Source: Escherichia coli (GTDB lineage Bacteria > Pseudomonadota > Gammaproteobacteria > Enterobacterales > Enterobacteriaceae). From it: 64,000 nt of DNA. This document shows positions 1 through 64,000 of the stretch, one piece after another (within the stretch, counting starts at the first letter, position 1; the number at the start of each line of letters is the position of its first letter). The notes under the pieces were generated by a model. It was given only the letters and a program-made list of their open reading frames with translations. It was not told where the DNA came from and searched no databases. The position numbers and the translations under genes are program-made. The DNA is taken from the NCBI RefSeq assembly GCF_013122565.1, contig NZ_CP053258.1; one strand, 5' to 3'.

Positions 1-945
1 AAGATTACTGCACGCAAAAATCCAAAGTACCGCGATGCGCAACATACAGTATTGCAACAGGTTGAGTATCTGGCGCTGGATAATTCGGTCACCGGCTATA
101 ACCGCTATCGCGCGGGAGAGGTCGATCTCACCTGGGTTCCGGCGCAGCAAATTCCCGCCATTGAAAAATCACTGCCTGGCGAGCTACGAATTATCCCGCG
201 GCTGAACAGCGAATATTACAACTTTAACCTTGAGGAACCGCCATTTAACGATGTGCGGGTGCGTCGGGCGCTATATCTTACGGTTGATCGACAGCTTATT
301 GCGCAAAAGGTACTGGGGTTGAGGACGCCCGCAACCACGCTGACGCCGCCAGAGGTAAAAGGCTTTAGCGCGACGACGTTCGATGAACTGCAAAAGCCAA
401 TGAGTGAGCGCGTCGCGATGGCAAAAGCCTTGCTGAAACAGGCGGGATACGACGCCTCTCATCCGCTACGCTTTGAGCTTTTCTACAACAAGTACGATCT
501 GCATGAAAAGACCGCGATAGCGTTGTCTTCCGAATGGAAAAAATGGCTGGGTGCACAGGTGACGCTGCGCACAATGGAGTGGAAAACTTATCTTGATGCC
601 CGACGAGCCGGTAATTTCATGCTGTCTCGGCAGTCGTGGGATGCGACGTATAATGATGCTTCCAGCTTCCTGAACACGCTCAAAAGCGATAGTGAAGAAA
701 ACGTCGGTCACTGGAAAAATGCGCAGTATGACGCCTTACTAAACCAGGCCACGCAGATCACTGATGCGACAAAGCGTAATGCGTTGTATCAGCAGGCAGA
801 AGTGATCATCAACCAACAGGCACCGCTGATTCCTATCTACTATCAGCCGTTAATCAAACTGCTTAAACCCTACGTTGGCGGTTTTCCGCTGCATAATCCC
901 CAGGATTATGTCTACAGCAAAGAGTTGTATATCAAGGCACATTGA
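1..945 (+). CDS. ygiS: Periplasmic solute-binding protein (oligopeptide-binding family), 5'-truncated by window start
   Basis: Open frame from position 1 with no in-frame stop; position 52 is only a TTG; translation resembles family 5 periplasmic binding proteins; sits upstream of parC as in E. coli. Confidence 0.75.
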   Translation, partial: KITARKNPKYRDAQHTVLQQVEYLALDNSVTGYNRYRAGEVDLTWVPAQQIPAIEKSLPGELRIIPRLNSEYYNFNLEEPPFNDVRVRRALYLTVDRQLIAQKVLGLRTPATTLTPPEVKGFSATTFDELQKPMSERVAMAKALLKQAGYDASHPLRFELFYNKYDLHEKTAIALSSEWKKWLGAQVTLRTMEWKTYLDARRAGNFMLSRQSWDATYNDASSFLNTLKSDSEENVGHWKNAQYDALLNQATQITDATKRNALYQQAEVIINQQAPLIPIYYQPLIKLLKPYVGGFPLHNPQDYVYSKELYIKAH

Positions 946-1082
946 TGCCTTTATCGCCGTCGGAGCACGTCCGGCGGCGCTATTCACGCTGATCTCCTGT
1001 GACTCGACGCGGCAGATAATGTAGTATCTCCGGCAATATTGCCCCTTTGAAGGCTGGCGAATAAGTTGAGGAATCAGAATTA

Positions 1083-3341
1083 ATGAGCGATATGGCAGAG
1101 CGCCTTGCGCTACATGAATTTACGGAAAACGCCTACTTAAACTACTCCATGTACGTGATCATGGACCGTGCGTTGCCGTTTATTGGTGATGGTCTGAAAC
1201 CTGTTCAGCGCCGCATTGTGTATGCGATGTCTGAACTGGGCCTGAATGCCAGCGCCAAATTTAAAAAATCGGCCCGTACCGTCGGTGACGTACTGGGTAA
1301 ATACCATCCGCACGGCGATAGCGCCTGTTATGAAGCGATGGTCCTGATGGCGCAGCCGTTCTCTTACCGTTATCCGCTGGTTGATGGTCAGGGGAACTGG
1401 GGCGCGCCGGACGATCCGAAATCGTTCGCGGCAATGCGTTACACCGAATCCCGGTTGTCGAAATATTCCGAGCTGCTATTGAGCGAGTTGGGGCAGGGGA
1501 CGGCTGACTGGGTGCCAAACTTCGACGGCACTTTGCAGGAGCCGAAAATGCTACCTGCCCGTCTGCCAAACATTTTGCTTAACGGCACCACCGGTATTGC
1601 CGTCGGCATGGCGACCGATATTCCACCGCATAACCTGCGTGAAGTGGCTCAGGCGGCAATCGCATTAATCGACCAGCCGAAAACCACGCTCGATCAGCTG
1701 CTGGATATCGTGCAGGGGCCGGATTATCCGACTGAAGCGGAAATTATCACTTCGCGCGCCGAGATCCGTAAAATCTACGAGAACGGACGTGGTTCAGTGC
1801 GTATGCGCGCGGTGTGGAAGAAAGAAGATGGCGCGGTGGTTATCAGCGCATTGCCGCATCAGGTTTCAGGTGCGCGCGTACTGGAGCAAATTGCTGCGCA
1901 AATGCGCAACAAAAAGCTGCCGATGGTTGACGATCTGCGCGATGAATCTGACCACGAGAACCCGACCCGTCTGGTGATTGTGCCGCGTTCCAACCGCGTG
2001 GATATGGATCAGGTGATGAACCACCTCTTCGCTACCACCGATCTGGAAAAGAGCTATCGCATTAACCTCAATATGATCGGTCTGGATGGTCGTCCGGCGG
2101 TGAAAAACCTGCTGGAAATTCTCTCCGAATGGCTGGTGTTCCGCCGCGATACCGTGCGCCGCCGACTGAACTATCATCTGGAGAAAGTCCTCAAGCGCCT
2201 GCATATCCTCGAAGGTTTGCTGGTGGCGTTTCTCAATATCGACGAAGTGATTGAGATCATTCGTAATGAAGATGAACCGAAACCGGCGCTGATGTCGCGG
2301 TTTGGCCTTACGGAAACCCAGGCGGAAGCGATCCTCGAACTGAAACTGCGTCATCTCGCCAAACTGGAAGAGATGAAGATTCGCGGTGAGCAGAGTGAGC
2401 TGGAAAAAGAGCGCGACCAGTTGCAGGGCATTTTGGCTTCCGAGCGTAAAATGAATAACCTGCTGAAGAAAGAACTGCAGGCAGACGCGCAAGCCTACGG
2501 TGACGATCGTCGTTCGCCGTTGCAGGAACGCGAAGAAGCGAAAGCGATGAGCGAGCACGACATGCTGCCGTCTGAACCTGTCACCATTGTGCTGTCGCAG
2601 ATGGGCTGGGTACGCAGCGCTAAAGGCCATGATATCGACGCGCCGGGCCTGAATTATAAAGCGGGTGATAGCTTCAAAGCGGCGGTGAAAGGTAAGAGCA
2701 ACCAACCGGTAGTGTTTGTTGATTCCACCGGTCGTAGCTATGCCATTGACCCGATTACGCTGCCGTCGGCGCGTGGTCAGGGCGAACCGCTCACCGGCAA
2801 ATTAACGTTGCCGCCTGGGGCGACCGTTGACCATATGCTGATGGAAAGCGACGATCAGAAACTGCTGATGGCTTCCGATGCGGGTTACGGTTTCGTCTGC
2901 ACCTTTAACGATCTGGTGGCGCGTAACCGTGCAGGTAAGGCTTTGATCACCTTACCGGAAAATGCCCATGTTATGCCGCCGGTGGTGATTGAAGATGCTT
3001 CCGATATGCTGCTGGCAATCACTCAGGCAGGCCGTATGTTGATGTTCCCGGTAAGTGATCTGCCGCAGCTGTCGAAGGGCAAAGGCAACAAGATTATCAA
3101 CATTCCATCGGCAGAAGCCGCGCGTGGCGAGGATGGTCTGGCGCAACTGTACGTTCTGCCGCCGCAAAGCACGCTGACCATTCATGTTGGGAAACGCAAA
3201 ATTAAACTGCGTCCGGAAGAGCTACAGAAAGTCACTGGCGAACGTGGACGCCGCGGTACGTTGATGCGCGGTTTGCAGCGTATCGATCGTGTTGAGATCG
3301 ACTCTCCTCGCCGTGCCAGCAGCGGTGATAGCGAAGAGTAA
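1083..3341 (+). CDS. parC: DNA topoisomerase IV subunit A
   Basis: 752 aa; N-terminus [32 protein letters not shown]; GyrA/ParC family motifs. Confidence 0.95.
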
Positions 3342-3382
3342 TATGCCGGGGCGGGCGCTGTTTCCTCCCGCTTGCAAGGAAC

Positions 3383-3411
3383 GCCGGATGAAACGTTAAG
3401 TCGTCATCCGG
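3383..3411. repeat. REP-like palindromic hairpin downstream of parC
   Basis: gccggatg ... catccggc inverted repeat. Confidence 0.4.
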
Positions 3412-3574
3412 CAGCGTATTCAACCCCCGGAAACGATAAAAATTCCCTTGAAACCGTTGTTTATTCATGCGTTGCGATTAACAATACGCTTTTCCAGAGA
3501 GCGGCTTTTAACAATGCCCTAACCTGATTTCAGGTGACGTACAATGCCAGTCTCTCAGACCTTCAGAGGGTGTT

Positions 3575-4312
3575 ATGCTATATATCTTTCGTCTTATTAT
3601 TACCGTGATTTACAGCATCTTAGTCTGTGTATTCGGCTCCATTTACTGCCTTTTCAGCCCGCGTAACCCGAAACATGTGGCCACCTTTGGGCATATGTTT
3701 GGCCGTCTTGCGCCGCTGTTCGGCCTGAAAGTTGAGTGCCGCAAACCTGCAGACGCTGAAAGCTACGGCAATGCTATCTATATCGCTAACCACCAGAACA
3801 ACTATGACATGGTGACAGCATCGAACATTGTGCAACCGCCGACGGTGACGGTAGGTAAAAAGAGCTTGCTGTGGATCCCCTTCTTCGGGCAGTTGTACTG
3901 GTTAACCGGCAACTTATTGATCGACAGAAACAATCGCACTAAAGCTCACGGCACTATTGCGGAAGTCGTGAATCACTTCAAAAAACGCCGTATTTCCATC
4001 TGGATGTTCCCGGAAGGAACCCGCAGTCGTGGTCGCGGCCTGCTACCGTTCAAAACCGGGGCATTTCACGCGGCAATTGCGGCAGGCGTCCCGATTATTC
4101 CCGTGTGCGTCTCTACAACTTCGAATAAGATTAATCTTAATCGACTGCACAACGGTCTGGTGATTGTCGAAATGCTGCCGCCAGTTGATGTCAGTCAGTA
4201 TGGCAAAGATCAGGTTCGTGAGCTGGCTGCCCATTGTCGTTCGATAATGGAACAAAAAATCGCCGAGCTCGATAAAGAAGTCGCAGAGCGCGAAGCCGCC
4301 GGAAAAGTTTAA
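3575..4312 (+). CDS. plsC: 1-acyl-sn-glycerol-3-phosphate acyltransferase
   Basis: 245 aa; HxxxxD acyltransferase motif (NHQNNYD); FPEGTR motif. Confidence 0.93.
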   Translation: MLYIFRLIITVIYSILVCVFGSIYCLFSPRNPKHVATFGHMFGRLAPLFGLKVECRKPADAESYGNAIYIANHQNNYDMVTASNIVQPPTVTVGKKSLLWIPFFGQLYWLTGNLLIDRNNRTKAHGTIAEVVNHFKKRRISIWMFPEGTRSRGRGLLPFKTGAFHAAIAAGVPIIPVCVSTTSNKINLNRLHNGLVIVEMLPPVDVSQYGKDQVRELAAHCRSIMEQKIAELDKEVAEREAAGKV

Positions 4313-4386
4313 GTCGGCAATCTGTATTTTTGCGGGGAACACTTTCCTGCACGGTATTACTTTAGCCAGTTTTACATGGAGCAAAT

Positions 4387-5799
4387 ATGTCACTCAGTCG
4401 GCGTCAGTTCATTCAGGCATCGGGGATTGCACTTTGTGCAGGCGCTGTTCCCCTGAAGGCCAGCGCAGCCGGGCAACAGCAACCGCTACCCGTTCCGCCG
4501 CTGCTTGAATCTCGCCGTGGGCAACCGCTGTTTATGACTGTACAACGCGCGCACTGGTCATTTACGCCAGGGACACGCGCGTCGGTCTGGGGAATCAATG
4601 GTCGTTACCTGGGGCCGACTATCCGCGTCTGGAAGGGCGACGATGTTAAGCTTATTTACAGCAACCGGCTGACAGAAAATGTCTCAATGACGGTGGCCGG
4701 GCTACAGGTACCTGGCCCGCTGATGGGCGGGCCGGCACGGATGATGTCGCCAAACGCTGACTGGGCACCCGTACTGCCTATTCGCCAGAACGCAGCTACT
4801 CTGTGGTATCACGCCAATACTCCCAACCGCACGGCTCAGCAGGTCTATAACGGCCTTGCCGGAATGTGGCTGGTGGAAGATGAAGTCAGCAAGTCGCTGC
4901 CTATCCCCAACCATTATGGTGTGGATGATTTTCCGGTCATTATCCAGGATAAACGGCTGGATAACTTTGGTACGCCAGAATACAACGAACCGGGAAGCGG
5001 CGGCTTTGTTGGTGATACACTACTGGTTAACGGTGTGCAAAGCCCGTACGTTGAAGTCTCGCGTGGCTGGGTGCGCTTGCGACTGCTGAACGCGTCGAAC
5101 TCTCGTCGCTATCAACTACAGATGAGCGATGGTCGCCCGTTACATGTGATTTCTGGCGATCAGGGATTCCTGCCTGCTCCTGTATCGGTGAAGCAACTTT
5201 CGCTGGCACCGGGCGAGCGCCGCGAGATTCTGGTGGATATGAGCAACGGTGATGAAGTGTCGATCACCTGTGGCGAAGCGGCGAGCATTGTTGATCGTAT
5301 TCGTGGCTTCTTTGAGCCATCCAGCATTCTGGTTTCTACCCTGGTGCTAACGCTGCGCCCAACCGGCCTTCTGCCGCTGGTCACAGACAGTCTTCCTATG
5401 CGCTTGCTGCCAACTGAAATCATGGCCGGTTCGCCGATTCGCAGTCGCGATATCAGTCTGGGTGATGACCCGGGTATTAATGGACAACTGTGGGACGTCA
5501 ACCGTATTGATGTCACCGCGCAGCAAGGAACGTGGGAACGCTGGACGGTACGCGCGGACGAGCCGCAAGCGTTCCATATTGAAGGTGTGATGTTCCAGAT
5601 CCGTAACGTGAATGGCGCGATGCCGTTCCCGGAAGACAGAGGCTGGAAAGATACCGTTTGGGTTGACGGACAAGTGGAGCTGCTTGTTTATTTCGGTCAG
5701 CCTTCCTGGGCGCACTTCCCGTTCTACTTCAACAGTCAGACGCTGGAAATGGCGGACCGTGGCTCGATAGGGCAACTGTTAGTCAATCCGGTACCGTAA
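4387..5799 (+). CDS. ftsP: Cell division protein FtsP (SufI), multicopper oxidase fold, Tat signal
   Basis: 470 aa; twin-arginine signal MSLSRRQFIQASGIALCAGA. Confidence 0.93.
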   Translation: MSLSRRQFIQASGIALCAGAVPLKASAAGQQQPLPVPPLLESRRGQPLFMTVQRAHWSFTPGTRASVWGINGRYLGPTIRVWKGDDVKLIYSNRLTENVSMTVAGLQVPGPLMGGPARMMSPNADWAPVLPIRQNAATLWYHANTPNRTAQQVYNGLAGMWLVEDEVSKSLPIPNHYGVDDFPVIIQDKRLDNFGTPEYNEPGSGGFVGDTLLVNGVQSPYVEVSRGWVRLRLLNASNSRRYQLQMSDGRPLHVISGDQGFLPAPVSVKQLSLAPGERREILVDMSNGDEVSITCGEAASIVDRIRGFFEPSSILVSTLVLTLRPTGLLPLVTDSLPMRLLPTEIMAGSPIRSRDISLGDDPGINGQLWDVNRIDVTAQQGTWERWTVRADEPQAFHIEGVMFQIRNVNGAMPFPEDRGWKDTVWVDGQVELLVYFGQPSWAHFPFYFNSQTLEMADRGSIGQLLVNPVP

Positions 5800-5849
5800 T
5801 GGACCAATTCATCGCTCCACTGAGTGGTGGGGCGATACAAGGATGAAAC

Positions 5850-7274
5850 ATGGATGGCATGGGATGGATGATTATTTTGGTACTTCCCTTTCTTTGGATG
5901 GGGTATGGACTGGCGTTGTTAATCATAACGGGGTGCGCTTTTGAATCTAAGGGGATTCGTCGCGTTCTGCTATGGGGTGTTGCGCCTCAGTTTATTATTC
6001 TTTGTATTGCGACCTTATTGCTTTACTGGACTAACTCTCGGTTAATTTATGTTTTTGTCTTTTTTCAGCCAGTTTTATGTATCACCACGGCAATTTTTTT
6101 ATTTGCTGGTAAAAAAACACAATATTCCAGATTGCTGTTTACTCTGTCTCATGTGATTTTTCTCGCTGGCGTTTTATATCAGGGGCATAGGGAAAATCTG
6201 CAATACATAATTAATAACGACTGGAAGGAATATAAAATAACGCGTTTATTTGAGCAAGTGCAGGACAATGGGGCGCATGCGCTGAATAACGATGTAACTT
6301 GTTCAGAATTAATGCAACTACTCACACTGGCAGCGGAACGTAATGACGTCAAAGAAGAGACGTTACGTACTCTTATTGCAAAGAAAGTATCGCCATTTCT
6401 GACAATGTCAGATAACTGTACGGGTGAGAATTCAGTAGAGACTTATTCTGTATATACTACGCCTTTTATGGCAGCTATTCAAAATCATAATATACATTCT
6501 GTCCGTTTTTTTAGTCAATTGCTTATGGGAAACTCATCAAAAGCAAAAAATAATCGTGACATTGTGCGCCGGGCAAACCCATTGATCGAAGTGTATAAAT
6601 ATAGTCATGGTTCTAAAAAACAACGTAAGTCAGGGTTAGAAATAAGTAAGCAATTAATGGCCATTATGCCAGAGCTATTAACAGATGCCGTCTGGCGTGC
6701 CGTGCTCAATGTATATGATGCCGATGCAGCACGATGGTTCTGGCGTAAGCAACCACCAGAAAATCGGTTGTATCGCTTAAAGGCTATGGCATTAATACCA
6801 CAAACGGATGCGCTATTGGCGGAGATTCGACAAACTCCAGAGGTACTGAATATCTCGTCTGAGGGAGACCTGAATGAAGAGGAGTTTCTCCATTTCTTAA
6901 TTTATGGAGGAGATACCGCTGTAATACATGCACTGGTTGAAAAAGGAATAGTTAACTGGCAGCACCTTATGAACATTGAGGGGTTTGATAAGGACCCCTT
7001 AATTTGGGCTATTTCAAAACTGGGAGAAAATGACAATGACCGGGAGGTTTTGACATTAATTATTCATGATATTAATGCGCAAAATGCACTGCCGGAGGAT
7101 CGCATAGCCAAATATTTAACGCGGACGGGATCAATGGGCGAGATTTTTTTAAAGGCGGGCGTACATTGTGATAAGTTATATGCGGCAATTGAGTCCGACA
7201 AAAAGCGAAATAATGGTATGTATAGTCAAAACGCCAGGGAAGAAGTGGATCGAGTATGTACGCCCGCAAAATAG
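5850..7274 (+). CDS. Hypothetical membrane protein, N-terminal ~4 TM helices plus ankyrin-repeat-like C-terminal region (paralogue A)
   Basis: 474 aa ORF; AAGGA RBS ~10 nt upstream; hydrophobic N-terminus; ankyrin-like motifs (TPFMAAIQNHNIHSVRFF, GDTAVIHALVEKG); AT-rich codon usage. Confidence 0.6.
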   Translation: MDGMGWMIILVLPFLWMGYGLALLIITGCAFESKGIRRVLLWGVAPQFIILCIATLLLYWTNSRLIYVFVFFQPVLCITTAIFLFAGKKTQYSRLLFTLSHVIFLAGVLYQGHRENLQYIINNDWKEYKITRLFEQVQDNGAHALNNDVTCSELMQLLTLAAERNDVKEETLRTLIAKKVSPFLTMSDNCTGENSVETYSVYTTPFMAAIQNHNIHSVRFFSQLLMGNSSKAKNNRDIVRRANPLIEVYKYSHGSKKQRKSGLEISKQLMAIMPELLTDAVWRAVLNVYDADAARWFWRKQPPENRLYRLKAMALIPQTDALLAEIRQTPEVLNISSEGDLNEEEFLHFLIYGGDTAVIHALVEKGIVNWQHLMNIEGFDKDPLIWAISKLGENDNDREVLTLIIHDINAQNALPEDRIAKYLTRTGSMGEIFLKAGVHCDKLYAAIESDKKRNNGMYSQNAREEVDRVCTPAK

Positions 7275-7319
7275 GTGCAGTTTGGGGCGGTTAAGGAATA
7301 AAAAATAAAGGACTAAGCC

Positions 7320-8729
7320 ATGCGTAATGATGAATTTTTTCACCATTTTACTTTGACACTGTTTATGTTGGGTGGCTATCTACTGACTCTGTTCATCGTT
7401 ATCGTCCTTTCCTTTTTTAGCCCATTATGCCGAAAAATGGTCTTCCATGGCGCATTGCCGCAATTGATGATGGCAATAACGGTGTCGCTCGGTTTATATT
7501 ATCTGGAACGATACTCTTTTGCGGTATGGGCCTTACTGGATTCTTTTTGGATATTATTCCCCTGCCTGTTATTGATCATAGTGATAAATAAATGGTTAAA
7601 GCGTTCCCTTGTATGGATGAGTGCTTGTCATATTATGTGCTTGCTGTTGTTACTCTGGCAGGTGCAGCCCACGTTATTTAAAATCAGCTTTTATCACCAA
7701 CAATTAAGTCACCTGGCTCAGGCAGAGCAGGAAAATTTCCGCACACTGGATGCGATTCACGATACGCAACGTCTGGAAGCGATGTTACTGGTAGCGTTGA
7801 AATCCCCGGAAAATCAAACCTCTGAAAATGCCTTTCGCTATCTGTCAGGGCGAATCTCACCATTTGCTATACCTTCCATTGGCGATGAACAGTATTCTAC
7901 CCGCACTTTTTTTACGATTGCGTTGGAACATTACAACGCCCGCGCCATCCGCGCGTTTAGCCGCTTTCTGCAAGGAAATTCCTCAAAAGCGCAGGAATAT
8001 CGTGCGATTGTTCATCAAAAAAATCCACTGCAGCAGATGTACCGGGGAATAAGTTTGCCAATTCGTTTTAGTGAAGAAGAGATCGCCCGTCACATTATTG
8101 CCGCTCGCGAGATAAGCCTCACCTTACTGCCCCTGATGCCAGAATTATTAAACGAAGAGGCGTATGCAAATGTCATTGATGCTTATGACAGCGCAACGCT
8201 GAAGGCTTTTTGGCAGTTCCAGCTGCCGCCTACGCCGGTTTTGCGCCTGGAAGCGATGTCGGTAATTCCCATGACAGCGGCACTGGTTCAACAGGTGAGA
8301 GAGTCACCAAAACGGCTTGAACTGGAAGATAAAAGTGGCAGGACAGTACTAACTTACATCGTGCGCTTTGGAAATATTGCCGCAGTACAGGCACTGATTG
8401 ACGCTAATCTGATCGACTGGCAACGGCTTCGCCAATCGACAGAAAGGTCAACACCATTATTACTGGCGACCTGGCGACAAAAATACGACGATGATCATGT
8501 AATCTTCCCATTGATTTTAAAGGACATGCTGGCAAAAAATGCGCCACCCTCAGCAGAGGAAATAATGAACTGCCTTAAGGATGGTATGACCGCAGATGAT
8601 TTTTTCTCTGCCGGAATGAGCAACACGCAATTCTGTTCTGCGATTGAACAAAGCCTCCAGGCGAAAACGTCAGTATTACCGGCGAATCGATTACGCCATC
8701 TGCAATCCTCGCTGTGTGCAAAGCTGTAA
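7320..8729 (+). CDS. Hypothetical membrane protein, paralogue of 5850..7274 (paralogue B)
   Basis: 469 aa; AAGGA RBS; shares motifs with upstream ORF (FSRFLQGNSSKAQ vs FSQLLMGNSSKAK; MPELLNEEAYANVIDAYD vs MPELLTDAVWRAVLNVYD). Confidence 0.6.
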   Translation: MRNDEFFHHFTLTLFMLGGYLLTLFIVIVLSFFSPLCRKMVFHGALPQLMMAITVSLGLYYLERYSFAVWALLDSFWILFPCLLLIIVINKWLKRSLVWMSACHIMCLLLLLWQVQPTLFKISFYHQQLSHLAQAEQENFRTLDAIHDTQRLEAMLLVALKSPENQTSENAFRYLSGRISPFAIPSIGDEQYSTRTFFTIALEHYNARAIRAFSRFLQGNSSKAQEYRAIVHQKNPLQQMYRGISLPIRFSEEEIARHIIAAREISLTLLPLMPELLNEEAYANVIDAYDSATLKAFWQFQLPPTPVLRLEAMSVIPMTAALVQQVRESPKRLELEDKSGRTVLTYIVRFGNIAAVQALIDANLIDWQRLRQSTERSTPLLLATWRQKYDDDHVIFPLILKDMLAKNAPPSAEEIMNCLKDGMTADDFFSAGMSNTQFCSAIEQSLQAKTSVLPANRLRHLQSSLCAKL

Positions 8730-8844
8730 CCAACCGGAAGTTAAGTCATCCGCTGAAAACATCGCATTAACTTTTCGATTTCTCTTTCGTTCCGGCTTAT
8801 AATCCCCGGCCTTTGATTATTTTTTTATCATTTCTGGAAGCAAA

Positions 8845-11064
8845 ATGAGCTCTATCTCCCTGATCCAACCGGATCGCGACCTGTTCTCCTGGCCGCAGTA
8901 CTGGGCCGCCTGTTTTGGACCGGCACCGTTTTTGCCGATGTCTCGTGAAGAGATGGATCAACTTGGCTGGGATAGCTGCGACATCATTTTGGTTACTGGC
9001 GACGCGTATGTCGATCACCCAAGCTTCGGGATGGCGATTTGCGGTCGTATGCTGGAAGCGCAGGGCTTTCGCGTCGGGATCATCGCCCAGCCGGACTGGA
9101 GCAGCAAAGACGACTTTATGCGTCTGGGTAAACCGAATCTGTTTTTCGGCGTTACTGCTGGCAACATGGATTCGATGATCAACCGCTATACCGCCGATCG
9201 CCGTTTACGTCATGACGATGCCTACACGCCGGATAACGTCGCGGGTAAGCGACCGGATCGCGCCACACTGGTTTATACCCAGCGTTGTAAAGAGGCGTGG
9301 AAAGATGTGCCGGTGATCCTCGGCGGTATTGAGGCTAGTCTGCGCCGTACCGCGCATTATGATTACTGGTCCGATACCGTGCGCCGTTCCGTGCTGGTGG
9401 ATTCCAAAGCCGACATGCTGATGTTCGGTAACGGTGAGCGTCCGTTGGTGGAGGTGGCGCACCGTCTGGCGATGGGCGAGCCGATTAGTGAAATCCGCGA
9501 TGTGCGTAATACTGCGATTATCGTAAAAGAGGCGTTGCCAGGCTGGAGCGGTGTGGATTCCACCCGTCTCGATACCCCAGGGAAAATCGACCCGATCCCG
9601 CATCCGTATGGCGAAGATCTGCCGTGCGCGGATAACAAACCTGTTGCGCCGAAAAAGCAGGAAGCGAAAGCCGTAACCGTGCAGCCGCCGCGCCCGAAAC
9701 CGTGGGAAAAAACCTACGTATTGCTGCCTTCTTTCGAGAAAGTGAAGGGCGATAAAGTGCTGTACGCCCATGCTTCGCGCATTCTGCACCACGAAACCAA
9801 CCCTGGCTGCGCCCGCGCATTGATGCAAAAACACGGCGACCGCTATGTGTGGATCAACCCGCCTGCTATCCCGCTTTCTACCGAAGAGATGGACAGCGTT
9901 TTTGCGCTGCCGTACAAGCGCGTGCCGCATCCGGCCTATGGCAATGCCCGTATTCCGGCTTACGAAATGATCCGTTTCTCGGTCAACATTATGCGCGGCT
10001 GCTTTGGCGGCTGCTCTTTCTGTTCTATCACTGAGCACGAAGGGCGCATTATTCAGAGCCGTTCGGAAGATTCGATCATTAATGAGATTGAAGCGATCCG
10101 CGACACCGTTCCAGGTTTTACGGGCGTAATTTCCGATCTCGGTGGGCCAACTGCCAACATGTATATGTTGCGCTGCAAATCGCCACGCGCTGAGCAAACC
10201 TGCCGCCGTTTGTCCTGCGTTTACCCGGATATTTGTCCGCATATGGACACGAACCACGAACCAACGATCAACCTCTATCGCCGTGCGCGTGATCTGAAAG
10301 GCATTAAAAAGATCCTGATTGCCTCTGGTGTGCGTTATGACATCGCCGTAGAAGATCCGCGCTATATCAAAGAACTGGCGACCCATCACGTCGGCGGTTA
10401 TCTGAAGATTGCCCCGGAACATACCGAAGAAGGGCCGTTATCGAAGATGATGAAGCCGGGCATGGGCAGCTATGACCGCTTTAAAGAGCTGTTCGATACC
10501 TACTCGAAACAGGCAGGTAAAGAGCAGTATCTGATCCCCTATTTCATCTCCGCGCACCCGGGTACGCGTGATGAAGATATGGTGAATCTGGCGCTGTGGC
10601 TGAAAAAGCATCGTTTCCGTCTCGACCAGGTACAGAACTTCTACCCATCGCCGCTGGCTAACTCGACCACCATGTATTACACCGGGAAAAACCCGCTGGC
10701 GAAGATTGGTTATAAGAGTGAAGACGTCTTCGTACCGAAGGGCGACAAGCAGCGTCGTTTGCATAAAGCGTTGTTGCGTTACCACGATCCGGCAAACTGG
10801 CCGTTAATCCGCCAGGCGCTGGAAGCGATGGGCAAAAAGCATCTGATTGGCAGCCGTCGCGATTGCTTAGTGCCTGCGCCAACCATTGAAGAGATGCGTG
10901 AAGCTCGTCGCCAGAACCGCAATACCCGTCCGGCGTTGACGAAACATACGCCGATGGCGACCCAGCGTCAGACGCCTGCTACGGCAAAAAAAGCGTCGTC
11001 TACGCAATCTCGTCCGGTGAATGCTGGTGCGAAGAAACGCCCTAAAGCGGCGGTTGGACGTTAA
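8845..11064 (+). CDS. ygiQ: Radical SAM superfamily protein YgiQ
   Basis: 739 aa; CxxxCxxC-type motif ([13 protein letters not shown]); position next to ftsP. Confidence 0.9.
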
Positions 11065-11073
11065 ATTCGCTGT

Positions 11074-11099
11074 TCCCGGTAGCAGAATTGCTACCGGGG
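11074..11099. terminator. Hairpin downstream of ygiQ
   Basis: tcccggtagca-gaat-tgctaccggga inverted repeat between convergent genes. Confidence 0.4.
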
Positions 11100-11134
11100 A
11101 TATTACTTCAGAATCTATCTCATTAGGCATTTAT

Positions 11135-11491
11135 TTATATGCCGAAATGTATCATGTGTTTATTTTCTCTGATAGCTTTTTGTATTACTTCTGATAAAGA
11201 AAGAAGTAAAGGATCGTGCTGGAATTTTGTATCCGATACAACAATATGAAGAAACTGATTTAATGAATCTGGTGGGATAATGGTGACTCCGTAGCGAGCA
11301 AGCGCATAACCTGGACGATTTAAACTATGATAGAAGGTTTTTATTGTCTGAAGTTGTTCCCACCATTCATCAATATAAATGTCATCATCAATATAAACGC
11401 AATTATATTTTTCAGGTTCATAGTGACCATAATCTTTATCAGTATCAATTTCATCAATAATACCAAATTCGGTTTTAATCATAATGACCAT
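11135..11491 (-). CDS. Hypothetical small acidic protein
   Basis: 118 aa ORF in strongly AT-rich DNA; no recognisable domain; same strand and immediately downstream of the YqhG-like gene. Confidence 0.45.
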   Translation of the reverse strand: MVIMIKTEFGIIDEIDTDKDYGHYEPEKYNCVYIDDDIYIDEWWEQLQTIKTFYHSLNRPGYALARYGVTIIPPDSLNQFLHIVVSDTKFQHDPLLLSLSEVIQKAIRENKHMIHFGI

Positions 11492-11673
11492 GCTTTTTAA
11501 TTGTTATGCAGAAAAATGCCAGGAAAATGATTTAAATTGAATTTTCTGGGGTGATTTGTAATCTTGCTTGTCATATAGATGAGCCATCCAACGAGGTTGT
11601 GCAACATTTAATGAGGGAGACTGGACCAGAACAAGGCTGGGGATTAATATAGAAATGATTAACAATAGTGGCT

Positions 11674-12597
11674 TCATTTTGTCGTTGTTTCCATATTATT
11701 TTTAGCAGATTCCGCCTGTAATTTTTTGATTTCTTGTTCTCTGTGGCGTGCAAACTCTTTACGGGTCGTGACGCGTTCATACAAAGTAATATCGGTAATC
11801 CCCCCACTCCGCATGCCCAAATGACCTCGTATATCCATATCAAATGTTCCAGCTATCCGGACATAATCGCCATTTAGCTGACGAGCACGAGTTAAGGTCA
11901 CGACTGGGTTTGGGAAATCAATATCCAACCACACGCTATCACTTTGAACAAAATTTTCCCAGGATTCTTTATTTAAATATAAGGCGTTGCCTTCAAACTC
12001 AATATTGCCGACACCTTCGACAACCACCTTTTGCAAATGGTATTTTTCTGGCTGCGCAAGTAGTGCCGTCATTGATATCGAATGAGAAAAATGATCGCTT
12101 GAGGGTTCATTAATTACAGCTCTGCGTTTCATTCGCGTATCTTCACGTATTTCTGCCCGTAGACTGTTAGGCATTTCATTACCATCATCGATGTCTTCTA
12201 TTAGCCAGCGATGATTATCATTTTCACGAACCAGCATCAGCCCCAGTAACCGGTGGACATTGGTGCGATTTTGTTTGATAACCAACTGCAACAGTACATG
12301 CGTTCGGCCGCCATTTAGGTGTGTGCTTTGGATTATTTCTGCAGAAACGAAAGTATCATCAACACAGCGACACAAAAGATTATTATTCAGCCAGGGTGTC
12401 ATTTTGCCAGGAGTAGCGCTCATATTACTTCGCAAATCGAGACTGAATTCATCGGTTATTGGTATATCGCCATTACTGGTCAATGGTTGGTACAAACGTT
12501 CTATCGCTTCATTAATCGATTCTTTGCACAACACGTTTCCGCTGAAGCCACAGAACAGCAGAATAAAAAAACAGGTGTGCCAGCGTCGCATAATCAT
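11674..12597 (-). CDS. Secreted protein, distant YqhG (DUF3828-like) paralogue
   Basis: 307 aa; N-terminal signal peptide (FFILLFCGFSGNVLC); weak shared motifs with YqhG (CxC-D, RWLIEDI vs RWVIDDI). Confidence 0.55.
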   Translation of the reverse strand: MIMRRWHTCFFILLFCGFSGNVLCKESINEAIERLYQPLTSNGDIPITDEFSLDLRSNMSATPGKMTPWLNNNLLCRCVDDTFVSAEIIQSTHLNGGRTHVLLQLVIKQNRTNVHRLLGLMLVRENDNHRWLIEDIDDGNEMPNSLRAEIREDTRMKRRAVINEPSSDHFSHSISMTALLAQPEKYHLQKVVVEGVGNIEFEGNALYLNKESWENFVQSDSVWLDIDFPNPVVTLTRARQLNGDYVRIAGTFDMDIRGHLGMRSGGITDITLYERVTTRKEFARHREQEIKKLQAESAKNNMETTTK

Positions 12598-12636
12598 GCC
12601 CTTATGTTTGGCTTTTTCTTAGCAAACAGCCTCTAA

Positions 12637-12669
12637 CCCGGCAACTGACATGCTGCCGGGGATTTTTTT
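12637..12669 (+). terminator. Intrinsic-terminator-like hairpin plus T-run
   Basis: cccggca...tgccggg stem followed by TTTTTTT on the + strand. Confidence 0.45.
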
Positions 12670-12670
12670 A

Positions 12671-12928
12671 TCATTCTGCGTACATACGCATGCAGCGCAG
12701 GCAATCAAAATAGTCCTGTGCATCAAGACGCGTATTGGCTCTGTTAGCTTCGGATTTGGCAGCATAGATTTGTGGGCGTAGTGCTTTCATATCCTGCTCA
12801 AGCCGGGCGATTTTGGCATTTAATGTTTGTACATTGCTCGCCAGTTGATTGACCTTTTGCTCATTGACGCAGCCACTGAGCAAGCAGGTTGCCAGAACAA
12901 CAGCTCCCACGGTGAAAATCGTTTTCAT
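12671..12928 (-). CDS. yqhH: Lpp-like lipoprotein YqhH
   Basis: 85 aa; lipobox LLSGC; coiled-coil Lpp-like sequence. Confidence 0.9.
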
Positions 12929-12978
12929 ATAGTGTTCCCTTTTATTTATTGTTCCGGCTAATTGTTATTTAATTCAGC

Positions 12979-13905
12979 TCATTGCTTTAATCTGGCGGCG
13001 GTTTTCGCCTCAATCTGCTTAAGTAGGCTGCCGCTGTTCGGGCGGATAAAATCAGCGATTTCCCACTTACCTTCGCGCCGCTGTAAAACCAGCTCTTGCT
13101 CTTCGTTGTTGCCATTGGTCAGCGTAAAACGAACATGAATGCGGGCGGAATCGGCGGTTTTCTCCAGGACTCGAATTTCATCAACGCGTGAAAATAGCGA
13201 CTCTTCGCCAAAACAGATCGGATTGTCGTAAATAAATTGCCGTTCTATTTGCATATCTTCATCGGGATTGTTGGCCGTCTTGAAGGTGGTTTTATAGAAG
13301 GCATTGACCGCCTGGCGGTAAGAGTCGGAAACCACCCACGTCCACGGCCAGCTATAATCAGCAATATGTTCAAAGAGTTCAGCAACAAAGGATTCTGGCT
13401 GTTCTTTTTGCAACGAAGCTAAAGCGGCCAGCGTTTTTTCATTCTCGCTATTAACGGCATGCCAGATACTGCCATGATTGCTGACAATATCATCAATGAC
13501 CCAACGACCATTTTCCGCCACCATTTTCAGTGTCTGTGTGGTCTTTTCTTTATCATCTTTAAAGATACGAAAGCGCACAACGGCATCGGCATGATCGACG
13601 TCAGTTTGGGTTATCGCTACGCTTTCTAACACCAGCTCGCCAAAATCCTGACAATCACAAACCGGATCATAATCCAGCCAGCCAATATTGCCCGGTAGTG
13701 TAAGATTGTCGTTCAGGGTAAGCGCCTGTTGAATACGCGCTGAAGTTATCGCCCGCTCTCCGGTTTCACCGAAATAAGGCGTACTGGCATCTGATTTATA
13801 GTTCTGATAAATCTGCCGGACTGTTTGTTCTACGGTCTGTGAAGGAGGCTGCGCGTGTACGGTAAAACTTGCCAGGGCTGCTAAAAACAGAAGTATTATT
13901 TTCAT
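12979..13905 (-). CDS. yqhG: Secreted protein YqhG (DUF3828)
   Basis: 308 aa; signal peptide MKIILLFLAALASFTVHA. Confidence 0.9.
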   Translation of the reverse strand: MKIILLFLAALASFTVHAQPPSQTVEQTVRQIYQNYKSDASTPYFGETGERAITSARIQQALTLNDNLTLPGNIGWLDYDPVCDCQDFGELVLESVAITQTDVDHADAVVRFRIFKDDKEKTTQTLKMVAENGRWVIDDIVSNHGSIWHAVNSENEKTLAALASLQKEQPESFVAELFEHIADYSWPWTWVVSDSYRQAVNAFYKTTFKTANNPDEDMQIERQFIYDNPICFGEESLFSRVDEIRVLEKTADSARIHVRFTLTNGNNEEQELVLQRREGKWEIADFIRPNSGSLLKQIEAKTAARLKQ

Positions 13906-14104
13906 CTGTTTTTCACCTCTCCGTTGCGTTTATCCCGGGTGTAGATGAGTTGTTCCTTTAAGAGCTTCCGGCTCTGCATGATGATGTCCTTATATTTGGC
14001 ATTCCTGAACAAGGAAGAGTAACAATGGGCAGGACGCGAGGGGAATAAATGATTTCTGAAAAGTCCGGTAGCGGAACATTACCGCCACCGGGAAAATTTG
14101 CACG

Positions 14105-14932
14105 TTAGCCGCCAAACTGGTCAGGATCGGGACCGAGACGCTTGCCCTGATCGAGTTTTGCAATCTCGCCGAGTTCGTCTTTGTCGAGACGGAAATCCCA
14201 GACATCAAAGTTTTCGGCAATACGTGAAGGTGTGACCGATTTCGGGATCACCACCAGGCCGCTATCCAGATGCCAGCGGATAACAATCTGCGCCGGGGTT
14301 TTGCCGTATTTATCTGCCAGATCGCGAATGACTTTCTGATCGAAAACGCCTTTCCCTCCTTGCGCTAATGGGCTCCAGGATTCGGTCTGGATTTTGTGTG
14401 TCGCGTTCCAGGCATGTAGCTGGCGTTGTTGCATCAGCGGGTGAAGTTCGATCTGATTAATAACAGGCGTCACGCCAGTTTCATCAATCAGGCGTTGCAG
14501 GTGATGGATCTGGAAGTTGCACACGCCGATGCTTTTGATTAATCCCTCTTTTTGCAATTCGATCATGCCTTTCCATGCTTCGACATAATGGTCGATAGCG
14601 GGAACGGGCCAGTGCATTAAGTAGAGGTCGATATAATCAAGCTGGAGTTTTTTCAGGCTGTCGAGCAGGGCTTCGCGGGGGCGCTTGTGGTCGTCGTTCC
14701 ACAGCTTAGTGGTGATGAACAGTTCTTCTCTGTTGACTGAGGCATTTTTCAGGGCTTTGCCGACACCTTCTTCGTTCTTATAGGCCGCGGCGGTATCAAT
14801 CGAGCGATAACCCACTTCTAACGCTTTTTGAATGGCGGTGATTACTTCCTCATTACTTGCTTGCCAGACGCCCAGTCCCAGCTGGGGCATGACATTGCCA
14901 TCCTGTAGCTTAATAACGGTTGGATTAGCCAT
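14105..14932 (-). CDS. dkgA: 2,5-diketo-D-gluconate reductase A / methylglyoxal reductase (aldo-keto reductase)
   Basis: 275 aa; MANPTVIKLQDGNVMPQLGLGVWQ. Confidence 0.93.
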   Translation of the reverse strand: MANPTVIKLQDGNVMPQLGLGVWQASNEEVITAIQKALEVGYRSIDTAAAYKNEEGVGKALKNASVNREELFITTKLWNDDHKRPREALLDSLKKLQLDYIDLYLMHWPVPAIDHYVEAWKGMIELQKEGLIKSIGVCNFQIHHLQRLIDETGVTPVINQIELHPLMQQRQLHAWNATHKIQTESWSPLAQGGKGVFDQKVIRDLADKYGKTPAQIVIRWHLDSGLVVIPKSVTPSRIAENFDVWDFRLDKDELGEIAKLDQGKRLGPDPDQFGG

Positions 14933-15036
14933 ACGTTCCTCCTTTATATGAACTCACCGGAGCAGGCTCCGGTGAGGTGTTGTGAACTTAAGTCTGGACG
15001 AAATGCCCGAAAACGAAAGTTTGAGGCGTAAAAAGC

Positions 15037-16200
15037 TTAGCGGGCGGCTTCGTATATACGGCGGCTGACATCCAGCGTAATGTCATGATTTTCGCCCAGT
15101 TGGGTCATGCCGTGCTCTTCCAGTTTTTTCAGCAAAGCCGGGATGGAGCTGCCGTCCAGACCGTAGTCGGAGAGGTGGGTCGGCACGCCTAATTGCTCAA
15201 AGAAATTGCGGGTTGCGGCAATCGCGGCGTCAATACGCTCATCGTCGGAACCTTCAGTGATGTTCCAGACGCGTTCAGCATATTGCAGCAGCTTAGCGCG
15301 CTTGGTATCGCGTTTTTCATTCCACAGTGCAGGCAGGATGATAGCCAGTGTTTGCGCGTGATCCAGACCGTGCATCGCAGTCAGTTCGTGGCCCAGCATA
15401 TGCGTTGCCCAGTCCTGCGGTACGCCAGCGCCGATCAAACCGTTCAGCGCCTGAGTCGCCGCCCACATGACGTTGGCGCGCACATCGTAGTTTTCTGGCT
15501 CTTTCAGGGCTTTCGGACCATCTTCGATCAGCGTCAACAAAATGCCTTCTGCGAAACGGTCCTGAATTTTGGCATCAACCGGTTTGGTAACATACTGTTC
15601 CACGGTGTGTACAAAGGCGTCCACTACGCCGTTAGCCACCTGACGCGGCGGCAGGGTGTAGGTATAAACCGGATCGAGCACGGCAAATACGGGCTGAACA
15701 TGGGCAGAATGGAACGCCTGCTTGTCGCCTGTGGTTTTACGGGAGATCACCGCACCGGCGTTGGATTCTGAACCGGTTGCTGGCAGCGTCAGCACACAGC
15801 CCATCGGGATGGCGCTTTTAATCTCTTTACCGCCCGTTTGCAGAATGTGCCACGGATCGATATTTTCCGGATAGTTAGCCGCTGCGGCGATAAATTTGGT
15901 GCCGTCCAGTACAGAACCGCCGCCAACCGCCAGCAGGAAAGTCACTTTTTGTTCGCGAACCAGTTTCACGGCGTTCATCAGCGTTTCATAAGCCGGGTTT
16001 GGCTCAATACCGCCAAATTCCAGCACGTCCATGCCTTTCAGGGCATCCAGAACTTGATCGAGAACGCCGGTTTTTTTCACGCTGCCGCCGCCGTAGGTAA
16101 TCAATACGCGAGCATCGTGAGGAATTTGTTCGCGTAAACCAGCGATTGCGCCTTTACCAAACAGAATGCGGGTTGGGGTGTGCAGATTAAAGTTGTTCAT
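15037..16200 (-). CDS. yqhD: NADPH-dependent aldehyde reductase (iron-containing alcohol dehydrogenase family)
   Basis: 387 aa from internal Met [17 protein letters not shown] (the ORF-track start at 16224 is 8 codons upstream). Confidence 0.92.
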
Positions 16201-16336
16201 TACTTGCTCCCTTTGCTGGGTCAATATGAGGGCAGAGAACGATCTGCCTGATGTTTTTCATTGTGGTCGCCAGCGCCGTACCTCTCAATGCTTATTTCTG
16301 CCAATGTCTTGCCTATTTCTCCAGAGTGCTGGAGAA

Positions 16337-17293
16337 ATGCTACAAAATTGCGCACAATCAAATTGCCGCATTCTTCCTAAGAAATTACGCGATATGAAAC
16401 GTGAAGAGATTTGCCGCTTGCTGGCGGATAAAGTTAATAAACTGAAAAATAAAGAAAATAGTTTGTCAGAACTGTTGCCCGATGTGCGTTTGTTGTATGG
16501 CGAGACGCCTTTCGCACGCACACCGGTGATGTACGAGCCTGGCATCATAATTCTCTTTTCCGGACATAAAATCGGTTATATCAATGAACGCGTGTTTCGT
16601 TATGATGCCAATGAATACCTGCTGCTGACGGTGCCGTTGCCGTTTGAGTGCGAAACCTATGCCACGTCAGAGGTGCCGCTGGCAGGGTTGCGTCTCAATG
16701 TCGATATTTTGCAGTTACAGGAACTGTTGATGGACATTGGCGAAGATGAGCATTTCCAGCCGTCGATGGCAGCCAGCGGGATTAACTCCGCCACGTTATC
16801 AGAAGAGATTTTATGCGCGGCGGAGCGGTTACTCGACGTGATGGAGCGACCACTGGATGCGCGTATTCTCGGCAAACAGATCATCCGCGAAATTCTGTAC
16901 TACGTGCTGACCGGACCTTGCGGCGGCGCGTTACTGGCGCTGGTCAGTCGCCAGACTCACTTCAGTCTGATTAGCCGCGTGCTGAAACGGATTGAGAATA
17001 AATACACCGAAAACCTGAGCGTCGAGCAACTGGCGGCAGAAGCCAACATGAGCGTATCGGCGTTCCACCATAATTTTAAGTCTGTCACCAGCACCTCGCC
17101 GTTGCAGTATTTGAAGAATTACCGTCTGCATAAGGCGCGGATGATGATCATCCACGACGGCATGAAGGCCAGCGCAGCAGCGATGCGCGTCGGCTATGAA
17201 AGCGCATCGCAATTTAGCCGTGAGTTTAAACGTTATTTCGGTGTGACGCCGGGAGAAGATGCGGCAAGAATGCGGGCGATGCAGGGGAATTAA
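16337..17293 (+). CDS. yqhC: AraC-family transcriptional activator of yqhD-dkgA
   Basis: 318 aa from ATG at 16337; C-terminal AraC HTH; divergent from yqhD. Confidence 0.88.
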
Positions 17294-17332
17294 ATACGTT
17301 CCCGGTACAGCAACCGGGAACGGGGAAAATCG

Positions 17333-17992
17333 TCAGGCGTTACAGTATTTTTTTTTAATCACCACAAACAGCGTGCCTAACAAGCCAGCGGTTAACAAGG
17401 CAATTGGCAGGATCATCAGGAACGTCATTACCTGATCTTCATGGCGTTTAACGAACGGAATCATACTTAAGGCATAGCCGAAACTGGTTACCACGCTGAC
17501 CCACAGCAATCCGCTTAACCAGTTGAAAAACTGGAAACGGCGGTTTGGCAGACCGGAAATTCCCGCCATGGTTGGCAGCAGCGTACGGACAAATGCAAGA
17601 AAACGTCCAGCCAGCAGCGCCAGCAGACCGTGGCGGTCAAACATGCAGGTGGCGCGCTGGTGATATTTAGCAGGAAGCTGTGCCAGCCAGCCTTTCACCG
17701 TTTTGGTATTCCCTAACCAGCGCCCCTGAATATAACTTAGCCAGCAGCCCAGACTTGCTGCGGCGGTCAGAATCGCAATCGTAGGCAGAAAATCCATAAC
17801 CCCCTGGGCAATCAATGCGCCTGCCAGTATCAACAAGCTGTCGCCTGGCAAAAATGAGGCGGGCAGCAGGCCGTTTTCTAAAAACAGCGTGGCAAACATG
17901 ACAAAGTAAACAACGCTAACAATATGAGGATCCGCCAGCGCGGCAAAGTCGTGTTGCCAGAGCGCAGCGATGATATCTTGAATAACAGCCAT
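17333..17992 (-). CDS. yghB: DedA-family inner membrane protein
   Basis: 219 aa; [33 protein letters not shown]. Confidence 0.92.
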
Positions 17993-18131
17993 GGACTTTC
18001 CTGTGGAACAGCGTTTAAGCCTTTATCTGCCTATTGTACTCCTGAATCGTCCGGGACGCCTTGATCCCGGACGCAACAATTTAAGACTTTTCACAATAAA
18101 ATGTCTGCAAAATTGTCCAAAAGTGGCAATG

Positions 18132-19319
18132 TTATACAATCCGCGCAAAACCGGCGTCCAGATCGGCAATCAGATCGTCGACATCTTCCAGACCAATATG
18201 CAGGCGAATCAAGGTCCCGCTAAAATCGATCTCGCCTTGTGGGCGAATGGCGGCGATATGTTCTGGTTGATTTGCCAGGATCAACGATTCATACCCGCCC
18301 CACGAGTAGGCCATGCTGAATAAACTGAAGTTATCCAGATAGTTCGCCAGCTCTTCATCATTGAGTTTTTTCTTAAGCACAAAGGAAAATAGCCCGCTGC
18401 TGCCTGTAAAGTCTCGTTTCCAGAATTCGTGTCCTTTACTGCCAGGCAGGGCAGGGTGGTTAACTCGCGCAACTTGCGGATGTTCTGCCAGCCATTCGGC
18501 CACTTTCAGACTGCTTTCATGATGTTGACGCAAACGCACACCTAATGTGCGCAGGCCACGGCTGGTTATATAGGCGGTATCGGCATCGACCATCTGGCCC
18601 ATCAGATAGGCATTTTCCCGTAGCTGCTCCCAGCAACGGGCATTGCACACGGCAGTGCCAATCATCGCATCTGAATGCCCAACCAGATATTTGGTGGCGG
18701 CCTGAATAGAAACATCGATGCCAAAATCCAGCGCCTTAAACAGCACACCGGCTGCCCAGGTGTTGTCGATCATAATGATGGCATCCGGCACCACACTGCG
18801 CACGGCGGCAACAATCGCCGGAACGTCGTGGACTTCCATAGTGATGGAACCCGGCGATTCCAGAAACACGATTTTAGTGTTTGGCTGCAGATGCTTAACG
18901 ATATCGGCACCAATCAGCGGATCAAACCACGATGTCGTTACGCCCAGTTTGCTGAGGATTTTGCTACAGAAATCCTGACTCGGTTCATAGGCGGTGTTGG
19001 TCATCAACACATGATCGCCCTGTTCGACAAAAGCAAGAATCGAATTAGCAACCGCTGCCGCCCCGCAGGGAAATAGCGCGCAGCCTGCGCCACCTTCCAG
19101 TTCACACATCGCTTGTTGTAAGGAAAAATGGGTTAACGTTCCGCGCCGTCCATAGAACAACTCGCCATTGGCGCGATTGCGCGTCGCGTGCTTTTTGGCT
19201 TCCATACTCTCAAATACCAGCGAAGAAGCGCGCTGAATCACGCTATTTACCGCGCCGAGAGTGTATTTTTTGCTGCGTCCTGCATTCACCAGTTGAGTAT
19301 CAAGCTTTTTGTCCGCCAT
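18132..19319 (-). CDS. metC: Cystathionine beta-lyase (PLP-dependent)
   Basis: 395 aa from Met [15 protein letters not shown] (the ORF-track start at 19454 is upstream). Confidence 0.93.
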
Positions 19320-19338
19320 GTCGGGATTCCTGTTTTTA

Positions 19339-19354
19339 TACGTCTGGATGTCTA
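19339..19354. promoter_or_regulatory. Candidate tandem MetJ boxes upstream of metC
   Basis: tacgtctg-gatgtcta resembles two tandem 8-bp met boxes (consensus AGACGTCT) just upstream of the metC start. Confidence 0.4.
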
Positions 19355-19570
19355 AACTAGCATGAATATTCGCGGGCGCATCCTGAAGAATTGGCATAAA
19401 GCAGAAAATTTTCGCAAATGGCGTGCTGGTGACTTTTTTACTGCGTAAACGCAAGGAAAAGAAAGCAAAGGTACGGCAGTATGCAAATAGTAATGAGAAC
19501 GACTATCAATTCGACGTCGTTTTGATATTATTATGCGCAGATTTTGTGACTTGCGTCCTGGAGATACACA

Positions 19571-20305
19571 GTGGGTAATAATTTAATGCAGACGGACCTT
19601 TCCGTCTGGGGTATGTATCAGCACGCCGATATTGTCGTTAAGTGCGTGATGATTGGGCTTATTTTGGCCTCCGTAGTCACCTGGGCAATCTTCTTCAGTA
19701 AGAGCGTAGAGTTCTTCAATCAGAAGCGTCGCCTTAAGCGCGAGCAGCAACTGCTGGCTGAAGCGCGTTCCTTAAACCAGGCCAACGATATCGCCGCTGA
19801 TTTTGGTAGCAAAAGCTTAAGCCTGCATTTGCTCAATGAAGCGCAGAATGAGCTGGAACTGTCAGAAGGCAGCGACGATAACGAAGGTATTAAAGAACGT
19901 ACCAGCTTCCGTCTGGAGCGTCGGGTCGCCGCAGTAGGTCGTCAAATGGGCCGCGGTAACGGCTATCTGGCAACCATCGGCGCGATTTCGCCGTTCGTTG
20001 GTCTGTTTGGTACGGTCTGGGGCATCATGAACAGCTTTATTGGTATCGCGCAAACGCAGACTACTAACCTGGCAGTCGTTGCGCCGGGTATCGCAGAAGC
20101 TCTGTTAGCAACGGCAATCGGCCTCGTGGCAGCGATTCCTGCGGTCGTTATCTATAACGTATTTGCACGCCAGATTGGCGGCTTTAAAGCGATGCTGGGT
20201 GATGTTGCAGCGCAGGTATTGTTGCTGCAAAGCCGTGACCTGGATCTGGAAGCCAGCGCCGCTGCGCATCCGGTTCGTGTCGCACAAAAATTACGCGCAG
20301 GATAA
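19571..20305 (+). CDS. exbB: Ton system proton-channel protein ExbB
   Basis: 244 aa; GTG start; MGNNLMQTDLSVWGMYQHADIVVKCVMIGLIL. Confidence 0.93.
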   Translation: MGNNLMQTDLSVWGMYQHADIVVKCVMIGLILASVVTWAIFFSKSVEFFNQKRRLKREQQLLAEARSLNQANDIAADFGSKSLSLHLLNEAQNELELSEGSDDNEGIKERTSFRLERRVAAVGRQMGRGNGYLATIGAISPFVGLFGTVWGIMNSFIGIAQTQTTNLAVVAPGIAEALLATAIGLVAAIPAVVIYNVFARQIGGFKAMLGDVAAQVLLLQSRDLDLEASAAAHPVRVAQKLRAG

Positions 20306-20311
20306 TGCCCG

Positions 20312-20737
20312 ATGGCAATGCATCTTAACGAAAACCTCGATGATAACGGCGAAATGCATGATATCAACGTGACGCCGTTTATCGACGTGATGTTGGTTCT
20401 GCTGATTATCTTTATGGTGGCGGCACCGTTAGCGACGGTAGATGTGAAGGTGAACTTGCCTGCTTCTACCAGCACGCCGCAGCCGCGCCCGGAAAAACCG
20501 GTTTATCTGTCGGTGAAGGCAGACAACTCGATGTTTATCGGTAACGATCCGGTCACCGATGAAACAATGATTACGGCGTTGAATGCGTTAACCGAAGGCA
20601 AGAAAGACACCACCATCTTCTTCCGAGCGGATAAAACCGTCGATTACGAGACGTTGATGAAGGTAATGGATACGCTGCATCAGGCGGGTTACCTGAAGAT
20701 AGGTCTGGTCGGCGAAGAAACCGCCAAAGCGAAGTAA
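20312..20737 (+). CDS. exbD: Ton system protein ExbD
   Basis: 141 aa; immediately downstream of exbB. Confidence 0.93.
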   Translation: MAMHLNENLDDNGEMHDINVTPFIDVMLVLLIIFMVAAPLATVDVKVNLPASTSTPQPRPEKPVYLSVKADNSMFIGNDPVTDETMITALNALTEGKKDTTIFFRADKTVDYETLMKVMDTLHQAGYLKIGLVGEETAKAK

Positions 20738-20746
20738 AGTAGAATT

Positions 20747-20960
20747 GCCTGATGCGCTACGCTCATCAGGCCTACAAAATCTATTGCAACATGTTGAATC
20801 TTCGTGCGTTTGTAGGCCGGATAAGGCGTTCACGCCGCATCCGGCATTAGGGGCTCAATGCCTGATGCGCTACGCTCATCAGGCCTACAAAATCTATTGC
20901 AACATGTTGAATCTTCATGCGTTTGTAGGCGGATAAGGCGTTTTCGCCACATCAGGTAAG
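20747..20960. repeat. BIME/REP cluster (two tandem ~100-bp units of palindromic elements)
   Basis: Near-exact direct repeat of gcctgatgcgctacgctcatcaggcctacaaaatctattgcaacatgttgaatcttc...gtaggc(c)ggataaggcgtt; REP-type palindromes. Confidence 0.8.
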
Positions 20961-20977
20961 AGTGAATTCACAATGAT

Positions 20978-21011
20978 GCCCGGTTGCTTTTCACAACCGG
21001 GCATTTTTTTA
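20978..21011 (+). terminator. Rho-independent terminator (hairpin plus T7)
   Basis: gcccggttg-cttttcac-caaccgggc followed by TTTTTTT. Confidence 0.6.
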
Positions 21012-21893
21012 ACCTAAATGCTCGCCGCCGCACACGCCGTGCACTTCTGCGGTGACGTAGCTCGACTCCTGACTTGCCAGATAAACATATACAGGGGCCA
21101 GTTCCGCCGGTTGCCCCGCACGCTTCATCGGCGTTTGCTGACCAAACTGCGGGATCTTATCCTGCGTTTGTCCGCCGGAAATTTGCAGTGCTGTCCAGAT
21201 TGGGCCTGGCGCGACAATATTCACCCGAATACCTTTCTCTGCGACCTGTTTTGCCAGGCCACGGCTGTAGTTCAGAATTGCCGCCTTCGTAGCCGCATAG
21301 TCCAGTAAATGCGGGCTTGGCTGGTATGCCTGGATTGACGAAGTGGTGATGATACTTGCACCTTTCGGTAGCAGGGGGATCGCTTCCTGGGTTAGCCAGA
21401 ACAGCGCGAAAACGTTAATGGCAAAGGTCTTTTGAAACTGTTCGCTGGTGAGGTCTGCAATATCAGGAATGGCAACCTGTTTCCCGGCGACCAGCGCCAT
21501 AATATCCAGCCCGCCTAAGGCCTTATGCGCTTCGTGAACCAGCGAACGGGCAAATTTCTCATCGCTTAAATCGCCTGGCAGCAGAACGGCTTTGCGTCCG
21601 CATTCTTCAATGATCTTTTTCACATCCTGAGCGTCTTCTTCTTCCACGGGAAGATAACTGATCGCCACGTCAGCCCCTTCACGCGCGTAAGCGATGGCGG
21701 CAGCGCGACCGATTCCGGAATCGCCCCCTGTCACCAGGGCTTTACGATCTTTCAGGCGACCGCTACCAACATAGGTTTTCTCGCCGCAATCCGGTACCGG
21801 TGTCATCTTCGCCTGGATGCCTGGCGTCGGTTGTTTCTGTTTGGGATATTCACCAGTGTAATACTGCGTGGTCGGGTCTTTTAAATGAGACAT
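21009..21893 (-). CDS. yghA: Short-chain dehydrogenase/reductase YghA
   Basis: 294 aa; Rossmann motif [10 protein letters not shown]. Confidence 0.9.
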
Positions 21894-22014
21894 CGTTTTT
21901 CTCCCTTCAGGTTCAACGTCCTTTAAGGGTAGACGCTCTCGATGCGTTGATAAGGGAACCAGGAAAATCCCTAAACCTCAGAATTATGCGACAAAGGTTT
22001 AATGGATATGTTGA

Positions 22015-22578
<564 letters not shown>

Positions 22579-22617
22579 TCTGATTCGGGCGCGGTTCTCG
22601 CGCCCGTTATTAACAGG

Positions 22618-23658
22618 TCATTTATCGGAAGACGCCTGCCACAGATTCAGCTCGCCATCGGCGATATGCTGATCAATCTGCGCCAGCTCCTCGGTGCTAA
22701 ATGTCAGATTATTCAGCGCCTGCACGTTCTCCTCTAGTTGCTCCGCGCGGCTGGCACCAATCAATACCGACGTCACGCGATCATCTTTCAGCAACCAGCT
22801 TAACGCCATTTGCGCCATTGATTGTCCACGATGCTGTGCCATGTCATTCAATAATCGCAGGCTGTTGAGGTTGGCTTCGGTGAGCATTTTCGGCGTCAGG
22901 CCACGAACTTTATTCCCTTCACGATGCATCCGTGAATCTTGCGGAATGCCGTTGAGATATTTTCCGGTCAGCAATCCCTGAGCCAGAGGAGTAAAGGCAA
23001 TGCAGCCCACGCCGTTATTTTGCAGGGTATCCAGCAGGCCGCTTTTATCCACCCAGCGGTTCAGCAAATTGTACGAAGGTTGATGAATTAACAACGGAAT
23101 TTTCCACTCGCGCAGTAACTCGACCATTTTTTGCGTCCGCTCTGGCGAGTAAGAGGAGATCCCGACATAAAGCGCCTTACCGCTTTGTACCGCATGAGCC
23201 AGCGCAGAGGCGGTTTCTTCCATCGGCGTATTTTCATCAACGCGATGAGAGTAAAAGATATCGACATACTCAAGCCCCATACGCTTCAGGCTTTGGTCGA
23301 GGCTGGCGAGCAGGTATTTACGTGAACCGCCAGAGCCGTAAGGGCCGGGCCACATATCGTAGCCAGCCTTGGTAGAGATAATCAGTTCATCGCGATAAGC
23401 GGCAAAATCCTCCCGCAGCAGGCGACCAAAGTTCTCTTCTGCGCTTCCTGGAGGCGGCCCGTAATTGTTGGCTAAATCAAAGTGCGTAATGCCTAAATCA
23501 AACGCTTTACGCAGGATCGCACGCTGTGATTCCAGCGCGTTAACGTGACCGAAATTGTGCCATAAACCGAGCGATAACGCGGGCAGGCGTAAACCGCTTT
23601 TTCCGCAATAACGGTACTGCATCTGCCCGTAACGCTCGGGATTCGCTAACCAGACCAT
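22618..23658 (-). CDS. yghZ: Aldo-keto reductase (L-glyceraldehyde-3-phosphate reductase type)
   Basis: 346 aa; MVWLANPERYGQMQYRYCGKSGLRLPALSLGLWHNFG. Confidence 0.92.
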   Translation of the reverse strand: MVWLANPERYGQMQYRYCGKSGLRLPALSLGLWHNFGHVNALESQRAILRKAFDLGITHFDLANNYGPPPGSAEENFGRLLREDFAAYRDELIISTKAGYDMWPGPYGSGGSRKYLLASLDQSLKRMGLEYVDIFYSHRVDENTPMEETASALAHAVQSGKALYVGISSYSPERTQKMVELLREWKIPLLIHQPSYNLLNRWVDKSGLLDTLQNNGVGCIAFTPLAQGLLTGKYLNGIPQDSRMHREGNKVRGLTPKMLTEANLNSLRLLNDMAQHRGQSMAQMALSWLLKDDRVTSVLIGASRAEQLEENVQALNNLTFSTEELAQIDQHIADGELNLWQASSDK

Positions 23659-23811
23659 GACCTCTCCTTTCCACCATTCAATTTCGAAACAATGTTTCTA
23701 GTTTAGCGATTCATCAGTGCGTATCCCGTAGTCTGGCTCACAGAGTGACGAAAAACTGGGCAAAAACACGTGCTTATGCTTTGCTTAAAAAAACACCAAG
23801 TGAGGAGTGCA

Positions 23812-24702
23812 ATGATGCCGCGTTTAACCGCCAAAGATTTCCCACAAGAGTTGCTGGATTACTACGACTATTACGCTCACGGGAAAATCTCGAAACGTGA
23901 GTTCCTCAACCTTGCGGCGAAGTATGCGGTAGGCGGGATGACGGCATTAGCGTTGTTTGATTTGCTCAAGCCAAATTATGCGCTGGCGACTCAGGTAGAG
24001 TTTACCGACCCGGAAATTGTTGCTGAGTACATCACGTATCCTTCGCCAAATGGTCACGGCGAGGTGCGGGGTTATCTGGTGAAGCCCGCAAAGATGAGCG
24101 GCAAAACGCCAGCCGTAGTGGTGGTGCATGAGAATCGTGGACTGAATCCGTATATCGAAGATGTGGCACGGCGAGTGGCGAAGGCGGGGTATATCGCCCT
24201 GGCACCTGACGGCTTAAGTTCCGTTGGAGGTTATCCGGGAAATGATGATAAAGGTCGTGAGCTGCAACAGCAGGTTGATCCAACCAAACTGATGAATGAT
24301 TTCTTTGCCGCAATTGAGTTTATGCAACGCTATCCGCAAGCGACAGGCAAAGTGGGTATTACTGGATTTTGCTATGGCGGTGGCGTATCGAACGCGGCGG
24401 CTGTCGCGTATCCGGAACTGGCCTGCGCGGTGCCGTTTTATGGTCGACAGGCACCCACCGCCGATGTGGCGAAGATTGAAGCGCCTTTACTGCTCCACTA
24501 CGCGGAACTGGACACCCGAATCAACGAGGGCTGGCCCGCTTACGAGGCGGCGTTGAAAGCCAATAATAAGGTTTATGAGGCGTATATCTATCCGGGGGTT
24601 AATCACGGATTCCATAATGATTCCACGCCCCGTTATGACAAATCTGCCGCCGATCTTGCCTGGCAAAGAACGCAGAAATGGTTCGATAAATATCTCTCCT
24701 GA
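23812..24702 (+). CDS. yghX: Dienelactone hydrolase family protein (intact YghX)
   Basis: GAGGAG RBS before ATG at 23812; ~296 aa uninterrupted; alpha/beta hydrolase motifs; the ORF track extends to 23770 via GTG. Confidence 0.8.
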   Translation: MMPRLTAKDFPQELLDYYDYYAHGKISKREFLNLAAKYAVGGMTALALFDLLKPNYALATQVEFTDPEIVAEYITYPSPNGHGEVRGYLVKPAKMSGKTPAVVVVHENRGLNPYIEDVARRVAKAGYIALAPDGLSSVGGYPGNDDKGRELQQQVDPTKLMNDFFAAIEFMQRYPQATGKVGITGFCYGGGVSNAAAVAYPELACAVPFYGRQAPTADVAKIEAPLLLHYAELDTRINEGWPAYEAALKANNKVYEAYIYPGVNHGFHNDSTPRYDKSAADLAWQRTQKWFDKYLS

Positions 24703-24820
24703 TAGGTTTATCTCTTACGGGATTACGTCTTAAACAAGCATGAAAAAATAGCGTGCGCAAAAGTCGTTCTTTGCCTAAAATATCGCTATATATAACAATA
24801 TATAGCGAATGAGGTGAACG

Positions 24821-25108
24821 ATGAATAACCATTTTGGTAAAGGCTTAATGGCGGGATTAAAAGCAACGCATGCCGACAGTGCGGTTAATGTGACTAAATA
24901 CTGTGCCGATTATAAACGCGGTTTTGTATTAGGCTACTCACACCGGATGTACGAAAAGACCGGAGATCGCCAGCTTAGCGCCTGGGAAGCGGGTATTCTG
25001 ACGCGCCGCTATGGACTGGATAAAGAGATGGTAATGGATTTCTTTCGTGAGAATAATTCCTGTTCTACGTTGCGCTTTTTTATGGCCGGTTATCGCCTCG
25101 AAAATTGA
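24821..25108 (+). CDS. yghW: DUF2623 protein YghW
   Basis: 95 aa; [35 protein letters not shown]. Confidence 0.85.
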
Positions 25109-25296
25109 TCAAACATACGTATTATCTTGCTTTAATTAATTACACTAATGCTTCTTCCCTTCGTTTTAGCGCCCCGCCGCAGTATCATGATATCGATAAC
25201 CATAATAAATGTGTGGTAAATGGCGCATCGATCGCATTATTGATTTTGCGATTGAGGCAAAATATATGCCAGGTCTTCGCAACGGAATAACAATAA

Positions 25297-26415
25297 ATGA
25301 CTGGAGATAACACCCTCATCCATTCTCACGGCATTAACCGTCGTGATTTCATGAAGCTTTGTGCAGCATTAGCCGCCACCATGGGGTTAAGTAGCAAAGC
25401 CGCTGCAGAGATGGCCGAATCGGTTACTAACCCGCAGCGTCCGCCAGTTATCTGGATTGGCGCGCAGGAGTGCACCGGTTGTACGGAATCTCTGCTTCGT
25501 GCAACGCATCCAACGGTAGAAAACCTCGTGCTGGAGACTATCTCTCTGGAATATCACGAAGTGCTTTCCGCCGCCTTCGGTCATCAGGTCGAAGAGAACA
25601 AACATAACGCTCTTGAGAAGTACAAAGGGCAGTATGTGTTAGTGGTGGATGGTTCCATCCCATTAAAAGATAATGGGATTTATTGCATGGTCGCCGGTGA
25701 GCCGATTGTGGATCACATCCGCAAAGCGGCGGAAGGCGCAGCAGCGATTATCGCTATCGGTTCCTGCTCTGCGTGGGGCGGTGTTGCCGCAGCTGGAGTT
25801 AACCCGACTGGCGCAGTCAGCCTGCAAGAAGTTCTGCCAGGCAAAACCGTTATCAACATTCCGGGCTGCCCGCCGAACCCGCACAACTTCCTCGCGACCG
25901 TTGCGCACATCATCACTTACGGCAAGCCGCCGAAACTGGATGACAAAAACCGTCCGACCTTCGCCTATGGCCGTCTGATTCACGAACACTGCGAACGTCG
26001 CCCGCACTTCGATGCTGGTCGTTTTGCCAAAGAGTTCGGTGATGAAGGCCACCGCGAAGGCTGGTGCCTGTACCACCTCGGCTGTAAAGGGCCAGAAACT
26101 TACGGCAACTGCTCAACGCTGCAATTCTGCGATGTTGGCGGTGTGTGGCCGGTGGCGATTGGTCACCCGTGCTATGGCTGTAACGAAGAAGGTATCGGCT
26201 TCCATAAAGGCATCCATCAGCTTGCCAACGTCGAAAATCAGACTCCGCGTTCACAGAAACCGGACGTTAATGCTAAAGAAGGCGGCAACGTCTCGGCAGG
26301 CGCTATTGGTTTGCTCGGCGGTGTGGTTGGGCTGGTTGCCGGTGTCAGCGTGATGGCGGTGCGTGAACTGGGTCGTCAGCAAAAGAAAGATAACGCTGAC
26401 TCACGGGGAGAATAA
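25297..26415 (+). CDS. hybO: Hydrogenase 2 small subunit (Tat signal)
   Basis: 372 aa; RRDFMK twin-arginine motif; [NiFe] hydrogenase small-subunit Cys clusters. Confidence 0.95.
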
Positions 26416-26417
26416 CC

Positions 26418-27404
26418 GTGAACAGACGTAATTTTATTAAAGCAGCCTCCTGCGGGGCATTGCTGACGGGCGCGCTGCCGTCTGTCAGTCATGCGGCTGC
26501 TGAAAACCGCCCGCCAATTCCGGGATCGCTGGGGATGTTGTACGACTCGACCTTGTGCGTTGGCTGCCAGGCTTGCGTCACCAAGTGTCAGGATATCAAT
26601 TTCCCTGAACGTAACCCGCAAGGGGAACAGACCTGGTCGAACAACGACAAACTGTCGCCGTATACCAATAACATCATTCAGGTGTGGACCAGCGGCACAG
26701 GGGTCAACAAAGACCAGGAGGAGAACGGCTACGCGTACATTAAGAAACAGTGTATGCACTGCGTCGATCCGAACTGTGTCTCTGTGTGCCCGGTCTCTGC
26801 ACTGAAAAAAGATCCGAAAACCGGCATTGTCCATTACGACAAAGATGTGTGCACCGGCTGCCGTTACTGCATGGTCGCCTGCCCATACAATGTGCCGAAG
26901 TACGACTACAACAACCCGTTTGGTGCGCTGCATAAGTGCGAGCTGTGCAACCAGAAAGGTGTGGAACGTCTCGATAAAGGCGGTCTGCCTGGCTGCGTAG
27001 AAGTGTGCCCGGCGGGCGCGGTGATTTTTGGTACGCGTGAAGAGCTGATGGCGGAGGCGAAAAAACGTCTGGCGCTGAAGCCTGGCAGCGAATACCACTA
27101 TCCGCGTCAGACGCTGAACTCTGGTGACACTTACCTGCATACGGTGCCGAAATATTATCCGCATCTGTACGGCGAGAAAGAGGGCGGCGGTACTCAGGTT
27201 CTGGTACTGACGGGTGTGCCTTATGAAAATCTCGACCTGCCGAAACTGGACGATCTTTCTACCGGTGCGCGTTCCGAAAATATTCAACACACCCTGTATA
27301 AAGGCATGATGCTACCACTGGCTGTGCTGGCGGGCTTAACCGTGCTGGTTCGTCGCAACACCAAAAACGACCATCACGACGGAGGAGACGATCATGAGTC
27401 ATGA
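26418..27404 (+). CDS. hybA: Hydrogenase 2 ferredoxin-type 4Fe-4S subunit
   Basis: 328 aa; GTG start; multiple CxxCxxCxxxCP motifs; Tat signal. Confidence 0.93.
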
Positions 27405-28572
27405 TCCACAACCGCTGGGCGGCAAAATCATCAGTAAACCGGTCATGATTTTTGGACCGTTAATCGTCATCTGTATGCTCCTGATTGTGAAGCGTCTGGT
27501 GTTCGGTCTGGGCTCTGTCTCTGACCTGAACGGCGGCTTCCCGTGGGGCGTGTGGATCGCGTTTGACCTGCTGATTGGCACCGGCTTTGCCTGTGGCGGC
27601 TGGGCGCTGGCGTGGGCGGTATACGTCTTTAACCGTGGGCAATACCATCCGCTGGTGCGTCCGGCGCTGTTGGCGAGTCTGTTCGGTTACTCACTGGGTG
27701 GCTTGTCGATCACTATCGACGTGGGTCGCTACTGGAACCTGCCGTACTTCTACATTCCGGGTCACTTCAACGTGAACTCGGTACTGTTCGAGACGGCGGT
27801 CTGTATGACCATCTACATCGGCGTGATGGCTCTGGAGTTTGCTCCGGCACTGTTTGAACGTCTGGGCTGGAAGGTGTCGCTACAGCGTCTGAACAAGGTG
27901 ATGTTCTTCATCATCGCGCTCGGCGCGCTGTTGCCGACCATGCACCAGTCTTCAATGGGGTCACTGATGATCTCGGCGGGCTACAAGGTGCATCCGCTGT
28001 GGCAGAGCTATGAAATGTTGCCGCTGTTCTCGCTGCTGACGGCGTTCATCATGGGCTTCTCGATTGTCATCTTTGAAGGTTCGCTGGTGCAGGCGGGTCT
28101 GCGTGGCAACGGTCCGGATGAAAAGAGCCTGTTCGTCAAGCTGACCAACACCATCAGTGTGTTGCTGGCAATTTTCATCGTGCTGCGCTTTGGCGAGCTT
28201 ATCTATCGCGACAAGCTGTCGTTAGCGTTTGCCGGTGACTTCTACTCCGTGATGTTCTGGATTGAAGTCCTGCTGATGCTCTTCCCGCTGGTCGTTCTGC
28301 GTGTGGCGAAGCTGCGTAATGATTCCCGCATGCTGTTCCTGTCAGCACTGAGCGCACTGTTAGGTTGTGCAACCTGGCGTCTGACCTATTCGCTGGTGGC
28401 ATTCAACCCGGGCGGCGGTTACGCCTACTTCCCGACCTGGGAAGAACTGTTGATTTCTATTGGTTTTGTGGCTATTGAGATTTGCGCTTACATCGTACTC
28501 ATTCGTCTACTGCCGATACTTCCTCCTTTAAAACAAAACGATCATAATCGTCATGAGGCGAGCAAAGCATGA
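27394..28572 (+). CDS. hybB: Hydrogenase 2 integral membrane cytochrome b-type subunit
   Basis: 392 aa; polytopic membrane protein; operon position. Confidence 0.93.
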
Positions 28573-30272
28573 GCCAGAGAATTACTATTGATCCGGTAAC
28601 CCGTATTGAGGGGCATTTACGCATCGATTGCGAAATCGAAAATGGCGTCGTTTCGAAAGCATGGGCTTCCGGTACCATGTGGCGCGGCATGGAAGAGATC
28701 GTGAAAAACCGCGATCCGCGCGATGCATGGATGATTGTGCAACGTATCTGTGGCGTATGTACTACCACTCACGCGCTGTCTTCCGTTCGTGCGGCAGAAA
28801 GTGCGCTGAATATCGACGTTCCGGTTAACGCGCAATACATCCGTAACATCATTCTGGCTGCGCACACCACGCATGACCATATCGTTCATTTCTATCAGCT
28901 TTCGGCGCTGGACTGGGTGGACATCACTTCTGCACTGCAAGCTGATCCAGCCAAAGCCTCCGAAATGCTGAAAGGTGTTTCGACCTGGCATCTGAACAGT
29001 CCGGAAGAGTTCACCAAAGTTCAGAACAAGATCAAAGATCTGGTTGCCAGCGGTCAGTTGGGTATTTTCGCCAATGGCTACTGGGGTCACCCGGCGATGA
29101 AACTGCCGCCGGAAGTGAACCTGATTGCGGTAGCGCACTACCTGCAAGCGCTGGAGTGCCAGCGTGACGCTAACCGCGTCGTGGCGCTGCTGGGCGGTAA
29201 AACGCCGCACATTCAGAACCTGGCGGTAGGTGGGGTCGCTAACCCGATCAACCTCGACGGTCTGGGCGTGCTGAACCTTGAGCGCCTGATGTACATCAAG
29301 TCTTTCATCGACAAGCTGAGCGACTTTGTTGAGCAGGTTTATAAGGTTGATACCGCCGTTATCGCCGCTTTCTACCCGGAATGGCTGACGCGCGGTAAAG
29401 GTGCAGTGAACTACCTGAGCGTGCCGGAGTTTCCAACCGACAGCAAAAACGGCAGCTTCCTGTTCCCGGGCGGCTACATTGAGAATGCGGATCTGTCCTC
29501 GTATCGTCCGATCACTTCTCATTCCGATGAATACCTGATTAAAGGCATTCAGGAGAGCGCGAAGCACTCCTGGTATAAAGACGAAGCGCCGCAGGCTCCG
29601 TGGGAAGGCACCACCATTCCGGCTTATGATGGTTGGTCTGACGACGGTAAATACTCCTGGGTGAAATCACCGACTTTCTACGGCAAAACGGTAGAAGTGG
29701 GTCCGCTGGCTAACATGCTGGTGAAACTGGCGGCAGGACGTGAGTCTACCCAGAACAAACTGAATGAAATCGTTGCGATTTATCAGAAACTGACTGGCAA
29801 CACGCTGGAAGTGTCACAGCTGCACTCCACGCTGGGCCGTATTATTGGTCGTACCGTTCACTGCTGCGAATTGCAGGATATCCTGCAAAATCAATACAGT
29901 GCACTGATCACCAATATCGGCAAAGGCGATCACACCACCTTCGTGAAACCGAACATTCCGGCAACGGGTGAGTTCAAAGGTGTTGGCTTCCTCGAAGCGC
30001 CGCGCGGTATGCTCTCTCACTGGATGGTGATCAAAGACGGTATCATCAGCAACTACCAGGCAGTTGTTCCATCAACCTGGAACTCTGGCCCGCGTAACTT
30101 CAATGATGACGTCGGTCCTTACGAGCAGTCGCTGGTGGGTACACCGGTTGCTGATCCGAATAAACCGCTGGAAGTGGTGCGTACCATTCACTCCTTCGAC
30201 CCGTGCATGGCCTGTGCGGTACACGTAGTGGATGCCGACGGCAACGAAGTGGTTTCAGTGAAGGTTCTGTAA
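28569..30272 (+). CDS. hybC: Hydrogenase 2 large subunit ([NiFe] catalytic)
   Basis: 567 aa; N-terminal RICGVCTTTH and C-terminal DPCMACAVH nickel-binding motifs. Confidence 0.95.
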   Translation: MSQRITIDPVTRIEGHLRIDCEIENGVVSKAWASGTMWRGMEEIVKNRDPRDAWMIVQRICGVCTTTHALSSVRAAESALNIDVPVNAQYIRNIILAAHTTHDHIVHFYQLSALDWVDITSALQADPAKASEMLKGVSTWHLNSPEEFTKVQNKIKDLVASGQLGIFANGYWGHPAMKLPPEVNLIAVAHYLQALECQRDANRVVALLGGKTPHIQNLAVGGVANPINLDGLGVLNLERLMYIKSFIDKLSDFVEQVYKVDTAVIAAFYPEWLTRGKGAVNYLSVPEFPTDSKNGSFLFPGGYIENADLSSYRPITSHSDEYLIKGIQESAKHSWYKDEAPQAPWEGTTIPAYDGWSDDGKYSWVKSPTFYGKTVEVGPLANMLVKLAAGRESTQNKLNEIVAIYQKLTGNTLEVSQLHSTLGRIIGRTVHCCELQDILQNQYSALITNIGKGDHTTFVKPNIPATGEFKGVGFLEAPRGMLSHWMVIKDGIISNYQAVVPSTWNSGPRNFNDDVGPYEQSLVGTPVADPNKPLEVVRTIHSFDPCMACAVHVVDADGNEVVSVKVL

Positions 30273-30766
30273 TGCGTATTTTAGTCTTAGGGGTCGGCAA
30301 TATTTTGCTGACCGATGAAGCCATCGGCGTGCGGATTGTCGAAGCGTTAGAGCAACGATACATTCTGCCGGATTATGTTGAGATCCTCGATGGCGGCACG
30401 GCGGGAATGGAGCTGCTTGGCGACATGGCAAATCGCGATCATCTGATTATTGCGGATGCCATTGTGTCGAAGAAGAGCGCGCCGGGAACGATGATGATCC
30501 TGCGGGATGAAGAAGTTCCGGCGTTGTTTACCAACAAAATATCTCCGCATCAGCTTGGCCTGGCCGACGTATTGTCGGCCCTGCGCTTCACCGGTGAGTT
30601 TCCGAAAAAGCTGACCCTGGTCGGCGTGATCCCGGAATCGCTGGAGCCACACATCGGCTTAACACCGACGGTTGAAGCAATGATTGAACCTGCGCTTGAG
30701 CAGGTTCTGGCTGCGCTGCGCGAATCAGGCGTGGAAGCCATCCCACGGGAGGCGATTCATGACTGA
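30272..30766 (+). CDS. hybD: Hydrogenase 2 maturation endopeptidase
   Basis: 164 aa from ATG overlapping the hybC stop; MRILVLGVGNILLTDEAIGVRIVE. Confidence 0.92.
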   Translation: MRILVLGVGNILLTDEAIGVRIVEALEQRYILPDYVEILDGGTAGMELLGDMANRDHLIIADAIVSKKSAPGTMMILRDEEVPALFTNKISPHQLGLADVLSALRFTGEFPKKLTLVGVIPESLEPHIGLTPTVEAMIEPALEQVLAALRESGVEAIPREAIHD

Positions 30767-31247
30767 AGAGATAGCAGGTTTCCAGACCTCCCCGAAGGCG
30801 CAAGTACAGGCAGCGTTTGAAGAAATTGCCCGGCGTTCGATGCACGATCTCTCTTTTCTGCATCCTTCAATGCCGGTGTATGTTTCTGACTTTACGCTGT
30901 TTGAAGGTCAGTGGACGGGGTGTGTGATCACCCCGTGGATGCTGAGTGCGGTTATCTTCCCCGGCCCGGATCAACTCTGGCCGCTGCGCAAAGTGAGTGA
31001 AAAAATTGGTCTACAACTGCCGTATGGCACTATGACCTTTACCGTTGGCGAACTGGACGGTGTTTCGCAATATCTCTCCTGTTCGCTGATGTCGCCGCTT
31101 TCGCATAGCATGTCGATTGAAGAGGGCCAACGCCTGACGGATGACTGCGCACGAATGATCCTTTCGCTGCCAGTCACCAATCCGGATGTACCACACGCAG
31201 GGCGTCGCGCCCTGCTGTTTGGCCGCAGGAGTGGCGAAAATGCATGA
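30759..31247 (+). CDS. hybE: Hydrogenase 2 specific chaperone
   Basis: 162 aa from Met MTEEIAGFQTSPKAQ; 8-nt overlap with hybD. Confidence 0.88.
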   Translation: MTEEIAGFQTSPKAQVQAAFEEIARRSMHDLSFLHPSMPVYVSDFTLFEGQWTGCVITPWMLSAVIFPGPDQLWPLRKVSEKIGLQLPYGTMTFTVGELDGVSQYLSCSLMSPLSHSMSIEEGQRLTDDCARMILSLPVTNPDVPHAGRRALLFGRRSGENA

Positions 31248-31581
31248 GTTGTCGCTTTGCCAGAGCGCCCTTGAAATTATCCAACGGCAGGCGGAGCAGC
31301 ACGATGTTAAGCGCGTCACCGCCGTGTGGCTGGAAATTGGCGCGCTCTCCTGCGTTGAGGAGAGCGCCGTCCGTTTTAGTTTTGAAATTGTCTGCCACGG
31401 AACGGTGGCGCAAGGGTGCGATTTACATATCGTCTATAAACCCGCCCAGGCCTGGTGCTGGGATTGCAGCCAGGTGGTGGAGATTCATCAGCACGATGCG
31501 CAGTGTCCGATCTGTCATGGCGAGCGGTTGCGTGTCGATACCGGCGATTCGCTGATCGTCAAAAGTATTGAAGTTGAATAA
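31240..31581 (+). CDS. hybF: Hydrogenase nickel-incorporation protein (HypA paralogue)
   Basis: 113 aa from Met MHELSLCQSALEII; C-terminal CxxC...CxxC zinc motif. Confidence 0.9.
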   Translation: MHELSLCQSALEIIQRQAEQHDVKRVTAVWLEIGALSCVEESAVRFSFEIVCHGTVAQGCDLHIVYKPAQAWCWDCSQVVEIHQHDAQCPICHGERLRVDTGDSLIVKSIEVE

Positions 31582-31593
31582 CCGGAGTTAACA

Positions 31594-31842
31594 ATGTGTA
31601 TTGGCGTTCCAGGCCAGGTGCTGGCTGTCGGTGAAGATATTCACCAGCTTGCGCAGGTTGAAGTATGTGGTATCAAGCGCGACGTGAATATCGCCCTGAT
31701 TTGTGAAGGTAACCCTGCCGATCTGCTGGGCCAGTGGGTGCTGGTACACGTCGGATTTGCCATGAGCATCATCGACGAAGATGAAGCCAAAGCCACATTA
31801 GACGCGCTGCGCCAAATGGATTACGACATTACCAGCGCGTGA
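31594..31842 (+). CDS. hybG: Hydrogenase maturation factor (HypC paralogue)
   Basis: 82 aa; [10 protein letters not shown]-terminus with Cys2. Confidence 0.92.
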
Positions 31843-31854
31843 TGATTAGCTTTT

Positions 31855-31945
31855 GTAGGCCTGATAAGACGCGATAGCGTCGCATCAGGCATTGTGCTCG
31901 ATTGCCGGATGCGGCGTGAATGCCTTATCCGGCCTGGATGGCTTG
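31855..31945. repeat. REP palindromic elements
   Basis: gtaggcctgataagacgcgatagcgtcgcatcaggc ... gccggatgcggcgtgaatgccttatccggcc. Confidence 0.75.
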
Positions 31946-31964
31946 CTGCGACGAACACCAATCC

Positions 31965-32831
31965 TTACCCCTGACGCTTATCTTCCGTATTCGTCTCGAA
32001 ATCACTGGCGTCATGGCGCTCATGCAACTGCTCGTTCAACGGCCCGTTGGTGCGGTTAACAATACGCCCACGTTTCACCGCCGGACGTTCGCCCACTTCT
32101 TTTGCCCAGCGTTGCACATGCTTATAACTACCCGCATCAAGAAACTCTGCGGCATCATACACGCCGCCTAACACCACGTTGCCAAACCACGGCCAAATCG
32201 CCATATCCGCAATGGTGTACTCATCGCCTGCAACAAACTTATGCTGCGCCAGTTGCTTATCCAGCACGTCGAGAAGGCGCTTGGCTTCCATGGTAAAGCG
32301 ATTGATGGCGTACTCAATTTTCACCGGCGCGTAATGGTAAAAGTGACCAAAACCACCGCCGAGGAACGGTGCCGCGCCCTGTAACCAGAACAGCCAGTTC
32401 AGCGTTTCAGTCCGTTTTGCCAGATCCTGCGGCAGGAAGTAGCCAAATTTCTCCGCCAGATAAAGCAGAATCGATCCAGACTCAAACACGCGGATCGGCG
32501 GATTATGCGTATGATCGCGCAGCGCCGGGATCTTCGAGTTTGGGTTTACTTCGACAAAGCCGCTGGAGAATTGATCACCATCGCCTATGCGTATCAGCCA
32601 GGCATCGTACTCTGCGCCAGTAACGCCCAGCGCGAGCAGCTCCTCAAGCATAATCGTTACTTTCTGACCGTTCGGCGTTCCCAGCGAATAAAGTTGTAAT
32701 GGATGTTTGCCCACCGGCAGCGTTTTTTCATGCGTCGGACCAGAAACCGGGCGATTGATATTGGCGAACGCGCCGCCAGCGAATTTATCCCACGTCCAGA
32801 CTTTCGCGGGCTGATAAGTATTGTCTGTCAT
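31965..32831 (-). CDS. yghU: Glutathione S-transferase-like disulfide reductase YghU
   Basis: 288 aa from Met MTDNTYQPAKVWTWDK (the ORF-track start at 32879 is upstream). Confidence 0.9.
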   Translation of the reverse strand: MTDNTYQPAKVWTWDKFAGGAFANINRPVSGPTHEKTLPVGKHPLQLYSLGTPNGQKVTIMLEELLALGVTGAEYDAWLIRIGDGDQFSSGFVEVNPNSKIPALRDHTHNPPIRVFESGSILLYLAEKFGYFLPQDLAKRTETLNWLFWLQGAAPFLGGGFGHFYHYAPVKIEYAINRFTMEAKRLLDVLDKQLAQHKFVAGDEYTIADMAIWPWFGNVVLGGVYDAAEFLDAGSYKHVQRWAKEVGERPAVKRGRIVNRTNGPLNEQLHERHDASDFETNTEDKRQG

Positions 32832-33035
32832 AGTGAGTTGCCTTCTGAGTGGTAGTGTTGAAGCAGTGTAGCAGGTCACTTGCTGTACAGAATGTGAATT
32901 TTTTAACCCTTTGCGCCAGCCGCTGCGATGAGGTGTATGATTAGTCTGACCTCTGTCCGGTTAATGTCGCTGAGCAGGTAATCAGAGCACAACAATTACG
33001 CCAACTGCTTAGGTTGTATTGTTAAAGGTAAAGTG

Positions 33036-34895
33036 ATGAGCAAAGGAACGACCAGCCAGGATGCCCCGTTCGGGACATTATTGGGCTACGCCCCAGGTGG
33101 GGTAGCAATCTACTCTTCAGATTACAGTTCTCTCGATCCGCAGGAATACGAAGATGACGCCGTATTCCGTAGCTATATCGACGACGAATATATGGGCCAC
33201 AAATGGCAATGCGTTGAATTTGCTCGCCGTTTTCTCTTTCTGAACTACGGTGTGGTCTTCACTGACGTCGGCATGGCGTGGGAGATTTTCTCGCTGCGCT
33301 TCCTGCGTGAAGTGGTTAATGACAACATCCTGCCATTGCAGGCATTTCCTAACGGCTCGCCGCGTGCGCCGGTCGCGGGTGCGCTTCTTATCTGGGATAA
33401 AGGCGGTGAATTTAAAGACACTGGCCATGTCGCCATCATTACCCAATTGCATGGCAACAAAGTCCGTATTGCGGAACAGAACGTGATTCATTCCCCGTTG
33501 CCGCAAGGGCAACAGTGGACGCGCGAACTGGAGATGGTGGTCGAAAACGGCTGCTATACCCTTAAAGACACTTTTGATGACACCACCATTCTGGGCTGGA
33601 TGATCCAGACGGAAGATACTGAATACAGCTTACCGCAGCCGGAAATTGCAGGCGAGCTGCTGAAAATCAGCGGAGCGCGTCTGGAAAACAAAGGCCAGTT
33701 TGACGGTAAATGGCTGGATGAAAAAGATCCGCTACAAAACGCCTATGTGCAGGCCAACGGTCAGGTGATCAATCAGGATCCGTATCATTACTACACCATT
33801 ACCGAGAGTGCCGAGCAGGAGCTGATTAAAGCCACCAACGAGCTGCACCTGATGTATCTTCACGCCACCGACAAGGTGCTGAAAGATGACAACCTGCTGG
33901 CGCTGTTCGACATTCCGAAAATCCTCTGGCCACGTTTGCGTCTCTCCTGGCAGCGTCGCCGTCACCATATGATCACCGGTCGTATGGATTTCTGTATGGA
34001 CGAACGTGGCCTGAAGGTCTACGAATACAACGCCGATTCCGCCTCCTGTCATACCGAAGCGGGCTTGATCCTCGAACGTTGGGCGGAGCAGGGCTATAAA
34101 GGCAACGGCTTCAATCCGGCGGAAGGGCTGATTAACGAACTGGCTGGTGCCTGGAAACACAGTCGTGCACGTCCGTTTGTCCATATCATGCAGGACAAAG
34201 ATATCGAGGAAAACTATCACGCGCAGTTTATGGAGCAGGCGCTGCACCAGGCGGGCTTTGAAACGCGTATCTTGCGCGGGCTGGATGAACTGGGCTGGGA
34301 TGCTGCCGGGCAACTGATTGATGGGGAAGGGCGACTGGTTAACTGCGTGTGGAAAACCTGGGCGTGGGAAACTGCGTTTGATCAGATTCGTGAAGTTAGC
34401 GACCGTGAGTTTGCTGCGGTGCCGATCCGTACCGGTCATCCGCAAAATGAAGTGCGTCTTATCGACGTATTGCTGCGCCCGGAAGTGCTGGTCTTTGAGC
34501 CGCTGTGGACGGTGATCCCCGGCAACAAAGCGATTCTGCCGATCCTCTGGTCGCTGTTCCCGCACCATCGCTACCTGCTGGATACCGATTTCAGTGTTAA
34601 TGATGAACTGGTGAAAACAGGTTACGCAGTGAAACCGATCGCCGGTCGCTGTGGTAGCAATATCGACCTCGTCAGCCATCATGAAGAGGTGCTGGACAAA
34701 ACCAGCGGTAAATTTGCCGAGCAGAAAAACATCTATCAGCAACTGTGGTGTTTGCCGAAAGTGGACGGTAAATACATTCAGGTATGTACCTTCACCGTGG
34801 GCGGCAACTACGGTGGGACGTGTTTGCGCGGTGATGAATCACTGGTCATTAAAAAAGAGAGTGATATTGAACCGTTAATTGTGGTGAAAGAGTAA
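33036..34895 (+). CDS. gss: Bifunctional glutathionylspermidine synthetase/amidase
   Basis: 619 aa; MSKGTTSQDAPFGTLLGYAPGGVAIYSSDY; CHAP amidase Cys (KWQCVEF). Confidence 0.93.
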   Translation: MSKGTTSQDAPFGTLLGYAPGGVAIYSSDYSSLDPQEYEDDAVFRSYIDDEYMGHKWQCVEFARRFLFLNYGVVFTDVGMAWEIFSLRFLREVVNDNILPLQAFPNGSPRAPVAGALLIWDKGGEFKDTGHVAIITQLHGNKVRIAEQNVIHSPLPQGQQWTRELEMVVENGCYTLKDTFDDTTILGWMIQTEDTEYSLPQPEIAGELLKISGARLENKGQFDGKWLDEKDPLQNAYVQANGQVINQDPYHYYTITESAEQELIKATNELHLMYLHATDKVLKDDNLLALFDIPKILWPRLRLSWQRRRHHMITGRMDFCMDERGLKVYEYNADSASCHTEAGLILERWAEQGYKGNGFNPAEGLINELAGAWKHSRARPFVHIMQDKDIEENYHAQFMEQALHQAGFETRILRGLDELGWDAAGQLIDGEGRLVNCVWKTWAWETAFDQIREVSDREFAAVPIRTGHPQNEVRLIDVLLRPEVLVFEPLWTVIPGNKAILPILWSLFPHHRYLLDTDFSVNDELVKTGYAVKPIAGRCGSNIDLVSHHEEVLDKTSGKFAEQKNIYQQLWCLPKVDGKYIQVCTFTVGGNYGGTCLRGDESLVIKKESDIEPLIVVKE

Positions 34896-35186
34896 TACAT
34901 GTTGTAACAACCCCGTACTGATTATGAACAATAATTAGTACGGGGATTAATCAAAATATTCAATATTTATATATTCCAATATTTATTCATTTCATATGTG
35001 AATATATTAACCAGCAGAATGCCTGTATTCTGATTATTTCTAAAGATTTTGAATGAATGCTTATTGTCTGATACACAAGAAATAACACTCTTTTTATCGT
35101 TAAAAAATGATATTTCACTTTGCCCACACCGTTAAAGTCACTGATAATGCGTCCGTTCGTAAATTCAAAATGGCGTAATCTAATAT

Positions 35187-36686
35187 ATGCTAAATTTATT
35201 TGTTGGCCTTGATATATATACGGGGCTTTTGTTATTACTTGCTCTGGCATTTGTGTTGTTCTACGAAGCAATCAATGGTTTTCATGACACGGCGAATGCG
35301 GTGGCAACCGTTATTTATACTCGTGCCATGCAGCCACAGCTTGCCGTGGTGATGGCGGCATTTTTTAACTTTTTTGGCGTGTTATTGGGCGGACTTAGCG
35401 TTGCCTATGCCATTGTCCATATGTTGCCAACCGATTTGTTGCTGAATATGGGGTCAACCCACGGTCTGGCGATGGTCTTTTCCATGCTGCTGGCGGCGAT
35501 TATCTGGAACCTGGGAACGTGGTTCTTTGGTTTACCGGCCTCCAGTTCGCACACCTTGATTGGTGCGATTATCGGCATCGGTTTAACCAACGCGCTGTTA
35601 ACCGGCTCATCGGTGATGGATGCGTTAAACCTGCGTGAAGTGACCAAGATTTTCTCCTCACTGATTGTTTCCCCTATCGTCGGTCTGGTCATTGCGGGAG
35701 GCCTGATTTTCCTGCTGCGTCGCTACTGGAGTGGGACGAAAAAGCGTGACCGTATTCACCGCATTCCGGAAGATCGCAAAAAGAAAAAAGGCAAACGTAA
35801 GCCGCCATTCTGGACGCGTATTGCGCTGATTGTTTCCGCTGCGGGCGTGGCTTTTTCGCACGGCGCGAACGACGGGCAGAAAGGGATCGGCCTGGTGATG
35901 CTGGTACTGGTGGGGATTGCTCCTGCTGGCTTCGTCGTCAATATGAATGCGTCCGGCTATGAAATTACCCGCACCCGCGATGCCATCACCAACTTTGAAC
36001 ACTATCTGCAACAGCATCCTGAACTGCCGCAGAAGTTGATTGCGATGGAGCCTTCGCTGCCCGCTGCTCCCACTGACGGCACGCAAGTGACGGAGTTTCA
36101 CTGTCATCCGGCAAATACCTTTGATGCGATTGCGCGCGTTAAAACGATGCTGCCAGGCAACATGGAAAGCTACGAGCCGTTAAGCGTGAGTCAGCGCAGC
36201 CAGCTGCGCCGCATTATGCTGTGCATCTCTGATACTTCCGCGAAGCTGGCGAAACTGCCAGGCGTCAGTAAAGAAGACCAGAACCTGCTGAAAAAACTGC
36301 GCAGCGATATGTTAAGCACCATTGAGTACGCTCCGGTGTGGATCATCATGGCGGTAGCACTGGCGCTCGGCATTGGCACCATGATTGGCTGGCGTCGTGT
36401 AGCGATGACCATCGGTGAGAAGATTGGTAAGCGTGGCATGACGTATGCGCAAGGCATGGCGGCACAAATGACGGCGGCAGTGTCTATCGGCCTTGCCAGT
36501 TATATTGGGATGCCCGTCTCCACAACACACGTACTCTCATCTGCCGTAGCAGGGACGATGGTGGTGGACGGCGGTGGGTTACAGCGTAAAACGGTAACCA
36601 GCATCCTGATGGCGTGGGTGTTTACCTTACCGGCGGCGATTTTTCTTTCTGGTGGGTTGTACTGGATAGCATTGCAGTTGATTTAA
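35187..36686 (+). CDS. pitB: Low-affinity inorganic phosphate transporter
   Basis: 499 aa; PHO4-family signature GANDGQKG. Confidence 0.92.
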
Positions 36687-36695
36687 CCTTCCTGA

Positions 36696-36730
36696 AAATG
36701 CCCGGTCCTGGCGATCGGGCATTTCCATTT
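36696..36730. terminator. Bidirectional terminator hairpin between pitB and yghT
   Basis: aaatgcccg ... cgggcattt inverted repeat followed by ccattttt. Confidence 0.5.
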
Positions 36731-36734
36731 TTGA

Positions 36735-37427
36735 CTAGTGATAACCACGCGCGGTCATAAAATCCGTAATCGCTTTTTCTGCATCAACCAGCACCTGTTC
36801 CAGTGGCTGATTGGCATCGATATCAACCAGTTGTGCACCACCAAAGGTTAACTGTGGCGTTATGGCAATCTTCCTCGCCAGCGATTCCCGTTTATGGTCG
36901 GGTTTACGCGCGCAGGCAACTTCAAGGTCAACATTGAGTTTGATGACCAGATCAGGCTTATGGCTCGCCATCCAGTGAAACGCTTTACGTTCCTGGCTTG
37001 CCAGCCATGAGACAAAACGACTACCTTCAACGTTAGGTGGGAACACCGTACCATCGTAAGCGCCAGGAATTTGGTCCTGAGGATAACGGTCGGTTAGAAC
37101 AATTAACCCGCGACGACGACAGGCAAGCATATGACGAAAGCGCAGTAAGCGACGGGCGACAAACGCTGTAATTACCAGCGCCGGAACTGGTCCTGGCAAT
37201 TTTTTTGCTGTTTTCACCTGATTTCGTTCAATTGTTTTATGTAAGGATTTTCCCATTAACGGTAATTTTGTCACTGCACGACCGACATTTCCGGCCTGTT
37301 TTCCTAAATGAACTCTTTCGGCAGCACCATATTTTTCGACAACGGTAATGAGATGTTCACACACCGTTGACTTGCCTGAACCATCGCTACCAATAACGGC
37401 AATTAATGGAGGTGTTATTGACTGCAT
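36735..37427 (-). CDS. yghT: P-loop NTPase (nucleoside/nucleotide-kinase-like fold) YghT
   Basis: 230 aa; Walker [10 protein letters not shown]. Confidence 0.85.
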
Positions 37428-37600
37428 GAATATATCCTTTAATTTAAATATTCATCCAAAATATTTATTTGGTTAATATGTTTTGATGAAAGCGTAAATC
37501 AGGTCAATGTCATAATTAACCATTGTCACAATAAGGTTGAACGGATATTCTGAGCACGGACCACGTAATATTCAATACATTATTTACTGCCGGGTTTTTC

Positions 37601-38314
37601 GTGAATCAACGTAATATGTCAATAATTAATTCCACGCCAGTGCGTGTTATTGCCATTGTAGGATGTGATGGTTCAGGTAAATCGACCCTCACGGCAAGCC
37701 TGGTAAATGAACTGGCAGCAAGAATGCCAACAGAACGCATTTATCTCGGGCAATCGTCCGGGCGAATTGGCGAATGGATTTCACAGCTCCCTGTTATTGG
37801 CGCACCTTTTGGGCGTTATCTGCGAAGTAAAGCGGCACATGTGCACGAAAAGCCCTCAACACCGCCTGGCAATATTACTGCGCTGGTTATCTATCTGCTT
37901 TCCTGCTGGCGGGCGTACAAGTTTCGCAAAATGTTGTGTAGAAGCCAGCAAGGCCATCTGCTCATCACCGACCGCTACCCGCAGGTTGAAGTGCCGGGTT
38001 TTCGCTTTGATGGCCCGCAATTGGCAAAAACCACGGGCGGTAACGGTTGGATAAAAATGTTAAGGCAGCGCGAGCTGAAGCTGTACCAATGGATGGCGTC
38101 TTATTTGCCCGTATTGTTGATTCGTCTTGGCATTGATGAACAAACCGCGTTTGCGCGTAAACCTGACCACCAACTGGCAGCGTTACAGGAAAAAATCGCC
38201 GTTACGCCGCAACTGACGTTCAACGGTGCCAGGATCCTTGAACTGGATGGTCGGCAACCAGCCGATGAAATTCTGCAAGCGTCACTACGCGCAATTCACG
38301 CCGCGCTTTCCTGA
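37601..38314 (+). CDS. yghS: P-loop NTPase YghS (paralogue of YghT/YghR)
   Basis: 237 aa; Walker A GCDGSGKST; shared ITDRYPQ motif. Confidence 0.85.
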   Translation: MNQRNMSIINSTPVRVIAIVGCDGSGKSTLTASLVNELAARMPTERIYLGQSSGRIGEWISQLPVIGAPFGRYLRSKAAHVHEKPSTPPGNITALVIYLLSCWRAYKFRKMLCRSQQGHLLITDRYPQVEVPGFRFDGPQLAKTTGGNGWIKMLRQRELKLYQWMASYLPVLLIRLGIDEQTAFARKPDHQLAALQEKIAVTPQLTFNGARILELDGRQPADEILQASLRAIHAALS

Positions 38315-38345
38315 TCACCAAAATGGATAGGGGATGATTTAACGA

Positions 38346-39104
38346 ATGGATGCACTACAAACACAAACTGTTAATAGTACAACCGCGCCGCAGCCCAACT
38401 ACATTCCGGGGCTGATTGCGGTGGTCGGGTGTGATGGCACCGGTAAATCCACACTGACCACTGACCTGGTGAAATCGCTGCAACAACACTGGCAAACTGA
38501 GCGGCGCTATCTGGGGCTGCTCTCGGGCGAAGACGGCGACAAAATCAAACGATTGCCGTTGGTTGGTGTCTGGCTCGAACGGCGACTGGCGGCCAAATCC
38601 TCGAAAACCCAAAGCATGAAAACCAAATCTCCAGCGCTATGGGCGGCGGTGATTATGTACTGCTTTTCGCTGCGAAGAATGGCGAATCTACGCAAGGTTC
38701 AGCGACTGGCGCAAAGTGGCGTTCTGGTGGTCAGCGATCGCTTCCCGCAGGCTGAAATTTCGGGCTTTTATTATGACGGACCGGGGATCGGCGTCGAACG
38801 TGCGACCGGGAAAATCAGCATGTTTCTGGCGCAGCGCGAACGGCGTTTATACCAAAAAATGGCGCAATACCGTCCTGAATTAATCATTCGTTTGGGGATT
38901 GATATTGATACTGCCATCTCCCGCAAGCCTGACCATGACTATGCCGAGCTGCAGGACAAAATCGGCGTCATGTCGACGATTGGCTATAACGGCACAAAAA
39001 TTCTTGAGATTGATTCCAGAGCGCCCTACAGCGAAGTGCTGGAACAGGCACAGAAGGCGGTTTCTCTGGTTGCCATCGTTTCTGACCGCCGAAGTTTAAC
39101 TTAA
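38346..39104 (+). CDS. yghR: P-loop NTPase YghR (paralogue of YghS/YghT)
   Basis: 252 aa; Walker A GCDGTGKST; VSDRFPQ motif. Confidence 0.85.
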   Translation: MDALQTQTVNSTTAPQPNYIPGLIAVVGCDGTGKSTLTTDLVKSLQQHWQTERRYLGLLSGEDGDKIKRLPLVGVWLERRLAAKSSKTQSMKTKSPALWAAVIMYCFSLRRMANLRKVQRLAQSGVLVVSDRFPQAEISGFYYDGPGIGVERATGKISMFLAQRERRLYQKMAQYRPELIIRLGIDIDTAISRKPDHDYAELQDKIGVMSTIGYNGTKILEIDSRAPYSEVLEQAQKAVSLVAIVSDRRSLT

Positions 39105-39149
39105 GGCTGGCGGGATACTTTTTACTATCAACGATAAGGTCAGGCTGAA

Positions 39150-40499
39150 TTGGCGGGTTTTAACATCAAACATTGGTTTGCAGATGGCGCGTTTCGCACC
39201 ATTATTCGCAATAGCGCCTGGTTAGGCTCCAGTAATGTCGTGAGCGCCTTGCTGGGTCTGTTGGCGCTCTCGTGTGCCGGTAAAGGGATGACGCCCGCCA
39301 TGTTTGGCGTACTGGTGATTGTGCAATCGTACGCCAAGTCGATCAGCGATTTTATTAAGTTTCAGACATGGCAACTGGTGGTTCAGTACGGAACACCAGC
39401 ATTAACCAACAATAATCCGCAGCAATTCCGCAATGTCGTCTCATTTTCCTTCTCGCTGGATATCGTCAGCGGCGCGGTGGCGATTGTCGGCGGCATTGCC
39501 TTACTGCCATTCCTTTCCCATTCATTAGGTCTGGATGACCAAAGTTTTTGGCTGGCAGCGCTCTATTGCACGCTCATTCCTTCAATGGCTTCCTCCACGC
39601 CGACCGGCATTCTGCGTGCGGTAGATCGCTTCGATCTAATTGCTGTACAGCAAGCGACGAAACCTTTTCTGCGCGCAGCGGGGAGCGTCGTAGCCTGGTA
39701 TTTTGACTTTGGTTTTGCGGGTTTTGTTATCGCCTGGTACGCATCGAATCTGGTTGGCGGCACCATGTACTGGTGGTTTGCCGCGCGCGAATTACGTCGC
39801 AGAAATATCCATAACGCCTTCAAATTGAATCTGTTTGAGTCTGCCCGACACATTAAAGGCGCGTGGAGTTTTGTCTGGTCAACCAACATTGCCCACTCCA
39901 TCTGGTCGGCGCGTAACTCGTGCAGCACAGTGCTGGTGGGGATCGTGTTAGGACCCGCTGCCGCCGGGTTATTTAAAATCGCCATGACATTCTTCGATGC
40001 CGCCGGAACGCCAGCGGGTTTGCTGGGTAAAAGTTTTTACCCAGAGGTGATGCGTTTAGATCCGCGCACCACCAGACCGTGGTTGTTAGGTGTGAAGTCC
40101 GGTTTACTGGCGGGCGGAATTGGTATTCTGGTGGCACTCGCGGTGTTGATCGTCGGCAAGCCGCTCATTTCACTGGTGTTTGGTGTGAAGTATCTCGAAG
40201 CGTATGACCTGATTCAGGTGATGCTGGGCGCAATTGTGATTTCGATGCTGGGCTTCCCGCAGGAGTCATTGCTATTGATGGCGGGAAAACAGCGCGCTTT
40301 TCTCGTGGCGCAAACCATCGCCTCAATCGGCTACATCGTATTGCTGTTCATGTTCTGTCATCTGTTTGGCGTGCTGGGAGCAGCGTTTGCTTACTTCGGT
40401 GGGCAATGTCTGGATGTGGTGCTCTCGCTAATTCCAACCTTAAAGGCATTTTTTCAGCGCCATTCCTTGCTTTATAACGCAGCCGGAGAGAAATCCTGA
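39150..40499 (+). CDS. yghQ: Polytopic inner membrane protein, MOP/Wzx-like flippase superfamily (YghQ); start uncertain
   Basis: Long hydrophobic ORF; the track start at 39150 is TTG; first in-frame ATG near 39288; stop overlaps the start of the next gene. Confidence 0.7.
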   Translation: MAGFNIKHWFADGAFRTIIRNSAWLGSSNVVSALLGLLALSCAGKGMTPAMFGVLVIVQSYAKSISDFIKFQTWQLVVQYGTPALTNNNPQQFRNVVSFSFSLDIVSGAVAIVGGIALLPFLSHSLGLDDQSFWLAALYCTLIPSMASSTPTGILRAVDRFDLIAVQQATKPFLRAAGSVVAWYFDFGFAGFVIAWYASNLVGGTMYWWFAARELRRRNIHNAFKLNLFESARHIKGAWSFVWSTNIAHSIWSARNSCSTVLVGIVLGPAAAGLFKIAMTFFDAAGTPAGLLGKSFYPEVMRLDPRTTRPWLLGVKSGLLAGGIGILVALAVLIVGKPLISLVFGVKYLEAYDLIQVMLGAIVISMLGFPQESLLLMAGKQRAFLVAQTIASIGYIVLLFMFCHLFGVLGAAFAYFGGQCLDVVLSLIPTLKAFFQRHSLLYNAAGEKS

Positions 40500-41323
40500 T
40501 GATGAGAAAATATTTCCCGCTTGAGGCGAGCGAGCGTCTATTTGTTGCGATTGAAGAAGATGATGTCGTTGATGCACAGGTCAGTTTGCCGCCGACTATC
40601 GCACTAAGTTGTACCACCGAAATCATCCATGATAATTACGCGTTATGCCTGCAATTCTGGCTCAATGGCGTCAATCGCCAGGAGTTACTGCGTTTAATAT
40701 GCAAACAGGCCAAAGGCGATGAGCTGACTGCTGATGAGCGCAAACAATTTAAATACATGCGAGCGCGCTACAAGCACCTGCGTTTTGCGCAACGGCTGTA
40801 TTTAAAAAAGCATCAGGCCGGATTTTTATTCGGCAAAACGACCGTTTTTCTGGGACGTTTTCAGGACGGATTTCGTAACGGTAAGAAAAATATTGTGTCG
40901 TATTACGGCAACCTGTTACGAATTTATTTAAGCTCTCCGGTCTGGTCGTTGGTGAACTATTCATTACGCCATAGCCAGTTAGAAAGCGTAAGCGGTTTTA
41001 TTGCCTATCGGCAACAGCAAATGCATACCCTGAAAGAGATTATTGCCAAACCGCGACTAACCGGCAGGGAATTTCATGATGTGCGAAAAATCATCAGCCA
41101 GCAGGTTTCTTATTACGACACCTTAAGATCGCTTGATCCTGAAAATAAAGAGGCGTTACAGATTTCCCGCTTCCTCGCCGCCATTAATGGCCTGATGGGG
41201 GATAAACACGACGACATGGTGGCGGATGATATGGAAAACCGCCAGTCGTATGATGCACCGGTGGCGCTGGATAGCGATATTCGTCAGCGCTTAGAGCTGC
41301 TGATTTCGCGTTTTCCGCTATAA
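40499..41323 (+). CDS. Hypothetical protein (no recognisable domain), translationally coupled to yghQ
   Basis: 274 aa; ATG overlaps the yghQ TGA (ATGA-type junction). Confidence 0.55.
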   Translation: MMRKYFPLEASERLFVAIEEDDVVDAQVSLPPTIALSCTTEIIHDNYALCLQFWLNGVNRQELLRLICKQAKGDELTADERKQFKYMRARYKHLRFAQRLYLKKHQAGFLFGKTTVFLGRFQDGFRNGKKNIVSYYGNLLRIYLSSPVWSLVNYSLRHSQLESVSGFIAYRQQQMHTLKEIIAKPRLTGREFHDVRKIISQQVSYYDTLRSLDPENKEALQISRFLAAINGLMGDKHDDMVADDMENRQSYDAPVALDSDIRQRLELLISRFPL

Positions 41324-41331
41324 CCGGAGCA

Positions 41332-41895
41332 ATGATGTCATCTCGTTTGATTATTGCGCTGATTATCATGCTCTTAGCCCCGGGTGTGCAGGCACACAAT
41401 TTCGTCACTGGCAAAACGGTTACCCCCGTTTATATCCAGGAAGGCGGCGAGCTGCTTCTGAATAGCGACGACGAAATTCACTACCAAAAGTGGAACAGCA
41501 CACAATTGGCGGGAAAAGTTCGCATTATTCAGTATATCGCCGGGCGTAAGTCGGCGAAGAAAAAGAACTCACTGTTAATTAAAGCGGTTGAAGCGGCAAA
41601 CTTTCCGCAGGATCGTTTTCAGCCCACAACCATCGTGAACACCGATGATGCCATCTTTGGTACCGGCTATTTTGTCGTTGGCAAAATCGAAAAAAATAAA
41701 CGCCGCTATCCGTGGGCGCAATTCGTTATTGACGGCAATGGACTGGGACGCATTGCCTGGCGCTTGCCGGAGCAGAGTTCAACCATTCTGGTGCTGAATA
41801 AAGCCGGGCAAATTCAGTGGGCAAAGGACGGCAGCCTGACGCCGGAAGAGGTAGATCATGTCATTGCGTTGGCGCAGAAACTGATCAATGAATAA
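41332..41895 (+). CDS. Periplasmic protein, YtfJ-like family (tentative)
   Basis: 187 aa; signal peptide LIIALIIMLLAPGVQA; size and composition resemble the YtfJ family. Confidence 0.5.
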   Translation: MMSSRLIIALIIMLLAPGVQAHNFVTGKTVTPVYIQEGGELLLNSDDEIHYQKWNSTQLAGKVRIIQYIAGRKSAKKKNSLLIKAVEAANFPQDRFQPTTIVNTDDAIFGTGYFVVGKIEKNKRRYPWAQFVIDGNGLGRIAWRLPEQSSTILVLNKAGQIQWAKDGSLTPEEVDHVIALAQKLINE

Positions 41896-41925
41896 AAAAC
41901 TCAAAGGATTGAGGGCGTTAGTGAG

Positions 41926-42996
41926 ATGAAGCTGGTTGAACACTACATCATGCGTGGTACGCGCCGTTTGGTGCTGATTATCGTCGGTTTTCTGATCTTT
42001 ATTTTCGCCAGCTACTCCGCACAGCGTTATCTGACCGAAGCGGCAAATGGGACATTAGCACTTGATGTTGTGCTGGATATCGTTTTTTACAAGGTGCTGA
42101 TTGCACTGGAGATGTTGTTACCTGTTGGACTGTATGTGTCAGTTGGCGTGACGCTAGGGCAGATGTATACCGACTCGGAAATCACAGCTATCTCTGCGGC
42201 GGGGGGCAGTCCGGGACGCTTGTACAAAGCCGTTCTTTATCTGGCGATACCGCTAAGTATTTTTGTCACCCTTCTGTCGATGTATGGTCGTCCGTGGGCT
42301 TATGCGCAGATTTATCAACTGGAGCAGCAGTCGCAGTCGGAGCTGGATGTTCGCCAGTTGCGGGCAAAGAAATTTAACACTAACGATAACGGACGAATGA
42401 TCCTTTCGCAGACGGTTGATCAGGATAATAATCGCCTGACTGACGCGCTGATTTATACTTCTACTGCCAATCGAACCCGCATTTTCCGCGCCCGTTCGGT
42501 TGATGTGGTTGACCCATCTCCCGAGAAACCGACCGTTATGTTGCACAACGGCACCGCCTATCTTCTCGATCATCAGGGGCGTGACGACAACGAACAGATC
42601 TACCGTAATCTGCAATTACATCTGAATCCGCTGGATCAAAGCCCTAATGTCAAACGCAAAGCGAAATCGGTCACGGAGCTGGCGCGCTCCGTCTTTCCAG
42701 CCGATCATGCCGAACTGCAATGGCGACAAAGCCGTGGCCTGACCGCATTGTTGATGGCGCTGCTGGCCATTTCATTAAGTCGGGTAAAACCGCGGCAGGG
42801 GCGATTTTCAACGTTATTGCCACTGACGTTGCTGTTTATTGCCATTTTTTATGGCGGCGACGTCTGCCGTACGCTGGTGGCTAACGGCGCGATTCCTCTC
42901 ATTCCTGGTTTGTGGTTAGTACCCGGACTCATGCTAATGGGCCTGCTGATGCTGGTTGCACGCGACTTCACTTTGCTGCAGAAATTTTCCCGATGA
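41926..42996 (+). CDS. LptF/LptG-family (YjgP/YjgQ) permease, LptF-like
   Basis: 356 aa; LGQMYTDSEIT and KPRQGRFSTLLP resemble LptF LGKLYTESEIT / NPRQGRVLSMLP; TM-periplasmic domain-TM architecture. Confidence 0.7.
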   Translation: MKLVEHYIMRGTRRLVLIIVGFLIFIFASYSAQRYLTEAANGTLALDVVLDIVFYKVLIALEMLLPVGLYVSVGVTLGQMYTDSEITAISAAGGSPGRLYKAVLYLAIPLSIFVTLLSMYGRPWAYAQIYQLEQQSQSELDVRQLRAKKFNTNDNGRMILSQTVDQDNNRLTDALIYTSTANRTRIFRARSVDVVDPSPEKPTVMLHNGTAYLLDHQGRDDNEQIYRNLQLHLNPLDQSPNVKRKAKSVTELARSVFPADHAELQWRQSRGLTALLMALLAISLSRVKPRQGRFSTLLPLTLLFIAIFYGGDVCRTLVANGAIPLIPGLWLVPGLMLMGLLMLVARDFTLLQKFSR

Positions 42997-44072
42997 ATGT
43001 TTTCAGTCGCTATTTAATCCGTCATCTCTTTCTCGGTTTTGCCGCCGCCGCAGGGCTATTGCTGCCGCTTTTTACCACCTTCAACCTGATTAACGAACTG
43101 GATGATGTCAGCCCGGGCGGTTATCGCTGGACTCAGGCGGTGCTGGTGGTGCTGATGACCTTACCGCGTACACTGGTCGAACTTTCGCCGTTTATCGCAT
43201 TATTGGGAGGGATTGTTGGCCTGGGGCAGTTATCGAAAAACAGTGAGCTTACCGCCATTCGCAGCACTGGGTTTTCTATCTTCCGTATTGCACTGGTGGC
43301 GCTGGTTGCCGGGATATTGTGGACTGTTTCGTTAGGCGCGATAGATGAGTGGGTGGCGTCGCCGTTGCAGCAACAGGCGCTGCAAATCAAATCGACCGCC
43401 ACCGCGTTGGGGGAGGACGATGACATTACCGGCAATATGCTGTGGGCCAGGCGCGGCAATGAATTTGTGACGGTGAAATCGCTGAACGAGCAGGGCCAGC
43501 CGGTGGGCGTGGAGATATTTCATTATCGCGACGATCTCTCGCTCGAATCCTACATTTATGCACGCAGTGCCACCATTAAAGACGACAAAATGTGGAGCCT
43601 GCATGGTGTGAATCATAAAAAATGGCTTAACGGTAAAGAAACGCTGGAAACATCAGATAATCTTGCCTGGCAATCGGCCTTCACCAGTATGGATCTTGAA
43701 GAGCTATCGATGCCGGGGAATACTTTTTCTGTCCGTCAGCTTAATCATTACATCCATTATTTGCAGGAAACCGGGCAACCCAGCAGCGAATACCGCCTTG
43801 CACTGTGGGAAAAACTGGGGCAACCCATCCTGACCCTGGCGATGATTTTGCTGGCTGTGCCGTTTACCTTTAGCGCCCCGCGCTCGCCAGGGATGGGTAG
43901 CCGTCTCGCTGTAGGCGTCATCGTTGGCTTACTCACCTGGATCAGCTATCAAATCATGGTCAATCTGGGGTTGCTATTTGCGTTGAGCGCACCTGTTACC
44001 GCGCTCGGTTTACCGGTAGCGTTTGTACTGGTGGCGTTGAGCCTGGTGTATTGGTATGACAGACAACATTAA
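42993..44072 (+). CDS. LptF/LptG-family permease, LptG-like
   Basis: 359 aa from ATG overlapping the upstream stop; NHYIHYLQETGQ...RSPGMGSRL resembles LptG NYVKYLKSSGQ...RSVPMGVRV. Confidence 0.7.
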   Translation: MNVFSRYLIRHLFLGFAAAAGLLLPLFTTFNLINELDDVSPGGYRWTQAVLVVLMTLPRTLVELSPFIALLGGIVGLGQLSKNSELTAIRSTGFSIFRIALVALVAGILWTVSLGAIDEWVASPLQQQALQIKSTATALGEDDDITGNMLWARRGNEFVTVKSLNEQGQPVGVEIFHYRDDLSLESYIYARSATIKDDKMWSLHGVNHKKWLNGKETLETSDNLAWQSAFTSMDLEELSMPGNTFSVRQLNHYIHYLQETGQPSSEYRLALWEKLGQPILTLAMILLAVPFTFSAPRSPGMGSRLAVGVIVGLLTWISYQIMVNLGLLFALSAPVTALGLPVAFVLVALSLVYWYDRQH

Positions 44073-44106
44073 ACCCGCCGTGGCGCAACACCACGGCGGG
44101 CTCACA

Positions 44107-45195
44107 TTACTGCTTCAGAGTAGCAAATGCCTGAATGATGGTATCGATTTGCTCACGACTGTGGGCAGCGTTTACGCTACAGCGCAGCAGCGTGATGCCT
44201 GCAGGCGCGGCAGGTGGCAGGATAAGATTCACATAAACGCCCAGCGAAATAAGCTCGCGCCAGATGCGTAAACCTTCCTCTTTCGAACCGATTATTACCG
44301 GCACTACCGGACTAATATGTGAACTTAACTCATAACCCAGTTTTTGCAGACCGTCATACAGATGGTTGGCGTTATCCATCAGTTTTTGCCGCAGCTCTGG
44401 TTGTGTGGCAATGGTTCTTAACGACGAGCGCACGGTCGCAATGCAGGACGGAGAAGGAGAGGCGGTAAAAATATACGGGCGGCTGCCGTAGCGCAGCACT
44501 TCCATCGCTTCCGAACCGACAGCAAAACCGCCAATCGAGGCCAGACTTTTACTGAAGGTACCAACGATAATATCCACATCATCTTCAACGCCAACGGCTT
44601 CAGCCAGTCCGCGCCCCGTTGCGCCTAACACGCCAAACGAATGCGCTTCATCGACAATCAAATAACCACCGAGACGACGTTTGATATCAACAATTTCCGC
44701 TAACGGCGCAACGTCACCGAGCATGCTGTAGATACCCTCAACGATGATAATCGCCTCTTTCGCCCGTTCACCGAGGCGAACCATGCGCCGTTCCAGATCT
44801 TTAGCATCGTTATGGCGGAAACGAATAATTTCCGCGCCACCGAGAGAACAGGCGTCATAAATACTGGCGTGGCTGTCGGCATCCAGTAACACCACGGCGT
44901 TATGGTCGGCAAGTGCGCTGATGACGCCTAAATTAGCGGTATAACCGGTTGAAAAAACGATAGCGGTAGGGCGATTGAAAAACTCGGCAATCTCTTTCTC
45001 TAACGCCAGGTGCGGCGCATAACTGCCGTTTGCCATACGAGAACCGGTGGTGCCGGTGCCTTGGGCCGCTAACGCTGCCTGACCTTCGGTGGCGGAATAC
45101 ACTTCATCAATACAGGTGCCAAACGGTGTTAACCCGTTGTCACTAAATTGCAGTCGCTCGCCAGCAAGGCGCGCATATTTATCGTATAGCCCCAT
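44107..45195 (-). CDS. PLP-dependent alpha-oxoamine synthase (BioF/Kbl/serine palmitoyltransferase family)
   Basis: 362 aa; DEAHSFGVLGATGRG and GTFSKSLASIGGF (PLP-lysine motif). Confidence 0.75.
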   Translation of the reverse strand: MGLYDKYARLAGERLQFSDNGLTPFGTCIDEVYSATEGQAALAAQGTGTTGSRMANGSYAPHLALEKEIAEFFNRPTAIVFSTGYTANLGVISALADHNAVVLLDADSHASIYDACSLGGAEIIRFRHNDAKDLERRMVRLGERAKEAIIIVEGIYSMLGDVAPLAEIVDIKRRLGGYLIVDEAHSFGVLGATGRGLAEAVGVEDDVDIIVGTFSKSLASIGGFAVGSEAMEVLRYGSRPYIFTASPSPSCIATVRSSLRTIATQPELRQKLMDNANHLYDGLQKLGYELSSHISPVVPVIIGSKEEGLRIWRELISLGVYVNLILPPAAPAGITLLRCSVNAAHSREQIDTIIQAFATLKQ

Positions 45196-45443
45196 TATTT
45201 ATTCTCCAGCCATGGAAGTAGAGTTTCCATTAATTGCGCAGGGGTTTTGACATCCAGCAGAATATTAATAGGAATGGAAATATCGAATCTGTCTTCCAGC
45301 ATCATTAAGAGATCCATCACTTTGATCGACTCCAGGCCAAGATCGTTGACGAGATCGCTGTCGGGCTTAATTTCCACACCGTTTTCGACCAAATCCTGTA
45401 AACAGGAAAGGATGTAATCCATTACTATTTCACGATTTACCAT
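45195..45443 (-). CDS. Acyl carrier protein
   Basis: 82 aa; phosphopantetheine attachment-like motif DLGLESIK; stop overlaps the downstream start. Confidence 0.7.
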   Translation of the reverse strand: MVNREIVMDYILSCLQDLVENGVEIKPDSDLVNDLGLESIKVMDLLMMLEDRFDISIPINILLDVKTPAQLMETLLPWLENK

Positions 45444-45474
45444 AGAAACGTTAACACACCTTTAAACAAGACAA

Positions 45475-46389
45475 TCAAAATAGCCCGTTGCGTAATGCGT
45501 GTTCCAGGCTAATCCCGGGAAACCAATTAATATCTTCAGAAATACGGTTATTATTTGCCGACCAGTCGGCGTGGGTTAATTCACGAATTTTCGAGCGGGT
45601 CAGCATAGGTTCTTTACCTGCCAGGCGACTCAACGCAGTACTGATATCCGCAAGGCAGGTGAGTACCGGCAGAGGAATGCCAACCATCCGCACAGAACCA
45701 CAACGGGCTTCGGCGGCAAGCTGTCGTACGCGTTGCCAGTCATAGCCGCCAGCGACGCCATCGCATAATTCATAGGTTTGCGTCTGTACAGTTTCGGCGC
45801 TTAACCACTGACCCACGGCTTGCGCGAAATCGGTGACGTGCAGGAAAGAGAGCTGTGTATCTGGCGCACCAAGTCGTGGCAGCAGGCCGCGCAGCATCCA
45901 GTCAAACAGCGGTTTTAACTCTTTATCGCCTGGACCATACACGGCTGTCGGGCGAAAAACGCCCAGCGTAATTTCATCAGCCATTGCAGTCAGCCGTTGT
46001 TCGGCGACGTGTTTGGAATTTGCGTACCAGGAGAGTTCGGGATGGCGCGCCGCCAGCGAAGAGATAAACAGAAAACGTTGGCAAAAGCCGCTCTCTTTTG
46101 CCGCTTGCATCAGGCGCAGGCTGCCGTCAACGTTACAGTGGGTAAAAATCTCTTCTTTGTGTCCGCGCACTTGCCCGGCGCAATGGACCACCGCGCTGGC
46201 TCCGGCAACCAGTTCGCTAAGTGAATGAGTATCTTCCAGCGAACCGCGCACCCAGGTGAGATTGTCATTGACGTGAGCGCGGGCAGTACGCGTCAATGCG
46301 CGAACGTGAAAGCCGCGGGCGAGCAGGTTATCGATAATATATTTACCGATAAACCCGGTAGCGCCCGTCACCGCGACAGTTTGATTCAT
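45475..46389 (-). CDS. NAD(P)-dependent epimerase/dehydratase-family reductase
   Basis: ~304 aa from Met MNQTVAVTGATGFIGKYI (Rossmann GxTGxxG); ATG overlaps the stop of the upstream ligase gene; the ORF track extends to 46599. Confidence 0.7.
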   Translation of the reverse strand: MNQTVAVTGATGFIGKYIIDNLLARGFHVRALTRTARAHVNDNLTWVRGSLEDTHSLSELVAGASAVVHCAGQVRGHKEEIFTHCNVDGSLRLMQAAKESGFCQRFLFISSLAARHPELSWYANSKHVAEQRLTAMADEITLGVFRPTAVYGPGDKELKPLFDWMLRGLLPRLGAPDTQLSFLHVTDFAQAVGQWLSAETVQTQTYELCDGVAGGYDWQRVRQLAAEARCGSVRMVGIPLPVLTCLADISTALSRLAGKEPMLTRSKIRELTHADWSANNNRISEDINWFPGISLEHALRNGLF

Positions 46390-48107
46390 GCCAGGGATTC
46401 CTGCACATGAAGACTGGCAGCATAAGCCTTCTGATAACGTTTTTTCGCTTCCGCACGGGCAGGCTTGCCGGAGGACGTTCGGGGAATACTGTGGGGCGGC
46501 AACAGATCGATAGCCGCGGTCACGCCAAATTCGCTTTGGATCCGTGCCGCCAGCGCGTGGATAAGCTGCCCGCGACGTTCTTCGTCGCTGATCCGACACT
46601 GGATCTGCAAAATGATTTTTTCCTGGGCGGTAACAAAAGCAATCGCATCGCCAGAATGAATTTCCGGTTCCTGTTCCGCAATATATTCAATATCCTGCGG
46701 CCAGATATTACGGCCACGAATAATAATCAGATCTTTAATGCGTCCGGTGACATACAGATAACCGTCCAGCAGATAACCGAGGTCGCCGGTGTCTAACCAG
46801 CCCGTCGCGGCAATCTCGTCTTGCGAAGCCTGGTCGCCAAAGTAACCGCTCATCAGGCTAGGGCCGGAGATGCAAATATGGCCTACCACACGTTCCGCGA
46901 CAGGTATACCTGCTTCATTGCGGATTTCAATGCCATGTTCCGGCAACGCTTTGCCGCAGTTGACGAAAGTCGATACGGCGCGTGTCTCTGCACCCGGCGC
47001 GACGGCTTTACCCTGATATTCGAGGATGTCGCGATCCACTTCGTTAACCACAACCCCGGAGGCTTCATCAGAGAAGCTGACAGCCAGCGCATTTTCTGCC
47101 AGTCCGTAGCACGGCATGAAAGTTTTATTGTCAAAGTTAACCTGACGGAAACATTCAGCGAATTGATGGAGTTGTTCTGCGGAGATGGGTTCTGCACCAA
47201 TACCAGCGACGCGCCAGGAGGAAAGATCCAGTTCAGCGAGATCTTTTTCATTCACGCGGCGCTGGCACAATTCATAGCCAAACGGCGGCGCAACGGAAAC
47301 GGTGCCGCGATTTTTACTGATCAATTTAAGCCATTGCAGAGGACGCATGGCAAAATCCTGAGTGCGCAAATAATCTACTGAAAGCTGCGTGGCGACAGGG
47401 GTCAGGAGAAAGCCGACCAGTCCCATATCATGGTAGAAAGGCAGCCAGGAGACGCAGCGGTCGCCAGGGCGTAATTTAATGCCATCGTGGCTTATAGCAC
47501 GTAGATTAGCCATCACTTCGCGATGGGTGATAATGACGCCACGGGGAAAACGGGTGCTGCCGGAGGTGTACTGGAGGTAGGCGATATCGTTCGGAACTGG
47601 ACGCTGGAGCGCAACATCGGCTTCCGGTAATGCCTTAAACCAGGCGTGGCTTAAAACATGTAATTCGGGATTGTTATGCGTCGCGGCATTGACCAGTGGC
47701 AACCACTCATCACCAGTGATAATGGCTGCGGGCTGGCAACTTGCCAGTAAACCCTGCAGTTTGGCGCTCCAGGAATCCCGCTGACCGACGCCCATTGGAA
47801 TCGCCAACGGGACGGCGACTAAGCCGGCATACTGGCAGGCAAAAAAAGCCTCTACGAACCCGCTACTGGTTTCGGCAATCAGCGCCACGCGATCGCCTTT
47901 TTTCAGGTTCAGCGATAACAACCGCTTCGCACCAGCTTCGGCACGCGCTTTTAACGTCTGATATTCCAGTTGATCTTCAAGTTGGCAACGTCTGTCATAA
48001 AAATTCATTCCAGCGCTACTCAGAGCGGCGTAGTCCAAAGCATCAACCAGCGTTGGAAAATCGGCATAGCGCATAGGTAGGGAATGCGTAAAGATTTTAT
48101 TAGACAT
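46386..48107 (-). CDS. Fatty acyl-AMP ligase / acyl-ACP synthetase (adenylate-forming superfamily)
   Basis: ~573 aa from Met MSNKIFTHSL; AMP-binding motifs YTSGSTRFPRGV, GYGLAE; C-terminal SSGKPAR. Confidence 0.75.
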   Translation of the reverse strand: MSNKIFTHSLPMRYADFPTLVDALDYAALSSAGMNFYDRRCQLEDQLEYQTLKARAEAGAKRLLSLNLKKGDRVALIAETSSGFVEAFFACQYAGLVAVPLAIPMGVGQRDSWSAKLQGLLASCQPAAIITGDEWLPLVNAATHNNPELHVLSHAWFKALPEADVALQRPVPNDIAYLQYTSGSTRFPRGVIITHREVMANLRAISHDGIKLRPGDRCVSWLPFYHDMGLVGFLLTPVATQLSVDYLRTQDFAMRPLQWLKLISKNRGTVSVAPPFGYELCQRRVNEKDLAELDLSSWRVAGIGAEPISAEQLHQFAECFRQVNFDNKTFMPCYGLAENALAVSFSDEASGVVVNEVDRDILEYQGKAVAPGAETRAVSTFVNCGKALPEHGIEIRNEAGIPVAERVVGHICISGPSLMSGYFGDQASQDEIAATGWLDTGDLGYLLDGYLYVTGRIKDLIIIRGRNIWPQDIEYIAEQEPEIHSGDAIAFVTAQEKIILQIQCRISDEERRGQLIHALAARIQSEFGVTAAIDLLPPHSIPRTSSGKPARAEAKKRYQKAYAASLHVQESLA

Positions 48108-48477
48108 ATACACCACGAAAAAATTGGATATCAAAAATAAAATGACAATAATGCGGTGGATTATATAGGCATAAAAGATAAATGAGATAGTATTTTCATC
48201 AGTGTGAAAATGAACATTGATTTAAATAATAGGTTTGGTTTTGTTGTTTTTATTGTGAATGATATTTAATTTATGAATATATTAAGAAGAAGCCTTGTCC
48301 GGTCGCCTTAAATCGACAAAAGGCATTGTGGCGCTTCTGTGTAGTCTCTGACCTTATCTTAATCATTAATAAATACTATTTATTCTTTATTTGTATTCAT
48401 TGGGTTGATTATTAAGATGCCGTTCGTTGCTGTTGTAACCTGTTTGTCACCGTTAATTATTTGTTATCCACAGAGAT
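48108..48477. promoter_or_regulatory. AT-rich divergent intergenic control region between the ligase operon and yghO
   Basis: 370 bp of strongly AT-rich sequence with A/T tracts between divergent gene starts. Confidence 0.5.
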
Positions 48478-49620
48478 ATGGAATGCGATCTGCTGATGAT
48501 TAAAATTGAAAAAGTAATTAATAAAAATGACCTTAAGGCATTTATCGCTTTTCCGTCATCACTTTATCCCGACGATCCAAACTGGATACCCCCTTTATTC
48601 ATTGAACGCAACGAGCATTTGTCTGCGAAAAATCCGGGGACGGACCATATCATCTGGCAGGCGTGGGTGGCAAAAAAAGCGGGGCAGATAGTTGGGCGTA
48701 TTACCGCGCAAATAGATACCTTGCACCGCGAGCGTTACGGCAAAGATACCGGTCATTTCGGCATGATTGACGCCATTGATGATCCGCAGGTTTTTGCCGC
48801 GTTGTTTGGCGCAGCGGAAGCGTGGTTGAAGTCACAAGGTGCAAGTAAGATCAGCGGTCCTTTCAGCCTGAATATCAATCAGGAAAGCGGATTACTGATT
48901 GAAGGTTTCGATACACCACCCTGTGCGATGATGCCGCACGGTAAACCGTGGTATGCCGCGCATATTGAACAATTGGGTTATCACAAAGGCATTGATTTAC
49001 TGGCGTGGTGGATGCAGCGAACCGATCTCACTTTCTCTCCGGCGCTAAAAAAACTGATGGATCAGGTGCGCAAAAAGGTGACCATTCGCTGCATCAATCG
49101 CCAGCGGTTTGCCGAAGAGATGCAGATCCTGCGTGAGATTTTCAACTCTGGCTGGCAGCACAACTGGGGATTTGTGCCGTTTACCGAACATGAATTCGCG
49201 ACCATGGGCGACCAACTTAAATATCTGGTGCCGGACGATATGATCTACATCGCTGAGATTGATTCTGCACCCTGCGCGTTTATTGTCGGCTTGCCGAACA
49301 TCAACGAGGCGATTGCCGATCTGAACGGATCGCTCTTTCCCTTCGGCTGGGCAAAATTGCTGTGGCGTTTGAAAGTCAGCGGTGTGCGAACTGCGCGAGT
49401 ACCGCTGATGGGCGTGCGCGACGAGTATCAGTTCAGCCGCATCGGCCCGGTAATTGCGCTGTTATTGATTGAAGCCTTACGCGATCCGTTTGCCCGCCGG
49501 AAGATCGATGCGCTGGAGATGTCATGGATCCTCGAAACCAATACAGGCATGAATAACATGCTGGAACGCATTGGGGCGGAGCCGTACAAGCGTTACCGAT
49601 TGTATGAAAAGCAGATTTAA
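48478..49620 (+). CDS. yghO: YghO, acyl-CoA N-acyltransferase-like protein (intact)
   Basis: 380 aa uninterrupted ORF; position next to glcC; alternative start at MIKIEK (48496). Confidence 0.7.
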   Translation: MECDLLMIKIEKVINKNDLKAFIAFPSSLYPDDPNWIPPLFIERNEHLSAKNPGTDHIIWQAWVAKKAGQIVGRITAQIDTLHRERYGKDTGHFGMIDAIDDPQVFAALFGAAEAWLKSQGASKISGPFSLNINQESGLLIEGFDTPPCAMMPHGKPWYAAHIEQLGYHKGIDLLAWWMQRTDLTFSPALKKLMDQVRKKVTIRCINRQRFAEEMQILREIFNSGWQHNWGFVPFTEHEFATMGDQLKYLVPDDMIYIAEIDSAPCAFIVGLPNINEAIADLNGSLFPFGWAKLLWRLKVSGVRTARVPLMGVRDEYQFSRIGPVIALLLIEALRDPFARRKIDALEMSWILETNTGMNNMLERIGAEPYKRYRLYEKQI

Positions 49621-49626
49621 TACCAG

Positions 49627-50391
49627 CTAACTCAGGTTCATCTCCAGCGGCACCGCCGAGCGAATCAAATGGTGGCCTTCCAGCTCGATATCGTGGAGAT
49701 TCTTTTTCACGGTCCGCACATGATCGCGTGCTGCGCGCTGGGCGACGTGCGGCAGCCGCTGCAACACCGCGTTGTAGATCCGCGCATGCTGGCGATCGAT
49801 CTGCTTTTTTTGCTGTGGTCGATGGTAGAGATTATTTACGCTGGCAAACACTGAATTAAACATCAGATCGGTCAATGATTGTAGCGTAAACACCAGCACC
49901 TGATTGTGAGAAGCCTGACAAATGGCGAGATGGAAAGCGTGATCCAACTGAGCATGTTCGATCAGCGAAATCTCTTTGTTGTTCTCACTGGCGGCGAGCA
50001 TTTTTTCATAACAGCGGGTTATCACAACAAAATCAGCCTGGGTTCCCAGCGTTGCCGCAAGCCTTGCCGATTCGCCCTCCAGCAATGCGCGAACGTCGAG
50101 CAGATCGTACAGCGTTCGCGGCTGCGTGCTGAACAGATGAATTAGCGGGCTGGTGTCCTGCACCCGATTAAGCCGTGCGACACGAGAATCGCGACCCTGC
50201 GCTGTTTCAATAATCCCGCGCCCGCGCAGCACGGTCAGTCCTTCACGCAGTGCGGAGCGTGAGAAGCCGAGCTTTTCACACAGTCGACGTTCCGAGGGAA
50301 GCGGCTGACCGACCTTCAGTACGCCGTCGATAATTAACCGTTCGATACTCTCTGCAACCACTTCGCAAATAGGGCGACGTTCATCTTTCAT
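49627..50391 (-). CDS. glcC: GntR-family transcriptional activator of the glc operon
   Basis: 254 aa from Met MKDERRPICEVVAESIERLIIDGVLKVGQPLPSER. Confidence 0.92.
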   Translation of the reverse strand: MKDERRPICEVVAESIERLIIDGVLKVGQPLPSERRLCEKLGFSRSALREGLTVLRGRGIIETAQGRDSRVARLNRVQDTSPLIHLFSTQPRTLYDLLDVRALLEGESARLAATLGTQADFVVITRCYEKMLAASENNKEISLIEHAQLDHAFHLAICQASHNQVLVFTLQSLTDLMFNSVFASVNNLYHRPQQKKQIDRQHARIYNAVLQRLPHVAQRAARDHVRTVKKNLHDIELEGHHLIRSAVPLEMNLS

Positions 50392-50641
50392 TCCCGGACC
50401 TCGTACACAGGTAGGACCAATTTTTCTGTTCTTAACTCGCAAAACACGCACATCACGTAAGTGAATATGTTACATCGATTTAACATTAAGTTAACCAAGA
50501 CAAGGTCACAGAGCTGGAAAAAAAATGGTCTGACCGGTAGCTAAAGAGATAGACGAAAACGAAAAGTCCGCTTAATAACTGTTCACAGAAGCAGCGCGCA
50601 AAAATCAGCTGCCACACAACACAACAAAGCGAAGCCTACTC

Positions 50642-52141
50642 ATGAGCATCTTGTACGAAGAGCGTCTTGATGGCGCTTTACCCGATGTCGACCGCACATC
50701 GGTACTGATGGCACTGCGTGAGCATGTCCCTGGACTTGAGATCCTGCATACCGATGAGGAGATCATTCCTTACGAGTGTGACGGGTTGAGCGCGTATCGC
50801 ACGCGTCCATTACTGGTTGTTCTGCCTAATCAGATGGAACAGGTGACAGCGATTCTGGCTGTCTGCCACCGCCTGCGTGTACCGGTGGTGACCCGTGGTG
50901 CAGGCACCGGGCTTTCTGGTGGCGCGCTGCCGCTGGAAAAAGGTGTGTTGTTGGTGATGGCGCGCTTTAAAGAGATCCTCGACATTAACCCCGTTGGTCG
51001 CCGCGCGCGCGTGCAGCCGGGCGTGCGTAACCTGGCGATCTCCCAGGCCGTTGCGCCGCATAATCTCTATTACGCGCCGGATCCTTCCTCACAAATCGCC
51101 TGTTCAATTGGCGGCAATGTGGCGGAAAATGCCGGTGGCGTCCACTGCCTGAAATATGGTCTGACCGTACATAACCTGCTGAAAATTGAAGTGCAAACGC
51201 TGGACGGCGAGGCGCTGACGCTGGGATCGGACGCGCTGGATTCGCCTGGTTTTGACCTGCTGGCGCTGTTCACCGGATCGGAAGGTATGCTCGGCGTGAC
51301 CACCGAAGTAACGGTGAAGCTGTTGCCGAAGCCGCCCGTGGCGCGGGTTCTGTTAGCCAGCTTTGACTCGGTAGAAAAAGCCGGACTTGCAGTTGGTGAC
51401 ATCATCGCCAATGGCATTATCCCCGGCGGGCTGGAGATGATGGATAACCTGTCGATCCGCGCGGCGGAAGATTTTATTCATGCCGGTTATCCCGTCGACG
51501 CCGAAGCAATTTTGTTATGCGAGCTGGACGGCGTGGAGTCTGACGTACAGGAAGACTGCGAGCGGGTTAACGACATCTTGTTGAAAGCGGGCGCGACTGA
51601 CGTCCGTCTGGCACAGGACGAAGCAGAGCGCGTACGTTTCTGGGCCGGTCGCAAAAATGCGTTCCCGGCGGTAGGACGTATCTCCCCGGATTACTACTGC
51701 ATGGATGGCACCATCCCGCGTCGCGCCCTGCCTGGCGTACTGGAAGGCATTGCCCGTTTATCGCAGCAATATGATTTACGTGTTGCCAACGTGTTTCATG
51801 CCGGAGATGGCAACATGCACCCGTTAATCCTTTTCGATGCCAACGAACCCGGTGAATTTGCCCGCGCGGAAGAGCTGGGTGGGAAGATCCTCGAACTCTG
51901 CGTTGAAGTTGGCGGCAGCATCAGTGGGGAACATGGCATCGGGCGAGAAAAAATCAATCAAATGTGCGCCCAGTTCAACAGCGATGAAATCACGACCTTC
52001 CATGCGGTCAAGGCGGCGTTTGACCCCGATGGTTTGCTGAACCCTGGGAAAAACATTCCCACGCTACACCGCTGTGCTGAATTTGGTGCCATGCATGTGC
52101 ATCACGGTCATTTACCTTTCCCTGAACTGGAGCGTTTCTGA
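50642..52141 (+). CDS. glcD: Glycolate oxidase FAD-linked subunit
   Basis: 499 aa; FAD-binding PCMH domain. Confidence 0.93.
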   Translation: MSILYEERLDGALPDVDRTSVLMALREHVPGLEILHTDEEIIPYECDGLSAYRTRPLLVVLPNQMEQVTAILAVCHRLRVPVVTRGAGTGLSGGALPLEKGVLLVMARFKEILDINPVGRRARVQPGVRNLAISQAVAPHNLYYAPDPSSQIACSIGGNVAENAGGVHCLKYGLTVHNLLKIEVQTLDGEALTLGSDALDSPGFDLLALFTGSEGMLGVTTEVTVKLLPKPPVARVLLASFDSVEKAGLAVGDIIANGIIPGGLEMMDNLSIRAAEDFIHAGYPVDAEAILLCELDGVESDVQEDCERVNDILLKAGATDVRLAQDEAERVRFWAGRKNAFPAVGRISPDYYCMDGTIPRRALPGVLEGIARLSQQYDLRVANVFHAGDGNMHPLILFDANEPGEFARAEELGGKILELCVEVGGSISGEHGIGREKINQMCAQFNSDEITTFHAVKAAFDPDGLLNPGKNIPTLHRCAEFGAMHVHHGHLPFPELERF

Positions 52142-53193
52142 TGCTACGCGAGTGTGATTACAGCCAGGCGCTGCTGGAGCAGGTGAATCAGGCAATTAGC
52201 GATAAAACGCCGCTGGTGATTCAGGGCAGCAATAGCAAAGCCTTTTTAGGTCGCCCAGTCACCGGGCAAACGCTGGATGTGCGTTGTCATCGCGGCATTG
52301 TTAATTACGACCCGACCGAGCTGGTGATAACCGCTCGTGCCGGAACGCCGCTGGTGGCGATTGAAGCGGCGCTGGAGAGCTCCGGGCAAATGCTTCCCTG
52401 CGAGCCGCCGCATTATGGTGAAGAAGCCACCTGGGGCGGGATGGTCGCCTGCGGGCTGGCGGGGCCGCGTCGCCCGTGGAGCGGTTCGGTCCGCGATTTT
52501 GTCCTCGGCACGCGCATCATTACCGGCGCTGGAAAACATCTGCGTTTTGGTGGCGAAGTGATGAAAAACGTTGCCGGATACGATCTCTCACGGTTAATGG
52601 CCGGAAGCTACGGTTGTCTTGGCGTGCTCACTGAAATCTCAATGAAAGTGTTACCGCGACCGCGCGCCTCCCTGAGCCTGCGTCGGGAAATCAGCCTGCA
52701 AGAAGCCATGAGTGAAATCGCCCAGTGGCAACTCCAGCCGCTACCCATTAGTGGCTTATGTTACTTCGACAATGCGTTGTGGATCCGCCTTGAGGGCGGC
52801 GAAGGATCGGTAAAAGCAGCGCGTGAACTGCTGGGTGGCGAAGAGGTTGCGGGTCAGTTCTGGCAGCAATTGCGTGAACAACAACTGCCGTTCTTCTCGT
52901 TACCAGGTACCTTATGGCGCATTTCATTACCCAGCGATGCGCCGATGATGGATTTACCCGGCGAGCAACTGATCGACTGGGGCGGGGCGTTACGCTGGCT
53001 GAAATCGACAGCCGATGACAATCAAATCCATCGCATCGCCCGCAACGCTGGCGGTCATGCGACCCGCTTTAGTACCGGAGATGGTGGTTTTGCTCCGCTA
53101 CCGGCTCCTTTATTCCGCTATCACCAGCAGCTTAAACAGCAGCTCGACCCTTGCGGCGTGTTTAACCCCGGTCGCATGTACGCGGAACTTTGA
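52141..53193 (+). CDS. glcE: Glycolate oxidase FAD-binding subunit
   Basis: 350 aa; coupled to glcD. Confidence 0.92.
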   Translation: MLRECDYSQALLEQVNQAISDKTPLVIQGSNSKAFLGRPVTGQTLDVRCHRGIVNYDPTELVITARAGTPLVAIEAALESSGQMLPCEPPHYGEEATWGGMVACGLAGPRRPWSGSVRDFVLGTRIITGAGKHLRFGGEVMKNVAGYDLSRLMAGSYGCLGVLTEISMKVLPRPRASLSLRREISLQEAMSEIAQWQLQPLPISGLCYFDNALWIRLEGGEGSVKAARELLGGEEVAGQFWQQLREQQLPFFSLPGTLWRISLPSDAPMMDLPGEQLIDWGGALRWLKSTADDNQIHRIARNAGGHATRFSTGDGGFAPLPAPLFRYHQQLKQQLDPCGVFNPGRMYAEL

Positions 53194-53203
53194 GGAGCAG
53201 GCT

Positions 53204-54427
53204 ATGCAAACCCAATTAACCGAAGAGATGCGGCAGAACGCGCGTGCGCTGGAAGCCGACAGCATCCTGCGCGCCTGTGTTCACTGCGGATTTTGTACCG
53301 CAACCTGCCCAACCTATCAGCTTCTGGGCGATGAACTGGACGGGCCGCGCGGGCGCATCTATCTGATTAAACAGGTGCTGGAAGGTAACGAAGTCACGCT
53401 TAAAACGCAGGAGCATCTCGATCGCTGCCTCACTTGCCGCAATTGTGAAACCACCTGTCCTTCTGGTGTGCGCTATCACAATTTGCTGGATATCGGGCGT
53501 GATATTGTCGAGCAGAAAGTGAAACGCCCACTGCCGGAGCGAATGCTGCGCGAAGGATTGCGCCAGGTAGTGCCGCGTCCGGCGGTCTTCCGTGCGCTGA
53601 CGCAGGTAGGGCTGGTGCTGCGACCGTTTTTACCGGAGCAGGTCAGAGCAAAACTGCCTGCTGAAACGGTGAAAGCTAAACCGCGTCCGCCGCTGCGCCA
53701 TAAGCGTCGGGTTTTAATGCTGGAAGGCTGCGCCCAGCCTACGCTTTCGCCCAACACCAACGCGGCAACTGCGCGAGTGCTGGATCGTCTGGGGATCAGC
53801 GTCATGCCAGCTAACGAAGCAGGCTGTTGTGGCGCGGTGGACTATCATCTTAATGCGCAGGAGCAAGGGCTGGCACGGGCGCGCAATAATATTGATGCCT
53901 GGTGGCCCGCGATTGAAGCAGGTGCCGAGGCAATTTTGCAAACCGCCAGCGGCTGCGGTGCGTTTGTCAAAGAGTACGGGCAGATGCTGAAAAACGATGC
54001 GCTGTATGCCGATAAAGCGCGTCAGGTCAGTGAACTGGCGGTCGATTTAGTCGAGCTTCTGCGCGAGGAACCGCTGGAAAAACTGGCAATTCGCGGCGAT
54101 AAAAAACTGGCCTTCCACTGCCCGTGTACCCTACAACATGCGCAAAAGCTGAACGGCGAAGTGGAAAAAGTGTTGCTTCGTCTTGGATTTACCTTAACGG
54201 ACGTTCCCGACAGCCATCTGTGCTGCGGTTCAGCGGGAACATATGCGTTAACGCATCCCGATCTGGCACGCCAGCTGCGGGATAACAAAATGAATGCGCT
54301 GGAAAGCGGCAAACCGGAAATGATCGTCACCGCCAACATTGGTTGCCAGACGCATCTGGCGAGCGCCGGTCGTACCTCTGTGCGTCACTGGATTGAAATT
54401 GTAGAACAAGCCCTTGAAAAGGAATAA
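53204..54427 (+). CDS. glcF: Glycolate oxidase iron-sulfur subunit
   Basis: 407 aa from Met MQTQLTEEMRQNA; CxxCxxCxxxCP motifs. Confidence 0.92.
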   Translation: MQTQLTEEMRQNARALEADSILRACVHCGFCTATCPTYQLLGDELDGPRGRIYLIKQVLEGNEVTLKTQEHLDRCLTCRNCETTCPSGVRYHNLLDIGRDIVEQKVKRPLPERMLREGLRQVVPRPAVFRALTQVGLVLRPFLPEQVRAKLPAETVKAKPRPPLRHKRRVLMLEGCAQPTLSPNTNAATARVLDRLGISVMPANEAGCCGAVDYHLNAQEQGLARARNNIDAWWPAIEAGAEAILQTASGCGAFVKEYGQMLKNDALYADKARQVSELAVDLVELLREEPLEKLAIRGDKKLAFHCPCTLQHAQKLNGEVEKVLLRLGFTLTDVPDSHLCCGSAGTYALTHPDLARQLRDNKMNALESGKPEMIVTANIGCQTHLASAGRTSVRHWIEIVEQALEKE

Positions 54428-54431
54428 CAAA

Positions 54432-54836
54432 ATGAAAACTAAAGTCATTCTTAGCCAGCAAATGGCGAGTGCAATTATTGCCGCAGGTCAGGAAGAGGCG
54501 CAGAAAAATAACTGGTCTGTTTCCATTGCTGTTGCCGATGACGGCGGTCATCTGCTGGCGTTAAGTCGCATGGACGATTGCGCGCCGATTGCGGCTTACA
54601 TCTCCCAGGAGAAAGCGCGTACCGCCGCGCTGGGGCGTCGTGAAACTAAGGGCTATGAAGAGATGGTGAACAACGGACGTACCGCGTTCGTGACTGCGCC
54701 GTTATTAACGTCGCTGGAAGGCGGCGTACCGGTTGTTGTTGATGGACAAATTATTGGTGCCGTGGGCGTTTCTGGTTTAACCGGAGTACAGGATGCGCAG
54801 GTCGCGAAAGCGGCAGCAGCGGTGTTGGCGAAATAA
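54432..54836 (+). CDS. glcG: GlcG (heme-binding-like, DUF336)
   Basis: 134 aa from Met MKTKVILSQQMASAIIAAG. Confidence 0.9.
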   Translation: MKTKVILSQQMASAIIAAGQEEAQKNNWSVSIAVADDGGHLLALSRMDDCAPIAAYISQEKARTAALGRRETKGYEEMVNNGRTAFVTAPLLTSLEGGVPVVVDGQIIGAVGVSGLTGVQDAQVAKAAAAVLAK

Positions 54837-54857
54837 GCGAAAACGAGGAGAGAAACA

Positions 54858-57029
54858 ATGAGTCAAACCATAACCCAGGGCCGTTTACGCATTGACGCCA
54901 ATTTTAAACGTTTTGTGGATGAAGAAGTTTTACCGGGAACAGGGCTGGACGCTGCGGCGTTCTGGCGCAATTTTGATGAGATCGTTCACGATCTGGCACC
55001 AGAAAATCGTCAGTTGCTGGCAGAACGCGATCGCATTCAGGCGGCGCTTGATGAGTGGCATCGCAGCAATCCGGGGCCGGTAAAAGATAAAGCGGCCTAT
55101 AAATCTTTCCTGCGTGAACTGGGCTACCTGGTGCCGCAACCGGAGCGCGTGACGGTGGAAACCACGGGCATTGACAGCGAAATCACCAGTCAGGCGGGGC
55201 CACAGCTGGTGGTTCCGGCAATGAACGCCCGCTACGCGCTGAACGCGGCGAACGCTCGCTGGGGCTCACTGTACGATGCGTTATACGGCAGCGACATCAT
55301 CCCGCAGGAAGGGGCGATGGTCAGCGGCTACGATCCGCAACGCGGTGAGCAGGTTATCGCCTGGGTTCGGCGTTTCCTCGATGAATCTCTACCGCTGGAA
55401 AACGGCAGCTATCAGGATGTGGTGGCGTTTAAGGTGGTCGATAAACAATTACGCATCCAGTTGAAAAATGGTAAAGAAACCACGTTACGTACCCCGGCGC
55501 AGTTTGTCGGTTACCGTGGCGATGCCGCTGCGCCGACCTGCATTTTGCTGAAAAATAACGGCCTGCATATTGAACTGCAAATTGATGCCAACGGGCGGAT
55601 TGGCAAAGACGATCCGGCGCACATCAACGATGTTATCGTCGAAGCTGCTATCAGTACCATTCTCGACTGCGAAGATTCGGTCGCGGCGGTTGATGCGGAA
55701 GATAAAATCCTGCTGTACCGCAACCTGCTGGGCCTGATGCAGGGGACTCTGCAAGAGAAAATGGAGAAAAACGGTCGACAAATCGTGCGTAAACTGAATG
55801 ACGATCGTCATTACACCGCCGCCGATGGCTCTGAAATTTCTCTGCACGGACGCTCGCTGCTGTTTATCCGCAACGTGGGTCATTTGATGACCATTCCTGT
55901 GATTTGGGACAGCGAAGGCAATGAAATCCCGGAAGGCATTCTTGATGGCGTCATGACTGGCGCGATTGCCCTCTATGATTTAAAAGTGCAGAAAAACTCG
56001 CGCACTGGCAGCGTCTATATTGTGAAACCGAAAATGCACGGTCCGCAGGAAGTGGCGTTCGCCAACAAACTGTTTACCCGCATTGAGACAATGCTCGGTA
56101 TGGCACCGAATACCCTGAAAATGGGCATTATGGATGAAGAACGTCGGACCTCGCTGAACTTGCGTAGCTGTATCGCTCAGGCGCGCAACCGCGTGGCGTT
56201 CATCAATACCGGTTTCCTCGACCGTACCGGCGATGAAATGCATTCGGTGATGGAAGCTGGCCCGATGCTGCGTAAAAACCAGATGAAATCGACGCCGTGG
56301 ATCAAAGCCTACGAACGTAATAACGTGCTTTCCGGTCTGTTCTGTGGGCTGCGCGGTAAAGCGCAAATCGGTAAAGGCATGTGGGCAATGCCGGACCTGA
56401 TGGCAGACATGTACAGCCAGAAGGGCGACCAACTGCGTGCCGGGGCAAACACAGCCTGGGTTCCGTCACCAACCGCTGCTACGCTCCATGCGCTGCACTA
56501 CCACCAAACCAACGTACAGAGCGTGCAGGCCAACATTGCCCAGAGCGAGTTCAATGCTGAATTTGAACCGCTGCTGGACGATCTGCTGACTATTCCGGTG
56601 GCTGAAAACGATAACTGGTCGGTGGAAGAGATCCAACAAGAGCTGGATAACAACGTGCAGGGGATTCTGGGGTACGTGGTGCGCTGGGTGGAGCAGGGGA
56701 TTGGTTGTTCAAAAGTGCCGGATATTCACAATGTGGCGCTGATGGAAGACCGCGCAACGCTGCGTATCTCCAGCCAGCATATCGCCAACTGGTTACGTCA
56801 CGGTATTCTGACCAAAGAACAGGTGCAGGCGTCGCTGGAGAATATGGCGAAAGTGGTTGATCAGCAAAACGCTGGCGATCCGGCTTATCGTCCGATGGCG
56901 GGGAATTTCGCTAACTCGTGTGCTTTTAAAGCTGCCAGCGATTTGATCTTCCTCGGCGTGAAACAGCCAAACGGTTATACCGAACCGTTATTACACGCCT
57001 GGCGTTTACGCGAAAAAGAAAGTCATTAA
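54858..57029 (+). CDS. glcB: Malate synthase G
   Basis: 723 aa; [31 protein letters not shown]. Confidence 0.95.
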
Positions 57030-57383
57030 TAGCGTCAAAAAAGCCCCGGCAAGTTTTATTGTCGGGGCTATGATAGTAACTGCGGTAGTACATTTATCCC
57101 GGAAATAACCGGAGCGATTATCAGGGTTTAACAATATTAAATACCCGTAGCGCATTACTAGCGGGCCTAAAACAACAATATGGACATCTTAACGATACTC
57201 TGCGCCTGCGTGTGCGGAACAGAAACCCTTACCCGATATACTTGTTATGCCAGAGGTAGCAATTGCGTTAGCGGCGTACTGTTGCTGTAAAGTATAACGC
57301 CTATATTTTACAGTTCAGTCCTCTTTTGCTTATTGCAACCTTAAGTATATCAAGCATATAAAGATAATAAGAGACTGAACAAT

Positions 57384-59066
57384 ATGGTTACCTGGACCCA
57401 AATGTATATGCCGATGGGAGGACTGGGGCTATCCGCTCTGGTCGCCCTGATCCCGATAATATTCTTCTTCGTTGCACTCGCGGTATTACGTCTGAAAGGA
57501 CATGTCGCTGGAGCAATAACCCTTATATTATCTATCCTGATTGCGATATTCGCCTTTAAAATGCCGATTGATATGGCATTTGCTGCTGCGGGCTATGGCT
57601 TTATTTATGGATTATGGCCAATTGCGTGGATTATTGTCGCGGCGGTGTTCCTGTATAAATTAACCGTTGCCAGCGGGCAGTTCGATATTATCCGCAGCTC
57701 GGTTATCTCCATCACTGACGATCAGCGTTTGCAGGTGTTACTGATTGGTTTCTCCTTTGGTGCGTTGCTGGAAGGAGCGGCTGGCTTTGGTGCGCCGGTG
57801 GCGATTACCGGTGCGCTGCTGGTGGGCCTGGGCTTCAAACCGTTATACGCGGCGGGGCTGTGTCTGATTGCCAATACTGCGCCGGTGGCGTTTGGTGCGT
57901 TGGGCGTGCCGATTCTGGTCGCCGGTCAGGTAACGGGAATCGATCCGTTCCACATTGGCGCAATGGCGGGACGTCAGTTACCGTTCCTGTCGGTTCTTGT
58001 GCCGTTCTGGCTGGTAGCAATGATGGACGGCTGGAAAGGGGTGAAAGAGACGTGGCCAGCGGCGCTGGTTGCTGGGGGAAGCTTCGCTGTCACTCAGTTC
58101 TTTACCTCTAATTATATTGGTCCGGAACTGCCGGATATTACTTCGGCGCTGGTGAGTATCGTCTCACTCGCTTTATTCCTTAAAGTCTGGCGGCCGAAAA
58201 ATACCGAAACGGCAATCAGCATGGGACAATCCGCAGGTGCGATGGTGGTAAATAAGCCATCTTCTGGCGGTCCCGTGCCTTCAGAATATAGTCTGGGGCA
58301 AATCATTCGTGCGTGGTCACCGTTTTTAATCTTAACGGTGCTGGTCACCATCTGGACCATGAAGCCGTTTAAAGCGTTATTTGCTCCGGGCGGCGCGTTT
58401 TATTCACTGGTGATTAATTTCCAGATCCCTCATTTGCATCAACAAGTGTTGAAAGCGGCACCCATTGTCGCCCAACCAACGCCAATGGATGCGGTGTTTA
58501 AATTCGACCCTCTCTCGGCTGGCGGCACCGCTATTTTTATTGCGGCGATTATCTCTATCTTCATCCTCGGCGTGGGCATCAAGAAAGGGATTGGCGTCTT
58601 TGCCGAAACGCTAATTAGTCTGAAGTGGCCGATATTGTCGATTGGCATGGTGCTGGCGTTCGCCTTCGTCACCAACTATTCCGGCATGTCCACCACGCTG
58701 GCGCTGGTACTGGCAGGTACAGGCGTGATGTTCCCGTTCTTCTCACCGTTTCTCGGCTGGCTGGGCGTATTCCTTACCGGCTCGGACACCTCCTCTAACG
58801 CCCTGTTTGGTTCACTGCAATCGACCACGGCGCAGCAAATCAACGTCTCTGACACCCTGCTGGTGGCAGCAAATACCAGCGGCGGCGTAACTGGCAAGAT
58901 GATCTCCCCGCAATCTATCGCCGTGGCCTGCGCCGCGACGGGCATGGTGGGCCGGGAATCTGAACTGTTCCGCTACACCGTGAAGCACAGTCTGATTTTT
59001 GCCAGCGTTATCGGCATTATCACGCTGTTGCAGGCGTATGTGTTTACCGGGATGTTGGTAAGTTAA
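57384..59066 (+). CDS. glcA: Glycolate/lactate permease
   Basis: 560 aa; LctP-family polytopic membrane protein. Confidence 0.93.
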
Positions 59067-59091
59067 TAGAATAGTTATGCCTGACGTTAAT

Positions 59092-59125
59092 ACAAACCCA
59101 GTCTATCAGACTGGGTTTGTTAGTA
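59092..59125 (+). terminator. Rho-independent terminator of glcA
   Basis: caaacccagtct-atc-agactgggtttg hairpin followed by a T-rich tract. Confidence 0.65.
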
Positions 59126-59478
59126 TTTCCGATATCAGACAGGGAAAATGCCTGGTCAGAAATGGGGCGTAATTCGGTTTTCTCAAAAAAGTAAAAAACG
59201 CCTTGTGGGCGGGGGATTATCTTACGACATGTAATTTGTTCCATACTTTTAAACTCCCCATTGTTATGAAGTAAAGGCGTTATCTTTTTATCCGTTCAAA
59301 CTTTAGCTCAAATTTGTAGCATGCAGATTCCGGTATTTTTCCTGATACCAGAAAAAAGTCACTGGAGGAAAGGTTGTGATAAAAATCACAAATTAAGTCA
59401 GGTTACTGGAGATAAAGTCTGCAACAGAGAATTATCGTAGTCTGTGTACCTCAACCAGTATTTTAAAGGCTCTGCTAC

Positions 59479-60975
59479 ATGGAAGAAAACACAAGGCAGC
59501 GTACAGAAAATTATATTTCAGCAAAAAACCAGCATCCCGCCTGGATACTCCTTGCCACTCGCCGTGCTCCACTGGTATTGAGTTGCCTGAAAACGCTTTT
59601 TGAAAAATCACATGATGGCATTCCCCTTGAGGAAGCTATTCAGTCTCTTTCCAGTATTCTCATTGAGCATGTGAGTCAGGAACAGTATGACATTAATCAG
59701 GACAATCCATTTCTTCAGGCCAGTCGTGAACTGCGGGAGTGGATTAAACGCCGTTTAATTGTCGAACGGGATGGCCGTATTTTTGCTACCGATGCGCTTG
59801 AGGTCGCGATTACGTTTGTAGAGTCTCTGGATAATCGTTTTATGACCTCTACGGCTTCCCGTTTGTCCACCGTTCAGCGAGAAATTGAAAACCTGGAAAC
59901 ACGGCTTAATCCTAACCCGGCAAACCGGGTTGCAACCTTACGTCGTCGTATTTCTGAACTGGAACGCGAACTACAGGAGGCAGAAGCCGGGCATATTGAG
60001 GTGCTGGAAACGCACCAGGCGGTTGAGCATATTCGTGATGTCTACAATTTAGCTTCCAGCCTGAGGGCTGACTTTCGTCGTGTTGAAGACTCCTGGCGTG
60101 AGGCTGACCGCGCTCTTCGCCAATCCATTATTGGTGAGCAATATCATCGTGGCGATATAGTAGAACGCCTGCTCAACGATCAGGACGCGCTGCTTAATAC
60201 GCCGGAAGGAAGAGTTTTCGACAGCTTTCAGCAACAGCTCCGTCAATCTTCTGAACTTAAAGCGATGAGTGAACGATTACGTGTGATCCTTAGCCATCCT
60301 TCTGCTTCTGATGCGCTTAACCGTCTACAGCGTCACGATCTGCGCTGGCTGGTTAAACGCTTGGTCGATGAATCGCAAACTGTCCTCCAGGCTCGCGCCC
60401 GTAGCGAGCGTGATGTCCGTGGTTTCATGAAAACCGGTCTTGCTGCTGAACATCATCGTGTTGGTCATTTGCTTAATGAGTTTCTGAATCTGGCGTTAAA
60501 ACTCGACTGGCAGCGCCAGATGATTCGTAAACAAGAGGTGCCGCTACCTGCCGTTGGTGTGGCGGTAACAGGCATCCCCGCTATTGAACGTTTACGTTTT
60601 AAAGAAGTGGATGATGAAGCAGAGCAGACGTTGGATCTCAGTAATCATGCGGCAGATTTAACGCAGATTGGCGATGATTTCTGGGATGCCTTCAATGGCC
60701 TCGATCGTGAGGTGTTGATTCAGCAGACGTTGCAGCTTCTGGCAAAAGAGAATCGCCCCGTTGGTTTAGCTGAACTGGCGGAGCTGTTGCCCCCGGCTCA
60801 CGATCTCGAAACATTCGCCGTCTGGATTGGTATGGCGAGAGAAGCGGGTATTGAGGTTATTGATTCACAACGTGAATTTGCTGAGCTTAGTGATGGGGAA
60901 GGTCGCCGCTGGCGATTTAATCTGCCCACCACTGGTCTGGAAAGTCAGGCATTAATGGATATCGATTGGGAGTAA
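59479..60975 (+). CDS. jetA: Wadjet JetA-like protein (MukF-like kleisin, DUF3375-type)
   Basis: 498 aa; first of three genes in MukF/MukE/MukB-like order; size and predicted coiled-coil content match JetA. Confidence 0.55.
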   Translation: MEENTRQRTENYISAKNQHPAWILLATRRAPLVLSCLKTLFEKSHDGIPLEEAIQSLSSILIEHVSQEQYDINQDNPFLQASRELREWIKRRLIVERDGRIFATDALEVAITFVESLDNRFMTSTASRLSTVQREIENLETRLNPNPANRVATLRRRISELERELQEAEAGHIEVLETHQAVEHIRDVYNLASSLRADFRRVEDSWREADRALRQSIIGEQYHRGDIVERLLNDQDALLNTPEGRVFDSFQQQLRQSSELKAMSERLRVILSHPSASDALNRLQRHDLRWLVKRLVDESQTVLQARARSERDVRGFMKTGLAAEHHRVGHLLNEFLNLALKLDWQRQMIRKQEVPLPAVGVAVTGIPAIERLRFKEVDDEAEQTLDLSNHAADLTQIGDDFWDAFNGLDREVLIQQTLQLLAKENRPVGLAELAELLPPAHDLETFAVWIGMAREAGIEVIDSQREFAELSDGEGRRWRFNLPTTGLESQALMDIDWE

Positions 60976-60980
60976 CAGGT

Positions 60981-61730
60981 ATGGCGGGCTTTTTTGACAA
61001 GCTGATTAACCGGAGCGTTACTGCAAATGCAGGCTGTGAACCAGAACCATCGGATGAGGAGGTTACCGATGAGTCGGTTGAAGATAGTTTGGCCAGTAGT
61101 GAAACGCGGACGCTACAAAAAATACGCGAAGCGACTCAGGAATTGCTCAAATACGGCCTGCTGGAAGAGGCCAGTAAGCCTAATCTGTACCGCATCGTAC
61201 TGAGCCATCCTGAAGAGGTTACTCGTATTCTGGAGCCTCTCGATCTGGATATCGGCATTGATGAGATCCGTGGCCTGCTGTATGTCAAAGTCAGGCTTGA
61301 TGAAACGCCTGCGCAGGATGAATGGGCCCACCCTCTGGTGAGACGGCAACGACTTAACCTGGAACAATCTTTATTAGTTGCCATACTGCGCCAACATTTT
61401 GTGGCCTGGGAGCAGGAAAGCGGAACCGGTGCCAGTCAGGCACAGATCGCCATCGATGATCTTCTCCCTCAACTCCAGATTTATCTTGGCGACCCGGGCA
61501 GTGAATCAAAAGAACGCACCCGATTGCTTACCCTGCTGGATCAATTAAAGGGGCATGGGCTGGTGACGTCGCCGGATGCACATGAGCGGATCGTCATCCG
61601 TCCGATCATTGCTCATCTTGCCGATCCGATCAATCTTCAGGCATTACTGGCATGGCTGCGAGAGCAAATTGCCCAGCAAACCTCTCCAAATGACGCGCCA
61701 GAAAAGGATAGCAGCGAGGAGGACGTATGA
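60981..61730 (+). CDS. jetB: Wadjet JetB-like protein (MukE-like, DUF4194-type)
   Basis: ~249 aa from ATG at 60981 with GGGAG RBS; acidic; the ORF track starts at TTG 60966. Confidence 0.55.
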   Translation: MAGFFDKLINRSVTANAGCEPEPSDEEVTDESVEDSLASSETRTLQKIREATQELLKYGLLEEASKPNLYRIVLSHPEEVTRILEPLDLDIGIDEIRGLLYVKVRLDETPAQDEWAHPLVRRQRLNLEQSLLVAILRQHFVAWEQESGTGASQAQIAIDDLLPQLQIYLGDPGSESKERTRLLTLLDQLKGHGLVTSPDAHERIVIRPIIAHLADPINLQALLAWLREQIAQQTSPNDAPEKDSSEEDV

Positions 61731-64000
61731 ATCAGGTATCTGGCCTGGCTGGAAAGGAATCTTTCATTCTTACCCGTATTGAGTTGTTCAACTGGGGCGG
61801 TTTTCATGGATTGCATCAGGCAGCAATCCATCAGGATGGTACCGCCGTTATTGGCCCAACCGGGAGCGGAAAAACGACGTTGGTCGATGCCCTGATGACG
61901 CTGCTCTGCGCCAATCCTCGCTACAATCTTGCCTCAACCGGCGGCCATGAAAGCGACAGGGATCTTATCTCTTACGTGCGTGGCGTATCCGGCCCCGGTG
62001 ATGGCGGTGAGGGGCAATCGCATATTGCCAGACCGGGTAAAACCGTGACAGGTATTGCCGCTACGCTGGAGCGCGAAGGAAAGCAGGTCCGTCTGGGGGC
62101 GTTATTGTGGTTTGATTCCACCAGTTCCAGCGTGACGGATATGAAAAGGCTCTGGCTGTTCAGTGATAATCCCGGGCAGACGCTGGAGCACTGGCTAAAC
62201 GTTTACCATGAGGGTGGTACACGTTTGCTCCGACAGATGGAAAAAGAAGCCATCGGGCTTTGGACATACCCGAATAAAAAGCAGTATCTGGCGCGCCTGC
62301 GGGATTTCTTCGAGGTGGGGGAAAACGCGTTTACGTTGTTAAACCGGGCGGCAGGGTTAAAACAACTCAACAGTATTGATGAGATTTTTCGCGAGCTGGT
62401 GTTAGACGATCACTCCGCCTTTGATCGCGCGGCTGAAGTGGCCAATAGTTTTGATGGTCTGACTGAGATTCATCAGGAACTGGAAACCGCTCGCAAACAA
62501 CAGCAGTCTTTACAACCTGTCGCCCTGAGCTGGGAGAAGTACCAAAAGCAAGAGCGTCAACTGGCTGACTGGCTGACGCTGGAATCGCTGTTACCCCTCT
62601 GGTTTGCACAACAGGCAAGCCACCTCTGGCGGGAAAAGATTAACCTTCTTAACGCAAGGCTCGCTGAGGCACAAACCAGCGAAGAACAGCTCCAGTCACA
62701 GCTTGATTTGCAAAAAAAGGTGGTTAGCGACTGTATGCAGCGCTATCTCCAGGTCGGCGGTGCCAATATTGATGAACTGAACGAGCGTATCAAGGACTGG
62801 CAAAAAACGCTCGGCAGTCGAGAGGCCTTGGCACGTCAATATCAACAGCTGACCCGTAACCTTGGATTGCCGTCTGATCTGAGCCAACCACAGCTGGAGG
62901 CGAATCAGCATGAAGCCGAGGCCCGATGTGAGCAGATCGCCGTTGATATAAAGTTAAAACAGGAAGAAGCGTATCAAAAAGGTGCGCTTAGCCATCACAT
63001 TACCGAAGAGCTTCGGGAACGGGAAAATGAACGCGCCGAGATCGCGCGTCGCCCGGATTCTAACCTTCCCGCACATTATCAGGCGTTTCGTAGTGAGCTG
63101 GCAAAAGCGTTGAACGTGGATGAGTCTGAACTGCCTTTCGTCGCTGAACTGATACAGGTTAAACCGGAAGAGGCGCAATGGCGCGGTGCGATTGAGCGTG
63201 CTGTCGGGAGTAACAGGCTGCGTATTCTGGTTGCGCCTGAATCGGCACAGGAAGCGCTGCGCTGGGTAAATCAGCGCAACAACCGTCTGCATGTGCGGCT
63301 ACTGGAGGTCAAATTACCGCACTCTCCCGCCCGGTTTTTCGACGATGGCTTTACCCGCAAGCTGTTGTGGAAAGATCATCCGTGGCGAGAGGCCGTCAAA
63401 GCATTACTGGCCGAAAGCGACAGGCATTGTGTTGACAGCCCTGAACAACTGCATGACACGCCTCATGCTATGACGGTGCAGGGATTAATGTCTGGTAAAC
63501 AGCGTTTTTATGACAAGCATGATCAGAAACGCCTTGATGAAGACTGGCTGACGGGATTCGATAACCGCGATCGCCTGAACTTCCTTGCTAAAGAAATTGC
63601 CACGCTTCAGGAGCAGGTTAAAACCGCAAACGCGGCATTTGAGTTTGCGAAAGGCGAGGTGGGGCTTTTGCAAAATCAGGCTGCTTCCTTCCAGAAAATA
63701 GAACAAATTGATTTCGATAGCATCGATGTTCCCGGCGCGAAGAGCCAACTGGACGCGCTCAGGGAGCGGCTGGAAAATCTGACCCGCCCGGATTCTGACG
63801 CCAGTGTAGCGAAAGCAAAACTTGATGAGGCTCAAACGATTGAATCTGAACTCGATAAGCAGCTCAGAGCTGCCAATAAAGTCACTAACGTGCTGGATAC
63901 AGAACTCACATTAGCCCGTGCCGCGGAACGTAAGGCCCAGCAAACTGCACAACAAGGTATGAAGGAAGAAGAGCGAGAGTTGTGCGCGTCACATTTTCCA
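61727..64000 (+). CDS. jetC: Wadjet JetC-like SMC-family ATPase, 3'-truncated by window end
   Basis: Uninterrupted frame for 758 codons to the window end; ATG overlaps the jetB stop; N-terminal Walker A GPTGSGKTT; long predicted coiled-coil region. Confidence 0.6.
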   Translation, partial: MNQVSGLAGKESFILTRIELFNWGGFHGLHQAAIHQDGTAVIGPTGSGKTTLVDALMTLLCANPRYNLASTGGHESDRDLISYVRGVSGPGDGGEGQSHIARPGKTVTGIAATLEREGKQVRLGALLWFDSTSSSVTDMKRLWLFSDNPGQTLEHWLNVYHEGGTRLLRQMEKEAIGLWTYPNKKQYLARLRDFFEVGENAFTLLNRAAGLKQLNSIDEIFRELVLDDHSAFDRAAEVANSFDGLTEIHQELETARKQQQSLQPVALSWEKYQKQERQLADWLTLESLLPLWFAQQASHLWREKINLLNARLAEAQTSEEQLQSQLDLQKKVVSDCMQRYLQVGGANIDELNERIKDWQKTLGSREALARQYQQLTRNLGLPSDLSQPQLEANQHEAEARCEQIAVDIKLKQEEAYQKGALSHHITEELRERENERAEIARRPDSNLPAHYQAFRSELAKALNVDESELPFVAELIQVKPEEAQWRGAIERAVGSNRLRILVAPESAQEALRWVNQRNNRLHVRLLEVKLPHSPARFFDDGFTRKLLWKDHPWREAVKALLAESDRHCVDSPEQLHDTPHAMTVQGLMSGKQRFYDKHDQKRLDEDWLTGFDNRDRLNFLAKEIATLQEQVKTANAAFEFAKGEVGLLQNQAASFQKIEQIDFDSIDVPGAKSQLDALRERLENLTRPDSDASVAKAKLDEAQTIESELDKQLRAANKVTNVLDTELTLARAAERKAQQTAQQGMKEEERELCASHFP

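What the first reader, a model, noticed from the sequence alone, without database searches (positions are those of the whole stretch)
5850..8729. Tandem pair of paralogous AT-rich genes for membrane-anchored ankyrin-like proteins inserted between ftsP and ygiQ
Two adjacent same-strand ORFs (474 and 469 aa), each with a good AAGGA ribosome-binding site, encode proteins with about four N-terminal transmembrane helices followed by a domain containing ankyrin-repeat-like motifs. They are clearly paralogous to each other. The DNA is markedly more AT-rich than the flanking core genes. By my recollection ftsP and ygiQ are adjacent in K-12. Ankyrin repeats are uncommon in enterobacterial chromosomal proteins and usually mediate protein-protein interaction, so function (effector, immunity or regulatory module) is open.
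Basis: partly seen in the sequence, partly recalled or inferred. Interest (0 to 1): 0.7.

Follow-up and report, generated by a model that had tools for sequence, protein, structure and literature searches.

The report
Relic periplasmic ankyrin-like membrane gene pair
Two neighbouring E. coli genes encode uncharacterised inner-membrane proteins with an ankyrin-type binding domain that probably faces the periplasm; they are an old, fast-evolving Enterobacteriaceae locus that almost all E. coli have lost, and their function is unknown.

Summary
There are two intact same-strand ORFs, A (5850-7274, 474 aa) and B (7320-8729, 469 aa). Each has an AAGGA ribosome-binding site. They are 26% identical (E 3e-45), low in GC (0.41 and 0.46, against 0.50-0.57 in the flanks) and lie between ftsP and ygiQ. 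Those two genes are adjacent in K-12, and only 13 of 5426 complete E. coli genomes carry the pair.

"Inserted" is not supported. Homologues sit directly downstream of ftsP, and before ygiQ wherever the contig reaches that far, in E. whittamii, E. albertii, Escherichia sp. MOD1-EC7003, Salmonella salamae, Superficieibacter, Pseudocitrobacter and two unnamed Enterobacteriaceae. The A/B duplication predates those genera. There are no mobile-element signatures and no plasmid or phage homologues. The pair is best read as an ancestral locus lost by most E. coli, with B often broken in carriers.

The family has about 20 clusters, all in Enterobacteriaceae, and is unstudied. It evolves 15- to 100-fold faster than its flanks, yet dN/dS is about 0.2. 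Charge bias and a conserved C-terminal cysteine pair place the solenoid in the periplasm.

My preferred function is a membrane-tethered periplasmic binding or neutralising protein, like the ankyrin immunity proteins Tli and Bd3460. That is inference only.

The parts
5810..5837 (+). Stable hairpin just after the ftsP stop codon, with no U tract. It ends a few nt before the ribosome-binding site of gene A.
   Evidence: RNA fold gives -19.2 kcal/mol, z = -3.8. In empty-site genomes a different hairpin (-23.5 kcal/mol) followed by a U-rich tract occupies this place. The consensus scan found no terminator here, so read-through from ftsP is possible but untested.
5850..7274 (+). Gene A, 474 aa (identical to WP_171460355.1). 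It has a 4-TM module (about residues 5-111), a long stalk helix, and an ankyrin-type alpha-solenoid (about 150-435) ending in a two-helix cap with Cys440 and Cys470.
7320..8729 (+). Gene B, 469 aa (identical to WP_250880415.1). It is a paralogue of A with the same architecture, and Cys439 and Cys466 in the C-terminal cap.
8730..8844 (+). Spacer between B and ygiQ. From about 8773 (ACTTTTCGATTTC...) it is the same sequence as the ftsP-ygiQ spacer of empty-site genomes, so this marks the right-hand boundary of the presence/absence polymorphism.
   Evidence: Alignment of both window junctions with the O157:H7 empty site. About 2.95 kb in the window replaces about 35 bp (the hairpin) in empty-site genomes.

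Best explanation
A and B are two intact members of an uncharacterised protein family restricted to Enterobacteriaceae. Each protein has an N-terminal four-helix membrane module with a nearly invariant Pro-Gln in TM2. This is followed by a long stalk helix and a roughly 300-residue ankyrin-type alpha-solenoid. The solenoid is predicted to lie in the periplasm (N-out/C-out topology) and to be closed by a disulfide between two conserved C-terminal cysteines.

The position between ftsP and ygiQ is the family's ancestral chromosomal home, and the tandem A/B duplication is older than the genera Escherichia and Salmonella. Most E. coli carry a deletion allele. A few lineages keep the pair, or regained it by homologous exchange with sister Escherichia lineages, and in many carriers B is already broken.

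Shown here: the anatomy, the fold class, the distribution, the synteny, the evolutionary rates and the absence of mobile-element features.

Inferred: the periplasmic location, and the function. I propose a membrane-tethered periplasmic protein-binding module. The family evolves very fast, duplicates and decays in place, and is dispensable. The role I therefore think most likely is binding or neutralising variable proteins that act in the periplasm, such as toxins delivered by competitors. That is the role of the periplasmic ankyrin-repeat immunity proteins Tli (Enterobacter cloacae) and Bd3460 (Bdellovibrio). I put this specific role at about 0.3.

For: Topology: across 29 family members K+R/D+E is 73/7 in loop 1 and 66/0 in loop 3, against 15/38 in the N-tail and 10/13 in loop 2. 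One cysteine column is conserved in 26 of 26 sequences and its partner in 25 of 26. Both cysteines lie in the last two antiparallel helices. A Pseudocitrobacter member has a duplicated 4-TM module, which keeps the parity.

Family size and range: about 20 full-length clusters among 1.84 billion representative proteins, all from Enterobacteriaceae. There is no Pfam, NCBIfam, PADLOC or PHROG family.

Ancestral locus: the same ftsP-adjacent site is used in eight lineages. The family tree has an A clade (Escherichia plus S. salamae) and a B clade (Escherichia, Superficieibacter and the second Pseudocitrobacter gene). Identity of A/B falls in step with identity of the flanks: FtsP is 100, 98, 93, 90, 89 and 85% identical while A/B are 76, 70, 37, 50, 30 and 25%. 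Against E. albertii, dS of B (0.86) equals dS of ftsP (0.81).

Selection: dN/dS is 0.18-0.34 in all comparisons, against 0.00-0.06 for the flanks.

Loss and decay: the pair is in 13 of 5426 genomes. B has a 520-bp deletion in 4 of those, is truncated in 1 and carries IS1 plus a frameshift in 1. Truncated B forms of 268, 230 and 333 aa are common in draft genomes.

Not mobile.

Against: No toxin or effector gene lies next to any of about 14 family loci examined. The only hint is a Barstar-domain gene beside the E. cancerogenus copy.

There is no sequence similarity to Tli. The structural similarity to Tli or Bd3460 is no better than to eukaryotic ankyrin proteins. There is no PADLOC hit.

Gene-wide dN/dS of about 0.2 shows constraint, not an obvious arms race. 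Variable sites are spread along the protein rather than clustered.

The conserved Pro-Gln in TM2 suggests the membrane module does more than anchor the protein, and the immunity idea does not explain it.

The periplasmic topology is predicted, not measured.

Within Escherichia, the island and its flanks have discordant dS values. Against E. whittamii A is 0.18 and B 0.28, while the flanks are 0.35-0.56. Against MOD1-EC7003 B is 0.74, while the flanks are about 0.2. History within the genus therefore includes allele exchange and is not purely vertical.
Confidence: 0.55

Rival explanations
1. Recent horizontal insertion. On this view a foreign AT-rich cassette landed between ftsP and ygiQ in a few E. 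coli lineages.
For: The pair is rare (13 of 5426 genomes) and low in GC. dS of A and B between E. coli and E. whittamii (0.18 and 0.28) is lower than that of the flanks (0.35-0.56). That is compatible with transfer of the allele between Escherichia lineages after they split.
Against: The same gene family sits at the same site in at least five genera, and its divergence tracks that of the flanks. There are no repeats, tRNA, integrase or IS at the borders and no plasmid or phage homologues. Low GC is shared by family members in all 11 genomes tested. E. coli-type flanks abut the island directly, with 0-3 differences per 200 nt from K-12. Any transfer was therefore homologous allele replacement within the genus, not insertion of foreign DNA.
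Confidence: 0.1
2. An accessory envelope or cell-division factor working with FtsP. On this view the periplasmic solenoid tethers or modulates the periplasmic divisome protein FtsP or another divisome component.
For: In every syntenic lineage the gene is immediately downstream of ftsP and co-oriented with it. The spacers are often short: 50 nt here, 33 nt in L017, 54 nt in L023. No recognisable terminator or promoter lies between ftsP and A. Both proteins are predicted or known to act in the periplasm (FtsP location is from established knowledge).
Against: FtsP is 85-100% conserved while A/B are 23-76% identical, which is hard to reconcile with a specific FtsP interface. The pair is absent from 99.8% of E. 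coli without any change in ftsP. Family copies at other sites in Atlantibacter, E. cancerogenus, S. enterica and two MAGs are not next to ftsP. The whole parC-plsC-ftsP-ygiQ block is syntenic anyway, so adjacency may simply be inherited.
Confidence: 0.15
3. Non-functional remnants. On this view the ORFs are open by chance in this strain and the locus is simply decaying.
For: B is disrupted in 6 of 13 complete carrier genomes, and truncated forms are common. The split genes in S. Typhi fit the same pattern. One paralogue has been lost in several lineages.
Against: Both ORFs are full length here, in E. whittamii and in several E. coli strains. dN/dS is about 0.2 over divergences up to dS > 2. 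Scaffold residues, the Pro-Gln motif and the Cys pair are conserved among sequences only 15-50% identical. The deeper alignment gives a confident model (pLDDT 89.6).
Confidence: 0.1
4. Reversed topology. On this view the solenoid is cytoplasmic and acts as a membrane-tethered regulator or scaffold, as in most bacterial ankyrin proteins studied.
For: No experimental topology is available. Most characterised ankyrin domains act in the cytosol.
Against: The charge bias is strong and consistent: K+R/D+E is 73/7 in loop 1 and 66/0 in loop 3, while the N-tail is acidic. A Cys pair is conserved in 25-26 of 26 sequences. The duplicated TM module preserves parity.
Confidence: 0.1

Closest known systems
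Tli, the ankyrin-repeat immunity lipoprotein of the Enterobacter cloacae T6SS phospholipase Tle (Tle6 family; PDB 7ubz; PMC11470151)
   Different: Tli has six repeats, a lipoprotein signal peptide and an adjacent tle gene. A and B have a 4-TM module with conserved polar residues, a longer solenoid and no neighbouring effector. No sequence similarity was detectable.
Bd3460, the ankyrin-type self-protection protein of Bdellovibrio bacteriovorus (PDB 5cea)
   Different: It is small and soluble (193 residues in the PDB chain) and, from my own knowledge, is encoded next to its target endopeptidase gene. It has no TM module and no sequence relationship to A/B.
AnkB of Pseudomonas aeruginosa (PDB 9iq8, ankyrin-like protein AnkB)
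   Different: It is short (127 residues in the PDB chain) and is linked to the catalase gene katB (from my own knowledge). No catalase gene lies near A/B in any locus examined.
Canonical eukaryotic ankyrin-repeat domains (KANK1/2, IkB-alpha, ankyrin-B, DARPins)
   Different: Only one or two repeats are recognisable by sequence. No member reaches E <= 0.001 against a Pfam ankyrin model. The domain is fused to a bacterial 4-TM module and predicted to be extracytoplasmic.

Membership tests
Ankyrin-repeat proteins (Pfam Ank families) | Significant match to a Pfam ankyrin HMM | tested here: not met
   Ank_2 gives E = 0.0015 for B and 0.14 for A. Of 29 family members, 0 reach E <= 0.001 and 6 reach E <= 0.1.
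Ankyrin-repeat proteins (Pfam Ank families) | Stacked helix-turn-helix repeats of about 33 residues forming an alpha-solenoid | tested here: met
Ankyrin-repeat proteins (Pfam Ank families) | Profile-level sequence similarity to bona fide ankyrin repeats | tested here: met
   The family profile matches the KANK ankyrin domains in the PDB at E = 2.8e-4. It also matches long multi-repeat proteins with up to 30 stretches each at profile positions 326-364.
T6SS ankyrin immunity proteins (Tli of Tle6 lipases) | Encoded next to the cognate lipase effector gene | tested here: not met
   No lipase or other effector gene is adjacent in the window or in about 14 related loci.
T6SS ankyrin immunity proteins (Tli of Tle6 lipases) | Lipoprotein signal peptide as the periplasmic anchor | tested here: not met
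   The N-terminus is a 4-TM module without a lipobox. Tli is a lipoprotein.
T6SS ankyrin immunity proteins (Tli of Tle6 lipases) | Sequence homology to Tli | tested here: not met
T6SS ankyrin immunity proteins (Tli of Tle6 lipases) | Protects against a periplasm-acting toxin | not testable with these tools
   This needs competition and intoxication assays.
Horizontally acquired genomic island | Mobility signatures at the borders (integrase, tRNA, direct repeats, IS) or homologues on plasmids or phages | tested here: not met
   No flanking repeats, no RNA gene and no integrase or IS ORF. tblastn of A and B against 72,556 plasmids and 50,697 phages gave no match.
Horizontally acquired genomic island | Absent from the homologous site in related species | tested here: not met
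   Family members are present directly downstream of ftsP in E. whittamii, E. albertii, Escherichia sp. MOD1-EC7003, S. salamae, Superficieibacter, Pseudocitrobacter, and MAGs L017 and L023.
Anti-phage defence systems (PADLOC) | Match to a known defence-protein model | tested here: not met
   There were 0 families at E <= 1 for both proteins.

The most novel reading that the evidence does not exclude
The ftsP-ygiQ locus may encode an unrecognised class of toxin-independent ("orphan" or innate) periplasmic immunity proteins. These would be membrane-tethered ankyrin solenoids kept as ancient, deeply diverged presence/absence alleles and exchanged among Escherichia lineages, much as O-antigen loci are. 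They would protect against periplasm-acting toxins of competitors without any linked effector gene. The conserved Pro-Gln and His in the 4-TM module might couple binding to a membrane event.
Probability: 0.2. Interest if true: 0.7.

Novelty: new variant of a known kind. Interest (0 to 1): 0.45.

Why it matters
Ankyrin repeats are rare in enterobacterial chromosomes, and those studied are mostly secreted effectors or small immunity proteins. This is a whole family with no Pfam or NCBIfam model and, in four literature searches, no paper describing it. It joins a conserved 4-TM module to a large solenoid that is probably periplasmic.

The family has sat beside the cell-division gene ftsP since before Escherichia and Salmonella diverged. 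It evolves 15- to 100-fold faster than its neighbours and is being lost repeatedly. If it binds foreign periplasmic toxins, it would be an example of immunity inherited without a cognate toxin. If it binds envelope or divisome proteins, it would be a lineage-specific modulator of the envelope.

The practical lesson is that low GC and rarity within one species do not show recent insertion. Here they mark an old locus in decay.

Tried and rejected
- Family libraries: Pfam, NCBIfam, PADLOC and PHROGs scans of A and B gave no significant family.
- Foldseek against AFDB50 returned only uncharacterised enterobacterial relatives and then generic repeat proteins.
The narrower alignment returned only 3 loci that were already known, so it added little.
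- The consensus promoter/terminator scan found nothing convincing around the genes.
- Rfam and repeat scans were negative.
- A weak Wzy_C hit (E = 0.0085) on TM2-TM4 of A was seen in 1 of 29 members only, so I treated it as chance.
- I looked for clustering of variable sites that might mark a hypervariable binding face. Variation is spread along both proteins and the TM module behaves oppositely in A and B, so this was not informative.
- I looked for a deletion scar or direct repeats at the empty site. The left junction is a different hairpin with only vague resemblance, so this was inconclusive.
- Literature searches for ftsP with ygiQ, for periplasmic or TM ankyrin proteins in E. coli, and for orphan immunity with ankyrin found no paper on this family.
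- I considered and rejected a prophage or plasmid origin, a known defence system, and an FtsP-specific partner as the leading idea. The reasons are given under the rival explanations.
Full report
**Observation.** The window carries parC (1083-3341), plsC (3575-4312) and ftsP (4387-5799). Two ORFs follow on the same strand: A (5850-7274, 474 aa) and B (7320-8729, 469 aa). ygiQ comes next (8845-11064). Both ORFs have AAGGA 6-7 nt before the ATG. A and B align over 460 residues at 26% identity, E = 3e-45. GC/GC3 is 0.407/0.379 for A and 0.457/0.481 for B, against 0.565/0.592 for ftsP and 0.551/0.624 for ygiQ. In K-12 MG1655 ftsP and ygiQ are neighbours with a 110-bp spacer. Megablast and blastn both find the 2.9-kb segment in 13 of 5426 complete E. 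coli genomes, always at this site and at about 97% identity. The exact proteins are on record from E. coli as WP_171460355.1 and WP_250880415.1.

At sequence level Pfam is sub-threshold: Ank_2 gives E = 0.0015 for B and 0.14 for A, and none of 29 family members reaches E <= 0.001. A family profile does hit the KANK ankyrin domains in the PDB at E = 2.8e-4. In the exhaustive search, long multi-ankyrin proteins match profile positions 326-364 up to 30 times each. A second segment conserved across the family, PFxxAxxxxNxxAVRxFS, resembles the ankyrin consensus. "Ankyrin-like" is therefore right at fold and profile level. The family is not covered by any Pfam, NCBIfam, PADLOC or PHROG model.

**Topology (inferred).** I counted charges over 29 family members. 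K+R/D+E is 73/7 in the TM1-TM2 loop and 66/0 in the TM3-TM4 loop. It is 15/38 in the short N-tail and 10/13 in the TM2-TM3 loop. By the positive-inside rule this gives N-out/C-out, which places the solenoid in the periplasm. Two cysteines are conserved: the last one in 26 of 26 sequences and its partner, about 30 residues upstream, in 25 of 26. They lie near the start of the second-to-last helix and at the end of the last helix, which are antiparallel in both models. That fits a periplasmic disulfide staple. A Pseudocitrobacter member carries a duplicated 4-TM module, which preserves the parity. Pro47-Gln48 in TM2 is about 94% conserved, and a His in TM4 is common. The membrane module may therefore be more than an anchor.

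**Family and distribution.** The word-indexed search of 5.8 billion proteins found only Escherichia relatives and one from Superficieibacter. The exhaustive profile search of 1.84 billion representatives found about 20 full-length or near-full-length clusters. Cluster look-ups and Foldseek against AFDB50 place these in the following taxa:
- E. coli, E. whittamii, E. albertii and Escherichia sp. MOD1-EC7003
- Salmonella enterica, including subsp. salamae and split genes in S. Typhi
- Superficieibacter, Pseudocitrobacter, Atlantibacter hermannii and Enterobacter cancerogenus
- Phytobacter, and Klebsiella grimontii and K. pasteurii

All are annotated as hypothetical proteins. tblastn of A and B against plasmid and phage collections found nothing. 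Four literature searches found no paper on the family.

**Not an insertion.** Family genes lie directly downstream of ftsP in eight other lineages:
- E. whittamii, with A and B both intact
- E. albertii, with B only
- Escherichia sp. MOD1-EC7003, with B only
- S. salamae, with an A-type gene only
- Superficieibacter, with a B-type gene
- Pseudocitrobacter, with a tandem pair
- two unnamed Enterobacteriaceae, L017 and L023

ygiQ lies downstream in each of these wherever the contig extends far enough. The E. albertii type-strain contig and L023 end too early to show it. A neighbour-joining tree groups Escherichia A with the S. salamae gene. It groups Escherichia B with the Superficieibacter gene and the second Pseudocitrobacter gene, so the duplication predates these genera.

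Identity of A/B falls in step with that of the flanks but much faster. FtsP identity is 100, 98, 93, 90, 89 and 85%, against 76, 70, 37, 50, 30 and 25% for A/B. Against E. albertii, dS of B (0.86) matches dS of ftsP (0.81). The island borders carry no repeats, tRNA, IS or integrase. Compared with the empty site, about 2.95 kb replaces a 35-bp hairpin. Family genes are 1-16 GC points below a neighbouring gene in all 11 other genomes tested. Low GC is thus a family trait rather than a sign of recent import.

Within Escherichia the history is not purely vertical. Against E. whittamii, dS of A and B (0.18 and 0.28) is below that of the flanks (0.35-0.56). Against MOD1-EC7003, dS of B (0.74) far exceeds the flanks (about 0.2). 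E. coli-type flanks abut the island directly. This looks like old, diverged alleles exchanged by homologous recombination. The rare E. coli carriers either retained the allele or regained it in that way.

**Selection and decay.** dN/dS is 0.18-0.34 for A and B in every comparison, from dS 0.05 to above 2. The flanking genes give 0.00-0.06. The genes are therefore constrained, but dN is 15- to 100-fold higher than in ftsP. Among the 13 complete E. coli carriers, A is annotated at full length in all five I inspected individually. In EC2641 it is extended to 478 aa, with an IS1 immediately downstream. B has a 520-bp deletion in 4 genomes, is truncated in LD91-1, and is frameshifted beside the IS1 in EC2641. 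Truncated B forms of 268, 230 and 333 aa are common in draft genomes, as are 352-aa forms in E. albertii. Several lineages have kept only A or only B. This is birth-and-death evolution at a fixed site.

Several things count against this. None of about 14 loci has a neighbouring effector gene; the only hint is a Barstar-domain gene beside the E. cancerogenus copy. There is no specific similarity to Tli. Variable sites do not cluster. The conserved TM residues remain unexplained.

The main functional rival is an FtsP- or divisome-linked accessory factor, at about 0.15. It rests on the constant position downstream of ftsP, with short spacers and no clear terminator. It is weakened by the contrast between a highly conserved FtsP and highly diverged A/B. 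It is also weakened by family copies elsewhere in the chromosome. A purely non-functional relic is unlikely for this strain, given intact ORFs and dN/dS of about 0.2.

**Verdict.** This is a real, correctly delimited gene pair of an unstudied family restricted to Enterobacteriaceae. The fold class is known (ankyrin). The architecture (4-TM module plus a large solenoid that is probably periplasmic), the fixed ftsP-adjacent home and the evolutionary behaviour have not been described. I rate it a new variant of a known kind, of moderate interest, with function open.

Noticed in passing
window 11065-12900: A second AT-rich accessory segment (GC 0.34-0.44) lies right after ygiQ. It holds two minus-strand ORFs, 11135..11491 (118 aa) and 11674..12597 (307 aa, with a signal-like N-terminus), where K-12 has yqhH. 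Only 121 of 5426 complete E. coli genomes cover at least 80% of positions 11000-11750. There was no NCBIfam hit. The N-terminal 135 residues or so of the 307-aa protein are a distant paralogue of the adjacent YqhG (DUF3828): 20% identity, E = 2e-5.
   Followed up: partly
L005 8447-8818; L003 9433-9795; L004 7444-7842; L017 7429-8412: Short ORFs of 120-132 aa, and one of 327 aa, lie next to the family genes in Pseudocitrobacter, Superficieibacter, E. albertii and a MAG. The 327-aa ORF in L017 is a truncated family copy. The profile search also hit stand-alone proteins of 119-146 aa over the 4-TM part only. I did not test whether the neighbouring short ORFs are such fragments. Together these hints suggest arrays of up to three copies that decay in place.
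   Followed up: partly
L004 9447-16911 (E. albertii): In E. albertii the ftsP-ygiQ interval also holds a TRAP transporter (DctPQM), three dehydrogenase genes and a GntR regulator downstream of the B homologue. In Pseudocitrobacter (L005 3428-4900) it holds a LemA gene and an M48 peptidase gene upstream of the pair. The interval is therefore a variable region in several genera.
   Followed up: no
L016 7425-8460 (Enterobacter cancerogenus): The E. cancerogenus family copy sits at a different chromosomal site. Next to it, on the opposite strand, are a Barstar-domain gene (140 aa) and two small ORFs (78 and 86 aa). This is the only immunity-like neighbour seen in any locus.
   Followed up: no
L006/L007 (Salmonella enterica) 3221-9140: One S. 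enterica clade of the family (P0024, 466 aa, often split into 130 + 310 aa) lies away from ftsP. An IS1 transposase gene lies just downstream in both loci, an ISL3 transposase gene upstream in L006 only, and a weak DUF4034 gene downstream. This suggests a copy that was relocated by IS activity.
   Followed up: no
window 8845-11064 (ygiQ): ygiQ of the window is mosaic relative to other E. coli. Differences per 200 nt from K-12 range from 0 to 16 along the gene, peaking at gene positions 601-800. dS against strain LD91-1 is 0.133, higher than for parC (0.02) or ftsP (0.05). This suggests past recombination in this gene.
   Followed up: partly

Follow-up and report, generated by a model that had tools for sequence, protein, structure and literature searches.

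The window analyzed here is a 64,000-nucleotide stretch of Escherichia coli DNA (contig NZ_CP053258.1). An accessory segment of ~1.5 kb occupies window positions 11105-12636, between ygiQ and yqhH. It holds three elements, all on the minus strand: a gene for a predicted secreted two-domain protein of 305 amino acids, here called X (11674..12591); a 57-codon ORF (11504..11677), which we take for what is left of the 5' end of a second yqhG-like gene; and a gene for a 115-aa protein, p115 (11135..11482). The resident yqhH (12671..12928) and yqhG (12979..13905), ORFs of the window that carry these names in RefSeq, form an operon that precedes X on the same strand. The original prediction described a two-gene islet. 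Its 307-aa ORF (11674..12597) and 118-aa ORF (11135..11491) are indeed present on the minus strand. However, homologues and the RefSeq annotation place the start of X at the third codon of the longer ORF (with an alternative ATG at 12597) and the start of p115 at the fourth codon of the shorter one, and the prediction overlooked both the yqhG remnant and a hairpin on the left of the segment. The islet is AT-rich, as had been noticed, with a GC content of 38.9% compared with 55% for ygiQ and 51% for the whole window; the values for X and the p115 gene are 42.5 and 31.9%, respectively. In K-12 only 42 bp separate ygiQ from yqhH, and these contain a hairpin but no islet, in line with the original prediction, which placed no genes there in K-12.

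The block made up of X, the dead yqhG stub and p115 is flanked by two copies of the ygiQ/yqhH terminator hairpin. The right copy (12637..12669, no strand assigned) is the orthologue of the K-12 hairpin. The T7 run reported for it is present on the plus strand, and in the direction from yqhH to X the hairpin has no U-tract. The left copy (11071..11102, also without an assigned strand) lies directly 3' of the ygiQ stop codon and is a second, diverged version (CCCGGTAGC..GCTACCGGG) with a folding energy of -23.8 kcal/mol and a z of -6.0. Compared with the usual GGCAGC/GCTGCC stem, both of its arms are changed in a compensating way. This diverged second copy of the local terminator is the sole repeat at the segment. 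Positions 2508-2537 of K-12 match the islet at both of its ends. Recombination between the two window copies as the origin of the K-12 hairpin, which would prove a deletion, was considered and dropped, as the difference amounts to just 1-2 SNPs. Promoter- and terminator-like matches in the region were not in excess over shuffled sequence in a scan that missed the real hairpins, the loops or tails of which fall outside its rules. Neither the scan nor inspection of the sequence revealed a strong Shine-Dalgarno or above-background promoter signal for X or p115.

The islet was found in 128 of 5426 complete E. coli genomes (~2%), always in the chromosome and always at the ygiQ/yqhH site, in agreement with the accessory status originally proposed for it. 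By contrast, no fewer than 5423 of the same genomes have a match to yqhG. The window ORF list contains no integrase, transposase or tRNA within or beside the 1.5-kb segment (11105-12636). Together with the chromosomal location of all 129 copies in E. coli assemblies, none being on a plasmid, this does not describe a mobile genomic island. A single match spans at least 80% of the segment in 121 genomes and, among the matches listed, 23 of 23 such genomes have the full-length segment with two annotated protein genes. The segment is partial in seven of the 128 genomes. In the two partial variants examined (AH02 and LP5-1) X is truncated and an extra 210-aa ORF is present; in AH02 the truncated X is fused to the yqhG stub. 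A remnant of the 210-aa gene is also found 3' of X in Salmonella.

X is named a hypothetical protein in RefSeq. Its homologues fall into 14 clusters with 53-95% identity, and an alignment of these has 98 invariant columns. All 14 begin with a basic region followed by a hydrophobic stretch of ~17 residues and A-x-A-like sites, suggesting a signal peptide, as read from the alignment rather than with a dedicated predictor; a lipobox cysteine is not conserved. Residues ~24-135 (12187..12522, minus strand) form a DUF3828-like domain of the YqhG/Tai3/YbjP type. The resemblance to YqhG that had been pointed out, with its C-x-C-x-D region and RW[LV]I[ED]DI motif, is detected by BLASTP (E-value 2e-5, 20% identity over 124 aa, covering both motifs). 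In the profile-profile comparison on which the original prediction had staked this claim, the N-terminal domains align with an hhalign probability of 96.3% (E-value 1.9e-9), and with signal peptides removed the probability is 95.9% (E-value 5.7e-9, 107 columns). The Pfam DUF3828 model (PF12883) scores X below threshold (i-E-value 0.025, 15.3 bits), and its best score among the 14 homologues is 6.9e-3, with none at E ≤0.001. X is thus tied to DUF3828 by profile-level homology and not by a match to the Pfam HMM.

The homology to YqhG is limited to the N-terminal ~110 residues. The C-terminal halves of the two proteins give an hhalign probability of 0.6% and by this measure are unrelated, so that X is no full-length YqhG paralogue. 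Of the proposed ancient duplication or acquired paralogue, what stands is a real and ancient homology, confined to the first domain. The C-terminal domain of X (residues ~170-283; 11743..12084, minus strand) instead falls within a very large family of secreted proteins that has no name and is probably OB-fold-like, with 2558 representatives clustered at 50% identity, the source names of which are all hypothetical. Stand-alone C-domain proteins lie on contigs of 1-2 kb that offer no informative genomic context, and neither X nor 30 C-domain relatives match the Pfam BOF model. An AlphaFold2 model of X built from the 14-sequence alignment is poor (pLDDT 53), and so the OB-fold and NTF2-like assignments for X are only indicative. 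Scans of X, the 57-aa ORF and p115 against Pfam, NCBIfam, PADLOC and PHROGs returned nothing significant. When the PDB was searched by sequence and by profile for X, p115, YqhG and the C-domain, no match rose above chance.

What the 57-codon ORF keeps of a YqhG-like protein is a signal peptide plus ~20 residues from the start of the mature part. Its ATG overlaps the X stop codon by 4 nt (ATGA), and the same overlap occurs at intact X/yqhG pairs. A comparison with the YqhG family by hhalign gave a probability of 78.5% and an E-value of 1.7e-5 over residues 1-28, and an in-frame DNA alignment with the X/yqhG junctions of four other taxa agrees with the yqhG-remnant reading. BLASTP of the 57-aa ORF against YqhG found no match, because the matching part is signal peptide. 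The ORF is absent from the RefSeq annotation, and in E. coli CFIAFB20140388 it has a stop at codon 27. At the level of sequence comparison, the 57-codon ORF is shown to be the dead 5' stub of a second yqhG.

p115 is predicted to be an acidic cytoplasmic protein of an unnamed family. It had been called highly acidic, which overstates a pI of 4.9 with 19 Asp/Glu and 10 Lys/Arg residues (net charge about -9). The statement that it has no recognizable domain holds for Pfam, NCBIfam, PHROGs and PADLOC; in Pfam there is no match even at E ≤10, DMP12 and YfbM included, and a PDB profile search was empty. The predicted model is confident (pLDDT 95.8) and places p115 among proteins with a DMP12/YfbM-like fold. 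Thirty aligned family members have 21 invariant columns, and none of them matches the Pfam DMP12 or Barstar models; two AlphaFold database relatives are labeled "Barstar domain-containing". The closest relatives outside Escherichia have 57-68% identity. They are stand-alone genes in a variety of Firmicutes-like contexts, conjugative RepA_N plasmids among them. Since the closest non-Escherichia relatives occur in such contexts, the p115 gene has probably crossed phyla at some point.

The dN/dS ratio of X is 0.19-0.28 and that of p115 is 0.23. On the strength of these values both are real genes under purifying selection, with dN/dS of about 0.2-0.3. It could still be argued that the whole segment is leftover DNA in decay in which the ORFs are intact by chance: the yqhG stub is dead, seven of 128 genomes have a partial segment with X truncated in AH02 and LP5-1, the Salmonella locus has the 210-aa gene remnant 3' of X, and X and p115 have no strong Shine-Dalgarno or above-background promoter signal. 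We regard this as very unlikely given that dN/dS for both genes equals that of the resident yqhG, that the segment is matched over at least 80% of its length in 121 genomes and full length with two annotated genes in all 23 of those listed, and that 98 and 21 columns are invariant in the X and p115 alignments, respectively.

Other enterobacteria reveal where X belongs. Within the dkgA-ygiQ interval, X is the immediate upstream neighbor of a DUF3828 gene in E. albertii (loci L012-14), in L015/16, L019, L020/21 and L022, and in S. electus (L028), the ygiQ end of the interval being missing from some of these contigs. The coding regions of X and the DUF3828 gene overlap by 1-4 nt in five of the six loci. 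At the corresponding position in the window, between dkgA and yqhG, there is a scar of X (13906..13995, minus strand) that retains the RBS, the ATG and the first codons and possibly a trace of the X-3'/yqhG-5' junction. In a BLAST alignment of window positions 14095-13968 with E. albertii L012 positions 4889-5012 the match reaches 18 nt into X. K-12 carries the same scar. As far as these alignments can tell, they show that E. coli lost X at the ancestral dkgA-yqhG site and that the scar remains. Gene content at the locus varies among strains and genera, with paralogues and remnants, and X and yqhG are 72-74% identical at the nucleotide level between E. coli and E. albertii compared with 91-92.5% for the flanking dkgA, yqhD and ygiQ.

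These observations bear on the view of X as a foreign newcomer, one of two origins considered by the original prediction, and on its fuller form, in which X and p115 arrived jointly as a functional (e.g. toxin/immunity-like) cassette inserted between ygiQ and yqhH. The low GC content (39% for the islet, 32% for p115), the patchy spread over ~2% of E. coli, the Firmicutes-like contexts of the closest non-Escherichia p115 relatives and the presence of both genes at this locus in E. albertii would all fit such a cassette. However, yqhG separates X from p115 in E. albertii, and X is native to the locus, being the upstream neighbor of yqhG in other enterobacteria and leaving a scar in E. coli. The two families are also distributed independently: X occurs without p115 in L015, L019, L020 and L022 and in Salmonella L002, and wherever p115 relatives are in a Firmicutes-like context, X is missing. 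Because the p115 family stands alone in those contexts and X is found elsewhere without p115, the two are, on comparative grounds, not a functional pair. Nor did Pfam, NCBIfam, PADLOC or PHROGs find a toxin-like domain or a toxin/defense family, so the suggested toxin/immunity-like pairing fell away. With no integrase, transposase or tRNA in or beside the segment and none of 129 copies on a plasmid, joint arrival of a cassette is already weakened by the synteny data and appears highly improbable.

We consider it reasonably probable that in segment 11105-12636 we see a second copy, relocated and in part decayed, of a locus-specific X-yqhG-(...)-p115 module, in which X would be a periplasmic partner of YqhG and p115 a decoy or inhibitor. 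In E. albertii, Superficieibacter and other Enterobacteriaceae the module, or its X-yqhG core, occupies the part of the dkgA-ygiQ interval nearest dkgA, downstream of that gene. It is the position of X as native upstream neighbor of yqhG, together with the E. coli scar, that leads to the reading of the islet as a relocated, decaying X-yqhG'-115aa module. The module could have reached its present site by tandem duplication followed by deletions, or by transfer from a relative. X itself may be ancestral with repeated loss, or may have been exchanged repeatedly by recombination at a conserved locus. Among 100,044 GTDB species representatives X was present in two (two loci), a count that supports rarity without amounting to a full taxonomic map and does not tell these two histories apart.

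We infer the functions of X and p115 from homology or fold alone. X would be exported to the periplasm and act there, together with YqhG, as a non-enzymatic binding protein. Characterized members of DUF3828 act through binding partners, the Tae3 amidase for Tai3, which blocks it, and TolC for YbjP, which docks on it (bioRxiv 10.1101/2025.03.19.644130). The OB-like C-terminal domain, if correctly modeled, may add a second binding surface. The yqhGH promoter of K-12 is activated by BglJ-RcsB (PMC3950696), and transcription of X is predicted to come probably from read-through of this operon, since the hairpin between yqhH and X lacks a U-tract in that direction. p115 would work independently of X, most likely as a decoy or inhibitor that, by analogy with DMP12, fills the site at which another protein would bind nucleic acid; likeness of fold to DMP12 does not carry function across.

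The Tai3 connection raises the possibility that the locus is an island of orphan immunity genes, in which X and YqhG would neutralize incoming type VI peptidoglycan amidase effectors in the periplasm, in the way of Tai3, and p115 would give immunity to a nuclease toxin in the cytoplasm, all kept against competitors without a cognate toxin. DUF3828 does include Tai3, the immunity protein of Tae3, and RefSeq now calls some yqhG products "YqhG/Tai3 family". The divergence of X and yqhG far above that of their flanks is the pattern of an arms race, the variable gene content of the locus across strains and genera points the same way, and two p115 relatives bear the Barstar label. Set against this, the module has no T6SS, effector, Rhs, CDI or toxin gene beside it, either between parC and yqhD, the part of the window that was checked, or in the related loci inspected; the glutamine of the Tai3 QDx motif is valine in the window X and is present in seven of 14 family members; PADLOC gave no match; the Barstar Pfam model matched none of the 30 p115 family members; and across genera the module keeps one chromosomal position by housekeeping genes, not by secretion loci. 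Published work on DUF1877, and on a possible immunity function of DMP12, likewise gave no support for such a role. We therefore think orphan immunity unlikely. The same holds for a bolder reading, to which we assign a similarly small chance. It would make X and YqhG a periplasmic protection module of two proteins that evolves fast and serves in effector immunity or another defense of the envelope, with alleles shuffled among enterobacteria at one fixed hotspot, the X C-domain a large undescribed family of secreted binding domains, and p115 a new DMP12-fold family of DNA mimics or anti-nucleases moved from Firmicutes plasmids into Escherichia.

In uropathogenic E. coli, YqhG has effects on type 1 fimbriae, on resistance to oxidative stress and on colonization of the urinary tract (PMC6727828). 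If X is the ancestral operon partner of YqhG, lost in most E. coli and intact in ~2% of them and in E. albertii, it would offer a concrete handle on what YqhG binds or does. Two families without a Pfam or NCBIfam model also emerge, a secreted domain with 2558 clusters and a 115-aa DMP12-fold protein of Firmicutes and Escherichia, and the locus is a clean, small example of a chromosomal hotspot that keeps scars, stubs and relocated copies of one module. Because nothing here indicates a new mechanism or system, the gain is incremental and of modest interest.

Among known systems, DMP12, a Neisseria DNA-mimic protein that binds HU (PMC3643605; PDB 3W1O), shares 18% identity with p115 in structural alignment and no detectable sequence similarity. 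The two differ in taxonomic range, the p115 family being found in Firmicutes and a few Escherichia, and p115 is just moderately acidic with its pI of 4.9. YfbM of E. coli (DUF1877; PDB 1RYL) is longer, at 149 aa, aligns with p115 at 13% identity and gives no Pfam match; it gives no functional guidance.

For the C-terminal domain of X the periplasmic OB-fold proteins of the BOF/YgiW type (PDB 1NNX and 3F1Z) are the nearest comparison, but the Pfam BOF model does not match and the likeness of fold is provisional, coming from a low-confidence model. Tai3 (type VI amidase immunity protein 3; PDB 4HZ9) lacks the extra C-terminal domain of X and has no direct sequence match to it in PDB searches, even with profiles. 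Where Tai3 has the inhibitory QDx motif (bioRxiv 10.1101/2025.03.19.644130) and YqhG has C-Q-D, X has C-V-D, Escherichia-type members having Leu or Val at this position. Unlike a Tai3 gene, X has no adjacent Tae3 effector or T6SS genes; its neighbors are ygiQ, yqhH, yqhG, dkgA and yqhD, and related loci are likewise free of effector and T6SS genes. The closest counterpart of X is YqhG itself (E. coli b3013; DUF3828, "YbjP/YqhG" or "YqhG/Tai3" family). It differs from X in having a second, partial DUF3828 repeat where the C-terminal half of X belongs to another family. YqhG has an N-terminal signal peptide, as predicted for X, and a first domain homologous to that of X with the W-L-[ND]..C-x-C-[QV]-D and R-W-x-[IV]-[DE]-D-I motifs, evolves at a similar rate (dN/dS about 0.23-0.28), and is encoded at the same locus on the same strand, the two forming an overlapping gene pair in other genera.

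Between ygiQ and yqhH, positions 11105-12636 of the window form an AT-rich accessory segment with a GC content of 38.9% (42.5% in the gene for the predicted secreted protein X and 31.9% in that for the small protein p115, compared with 55.1% in ygiQ and 51.2% in the whole window). Both open reading frames of the original prediction were found, at 11674..12597 (307 aa) and 11135..11491 (118 aa) on the minus strand. Homologues and the RefSeq annotation of identical loci point to start codons at 12591 and 11482, two and three codons downstream of those predicted, giving proteins of 305 and 115 aa, respectively. The expected lack of genes at this site in K-12 was also borne out, the convergent ygiQ and yqhH genes being separated there by a 42-bp spacer that amounts to one hairpin. 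The islet is carried by 128 of 5426 complete E. coli genomes; all copies are chromosomal and lie between ygiQ and yqhH, and at least 80% of the segment is covered by one match in 121 genomes. The genes flanking the islet are 96-99.6% identical to E. coli.

The description of the islet as a two-gene unit was correct for the genes named but missed a third element. A 57-codon open reading frame lies between the X and p115 genes (11504..11677, minus strand). Its start codon and the TGA of the 307-aa frame overlap as ATGA, which is the start point and overlap seen for yqhG after X elsewhere. Residues 1-28 match the YqhG family profile (probability 78.5%, E 1.7e-5), and ∼40 codons of the DNA can be aligned, in frame, with the X/yqhG junctions of four other taxa. 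The frame has a stop at codon 27 in E. coli CFIAFB20140388, is unannotated in RefSeq, and as judged by sequence is a 5' stub left from a second yqhG (yqhG'). From its start position, profile match, and DNA alignment, the islet consists of X, the yqhG' stub, and the p115 gene, colinear with the X-yqhG-115-aa gene order of E. albertii minus most of yqhG'. Decay is evident in strains AH02 and LP5-1, where X is truncated (with a fusion to the stub in AH02) and an extra 210-aa CxxC frame is present. The latter (AH02 locus L017, 3000-3632) has an N-terminal CxxC...CxxC and is flanked by the stub and the p115 gene; in Salmonella, 34 aa remaining from its C terminus follow X (L002, 8869-8973), and it may once have belonged to the module as well.

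The window contains a second accessory segment between ftsP and ygiQ (5850-8729, plus strand), present in only 13 of the 5426 E. coli genomes. It encodes two paralogous proteins (474 and 469 aa; 26% identical, E 3e-45) with hydrophobic-looking N-terminal parts. The 469-aa protein weakly matches an ankyrin-repeat family (Ank_2, i-E 0.0015) and has no match in NCBIfam, PADLOC, or PHROGs. In the carriers examined, AH02 and LP5-1, the X islet is of the truncated kind.

The predicted hairpin with its T7 run at 12637-12669 is real, and the K-12 hairpin is represented at each end of the islet, by an orthologous copy at 12637-12660 and a diverged copy at 11071-11102; K-12 positions 2508-2537 align with both. 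In the left copy, both arms are changed relative to the usual GGCAGC/GCTGCC stem with pairing preserved. The right copy has its T-run on the plus strand; read from yqhH toward X, this hairpin (-18 kcal/mol) leads into UUAGAGG and lacks a U-tract. The two copies fit both of the possible origins of the arrangement, namely tandem duplication of the X-to-terminator unit followed by complementary deletions, and recombination that brought in an X-yqhG'-p115-terminator fragment from a relative.

In E. albertii (L012-L014) the gene order is dkgA > X > yqhG (DUF3828) > 115-aa gene > lpp-like > yqhH < ygiQ. X is also found at this locus in four more enterobacterial lineages (L015/16, L019, L020/21, and L022, whose layout is that of Superficieibacter electus L028). 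In each of these contexts X follows dkgA and immediately precedes a DUF3828 gene, with a coding overlap of 1-4 nt in five of six cases; among X contexts, only one in Salmonella, near acnB, departs from this pattern. In both the window and K-12, the spacer between dkgA and yqhG can be aligned with the one between dkgA and X in E. albertii as far as the ribosome-binding site, ATG, and first codons of X, the BLAST match stopping 18 nt inside the gene. The last ∼35 nt of this scar resemble the X-3'/yqhG-5' junction, although ∼73% identity over 33 nt is only suggestive. The scar upstream of yqhG shows that X was deleted from its ancestral site in E. coli, and the intact X of the islet is a second copy. 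X occurs in only 2 of 100,044 GTDB species representatives and is therefore accessory everywhere. It is either ancestral with many losses or exchanged at a conserved hotspot, histories that only a phylogeny would separate. In E. albertii L012 a second Lpp-like small lipoprotein gene (7421-7669, 82 aa) adjoins yqhH, and related loci carry HIT-family and DUF6795 genes as well; the dkgA-ygiQ interval is thus a hotspot in general for genes of small envelope proteins. The islet is an ordinary kind of feature, a remnant of accessory DNA at a chromosomal locus that is variable.

X had been proposed to be a paralogue of the neighbouring YqhG (12979..13905, minus strand), and this holds for its N-terminal domain but not for its C-terminal half. 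Direct BLASTP gave an E value of 2e-5 over the first ∼135 residues, and the match to Pfam DUF3828 was sub-threshold (i-E 0.025). Profile-profile comparison of family alignments (14 clusters for X, 7 sequences for the YqhG-like neighbours) gave a probability of 96.3% and an E value of 1.9e-9. Because signal peptides can inflate such scores, the comparison was repeated with the mature N-domains alone and remained significant (95.9%, E 5.7e-9, 107 columns). The C-terminal halves are unrelated (0.6%). The proposed homology thus withstands the profile-profile check set for its refutation, for the first domain only. A profile search of 1.84 billion representative proteins with the C-terminal ∼115 residues of X returned 2558 matches at E ≤ 1e-3, 965 of them at E ≤ 1e-10, defining a family of 2558 clusters at 50% identity (for example P0065-P0211). 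Its members are mostly of 130-160 aa, with a hydrophobic signal-peptide-like N terminus and then a single domain with the motif ..NPEKYHGK.V.V.G..NLEFEGNAIYL..ED...N.LW...NG.YV.IEG.FD....GH.G..SG.I..ITRY, in which the E, W, G-H, and R positions are nearly invariant. None of 30 sampled members matched Pfam, none of 10 scanned rose above noise in NCBIfam, and the family profile found no sequence in the PDB. X is a DUF3828-family protein, predicted to be periplasmic, with a new domain fusion. A paralogue of 381-386 aa combines a DUF3828-like N terminus with two X C-terminal domains (L015 7442-8602, P0064; Salmonella P0213); it occurs at the dkgA-ygiQ locus in one enterobacterial lineage and in Salmonella enterica, where its cluster has 294 member sequences.

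Between the window and CFIAFB20140388, dN/dS was 0.28 for X, 0.23 for p115, 0.23 for resident yqhG, and 0.00 for ygiQ; for X it was 0.19 against Escherichia sp. MOD1-EC7003. These values, together with the 121 well covered genomes, place X and p115 under moderate purifying selection. The same values and the conservation across genera argue against the islet being a pure relic. Between E. coli and E. albertii (L012), yqhG and X share 74 and 72% nucleotide identity, compared with 91-92.5% for dkgA, yqhD, and ygiQ. X and YqhG are either unusually fast-evolving or old allelic lineages.

The identity of the segment, its boundaries, its homologies, and its synteny are established, and what is said of mechanism beyond them is inferential. 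Characterised DUF3828 proteins work by binding envelope partners: Tai3 inhibits the amidase Tae3, and YbjP docks on TolC (bioRxiv 10.1101/2025.03.19.644130). The relation to Tai3 and the unusual divergence of X and yqhG make an orphan-immunity island attractive; however, an effector or T6SS gene was seen next to the module neither in the window, from parC to yqhD, nor in the related loci inspected, the glutamine of the Tai3 QDx is unconserved in X, and PADLOC gave no match. YqhG is itself predicted to be periplasmic and affects fimbriation and oxidative-stress resistance (PMC6727828). In five of six lineages the end of X overlaps the start of yqhG, which suggests that the two are co-expressed and probably act together. 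On these grounds, we favour the inference that X serves YqhG in the periplasm, as an accessory or binding partner. The yqhGH operon is activated by BglJ-RcsB (PMC3950696), and in the window genome X may be expressed by putative read-through from it.

The p115 protein (pI 4.9, 19 Asp/Glu, 10 Lys/Arg) is acidic, although "highly acidic", as originally described, is too strong. Its homologues form 47 clusters. Those outside Escherichia (57-68% identity) are stand-alone genes in Firmicutes-like settings, for example beside a spore-germination-type permease and IS elements, near dnaG-sigA, or beside parA on RepA_N conjugative plasmids, and a Foldseek search of AFDB50 returned proteins from Hungatella, Clostridium, Niallia, Bacillus, and similar organisms. 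On RepA_N plasmid contigs L008-L011, which encode T4SS pilin and TraC-like proteins as well, the most distant relatives (46% identity) immediately follow the parA/DUF5388 partition genes; genes for anti-restriction or anti-defence functions might be expected to occupy such a position. X occurs without p115 in five contexts, and in E. albertii yqhG separates the two genes; p115 is independent of X. An imported two-gene cassette, or a toxin/immunity pair, is argued against by the independent distribution of the two families, by the X scar in E. coli, and by the absence of mobility and toxin genes. p115 is a small acidic protein of an uncharacterised family with the fold of DMP12, which binds HU (PMC3643605), and by analogy our best guess is that it would act as a small acidic decoy blocking a nucleic-acid-binding protein.

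Follow-up and report, generated by a model that had tools for sequence, protein, structure and literature searches.

MetJ and Fur operators in the divergent metC/exbBD control region of Escherichia coli and their conservation across Enterobacteriaceae

The metC regulatory region was reportedly first described by Belfaiza et al. in 1986. In E. coli, metC belongs to the known MetJ-regulon genes that were used as the training set for the metbox matrix of Augustus & Spicer (2011; BMC Genomics 12:558, PMC3228920). Table S1 of that study lists the K-12 site of metC (b3008) as 'agacatccagacgtat', with two boxes, a score of 18.92 bits and a distance of 18 nt, and the enterobacterial metC is marked in it as experimentally tested for repression. 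According to the same authors, repression by MetJ requires at least two adjacent boxes; MetJ produced a gel shift of the fragment shared by metC and exbB, and exbB showed no MetJ effect in vivo, that is, it was not repressed (Augustus & Spicer 2011, PMC3228920).

On the exbB side, a Fur box was initially put forward by Eick-Helmerich & Braun (1989), according to Chen et al. (2007; NAR 35:6762, PMC2189734). In the exbB promoter, the latter authors identified one strong sequence walker (19.1 bits), at K-12 coordinate 3150076 and −70 from the exbB start, as part of a cluster of three walkers covering 31 bp, and an oligonucleotide with this promoter was gel-shifted in the presence of 150 nM Fur. 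Upstream of exbD, they obtained neither a Fur site score nor a gel shift, and they suggested that exbD is co-transcribed from the exbB promoter; microarray evidence for Fur control of both genes is also cited in their work (Chen et al. 2007, PMC2189734). The published Fur-2 iModulon also includes exbB and exbD. Both operators are already published for exactly the sequence considered here, and the regulation they mediate is textbook knowledge. In this work, we analysed the region between metC and exbB in a 64-kb stretch of E. coli DNA (hereafter, the window), and compared it with the published sites and with the orthologous regions of other Enterobacteriaceae.

The metC/exbB locus and the MetJ operator

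Bases 18900-20000 of the window had matches in 5423 of the 5426 complete E. coli genomes, with 100% identity in several of them, and the matching features are annotated as metC and exbB. The intergenic region from which metC (minus strand) and exbB (plus strand) diverge comprises 251 bases (19320-19570) with a G+C content of 41%, versus 51% across the window. Since all 251 bases are identical to those of K-12 MG1655, the published K-12 data apply directly to this region. The metC gene (cystathionine beta-lyase, 395 aa) occupies positions 18132-19319 on the minus strand, as indicated by the list of open reading frames, the E. coli annotation and its K-12 counterpart b3008, and its start codon is the ATG at 19319-19317. 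A 440-aa metC frame present in the program-made list is an upstream extension to a TTG, and was discarded as not being the gene. On the plus strand, exbB (19571-20305; b3006 in the K-12 annotation) starts with the GTG at 19571, preceded by a GGAG Shine-Dalgarno sequence at 19561-19564, and is followed by exbD (20312-20737; b3005), so that both reading frames together span 19571-20737. These assignments agree with the preliminary description of this DNA, which had named metC and exbB as the flanking genes, and the arrangement metC/exbB/exbD is the same in the K-12 MG1655 record. The genes exbB and exbD form an operon that is controlled by the Fur site located at 19492-19510. In RefSeq, the exbB product of many E. 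coli genomes is called 'tol-pal system-associated acyl-CoA thioesterase', apparently through an erroneous name transfer; for K-12 it is recorded as 'Ton complex subunit ExbB'. An Rfam scan of positions 19200-19700 at E ≤ 1 returned no RNA family.

The metbox matrix and the decision rules of Augustus & Spicer (2011; PMC3228920) were applied unchanged to the whole window. An operator is thus defined as two or more adjoining 8-bp repeats, in phase with each other and related to AGACGTCT; every box must reach one fourth of the consensus score, and their sum must reach the full consensus score, 12.58 bits. An array of this kind, with two in-phase boxes, was observed at 19338-19353 on the minus strand, where the matrix, the K-12 entry and the conservation described below coincide. 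Read on the metC strand, the boxes are AGACATCC (19353-19346) and AGACGTAT (19345-19338), and the distance to the ATG is 18 nt. The octamer at 19338-19345, ATACGTCT, contributes 9.96 bits and that at 19346-19353, GGATGTCT, 8.96 bits, for a total of 18.92 bits against the 12.58 bits required; the adjoining in-phase octamers and the neighbouring frames all gave negative scores. The position of the array also corresponds to that of known operators, which lie in the 5′ region of methionine-pathway genes, usually no more than about 75 bp from the start codon. In the 64 kb, two sites passed the thresholds, compared with 0.7 expected by chance, and a score of at least 18.92 bits did not appear in any of 30 random 64-kb sequences. 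A simpler search for the 16-mer double metbox consensus, with up to three mismatches, gave a single match in the window, the metC site, versus 0.13 expected.

The preliminary description had proposed tandem metboxes at 19339-19354. The strings that it pointed out do mark the real site, which runs from 19338 to 19353, but their register is displaced by 1 nt, and the split into tacgtctg and gatgtcta scored −20.3 and −22.2 bits with the published matrix. The methionine repression of metC that it assumed is well supported, given that the site passes the published thresholds and reproduces the K-12 entry, and that binding of MetJ to this region has been published. Because only two boxes are present and at least two adjacent boxes are required for repression, the metC operator is a minimal one. 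Two metboxes being the minimum for repression, the control of metC by MetJ may be modest.

The second site above the MetJ thresholds (ATATGTTTGGCCGTCT, 13.97 bits) was located at 3693-3708, inside an open reading frame of 245 aa (3575-4312, plus strand). It probably reflects chance, given that 0.7 such sites are expected per 64 kb.

The Fur operator of exbB

To score Fur sites, we built a symmetrised matrix from the 18 other published sites in Table 4 of Chen et al. (2007), excluding that of exbB. These training sites were taken at converted coordinates, each one verified by the distance from the gene start that the authors give, and once aligned they share the register AATGATAAT-N-ATTATCATT. 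With this matrix, the highest score of the 64 kb, 19.95 bits, corresponded to the 9-1-9 inverted repeat AATGAGAAC-G-ACTATCAAT at 19492-19510, and the next best match reached 15.9 bits. The exbB score falls inside the leave-one-out range of the 18 training sites (16.4-29.0 bits), and is expected 0.02 times per random 64 kb. The centre of this Fur box, 19501, lies at −70 from the exbB start codon; by coordinate conversion, position 3150076 of the 2007 K-12 numbering equals 3152054 in NC_000913.3 and 19501 in the window, so the matrix and the published site designate the same base.

The likeness to the Fur consensus was by itself less informative. A plain search with the 7-1-7 consensus, allowing up to three mismatches, gave 6 matches in the window versus 2.66 expected, which is not significant alone; for this reason, the case for Fur rests on the matrix and on conservation, and not on consensus likeness. 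Consensus-only matching was dropped as non-discriminating, and the matrix derived from the published coordinates was used instead. The matches to the classical 19-mer GATAATGATAATCATTATC showed a pattern of their own around the Fur box, with peaks at starts 19483 (10/19), 19489 (13/19) and 19495 (11-12/19), the best register being 19489-19507. These peaks may delimit an extended operator of overlapping sites (19483-19513), and their recurrence every 6 nt agrees with the published cluster of three walkers in 31 bp.

Regarding the Fur-like sequence aaatagtaatgagaacgac (19485-19503) of the preliminary description, it overlaps the real site but is out of register by 4 to 7 nt, and its agreement with GATAATGATAATCATTATC is 5/19, which is the level of chance. 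The iron regulation of exbBD suggested on that basis nevertheless holds, as the operator scores in the same range as proven Fur sites do, and its position is that of the gel-shifted −70 site. The scans and comparisons that had been recommended to evaluate both sites gave positive answers as well: neither the 18.92 bits of MetJ nor the 19.95 bits of Fur are below threshold, the metC site is the entry of Augustus & Spicer (2011) and the exbB site that of Chen et al. (2007), and both are present in all the orthologous regions analysed.

A 24-nt near-palindrome, TATCAATTCGACGTCGTTTTGATA (19504-19527), was also considered as a separate site, and was rejected since its central CGACGTCG is not conserved. 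Elsewhere in the window, secondary matches to the Fur matrix cluster in the stretch 11425-12929. The strongest of them (12911-12929, 15.9 bits) overlaps the start codon of a yqhH-like open reading frame, and is followed by one of 11.6 bits at 12081 and by two of about 8.8 bits, at 11425 and at 12210. The matches in 11425-12929 are probably not functional, considering that they differ by no more than about 1 SD from the top score that chance would give in 64 kb and that the region is A+T-rich. Positions 11100-12660 correspond to an insert of low G+C content (39%) between a ygiQ-like open reading frame and the yqhH-like one (LPP-family, 85 aa). It carries two minus-strand frames of 307 and 118 aa, with no Pfam match. 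Only 128 of the 5426 complete E. coli genomes contain it, and in none does the identity exceed about 97%; this insert is a rare accessory islet.

Conservation, putative promoter elements and proposed regulation

A scan with MetC, retaining one genome per species, yielded 80 loci with 82-98% protein identity, from Escherichia, Citrobacter, Klebsiella, Raoultella, Enterobacter, Kosakonia, Kluyvera, Leclercia, Lelliottia, Pluralibacter, Franconibacter and other genera. In 78 of these loci, exbB is located divergently upstream of metC, and about 250 bp separate the two genes; for one of the two exceptions (L052), the fetched sequence includes only 295 nt upstream. The 79 sequences formed by the window and these 78 species were compared. 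A MetJ site above the published thresholds was present in every one of them (14.4-20.8 bits), at 16-22 nt from the ATG except for one at 37 nt. The Fur site was likewise found in all of them, scoring 19.3 bits or more and with its centre between −69 and −72 relative to the exbB start. The mean column identity to the window was 0.94 for the metboxes and 0.97 for the Fur box, versus 0.65 for the stretch between them. Eighteen of the 19 positions of the Fur box are invariant, and only three variants of it exist, with G, C or T as the central base; more broadly, positions 19485-19489 and 19491-19512 are invariant except for 19501. In the metboxes, nearly every substitution is one that the matrix tolerates, either A/G at the first position of a box or G/A at the fifth. 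The metC metboxes have been reported as absent in about a third of the Enterobacteriales and in most other orders (Augustus & Spicer 2011, PMC3228920), taxa that lie outside the present sample.

The alignment also revealed two conserved TGnTAnnnT motifs. On the metC strand, the motif TGcTAGTTT (19362-19354, minus strand) abuts the metboxes and is conserved in 78 of the 79 sequences, with all four bases occurring at n. The exbB strand carries TGaTATTAT (19523-19531, plus strand), which is conserved in the 79 sequences and varies only at n and at position 4 of the hexamer. This suggests that these motifs are the extended −10 promoters of metC and exbB, respectively. A generic scan for sigma-70 −35/−10 pairs and terminators in 19250-19650 found none, as expected for the promoters, since extended −10 promoters are not modelled by it. 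From these motifs we infer the start sites, and hence the exact steric mechanism of repression. The metboxes would extend over the putative metC start site, predicted near 19346-19349, with a leader of about 28 nt, and the Fur box would be at about −47 to −29 of the putative exbB start, predicted near 19537-19540, over the −35 region. The location of a Fur box over the −35 region is the usual layout for repression by Fur.

Taken together, these data make us highly confident that 19320-19570 is the divergent control region of metC and exbBD, with two independent and already characterised repressor operators. The identity, the scores and the conservation of the sites come directly from this analysis, and the in vitro binding and the regulon membership from the papers cited. 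In the regulation that we propose, the two tandem metboxes (19338-19353) would be bound cooperatively by two MetJ dimers carrying S-adenosylmethionine (SAM). The boxes start right downstream of the putative extended −10 (19362-19354) and would cover the expected metC start, about 28 nt before the ATG; when methionine and SAM are plentiful, MetJ-SAM bound to them would block RNA polymerase at metC. On the other side, Fe2+-Fur would bind the 9-1-9 box (19492-19510) and the putative weaker overlapping sites that flank it with a 6-nt spacing (19483-19513), and with sufficient iron, Fur placed over the −35 region of the predicted promoter would repress exbBD. Each operator is expected to affect its own gene only.

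Three other explanations were weighed against this proposal. The one that survives best, although we consider it very improbable, is that the conserved sequences are core promoter or 5′-UTR elements, and that the repressors bind them weakly or incidentally in vivo. The −35 of the putative exbB promoter would coincide with the right half of the Fur box, the metboxes cover the putative metC start site and the early transcript, and the promoter elements are conserved too; promoter elements, rather than contacts with the repressors, could be behind part of the conservation. However, the Fur site is conserved symmetrically, in both 9-nt arms and with only the centre free, unlike a 6-nt −35 hexamer, and the changes in the metboxes are confined to the two positions where the matrix tolerates them. 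This pattern of substitutions fits repressor motifs better than generic promoter conservation; in addition, both the membership of metC in the MetJ regulon and the Fur-dependent expression of exbB have been published.

Even less probable is a cross-regulation that would couple methionine and iron supply, with MetJ also acting on exbBD, Fur also acting on metC, or both. The two genes have a single 251-bp region in common, and this arrangement is kept in 78 of 80 species. Against this idea, MetJ had no effect on exbB in vivo (Augustus & Spicer 2011, PMC3228920), the putative metC start is some 150 bp downstream of the Fur box centre, too far for occlusion, and metC is not named as a Fur target in the Fur-regulon literature examined. 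Finally, the possibility that both sites are chance resemblances with no regulatory role in a region of lower G+C content than the window, where A+T-rich DNA yields an excess of Fur-like matches and where 12 of 100 shuffles contain at least one 16-mer metbox match, is effectively refuted by the rarity of the two matrix scores in random sequence, the persistence of both sites in the 79 sequences while the adjoining bases diverge, and the published gel shifts for MetJ and Fur. We therefore retain the reading of two independent operators.

Other conserved sequences and comparison with known systems

Between the two operators, the block TTTTTACTGCGTAAaCGCAAGGAAA (19435-19459) stands out by a column identity of about 0.9 in the window and the 78 species, versus 0.2-0.5 for its flanks. 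It holds an inverted repeat, TTTAC-tgc-GTAAA, and a direct repeat, GTAAA-N5-GGAAA; base 19449 is G in most genera and A in the window. No regulator was found for this block in the literature searched, and the K-12 tonB upstream region does not contain a block resembling it. Our tentative suggestion, which we hold to be possible but doubtful, is that it serves as operator for a further factor that targets exbBD or metC. Candidates include the source of an FNR ChIP-chip peak, the factor behind the stronger anaerobic repression of exbB, or a Cpx-type site of the form GTAAA-N5-GKAAA. The FNR peak was reported for exbB/metC by Grainger et al. (2007), with the FNR motif not given; it maps to K-12 3150195 (2007 coordinates), about position 19382 of the window, and exbB has been reported as more strongly repressed anaerobically. 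By eye, there is no convincing match to TTGAT-N4-ATCAA in 19320-19570, and the sites of FNR (TTGAT-N4-ATCAA), MetR (TGAA-N5-TTCA), PurR, PhoP and CRP, as well as the marbox, did not fit convincingly when they were compared in the same way with the block and the exbB leader. We set aside the sequence GGAAAagaaaGCAAA (19455-19469), predicted with a CpxR matrix in a published study; it touches only the right edge of the block and is poorly conserved, and the published qRT-PCR is not clearly CpxR-dependent.

In the putative exbB leader (19532-19570), the sequences CAGATTTTGTGAyTT and GTCCTGGAGA are almost invariant, and the mean identity over 19511-19570 is 0.88, more than a Shine-Dalgarno sequence alone would need. 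Judging from this conservation, the leader may include an element for post-transcriptional control.

Of the two operators, one ties methionine biosynthesis to the levels of SAM and the other ties the energisation of the TonB system to the iron supply. What our analysis adds is the base-exact correction of the coordinates and the near-invariance of both operators across genera of the Enterobacteriaceae, together with the putative extended −10 promoters and the pointer to the block at 19435-19459; its import beyond annotation is small.

Concerning the relation with other systems, tonB is the partner gene of exbB in the same energy-transducing complex, and it is likewise repressed by Fur. The sequence ATGCAAATAGTAAT (19481-19494), just to the left of the exbB Fur box, is identical at 13 of 14 positions to ATGCAAATAGCAAT from the K-12 tonB upstream region. 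The local alignment of both regions, with a score of 12, is within the noise of shuffled sequences (10.5 ± 1.5) and not significant, and they have no other common block above the shuffle level; the 13/14 match would be compatible with a Fur protection that reaches leftwards at exbB. With respect to the K-12 exbB Fur cluster (Chen et al. 2007), the operator described here has the same centre, with 19.95 bits versus the published 19.1 bits; the published model comprises three overlapping walkers over 31 bp, whereas our smaller matrix gives one positive score. In the case of metC, the operator is the same as the K-12 MetJ operator in all respects compared: the sequence agacatccagacgtat, the two boxes, the score of 18.92 bits and the distance of 18 nt from the ATG.

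Follow-up and report, generated by a model that had tools for sequence, protein, structure and literature searches.

A duplicated BIME-1-type module upstream of the exbBD terminator in the exbD-yghA spacer of Escherichia coli

Results

Gene order around the exbD-yghA spacer

The stretch of Escherichia coli DNA analysed in this work (64,000 nt of contig NZ_CP053258.1, hereafter the window) carries metC (18132-19454, minus strand), exbB (19571-20305, plus strand), exbD and yghA, followed by yqhA and gpr, as deduced from the list of open reading frames (ORFs) and the RefSeq annotation of matching genomes. The same annotation agrees with the names exbD and yghA, which had already been given to the two genes in a model-made reading of this DNA, the first-pass annotation. 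According to the ORF list exbD and yghA converge on a spacer of 271 bp (20738-21008), and the measured gap between the TAA stop codon of exbD (20735-20737) and the stem of the first repetitive extragenic palindrome (REP) is only 9 nt. The spacer of K-12 MG1655 has the same length (271 bp) and differs from that of the window by 3 substitutions. The coordinates of all features considered below are collected in Table 1.

Some details of the annotation in this region are worth mentioning apart from the repeats themselves. The palindromes are crossed by small ORFs of 40-63 aa, at 20745-20936 (plus strand, 63 aa) and 20830-20952 (minus strand), and in at least one RefSeq genome, that of strain EC052, a 'hypothetical protein' is annotated beside exbD at the repeat; such ORFs across the repeats are probably spurious gene calls arising from the palindromes. 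In several genomes RefSeq/PGAP calls the exbB product 'tol-pal system-associated acyl-CoA thioesterase' (WP_000527851.1, WP_000527844.1), a name that looks mis-assigned, the protein being the ExbB of the TonB system. Elsewhere in the window Rfam retrieved at gathering level the sRNA families C0719 (57084-57305, minus strand, 299 bits) and ES173 (14971-15034, minus strand, 99 bits), both unrelated to the repeat.

Table 1. Positions in the window of the REP elements, linkers, terminator and flanking coding sequences.
Feature	Position	Strand	Remarks
exbD CDS	20312-20737	+	ORF list; RefSeq annotation of matching genomes
z1 REP, copy 1	20747-20775		29 nt, GCCTGATGCGCTACGCTCATCAGGCCTAC; CTAC ends the plus strand, hence GTAG-first on the minus strand
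L-type linker, copy 1	20776-20811		36 nt, tail-to-tail; IHF-like core CAACATGTTGAAT at 20787-20799
y REP, copy 1	20812-20845		GTAGGCCGGATAAGGCGTTCACGCCGCATCCGGC, GTAG-first on the plus strand
Head-to-head junction linker, unit 1/unit 2	20846-20859		14 nt, ATTAGGGGCTCAAT, S-like
z1 REP, copy 2	20860-20888		Identical to copy 1 in the window
L-type linker, copy 2	20889-20924		1 substitution relative to copy 1
Decayed y REP (y*)	20925-20956		GTAGGC-GGATAAGGCGTTTTCGCCACATCAGG; 1 stem base deleted, z-like right arm CATCAGG
Intrinsic terminator for exbBD	20975-21010	+	Hairpin 20975-21005, T7 run 21004-21010; terminator scan
yghA CDS	21009-21893	-	ORF list; RefSeq annotation; stop codon is the complement of 21009-21011
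z2 REP after hybG	31855-31890		Long form, GTAG-first on the plus strand; 12 nt past the hybG stop; matches the z2 of REP325
y REP after hybG	31904-31937		Head-to-head partner of z2; -19.5 kcal/mol; foot CTGG, not CTAC

Anatomy and folding of the tandem units

A search for direct repeats (seed of 14, minimum of 28 nt) returned the exbD-yghA tandem as the sole direct repeat of at least 28 nt in the whole 64-kb window, and chance is therefore excluded as its explanation. A 72-nt segment occurs twice (20746-20817 and 20859-20930) with 99% identity and at a distance of 113 bp, and the repeat continues over a further 27 nt (20818-20844 versus 20930-20956) with 85% identity and a 1-nt deletion; the alignment thus upholds the 'two nearly identical ~100-bp units' of the first-pass annotation. 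The 113-bp tandem was not reported by Tandem Repeats Finder, whose sole array in the window is located at 34956-34986 and consists of a 16-bp unit present twice (ATATTCCAATATTTAT) with a 93% match.

Each unit is made up of a z1 REP and a y REP in the opposite orientation, placed tail to tail around a 36-nt L linker. The two units, 113 nt and about 100 nt in length, abut, and the whole array reads z1-L-y-(S-like)-z1-L-y*, where y* designates a decayed copy of y. The REP feet are preserved as CTAC at 20772-20775 and 20885-20888 and as GTAG at 20812-20815 and 20925-20928. The right arm of y* reads CATCAGG, whereas that of the first y copy is CATCCGG. The linker joining the two units, ATTAGGGGCTCAAT, resembles in length and sequence the head-to-head linkers of the REP cluster after hybG (ATTGTGCTCGATT) and of REP325 (AACGGTGCCGACT), and it also resembles ATTCGGTGCTTAA, found in the allele of E. 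coli SCPM-O-B-8794.

RNA folding of the plus strand assigned -15.3 kcal/mol (z -5.1) to each z1 copy (20747-20775 and 20860-20888) and -20.9 kcal/mol (z -4.5) to the y copy at 20812-20845, which contains a 2x2 AA/GC internal loop. The y* element (20925-20956) folded weakly and into a different, non-canonical structure (-9.4 kcal/mol, z -1.8), with an energy equalled or bettered by 9 of 200 shuffled sequences. The minus strand followed the same pattern, with -16.0 kcal/mol for the first z1 copy and -8.8 kcal/mol (z -2.9) for y*. Fold energy, proposed in the first-pass annotation as a check on the units, accordingly gives stable palindromes in three of the four cases (-15.3 kcal/mol twice and -20.9 kcal/mol), the exception being y* at -9.4 kcal/mol. 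The z1 copies and the first y copy have the form of REP palindromes, i.e. stem-loops of 29-37 nt with an internal mismatch, and y* does not. The description of each unit as composed of two palindromic elements is hence correct in full for unit 1, but for unit 2 it holds in a nominal sense, given the weak folding of y*.

REP types and BIME class

The REPs of E. coli differ in length, which is 35 nt for y, 29 nt for z1 and 37 nt for z2 (PMC8266576); in the window units the 29-nt REP is z1 and that of 34-35 nt is y. Membership of the REP family is further indicated by the GTAG/CTAC foot, by the extragenic position in the exbD-yghA spacer and by copy number, as a query that includes the element matches a median of at least 37 places per E. 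coli genome. The tandem BIME/REP units announced earlier for this spacer are made of E. coli z1 and y REPs that carry the GTAG/CTAC foot and the internal mismatch and lie tail to tail round an L-type linker. In the published scheme BIME-1 elements combine z1 and y with a long conserved L linker that often contains an IHF site, and occur as single copies, BIME-2 elements consist of z2 and y arrayed in tandem and joined by a short S linker, and atypical BIMEs are multi-copy chimeras of y, z1, z2, L, S and other motifs (PMC3333891). Each unit between exbD and yghA has one z1 and one inverse y, tail to tail, and a 36-nt linker of the long conserved L type with a putative IHF site, as in BIME-1; the locus holds not a single copy but two units at 113-bp spacing. 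The pair of a 37-nt z2 with y that characterizes BIME-2 does not occur here, the z REPs being of 29 nt, and the element as a whole has the make-up of a multi-copy motif chimera. A BIME-1-type module has been duplicated in tandem here, with an S-like joint, and the element is thus an 'atypical BIME' in the published scheme. This refines the earlier description of the locus, which is a duplicated BIME-1-type module and not a generic BIME.

A comparison with the REP325 array of the yjdM-yjdN region, a BIME-2 described as y plus z2 (PMC4550694) whose z2 was read by us directly in MG1655 as the long form GCCTGATGCGACGCTTGCGCGTCTTATCAGGCCTAC, illustrates both sides of this assignment. The two elements share tandem REP pairs of alternating orientation and a head-to-head linker of about 13 nt, and both exceed the Rfam threshold for naRNA4. 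However, REP325 is built with z2 (37 nt), a 17-nt tail-to-tail linker and six copies, in place of the z1 (29 nt), 36-nt L linker and two copies found at exbD-yghA.

The second REP cluster, reported in the first-pass annotation to follow hybG, was located at 31855-31937, between hybG (31594-31842, plus strand) and a convergent GST-like ORF (31965-32879, minus strand). Its z2 REP folds with -21.9 kcal/mol (z -6.1), and the first y copy of the exbD-yghA element (20812-20845) is 97% complementary to its y REP at 31903-31935. With z2 and y both present this cluster is a single z2-y pair of true BIME-2 type, unlike the z1-L-y units at exbD-yghA. Its y REP, with the foot CTGG at 31934-31937, may no longer be a substrate of the REP-associated transposase TnpA-REP, if GTAG/CTAC is required for recognition. 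We found in the literature no REP RNA data for the hyb cluster comparable to those available for exbD-yghA.

Related modules were searched in E. coli genomes with a 53-nt query that covered the linker together with the REP feet; the median was 6 matching places per genome, and MG1655 had 10. In genomes without the exbD element the best matches were single z1-L-y modules located just downstream of gyrB, gldA and rhlE. An alignment of seven modules (the two window units, the one-unit E. coli allele, the E. albertii copy and the gyrB, gldA and rhlE paralogues) had a mean column identity of 89% over 101 nt, with the linker motif TTGAAT invariant. The BIME-1 (RIB/RIP) elements after gyrB, gldA and rhlE thus share with exbD-yghA the 101-nt z1-L-y module and the location just 3' of a gene, but exbD-yghA differs from these single copies in having two modules in tandem with an S-like head-to-head linker. 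The L linkers at exbD-yghA are also somewhat diverged from the consensus (CAACATGTTGAATCTTCGTG versus CAATATATTGAATTTGCATG).

The terminator and its direction

The terminator hairpin that follows the repeats consists of 12 pairs, 7 of them G-C, with a loop of 7, and folds with -20.5 kcal/mol (z -6.1). The last two T's of its T7 run overlap the yghA stop codon; a strong terminator with exactly this overlap had been proposed, and the hairpin (20975-21005) and the end of the yghA ORF (21009) confirm it. In the allele of the window the terminator scan calls this site on the plus strand only, i.e. in the exbBD direction, whereas in the allele devoid of repeat units (0-unit allele) a terminator is called on both strands. 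This hairpin recurs in the 0-unit, one-unit and E. albertii alleles. In the two-unit allele the BIME stands in place of the upstream A-rich tract, leaving the yghA direction without a U-rich tract after the hairpin. The hairpin at 20975-21005 is the counterpart of the single A-tract/hairpin/T-tract between exbD and yghA in Enterobacter species and 'Escherichia sp. ESNIH1', and departs from a bidirectional intrinsic terminator in that the scan calls the window allele in the exbBD direction only. No site was called by the scan in three outgroup loci (L016, L017 and L019, about 2427-2490), whose A-tract/hairpin/T-tract is nevertheless plain by sequence (e.g. AAAAAAGCTGGCAGGTGCCAGCTTTTTTT); the missed terminators appear to reflect a limitation of the scanning tool and not biology.

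Alleles in E. coli and related species

The spacer was surveyed in 5,426 complete E. coli genomes. The two-unit form had full-length matches in about 3,470-3,590 of them (about 65%), and a query for the empty-site junction matched in full in 1,575 (29%), which carry the terminator-only or 0-unit form. In the latter allele the spacer measures 38 bp, and the terminator hairpin of the window allele follows exbD after a few bases. A one-unit allele, diverged in sequence, is rare (at most 25 records). A mixed allele with the composition z1 - short linker - y - S - z2 - linker - decayed y matched about 15 complete genomes with at least 95% identity and is present in the GTDB representative E. coli SCPM-O-B-8794 (locus position 2427-2685). 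The exbD-yghA site has thus been remodelled more than once. In E. coli AR_0128 (NZ_CP021722.1) a 1,279-bp IS621, a member of the IS110 family, interrupts the second z1 at GGCCT^AC with CT on both flanks (locus position 2887-4165, equivalent to 20883-20888 of the window).

Outgroups were scanned with one genome per species carrying ExbD. After exbD, E. albertii NBRC 107761 (locus position 2427-2780) carries a single z1-L-y unit, decayed, together with the same hairpin. A tblastn search of this genome did not find yghA, and past the hairpin there is only a short stretch similar to the 3' end of yghA; the gene seems to have been lost or truncated in this strain. In two Enterobacter species and in 'Escherichia sp. 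ESNIH1' exbD and yghA are convergent and 50-64 bp apart, with the A-tract/hairpin/T-tract as the only element between them. Among the relatives sampled, the BIME at exbD-yghA is therefore restricted to Escherichia. The simplest history compatible with this distribution would start from a two-way terminator, with gain of a BIME-1 module in the Escherichia lineage and later duplication, remodelling or loss in individual E. coli lines; the 0-unit allele would represent either a loss or the retained ancestral state.

Discussion

Work going back to the 1980s has described REP and BIME elements and the roles they play, and the stabilisation of transcripts is the classical role attributed to REPs. 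The element between exbD and yghA belongs to this well-known class and is itself already known, as an ordinary catalogued REP/BIME element that in K-12 is named REP222 ('5 REPs') and assigned to exbB, exbD and yghA (PMC10100675). REP222 occupies the same position between exbD and yghA and differs from the element of the window by strain-level substitutions only; both z1 copies read GCTCATCAGG in the window, whereas the second K-12 copy is GCTTATCAGG. The K-12 annotation counts 5 REPs (PMC10100675), as against the 4 REP-like palindromes that we identified in the spacer (20747-20956), and the one in excess might correspond to the terminator hairpin or come from a feature that was split. The RefSeq feature table of MG1655 lists no repeat features in the spacer region, and the name REP222 is taken from PMC10100675. 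Our searches of paper supplements found no entries for exbD, yghA or hybG.

Published RNA data bear directly on this locus. Transcripts of exbB, exbD and yghA are among those most raised by fluoride-induced ATP depletion, and Northern blots with a probe over the REPs detected a yghA RNA of about 1,000 nt together with an intermediate of about 300 nt, both stabilised by fluoride, by inactivation of RNase E and by removal of the degradosome scaffold (PMC10100675). These data fit the classical view, summarised in PMC6061677, that REP stem-loops block 3'-to-5' exonucleases and that their clearing needs RhlB and poly(A) polymerase. The suggestion of the first-pass annotation that the repeats stabilise transcripts at exbD-yghA therefore finds backing in the stabilisation of REP-containing yghA RNAs and the accompanying increase of exbB and exbD (PMC10100675). 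The insulating role proposed along with it has been published for BIMEs in general (PMC3333891).

Taken together, these observations are best explained by REP222 being a duplicated BIME-1-type module in the exbBD 3' UTR, inserted before an older terminator, with the mechanism and origin outlined below; we assign to this joint reading a probability of about 0.8. Transcription of exbBD would pass through both units and be stopped by the hairpin with its T7 run. REP stem-loops are present on every terminated exbBD mRNA, because the units lie upstream of the terminator in this direction, and these stem-loops are expected to act as secondary barriers that slow 3'-to-5' exonucleases once the terminator hairpin has been breached. 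The parallel rise of exbB and exbD mRNA (PMC10100675) is consistent with such a barrier role. On the opposite strand, the insertion of the BIME probably weakened termination of yghA, since the scan calls the terminator on the plus strand only in the window and on both strands in the 0-unit allele. The insertion would have removed the U-rich tract that served the yghA direction, and yghA RNAs, their termination thus weakened, would read into the REPs and be trimmed back to them. The published 'full-length' yghA RNA measures about 1,000 nt, somewhat less than expected if transcription crossed all 271 nt of the spacer, so that the extent of this read-through is uncertain. At the level of translation, a REP less than 16 nt from a stop codon lowers translation of the upstream gene, as reported by Liang et al. 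(2015) in the summary given in PMC12306157; the first REP, 9 nt past the exbD stop, falls within this range and lower exbD translation can be predicted by analogy. As DNA, the element probably offers IHF a binding site in each L linker and, lying where two transcription units converge, may attract gyrase through its y REPs, judging from what is described for related elements. The arrival of the module and its duplication would most likely have been brought about by TnpA-REP or by recombination, and the element is not essential.

Several other readings have to be weighed against this one. The most serious holds that REP222 is a selfish or neutral repeat, left by the REP-associated transposase, or by recombination, where it does no harm between two convergent genes, with no selected role there and with any effects on RNA as by-products, and we consider its chances to be slightly below even. 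The presence/absence polymorphism (1,575 of 5,426 genomes with the terminator only), the several unrelated compositions found at one site, the decay of y* in the window and of the whole unit in E. albertii, the other genera that keep the exbD/yghA arrangement without the element and the tolerated insertion of IS621 all point in this direction; indeed, any function must be dispensable, and may be incidental, because 29% of the complete E. coli genomes have no element and its composition varies. However, the two-unit form is the majority allele (about 65%) and the element measurably shapes RNA decay intermediates at the locus (PMC10100675), and neutral and functional readings are not mutually exclusive. 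It is also tempting to speculate on a DNA-level architectural site, in which IHF on the L linkers and gyrase and Pol I on the y REPs would relieve or insulate positive supercoiling between exbBD and yghA. The L linkers have homologues in BIME-1 modules, which often have an IHF site (PMC3333891), the core CAANNNNTTGAAT is kept in both units, gyrase acts on BIMEs and cleaves their y REPs more frequently than z2 REPs (PMC6379681), and the flanking genes are convergent. The published gyrase enrichment nonetheless concerns BIME-2 (z2 plus y) and not z1 elements (PMC6379681), no IHF or gyrase binding data were found for this locus in the literature and 29% of the strains have no element, which makes the architectural role, argued as it is from related elements, a rather doubtful primary explanation.

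The remaining two readings are far less probable. A nucleoid-associated small RNA of the naRNA4 type, bridging DNA cruciforms with HU, could be imagined from the Rfam matches (RF02564, gathering score 59.5) at 20815-20885 on the plus strand (65.5 bits) and at 31858-31934 on the minus strand (85.7 bits), and from the reported transcription of most REP loci and the reported condensation of DNA by HU together with an RNA that has two REP hairpins (PMC4550694). But the Rfam model was built from the y-linker-z2 units of REP325, so that any y/z REP pair scores, the match at exbD-yghA spans the junction of units 1 and 2, pairs y with z1 and not with z2 and falls 6 nt short of the model's length, and the functional tests were made on REP325-derived RNAs only (PMC4550694). 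As far as can be judged from the sequence comparison, the naRNA4 matches reflect REP ancestry in common and not common function, and we hold such an RNA at this locus to be very improbable. A degenerate or minimal CRISPR array would share with the element direct repeats with internal palindromes, yet the 113-bp repeats are only two, they abut with no unique spacers between them, the units belong to a genome-wide REP family and the genes directly flanking the array are exbD and yghA instead of cas genes. The repeat-spacer alternation of a CRISPR locus is thus missing, the anatomy refutes the idea to the point that its probability is practically nil, and the earlier remark that the repeats, although superficially CRISPR-like, have no spacer structure is right, the two units being in direct contact.

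With REP222 read as a duplicated BIME-1-type module in the exbBD 3' UTR, the significance of these findings beyond correct annotation is small, the locus being already named and provided with RNA-decay data. Our analysis adds an exact list of its parts, its sub-class as a duplicated module of BIME-1 type and a view of its distribution in the population. The spread of alleles, about 65% two-unit and 29% empty with rare variants, makes the spacer a convenient natural test bed for REP function. That this allelic series (0-unit, one-unit, two-unit, z2 mix and IS621-disrupted) amounts to more than neutral variation seems to us unlikely; were it so, and the BIME insertion having made an ancestral two-way terminator one-way and set a REP 9 nt past the exbD stop, strains with and without the element could differ in ExbD output and hence in TonB-dependent iron uptake, in yghA read-through antisense to the exbD 3' end, or in the response to ATP or degradosome stress. 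Finally, IS621 targets REPs (PMC1525189), and its insertion in the second z1 of AR_0128 offers at exbD-yghA a textbook case of this REP-specific targeting.

Follow-up and report, generated by a model that had tools for sequence, protein, structure and literature searches.

The yghX locus of Escherichia coli raises a simple question: in a strain where the gene is not broken as it is in K-12 MG1655, does it encode a working enzyme, and of what kind? We address it here for a window of 64,000 nucleotides of E. coli DNA (NCBI RefSeq assembly GCF_013122565.1, contig NZ_CP053258.1), to whose positions all coordinates refer. The original prediction, made from the letters alone, was of an intact yghX of the dienelactone hydrolase family at 23770-24702, with a GAGGAG ribosome-binding site.

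The + strand open reading frame at 23770-24702 is unbroken and comprises 310 residues when counted from its first GTG in a six-frame ORF list. The sequence continues with GAGGAG and then two ATG codons in succession, at 23812 and 23815. The second of these is evidently the gene start, 23770 being a mechanical limit of the ORF only, since orthologues from Escherichia, Citrobacter, Pseudescherichia, Enterobacter, Kosakonia and Leclercia (294-298 aa) begin with MPRL or MTRL, in both D8 and O55:H7 DEC5B PGAP gives yghX a length of 888 nt with the stop counted, and the first, in-frame ATG (23812-23814), which the window shares with D8, reads ACG in K-12 and O55:H7. The product accordingly has 295 residues, so that the continuous frame of the original prediction stands while its length of 296-310 aa does not. 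The proposed ribosome-binding site is found as described and, together with the second ATG, is invariant across the window, K-12, D8 and O55:H7 in an intergenic alignment. The first ATG is probably not used; it lies 4 nt from the Shine-Dalgarno sequence. The features of the gene are as follows.

23802..23807, + strand: Shine-Dalgarno sequence GAGGAG, 7 nt before the conserved ATG, read directly from the sequence
23815..24702, + strand: intact yghX coding sequence of 295 codons and a terminal TGA; matches to NF041440, Pfam DLH and YqhI-like

The family assignment is borne out at every level. Against the NCBIfam model NF041440, ‘YghX family hydrolase’, the protein scores 585 bits (cut-off 460, E=2e-176) over profile positions 1-292 of 292. 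Residues 84-294 match the whole of the Pfam DLH profile (PF01738, positions 1-217 of 217) with 162.9 bits against a cut-off of 21 (E=1e-47), and residues 1-36 match a second Pfam entry, PF23678 or ‘YqhI-like’ (E=2e-20). These match strengths are evidently far beyond those of a chance ORF. A structure is also available under the name ‘uncharacterized protein’: PDB 4ZV9_A (238 aa) was matched with E=5e-160 over residues 60-295 of a 296-aa query, so that the alignment begins at residue 59 in the 295-aa numbering, and it shows five differences from the window protein over 236 aligned positions. The E. coli YghX family hydrolases of D8 (WP_001360974.1) and O55:H7 (WP_001302757.1) share gene, locus and 295-aa length with that of the window, which differs from the O55:H7 protein by allelic substitutions only (V69F, S135N, Y229F and Q287L) and is 98% identical to the cluster representative. 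The exact protein is on record as WP_171460693.1 (QJU27965.1), a rare allele. Across genera of the Enterobacteriaceae, identity within the family is 85-92%. For a broader view of the family, 1.84 billion cluster representatives were searched and the 24 full-length relatives retrieved, at 35-68% identity, were aligned with the window protein to give a set of 25 sequences. More remotely, the putative dienelactone hydrolase of Klebsiella pneumoniae in PDB 3F67 shares the DLH fold (E=5e-23) and the nucleophile motif GFC[YW]GG. It is a distant paralogue, not an orthologue, and is itself uncharacterised; its solved chain of 241 residues aligns to the hydrolase domain only (query 83-294) and is therefore uninformative about the N-terminal leader discussed below.

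The gene also lies where it should. The order exbD-yghA-yqhA-gpr-yghX-yghW-hybOABC is common to the window, K-12, D8 and O55:H7 and is the canonical E. coli arrangement, the position of yghX between gpr and yghW/hyb being conserved in Escherichia. The immediate surroundings, from the ORFs, syntenic annotation and intergenic alignment, are listed here; no pathway for YghX is suggested by its neighbours gpr, yghW and hyb.

22618..23658, - strand: gpr (yghZ), divergent upstream neighbour
156 bp: gpr-yghX intergenic region, containing the yghX control region
24821..25108, + strand: yghW (DUF2623), downstream neighbour, followed by hybO at 25297

The comparison with K-12 is more instructive. That the MG1655 copy is a frameshifted pseudogene, as was stated at the outset, is correct: NC_000913.3 lists yghX (b4658) as a pseudogene, and a PGAP-annotated MG1655 record reads ‘YghX family hydrolase, frameshifted’. 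The supposition of one frameshift has, however, to be amended to two, as the suggested pairwise alignment of the regions readily showed.

23923..23925, + strand: site of the K-12 -2 deletion, codon 37 (TAT), all bases present in the window (alignments); placement as TA at 23923-23924 is equivalent to AT at 23924-25
24284..24285, + strand: where K-12 has lost one base (-1), a C from the CC pair in codon 157; the window keeps both (alignments)

The -2 deletion shifts the K-12 frame to a stop 11 codons further on. With a net change of -3 the two deletions return the tail to frame, with several stops in between. The locus (b4658 together with yqhI, b4755) is thus orthologous to the window's yghX, with the same ribosome-binding site and start codon, but lacks the TA of codon 37 and one C of codon 157 and yields only a 47-aa stump, YqhI. 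All three bases are present in the window, which does not carry the K-12-type pseudogene allele. Strain EC931 has the -2 deletion without the -1 deletion, which suggests that the -2 deletion came first and that the -1 deletion may have arisen later in an already dead gene.

Could the window nevertheless derive from K-12, reversion or recombination having repaired its yghX? This idea has one foothold: apart from the indels, the 5' half of the gene differs from K-12 at a single synonymous site. Yet an alignment of 8,004 columns with NC_000913.3 contains 105 mismatches (98.65% identity), which already refutes it; the two gap openings in that alignment, totalling three bases, are both yghX lesions, and there are no other indels. 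When 24 kb of the window (14000-38000) were compared with 5,426 complete RefSeq E. coli genomes, the best identity was 98.6% and the top matches were O55:H7 and O157:H7 rather than K-12. Moreover, a contig assembled from an unrelated sequencing run, SRR11451224, is 100% identical to the window over 6.8 kb. We regard a repaired K-12 as having practically no chance of being correct, and the original view that the window is not K-12 MG1655 holds. Over the 24 kb there are no indels with respect to O55:H7 DEC5B, and the exact Gpr protein of the window has been deposited as E. coli (WP_171460361.1, QJU26992.1). A Shigella origin, considered in view of so low a best identity, was set aside because the exact YghX and Gpr proteins are both on record as proteins of E. 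coli. With a best complete-genome identity of only 98.6% over 24 kb, the window comes from a sparsely sampled lineage of E. coli, distinct from K-12.

The K-12 lesions bear directly on a small protein. In NC_000913.3 the start of the yghX pseudogene also carries the annotation yqhI (b4755, 144 nt), and the published YqhI sequence is MPRLTAKDFPQELLDYYDYYAHGKISKREFLNLAAKCGRRDDGISVV (PMC6001520). These 47 residues consist of yghX codons 1-36 followed by 11 out-of-frame codons after the -2 deletion (window 23815-23925), reading MPRL...AAK and then CGRRDDGISVV. By this correspondence YqhI is the translated N-terminal leader stump of broken yghX. The Pfam name deserves a similar reinterpretation: since PF23678 matches 24 of the 25 full-length family sequences, ‘YqhI-like’ evidently represents the YghX leader and not a family of small proteins.

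In K-12, tagged YqhI is detectable as protein (PMC6001520); the passages there that list the sORF place it between yghX_2 and gpr without linking it to the truncation of yghX. A later study counts YqhI as one of the small proteins that low Mg2+ induces, with ribosome footprints under that condition, and finds that the phenotype of a yqhI deletion is not complemented by plasmid-borne YqhI (PMC11429745); yghX, pseudogenes and frameshifts are not mentioned in that paper. A protein studied as an independent, stress-induced small protein is therefore a truncated YghX leader, which bears on how its lack of phenotype is to be read. Translation of YqhI in K-12 also provides indirect evidence that the promoter, ribosome-binding site and start codon of yghX are active.

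How common, then, is the intact gene? Of 5,426 complete E. coli genomes, 5,425 contain the yghX region. Exact matches to a 60-mer across the K-12 -2 deletion were obtained in at least 1,248 genomes, in searches that matched 4,995 genomes only, and to a 60-mer across the -1 deletion in at least 1,197 of 5,383; both megablast counts are lower bounds, as a nearby SNP moves a genome into another identity band. Among 39 full-length matches drawn at regular intervals from the ranked list, 27 are of intact length, nine of K-12 length, and three are two bases shorter than the query. Genomes of this last, -2-only kind (3/39) are somewhat more frequent in the even sample than the 60-mer counts imply. 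K-12-type lesions are thus present in about a quarter of the complete E. coli genomes sequenced. Intact yghX is both the majority and the ancestral state, with the broken allele marking K-12 and a sizeable set of its relatives. The suggestion that the intact gene might serve as a minor strain marker is consequently fair, with the accent on minor: the intact state being the common one in E. coli, it excludes K-12 and its relatives and identifies nothing.

An open frame might have been kept by chance, yghX being silent or functionally decayed in the window strain too. The gene is clearly dispensable, given the frameshifts in roughly a quarter of genomes, and the exact allele is rare, on a reading of five contigs. 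A consensus scan of 23500-25400 for sigma-70 promoters revealed nothing promoter-like on the + strand between gpr and yghX, a result that is uninformative, as the promoter and terminator scan totals were not above those for shuffled sequence. The substitution pattern runs the other way. Values of dN/dS are 0.064 against O55:H7 (18 synonymous and four non-synonymous differences) and 0.086 against D8, and such ratios between intact alleles, of 0.06-0.09, point to purifying selection. Furthermore, the catalytic residues are present (see below), the ribosome-binding site and start are invariant, with K-12 translating YqhI from the same start, and the family retains its high identity across enterobacterial genera. 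Decay in this strain is accordingly very unlikely, and we have high confidence in the contrary reading, that the window's yghX is a functional full-length allele. Its product would most likely be a thiol hydrolase of the DLH family, exported by the Tat pathway and cleaved from its leader. The precursor of 295 residues would consist of a 58-residue leader and an alpha/beta-hydrolase domain of approximately 237 residues.

In the hydrolase domain, the candidate catalytic residues are readily located by alignment with ClcD, the carboxymethylenebutenolidase of the PDB 1DIN/1ZI8 series. The Pseudomonas sequence employed, which we take to be the ClcD reference, agrees with 1din_A in length and aligned range.

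24370..24372, + strand: Cys186 (TGC), putative nucleophile, in G-F-C-Y-G-G; Cys in 23 of 25 sequences; aligns with the Cys of ClcD GYCLGG
24511..24513, + strand: Asp233 (GAC), putative triad acid; 25 of 25; aligns with the Asp of ClcD GGQDHF
24604..24606, + strand: His264 (CAC), putative triad base; His in 24 of 25; aligns with the His of ClcD AGHSF

The ClcD alignment hence places C186, D233 and H264 at the canonical positions of the DLH Cys (or Ser)-His-Asp triad, and G184, G188, G189 and D233 are invariant among the 25 family sequences. The two proteins share Pfam family and fold class, with 29% identity over about 238 residues. By this likeness the product is likely to be a Cys186-Asp233-His264 hydrolase, whose thiol nucleophile would attack the ester or lactone bond of a small substrate and pass through an acyl-enzyme intermediate, much as in ClcD. 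The resemblance does not extend to context. ClcD is a cytoplasmic, leaderless protein encoded in a chlorocatechol pathway operon; YghX, unlike it, has a 58-residue leader of Tat type and no aromatic-degradation neighbours. The literature that mentions yghX offers little further guidance. It consists mostly of metabolic-engineering uses of the K-12 locus along with one transcriptome table, the function not being tested, and we found in it no experimental work on what YghX does, on its substrate or on where it is located. A passage in one review cites an old prediction, based on a GXCXG motif, of YghX as a possible cPHB polymerase.

The leader itself is organised as follows.

23815..23988, + strand: N-terminal leader, codons 1-58, with an n-region (DFPQELLDYYDYYAH, PF23678), a Tat-like motif, a weakly hydrophobic h-region and a putative A-L-A cleavage site
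23890..23907, + strand: S-K-R-E-F-L, at the position of the twin-arginine consensus (S/T-R-R-x-F-L-K) in the family alignment

In the family as a whole the pattern is LYDxYxH-x4-RRxF[LM], a Gly/Ala-rich stretch of about 20 residues, and then PNYA-x-A. The window motif, S-K-R-E-F-L-N, has K-R in place of R-R, while RRxF[LM] is seen in 21 of the 25 representatives. Position 27 is Arg in 21 sequences and Lys in three, Lys being the residue in E. coli and its close relatives, and positions 28 and 30 are Arg and Phe, respectively, in 23 each. The h-region and A-x-A site of the window protein read YAVGGMTALALFDLLKPNYALA, followed by TQ, a moderately hydrophobic stretch running into A-x-A; Ala is found at position 58 in 20 of the 25 sequences and at position 56 in 17, and the 4ZV9 chain begins to align immediately behind this site. 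Judged by its conserved pattern, this architecture resembles that of a Tat signal peptide, the n-region being long and an A-x-A motif offering a site for cleavage. Neither the window protein nor its 24 relatives match PF10518 or a general Tat-signal HMM of the TIGR01409 type; the Rieske Tat-signal model PF10399 gives weak matches in three of the relatives. A literature search at the level of titles and abstracts returned no apparently relevant paper on dienelactone hydrolases and the twin-arginine pathway. Because a conserved 58-residue leader of Tat type precedes the hydrolase, YghX is probably periplasmic: the folded protein would be exported by the Tat pathway and its leader removed after Ala58.

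Some of the same features can be read differently, with the 58 residues as an uncleaved membrane anchor, or as a cytoplasmic regulatory or partner-binding module, so that the hydrolase would be tethered to the inner membrane or remain in the cytoplasm. The LYDxYxH n-region shows far more conservation than signal peptides usually do and has a Pfam family to itself, the E. coli sequence departs from R-R, the h-region holds a Lys and an Asp, and the sole Tat-related match is to PF10399, a leader that in the Rieske family serves as an uncleaved signal anchor. Set against this, most family members combine RRxF[LM], the Gly/Ala-rich stretch and A-x-A, and the mature domain folds and has been crystallised alone (4ZV9). 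We consider an anchor or module unlikely, though deserving of attention, and continue to favour a cleaved Tat signal peptide.

A separate matter is the n-region ahead of RRxF[LM]. For a peptide that does no more than target a protein, LYDxYxH is conserved to an unusual degree, and for this reason the n-region may do something beyond targeting. One specific version, in which it is a functional module at which a dedicated proofreading chaperone docks, or which acts as a regulatory peptide, strikes us as rather improbable. Were it nonetheless true, the YqhI stump of K-12 might keep a leader-derived activity and would not be inert pseudogene debris.

As a discovery, the window's yghX is an ordinary intact copy and matters little: gene, family, structure and the pseudogene status in K-12 are all already on record. 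The window strain retains a gene that K-12 has lost, and this has a practical side. In K-12 and in about a quarter of sequenced E. coli the gene is dead, the 2-bp deletion at codon 37 leaving the 47-aa YqhI, and yghX is routinely used as a neutral ‘pseudogene’ integration site in the engineering of K-12 and W3110. Neutrality cannot be assumed in the same way for those E. coli strains, roughly three quarters, in which yghX is intact and under selection.

Three further features of the region may be recorded. The spacer between yghX and yghW contains an AT-rich, near-perfect palindrome at 24783-24808, with 11-bp arms (TCGCTATATAT TGTT ATATATAGCGA), 13 nt before the yghW start codon; the terminator scan marked it on the - strand only, and its role may be that of an operator or of a structural element. 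Further upstream, the exbD-yghA intergenic region (20739-20971) holds two REP-type units with 72-nt cores at 20746-20817 and 20859-20930, which are 99% identical at a spacing of 113 nt, with a GC-rich palindromic piece of 27 nt after each. This 233-bp block is present in K-12 and O55:H7 and absent from strain D8 and from a contig of SRR11451197. Lastly, the yghS annotation of O55:H7 DEC5B (23602-24001 of the locus compared, corresponding to window ~37601-38000) is that of a pseudogene interrupted by a stop, and at its place the window has a 237-aa ORF at 37601-38314.
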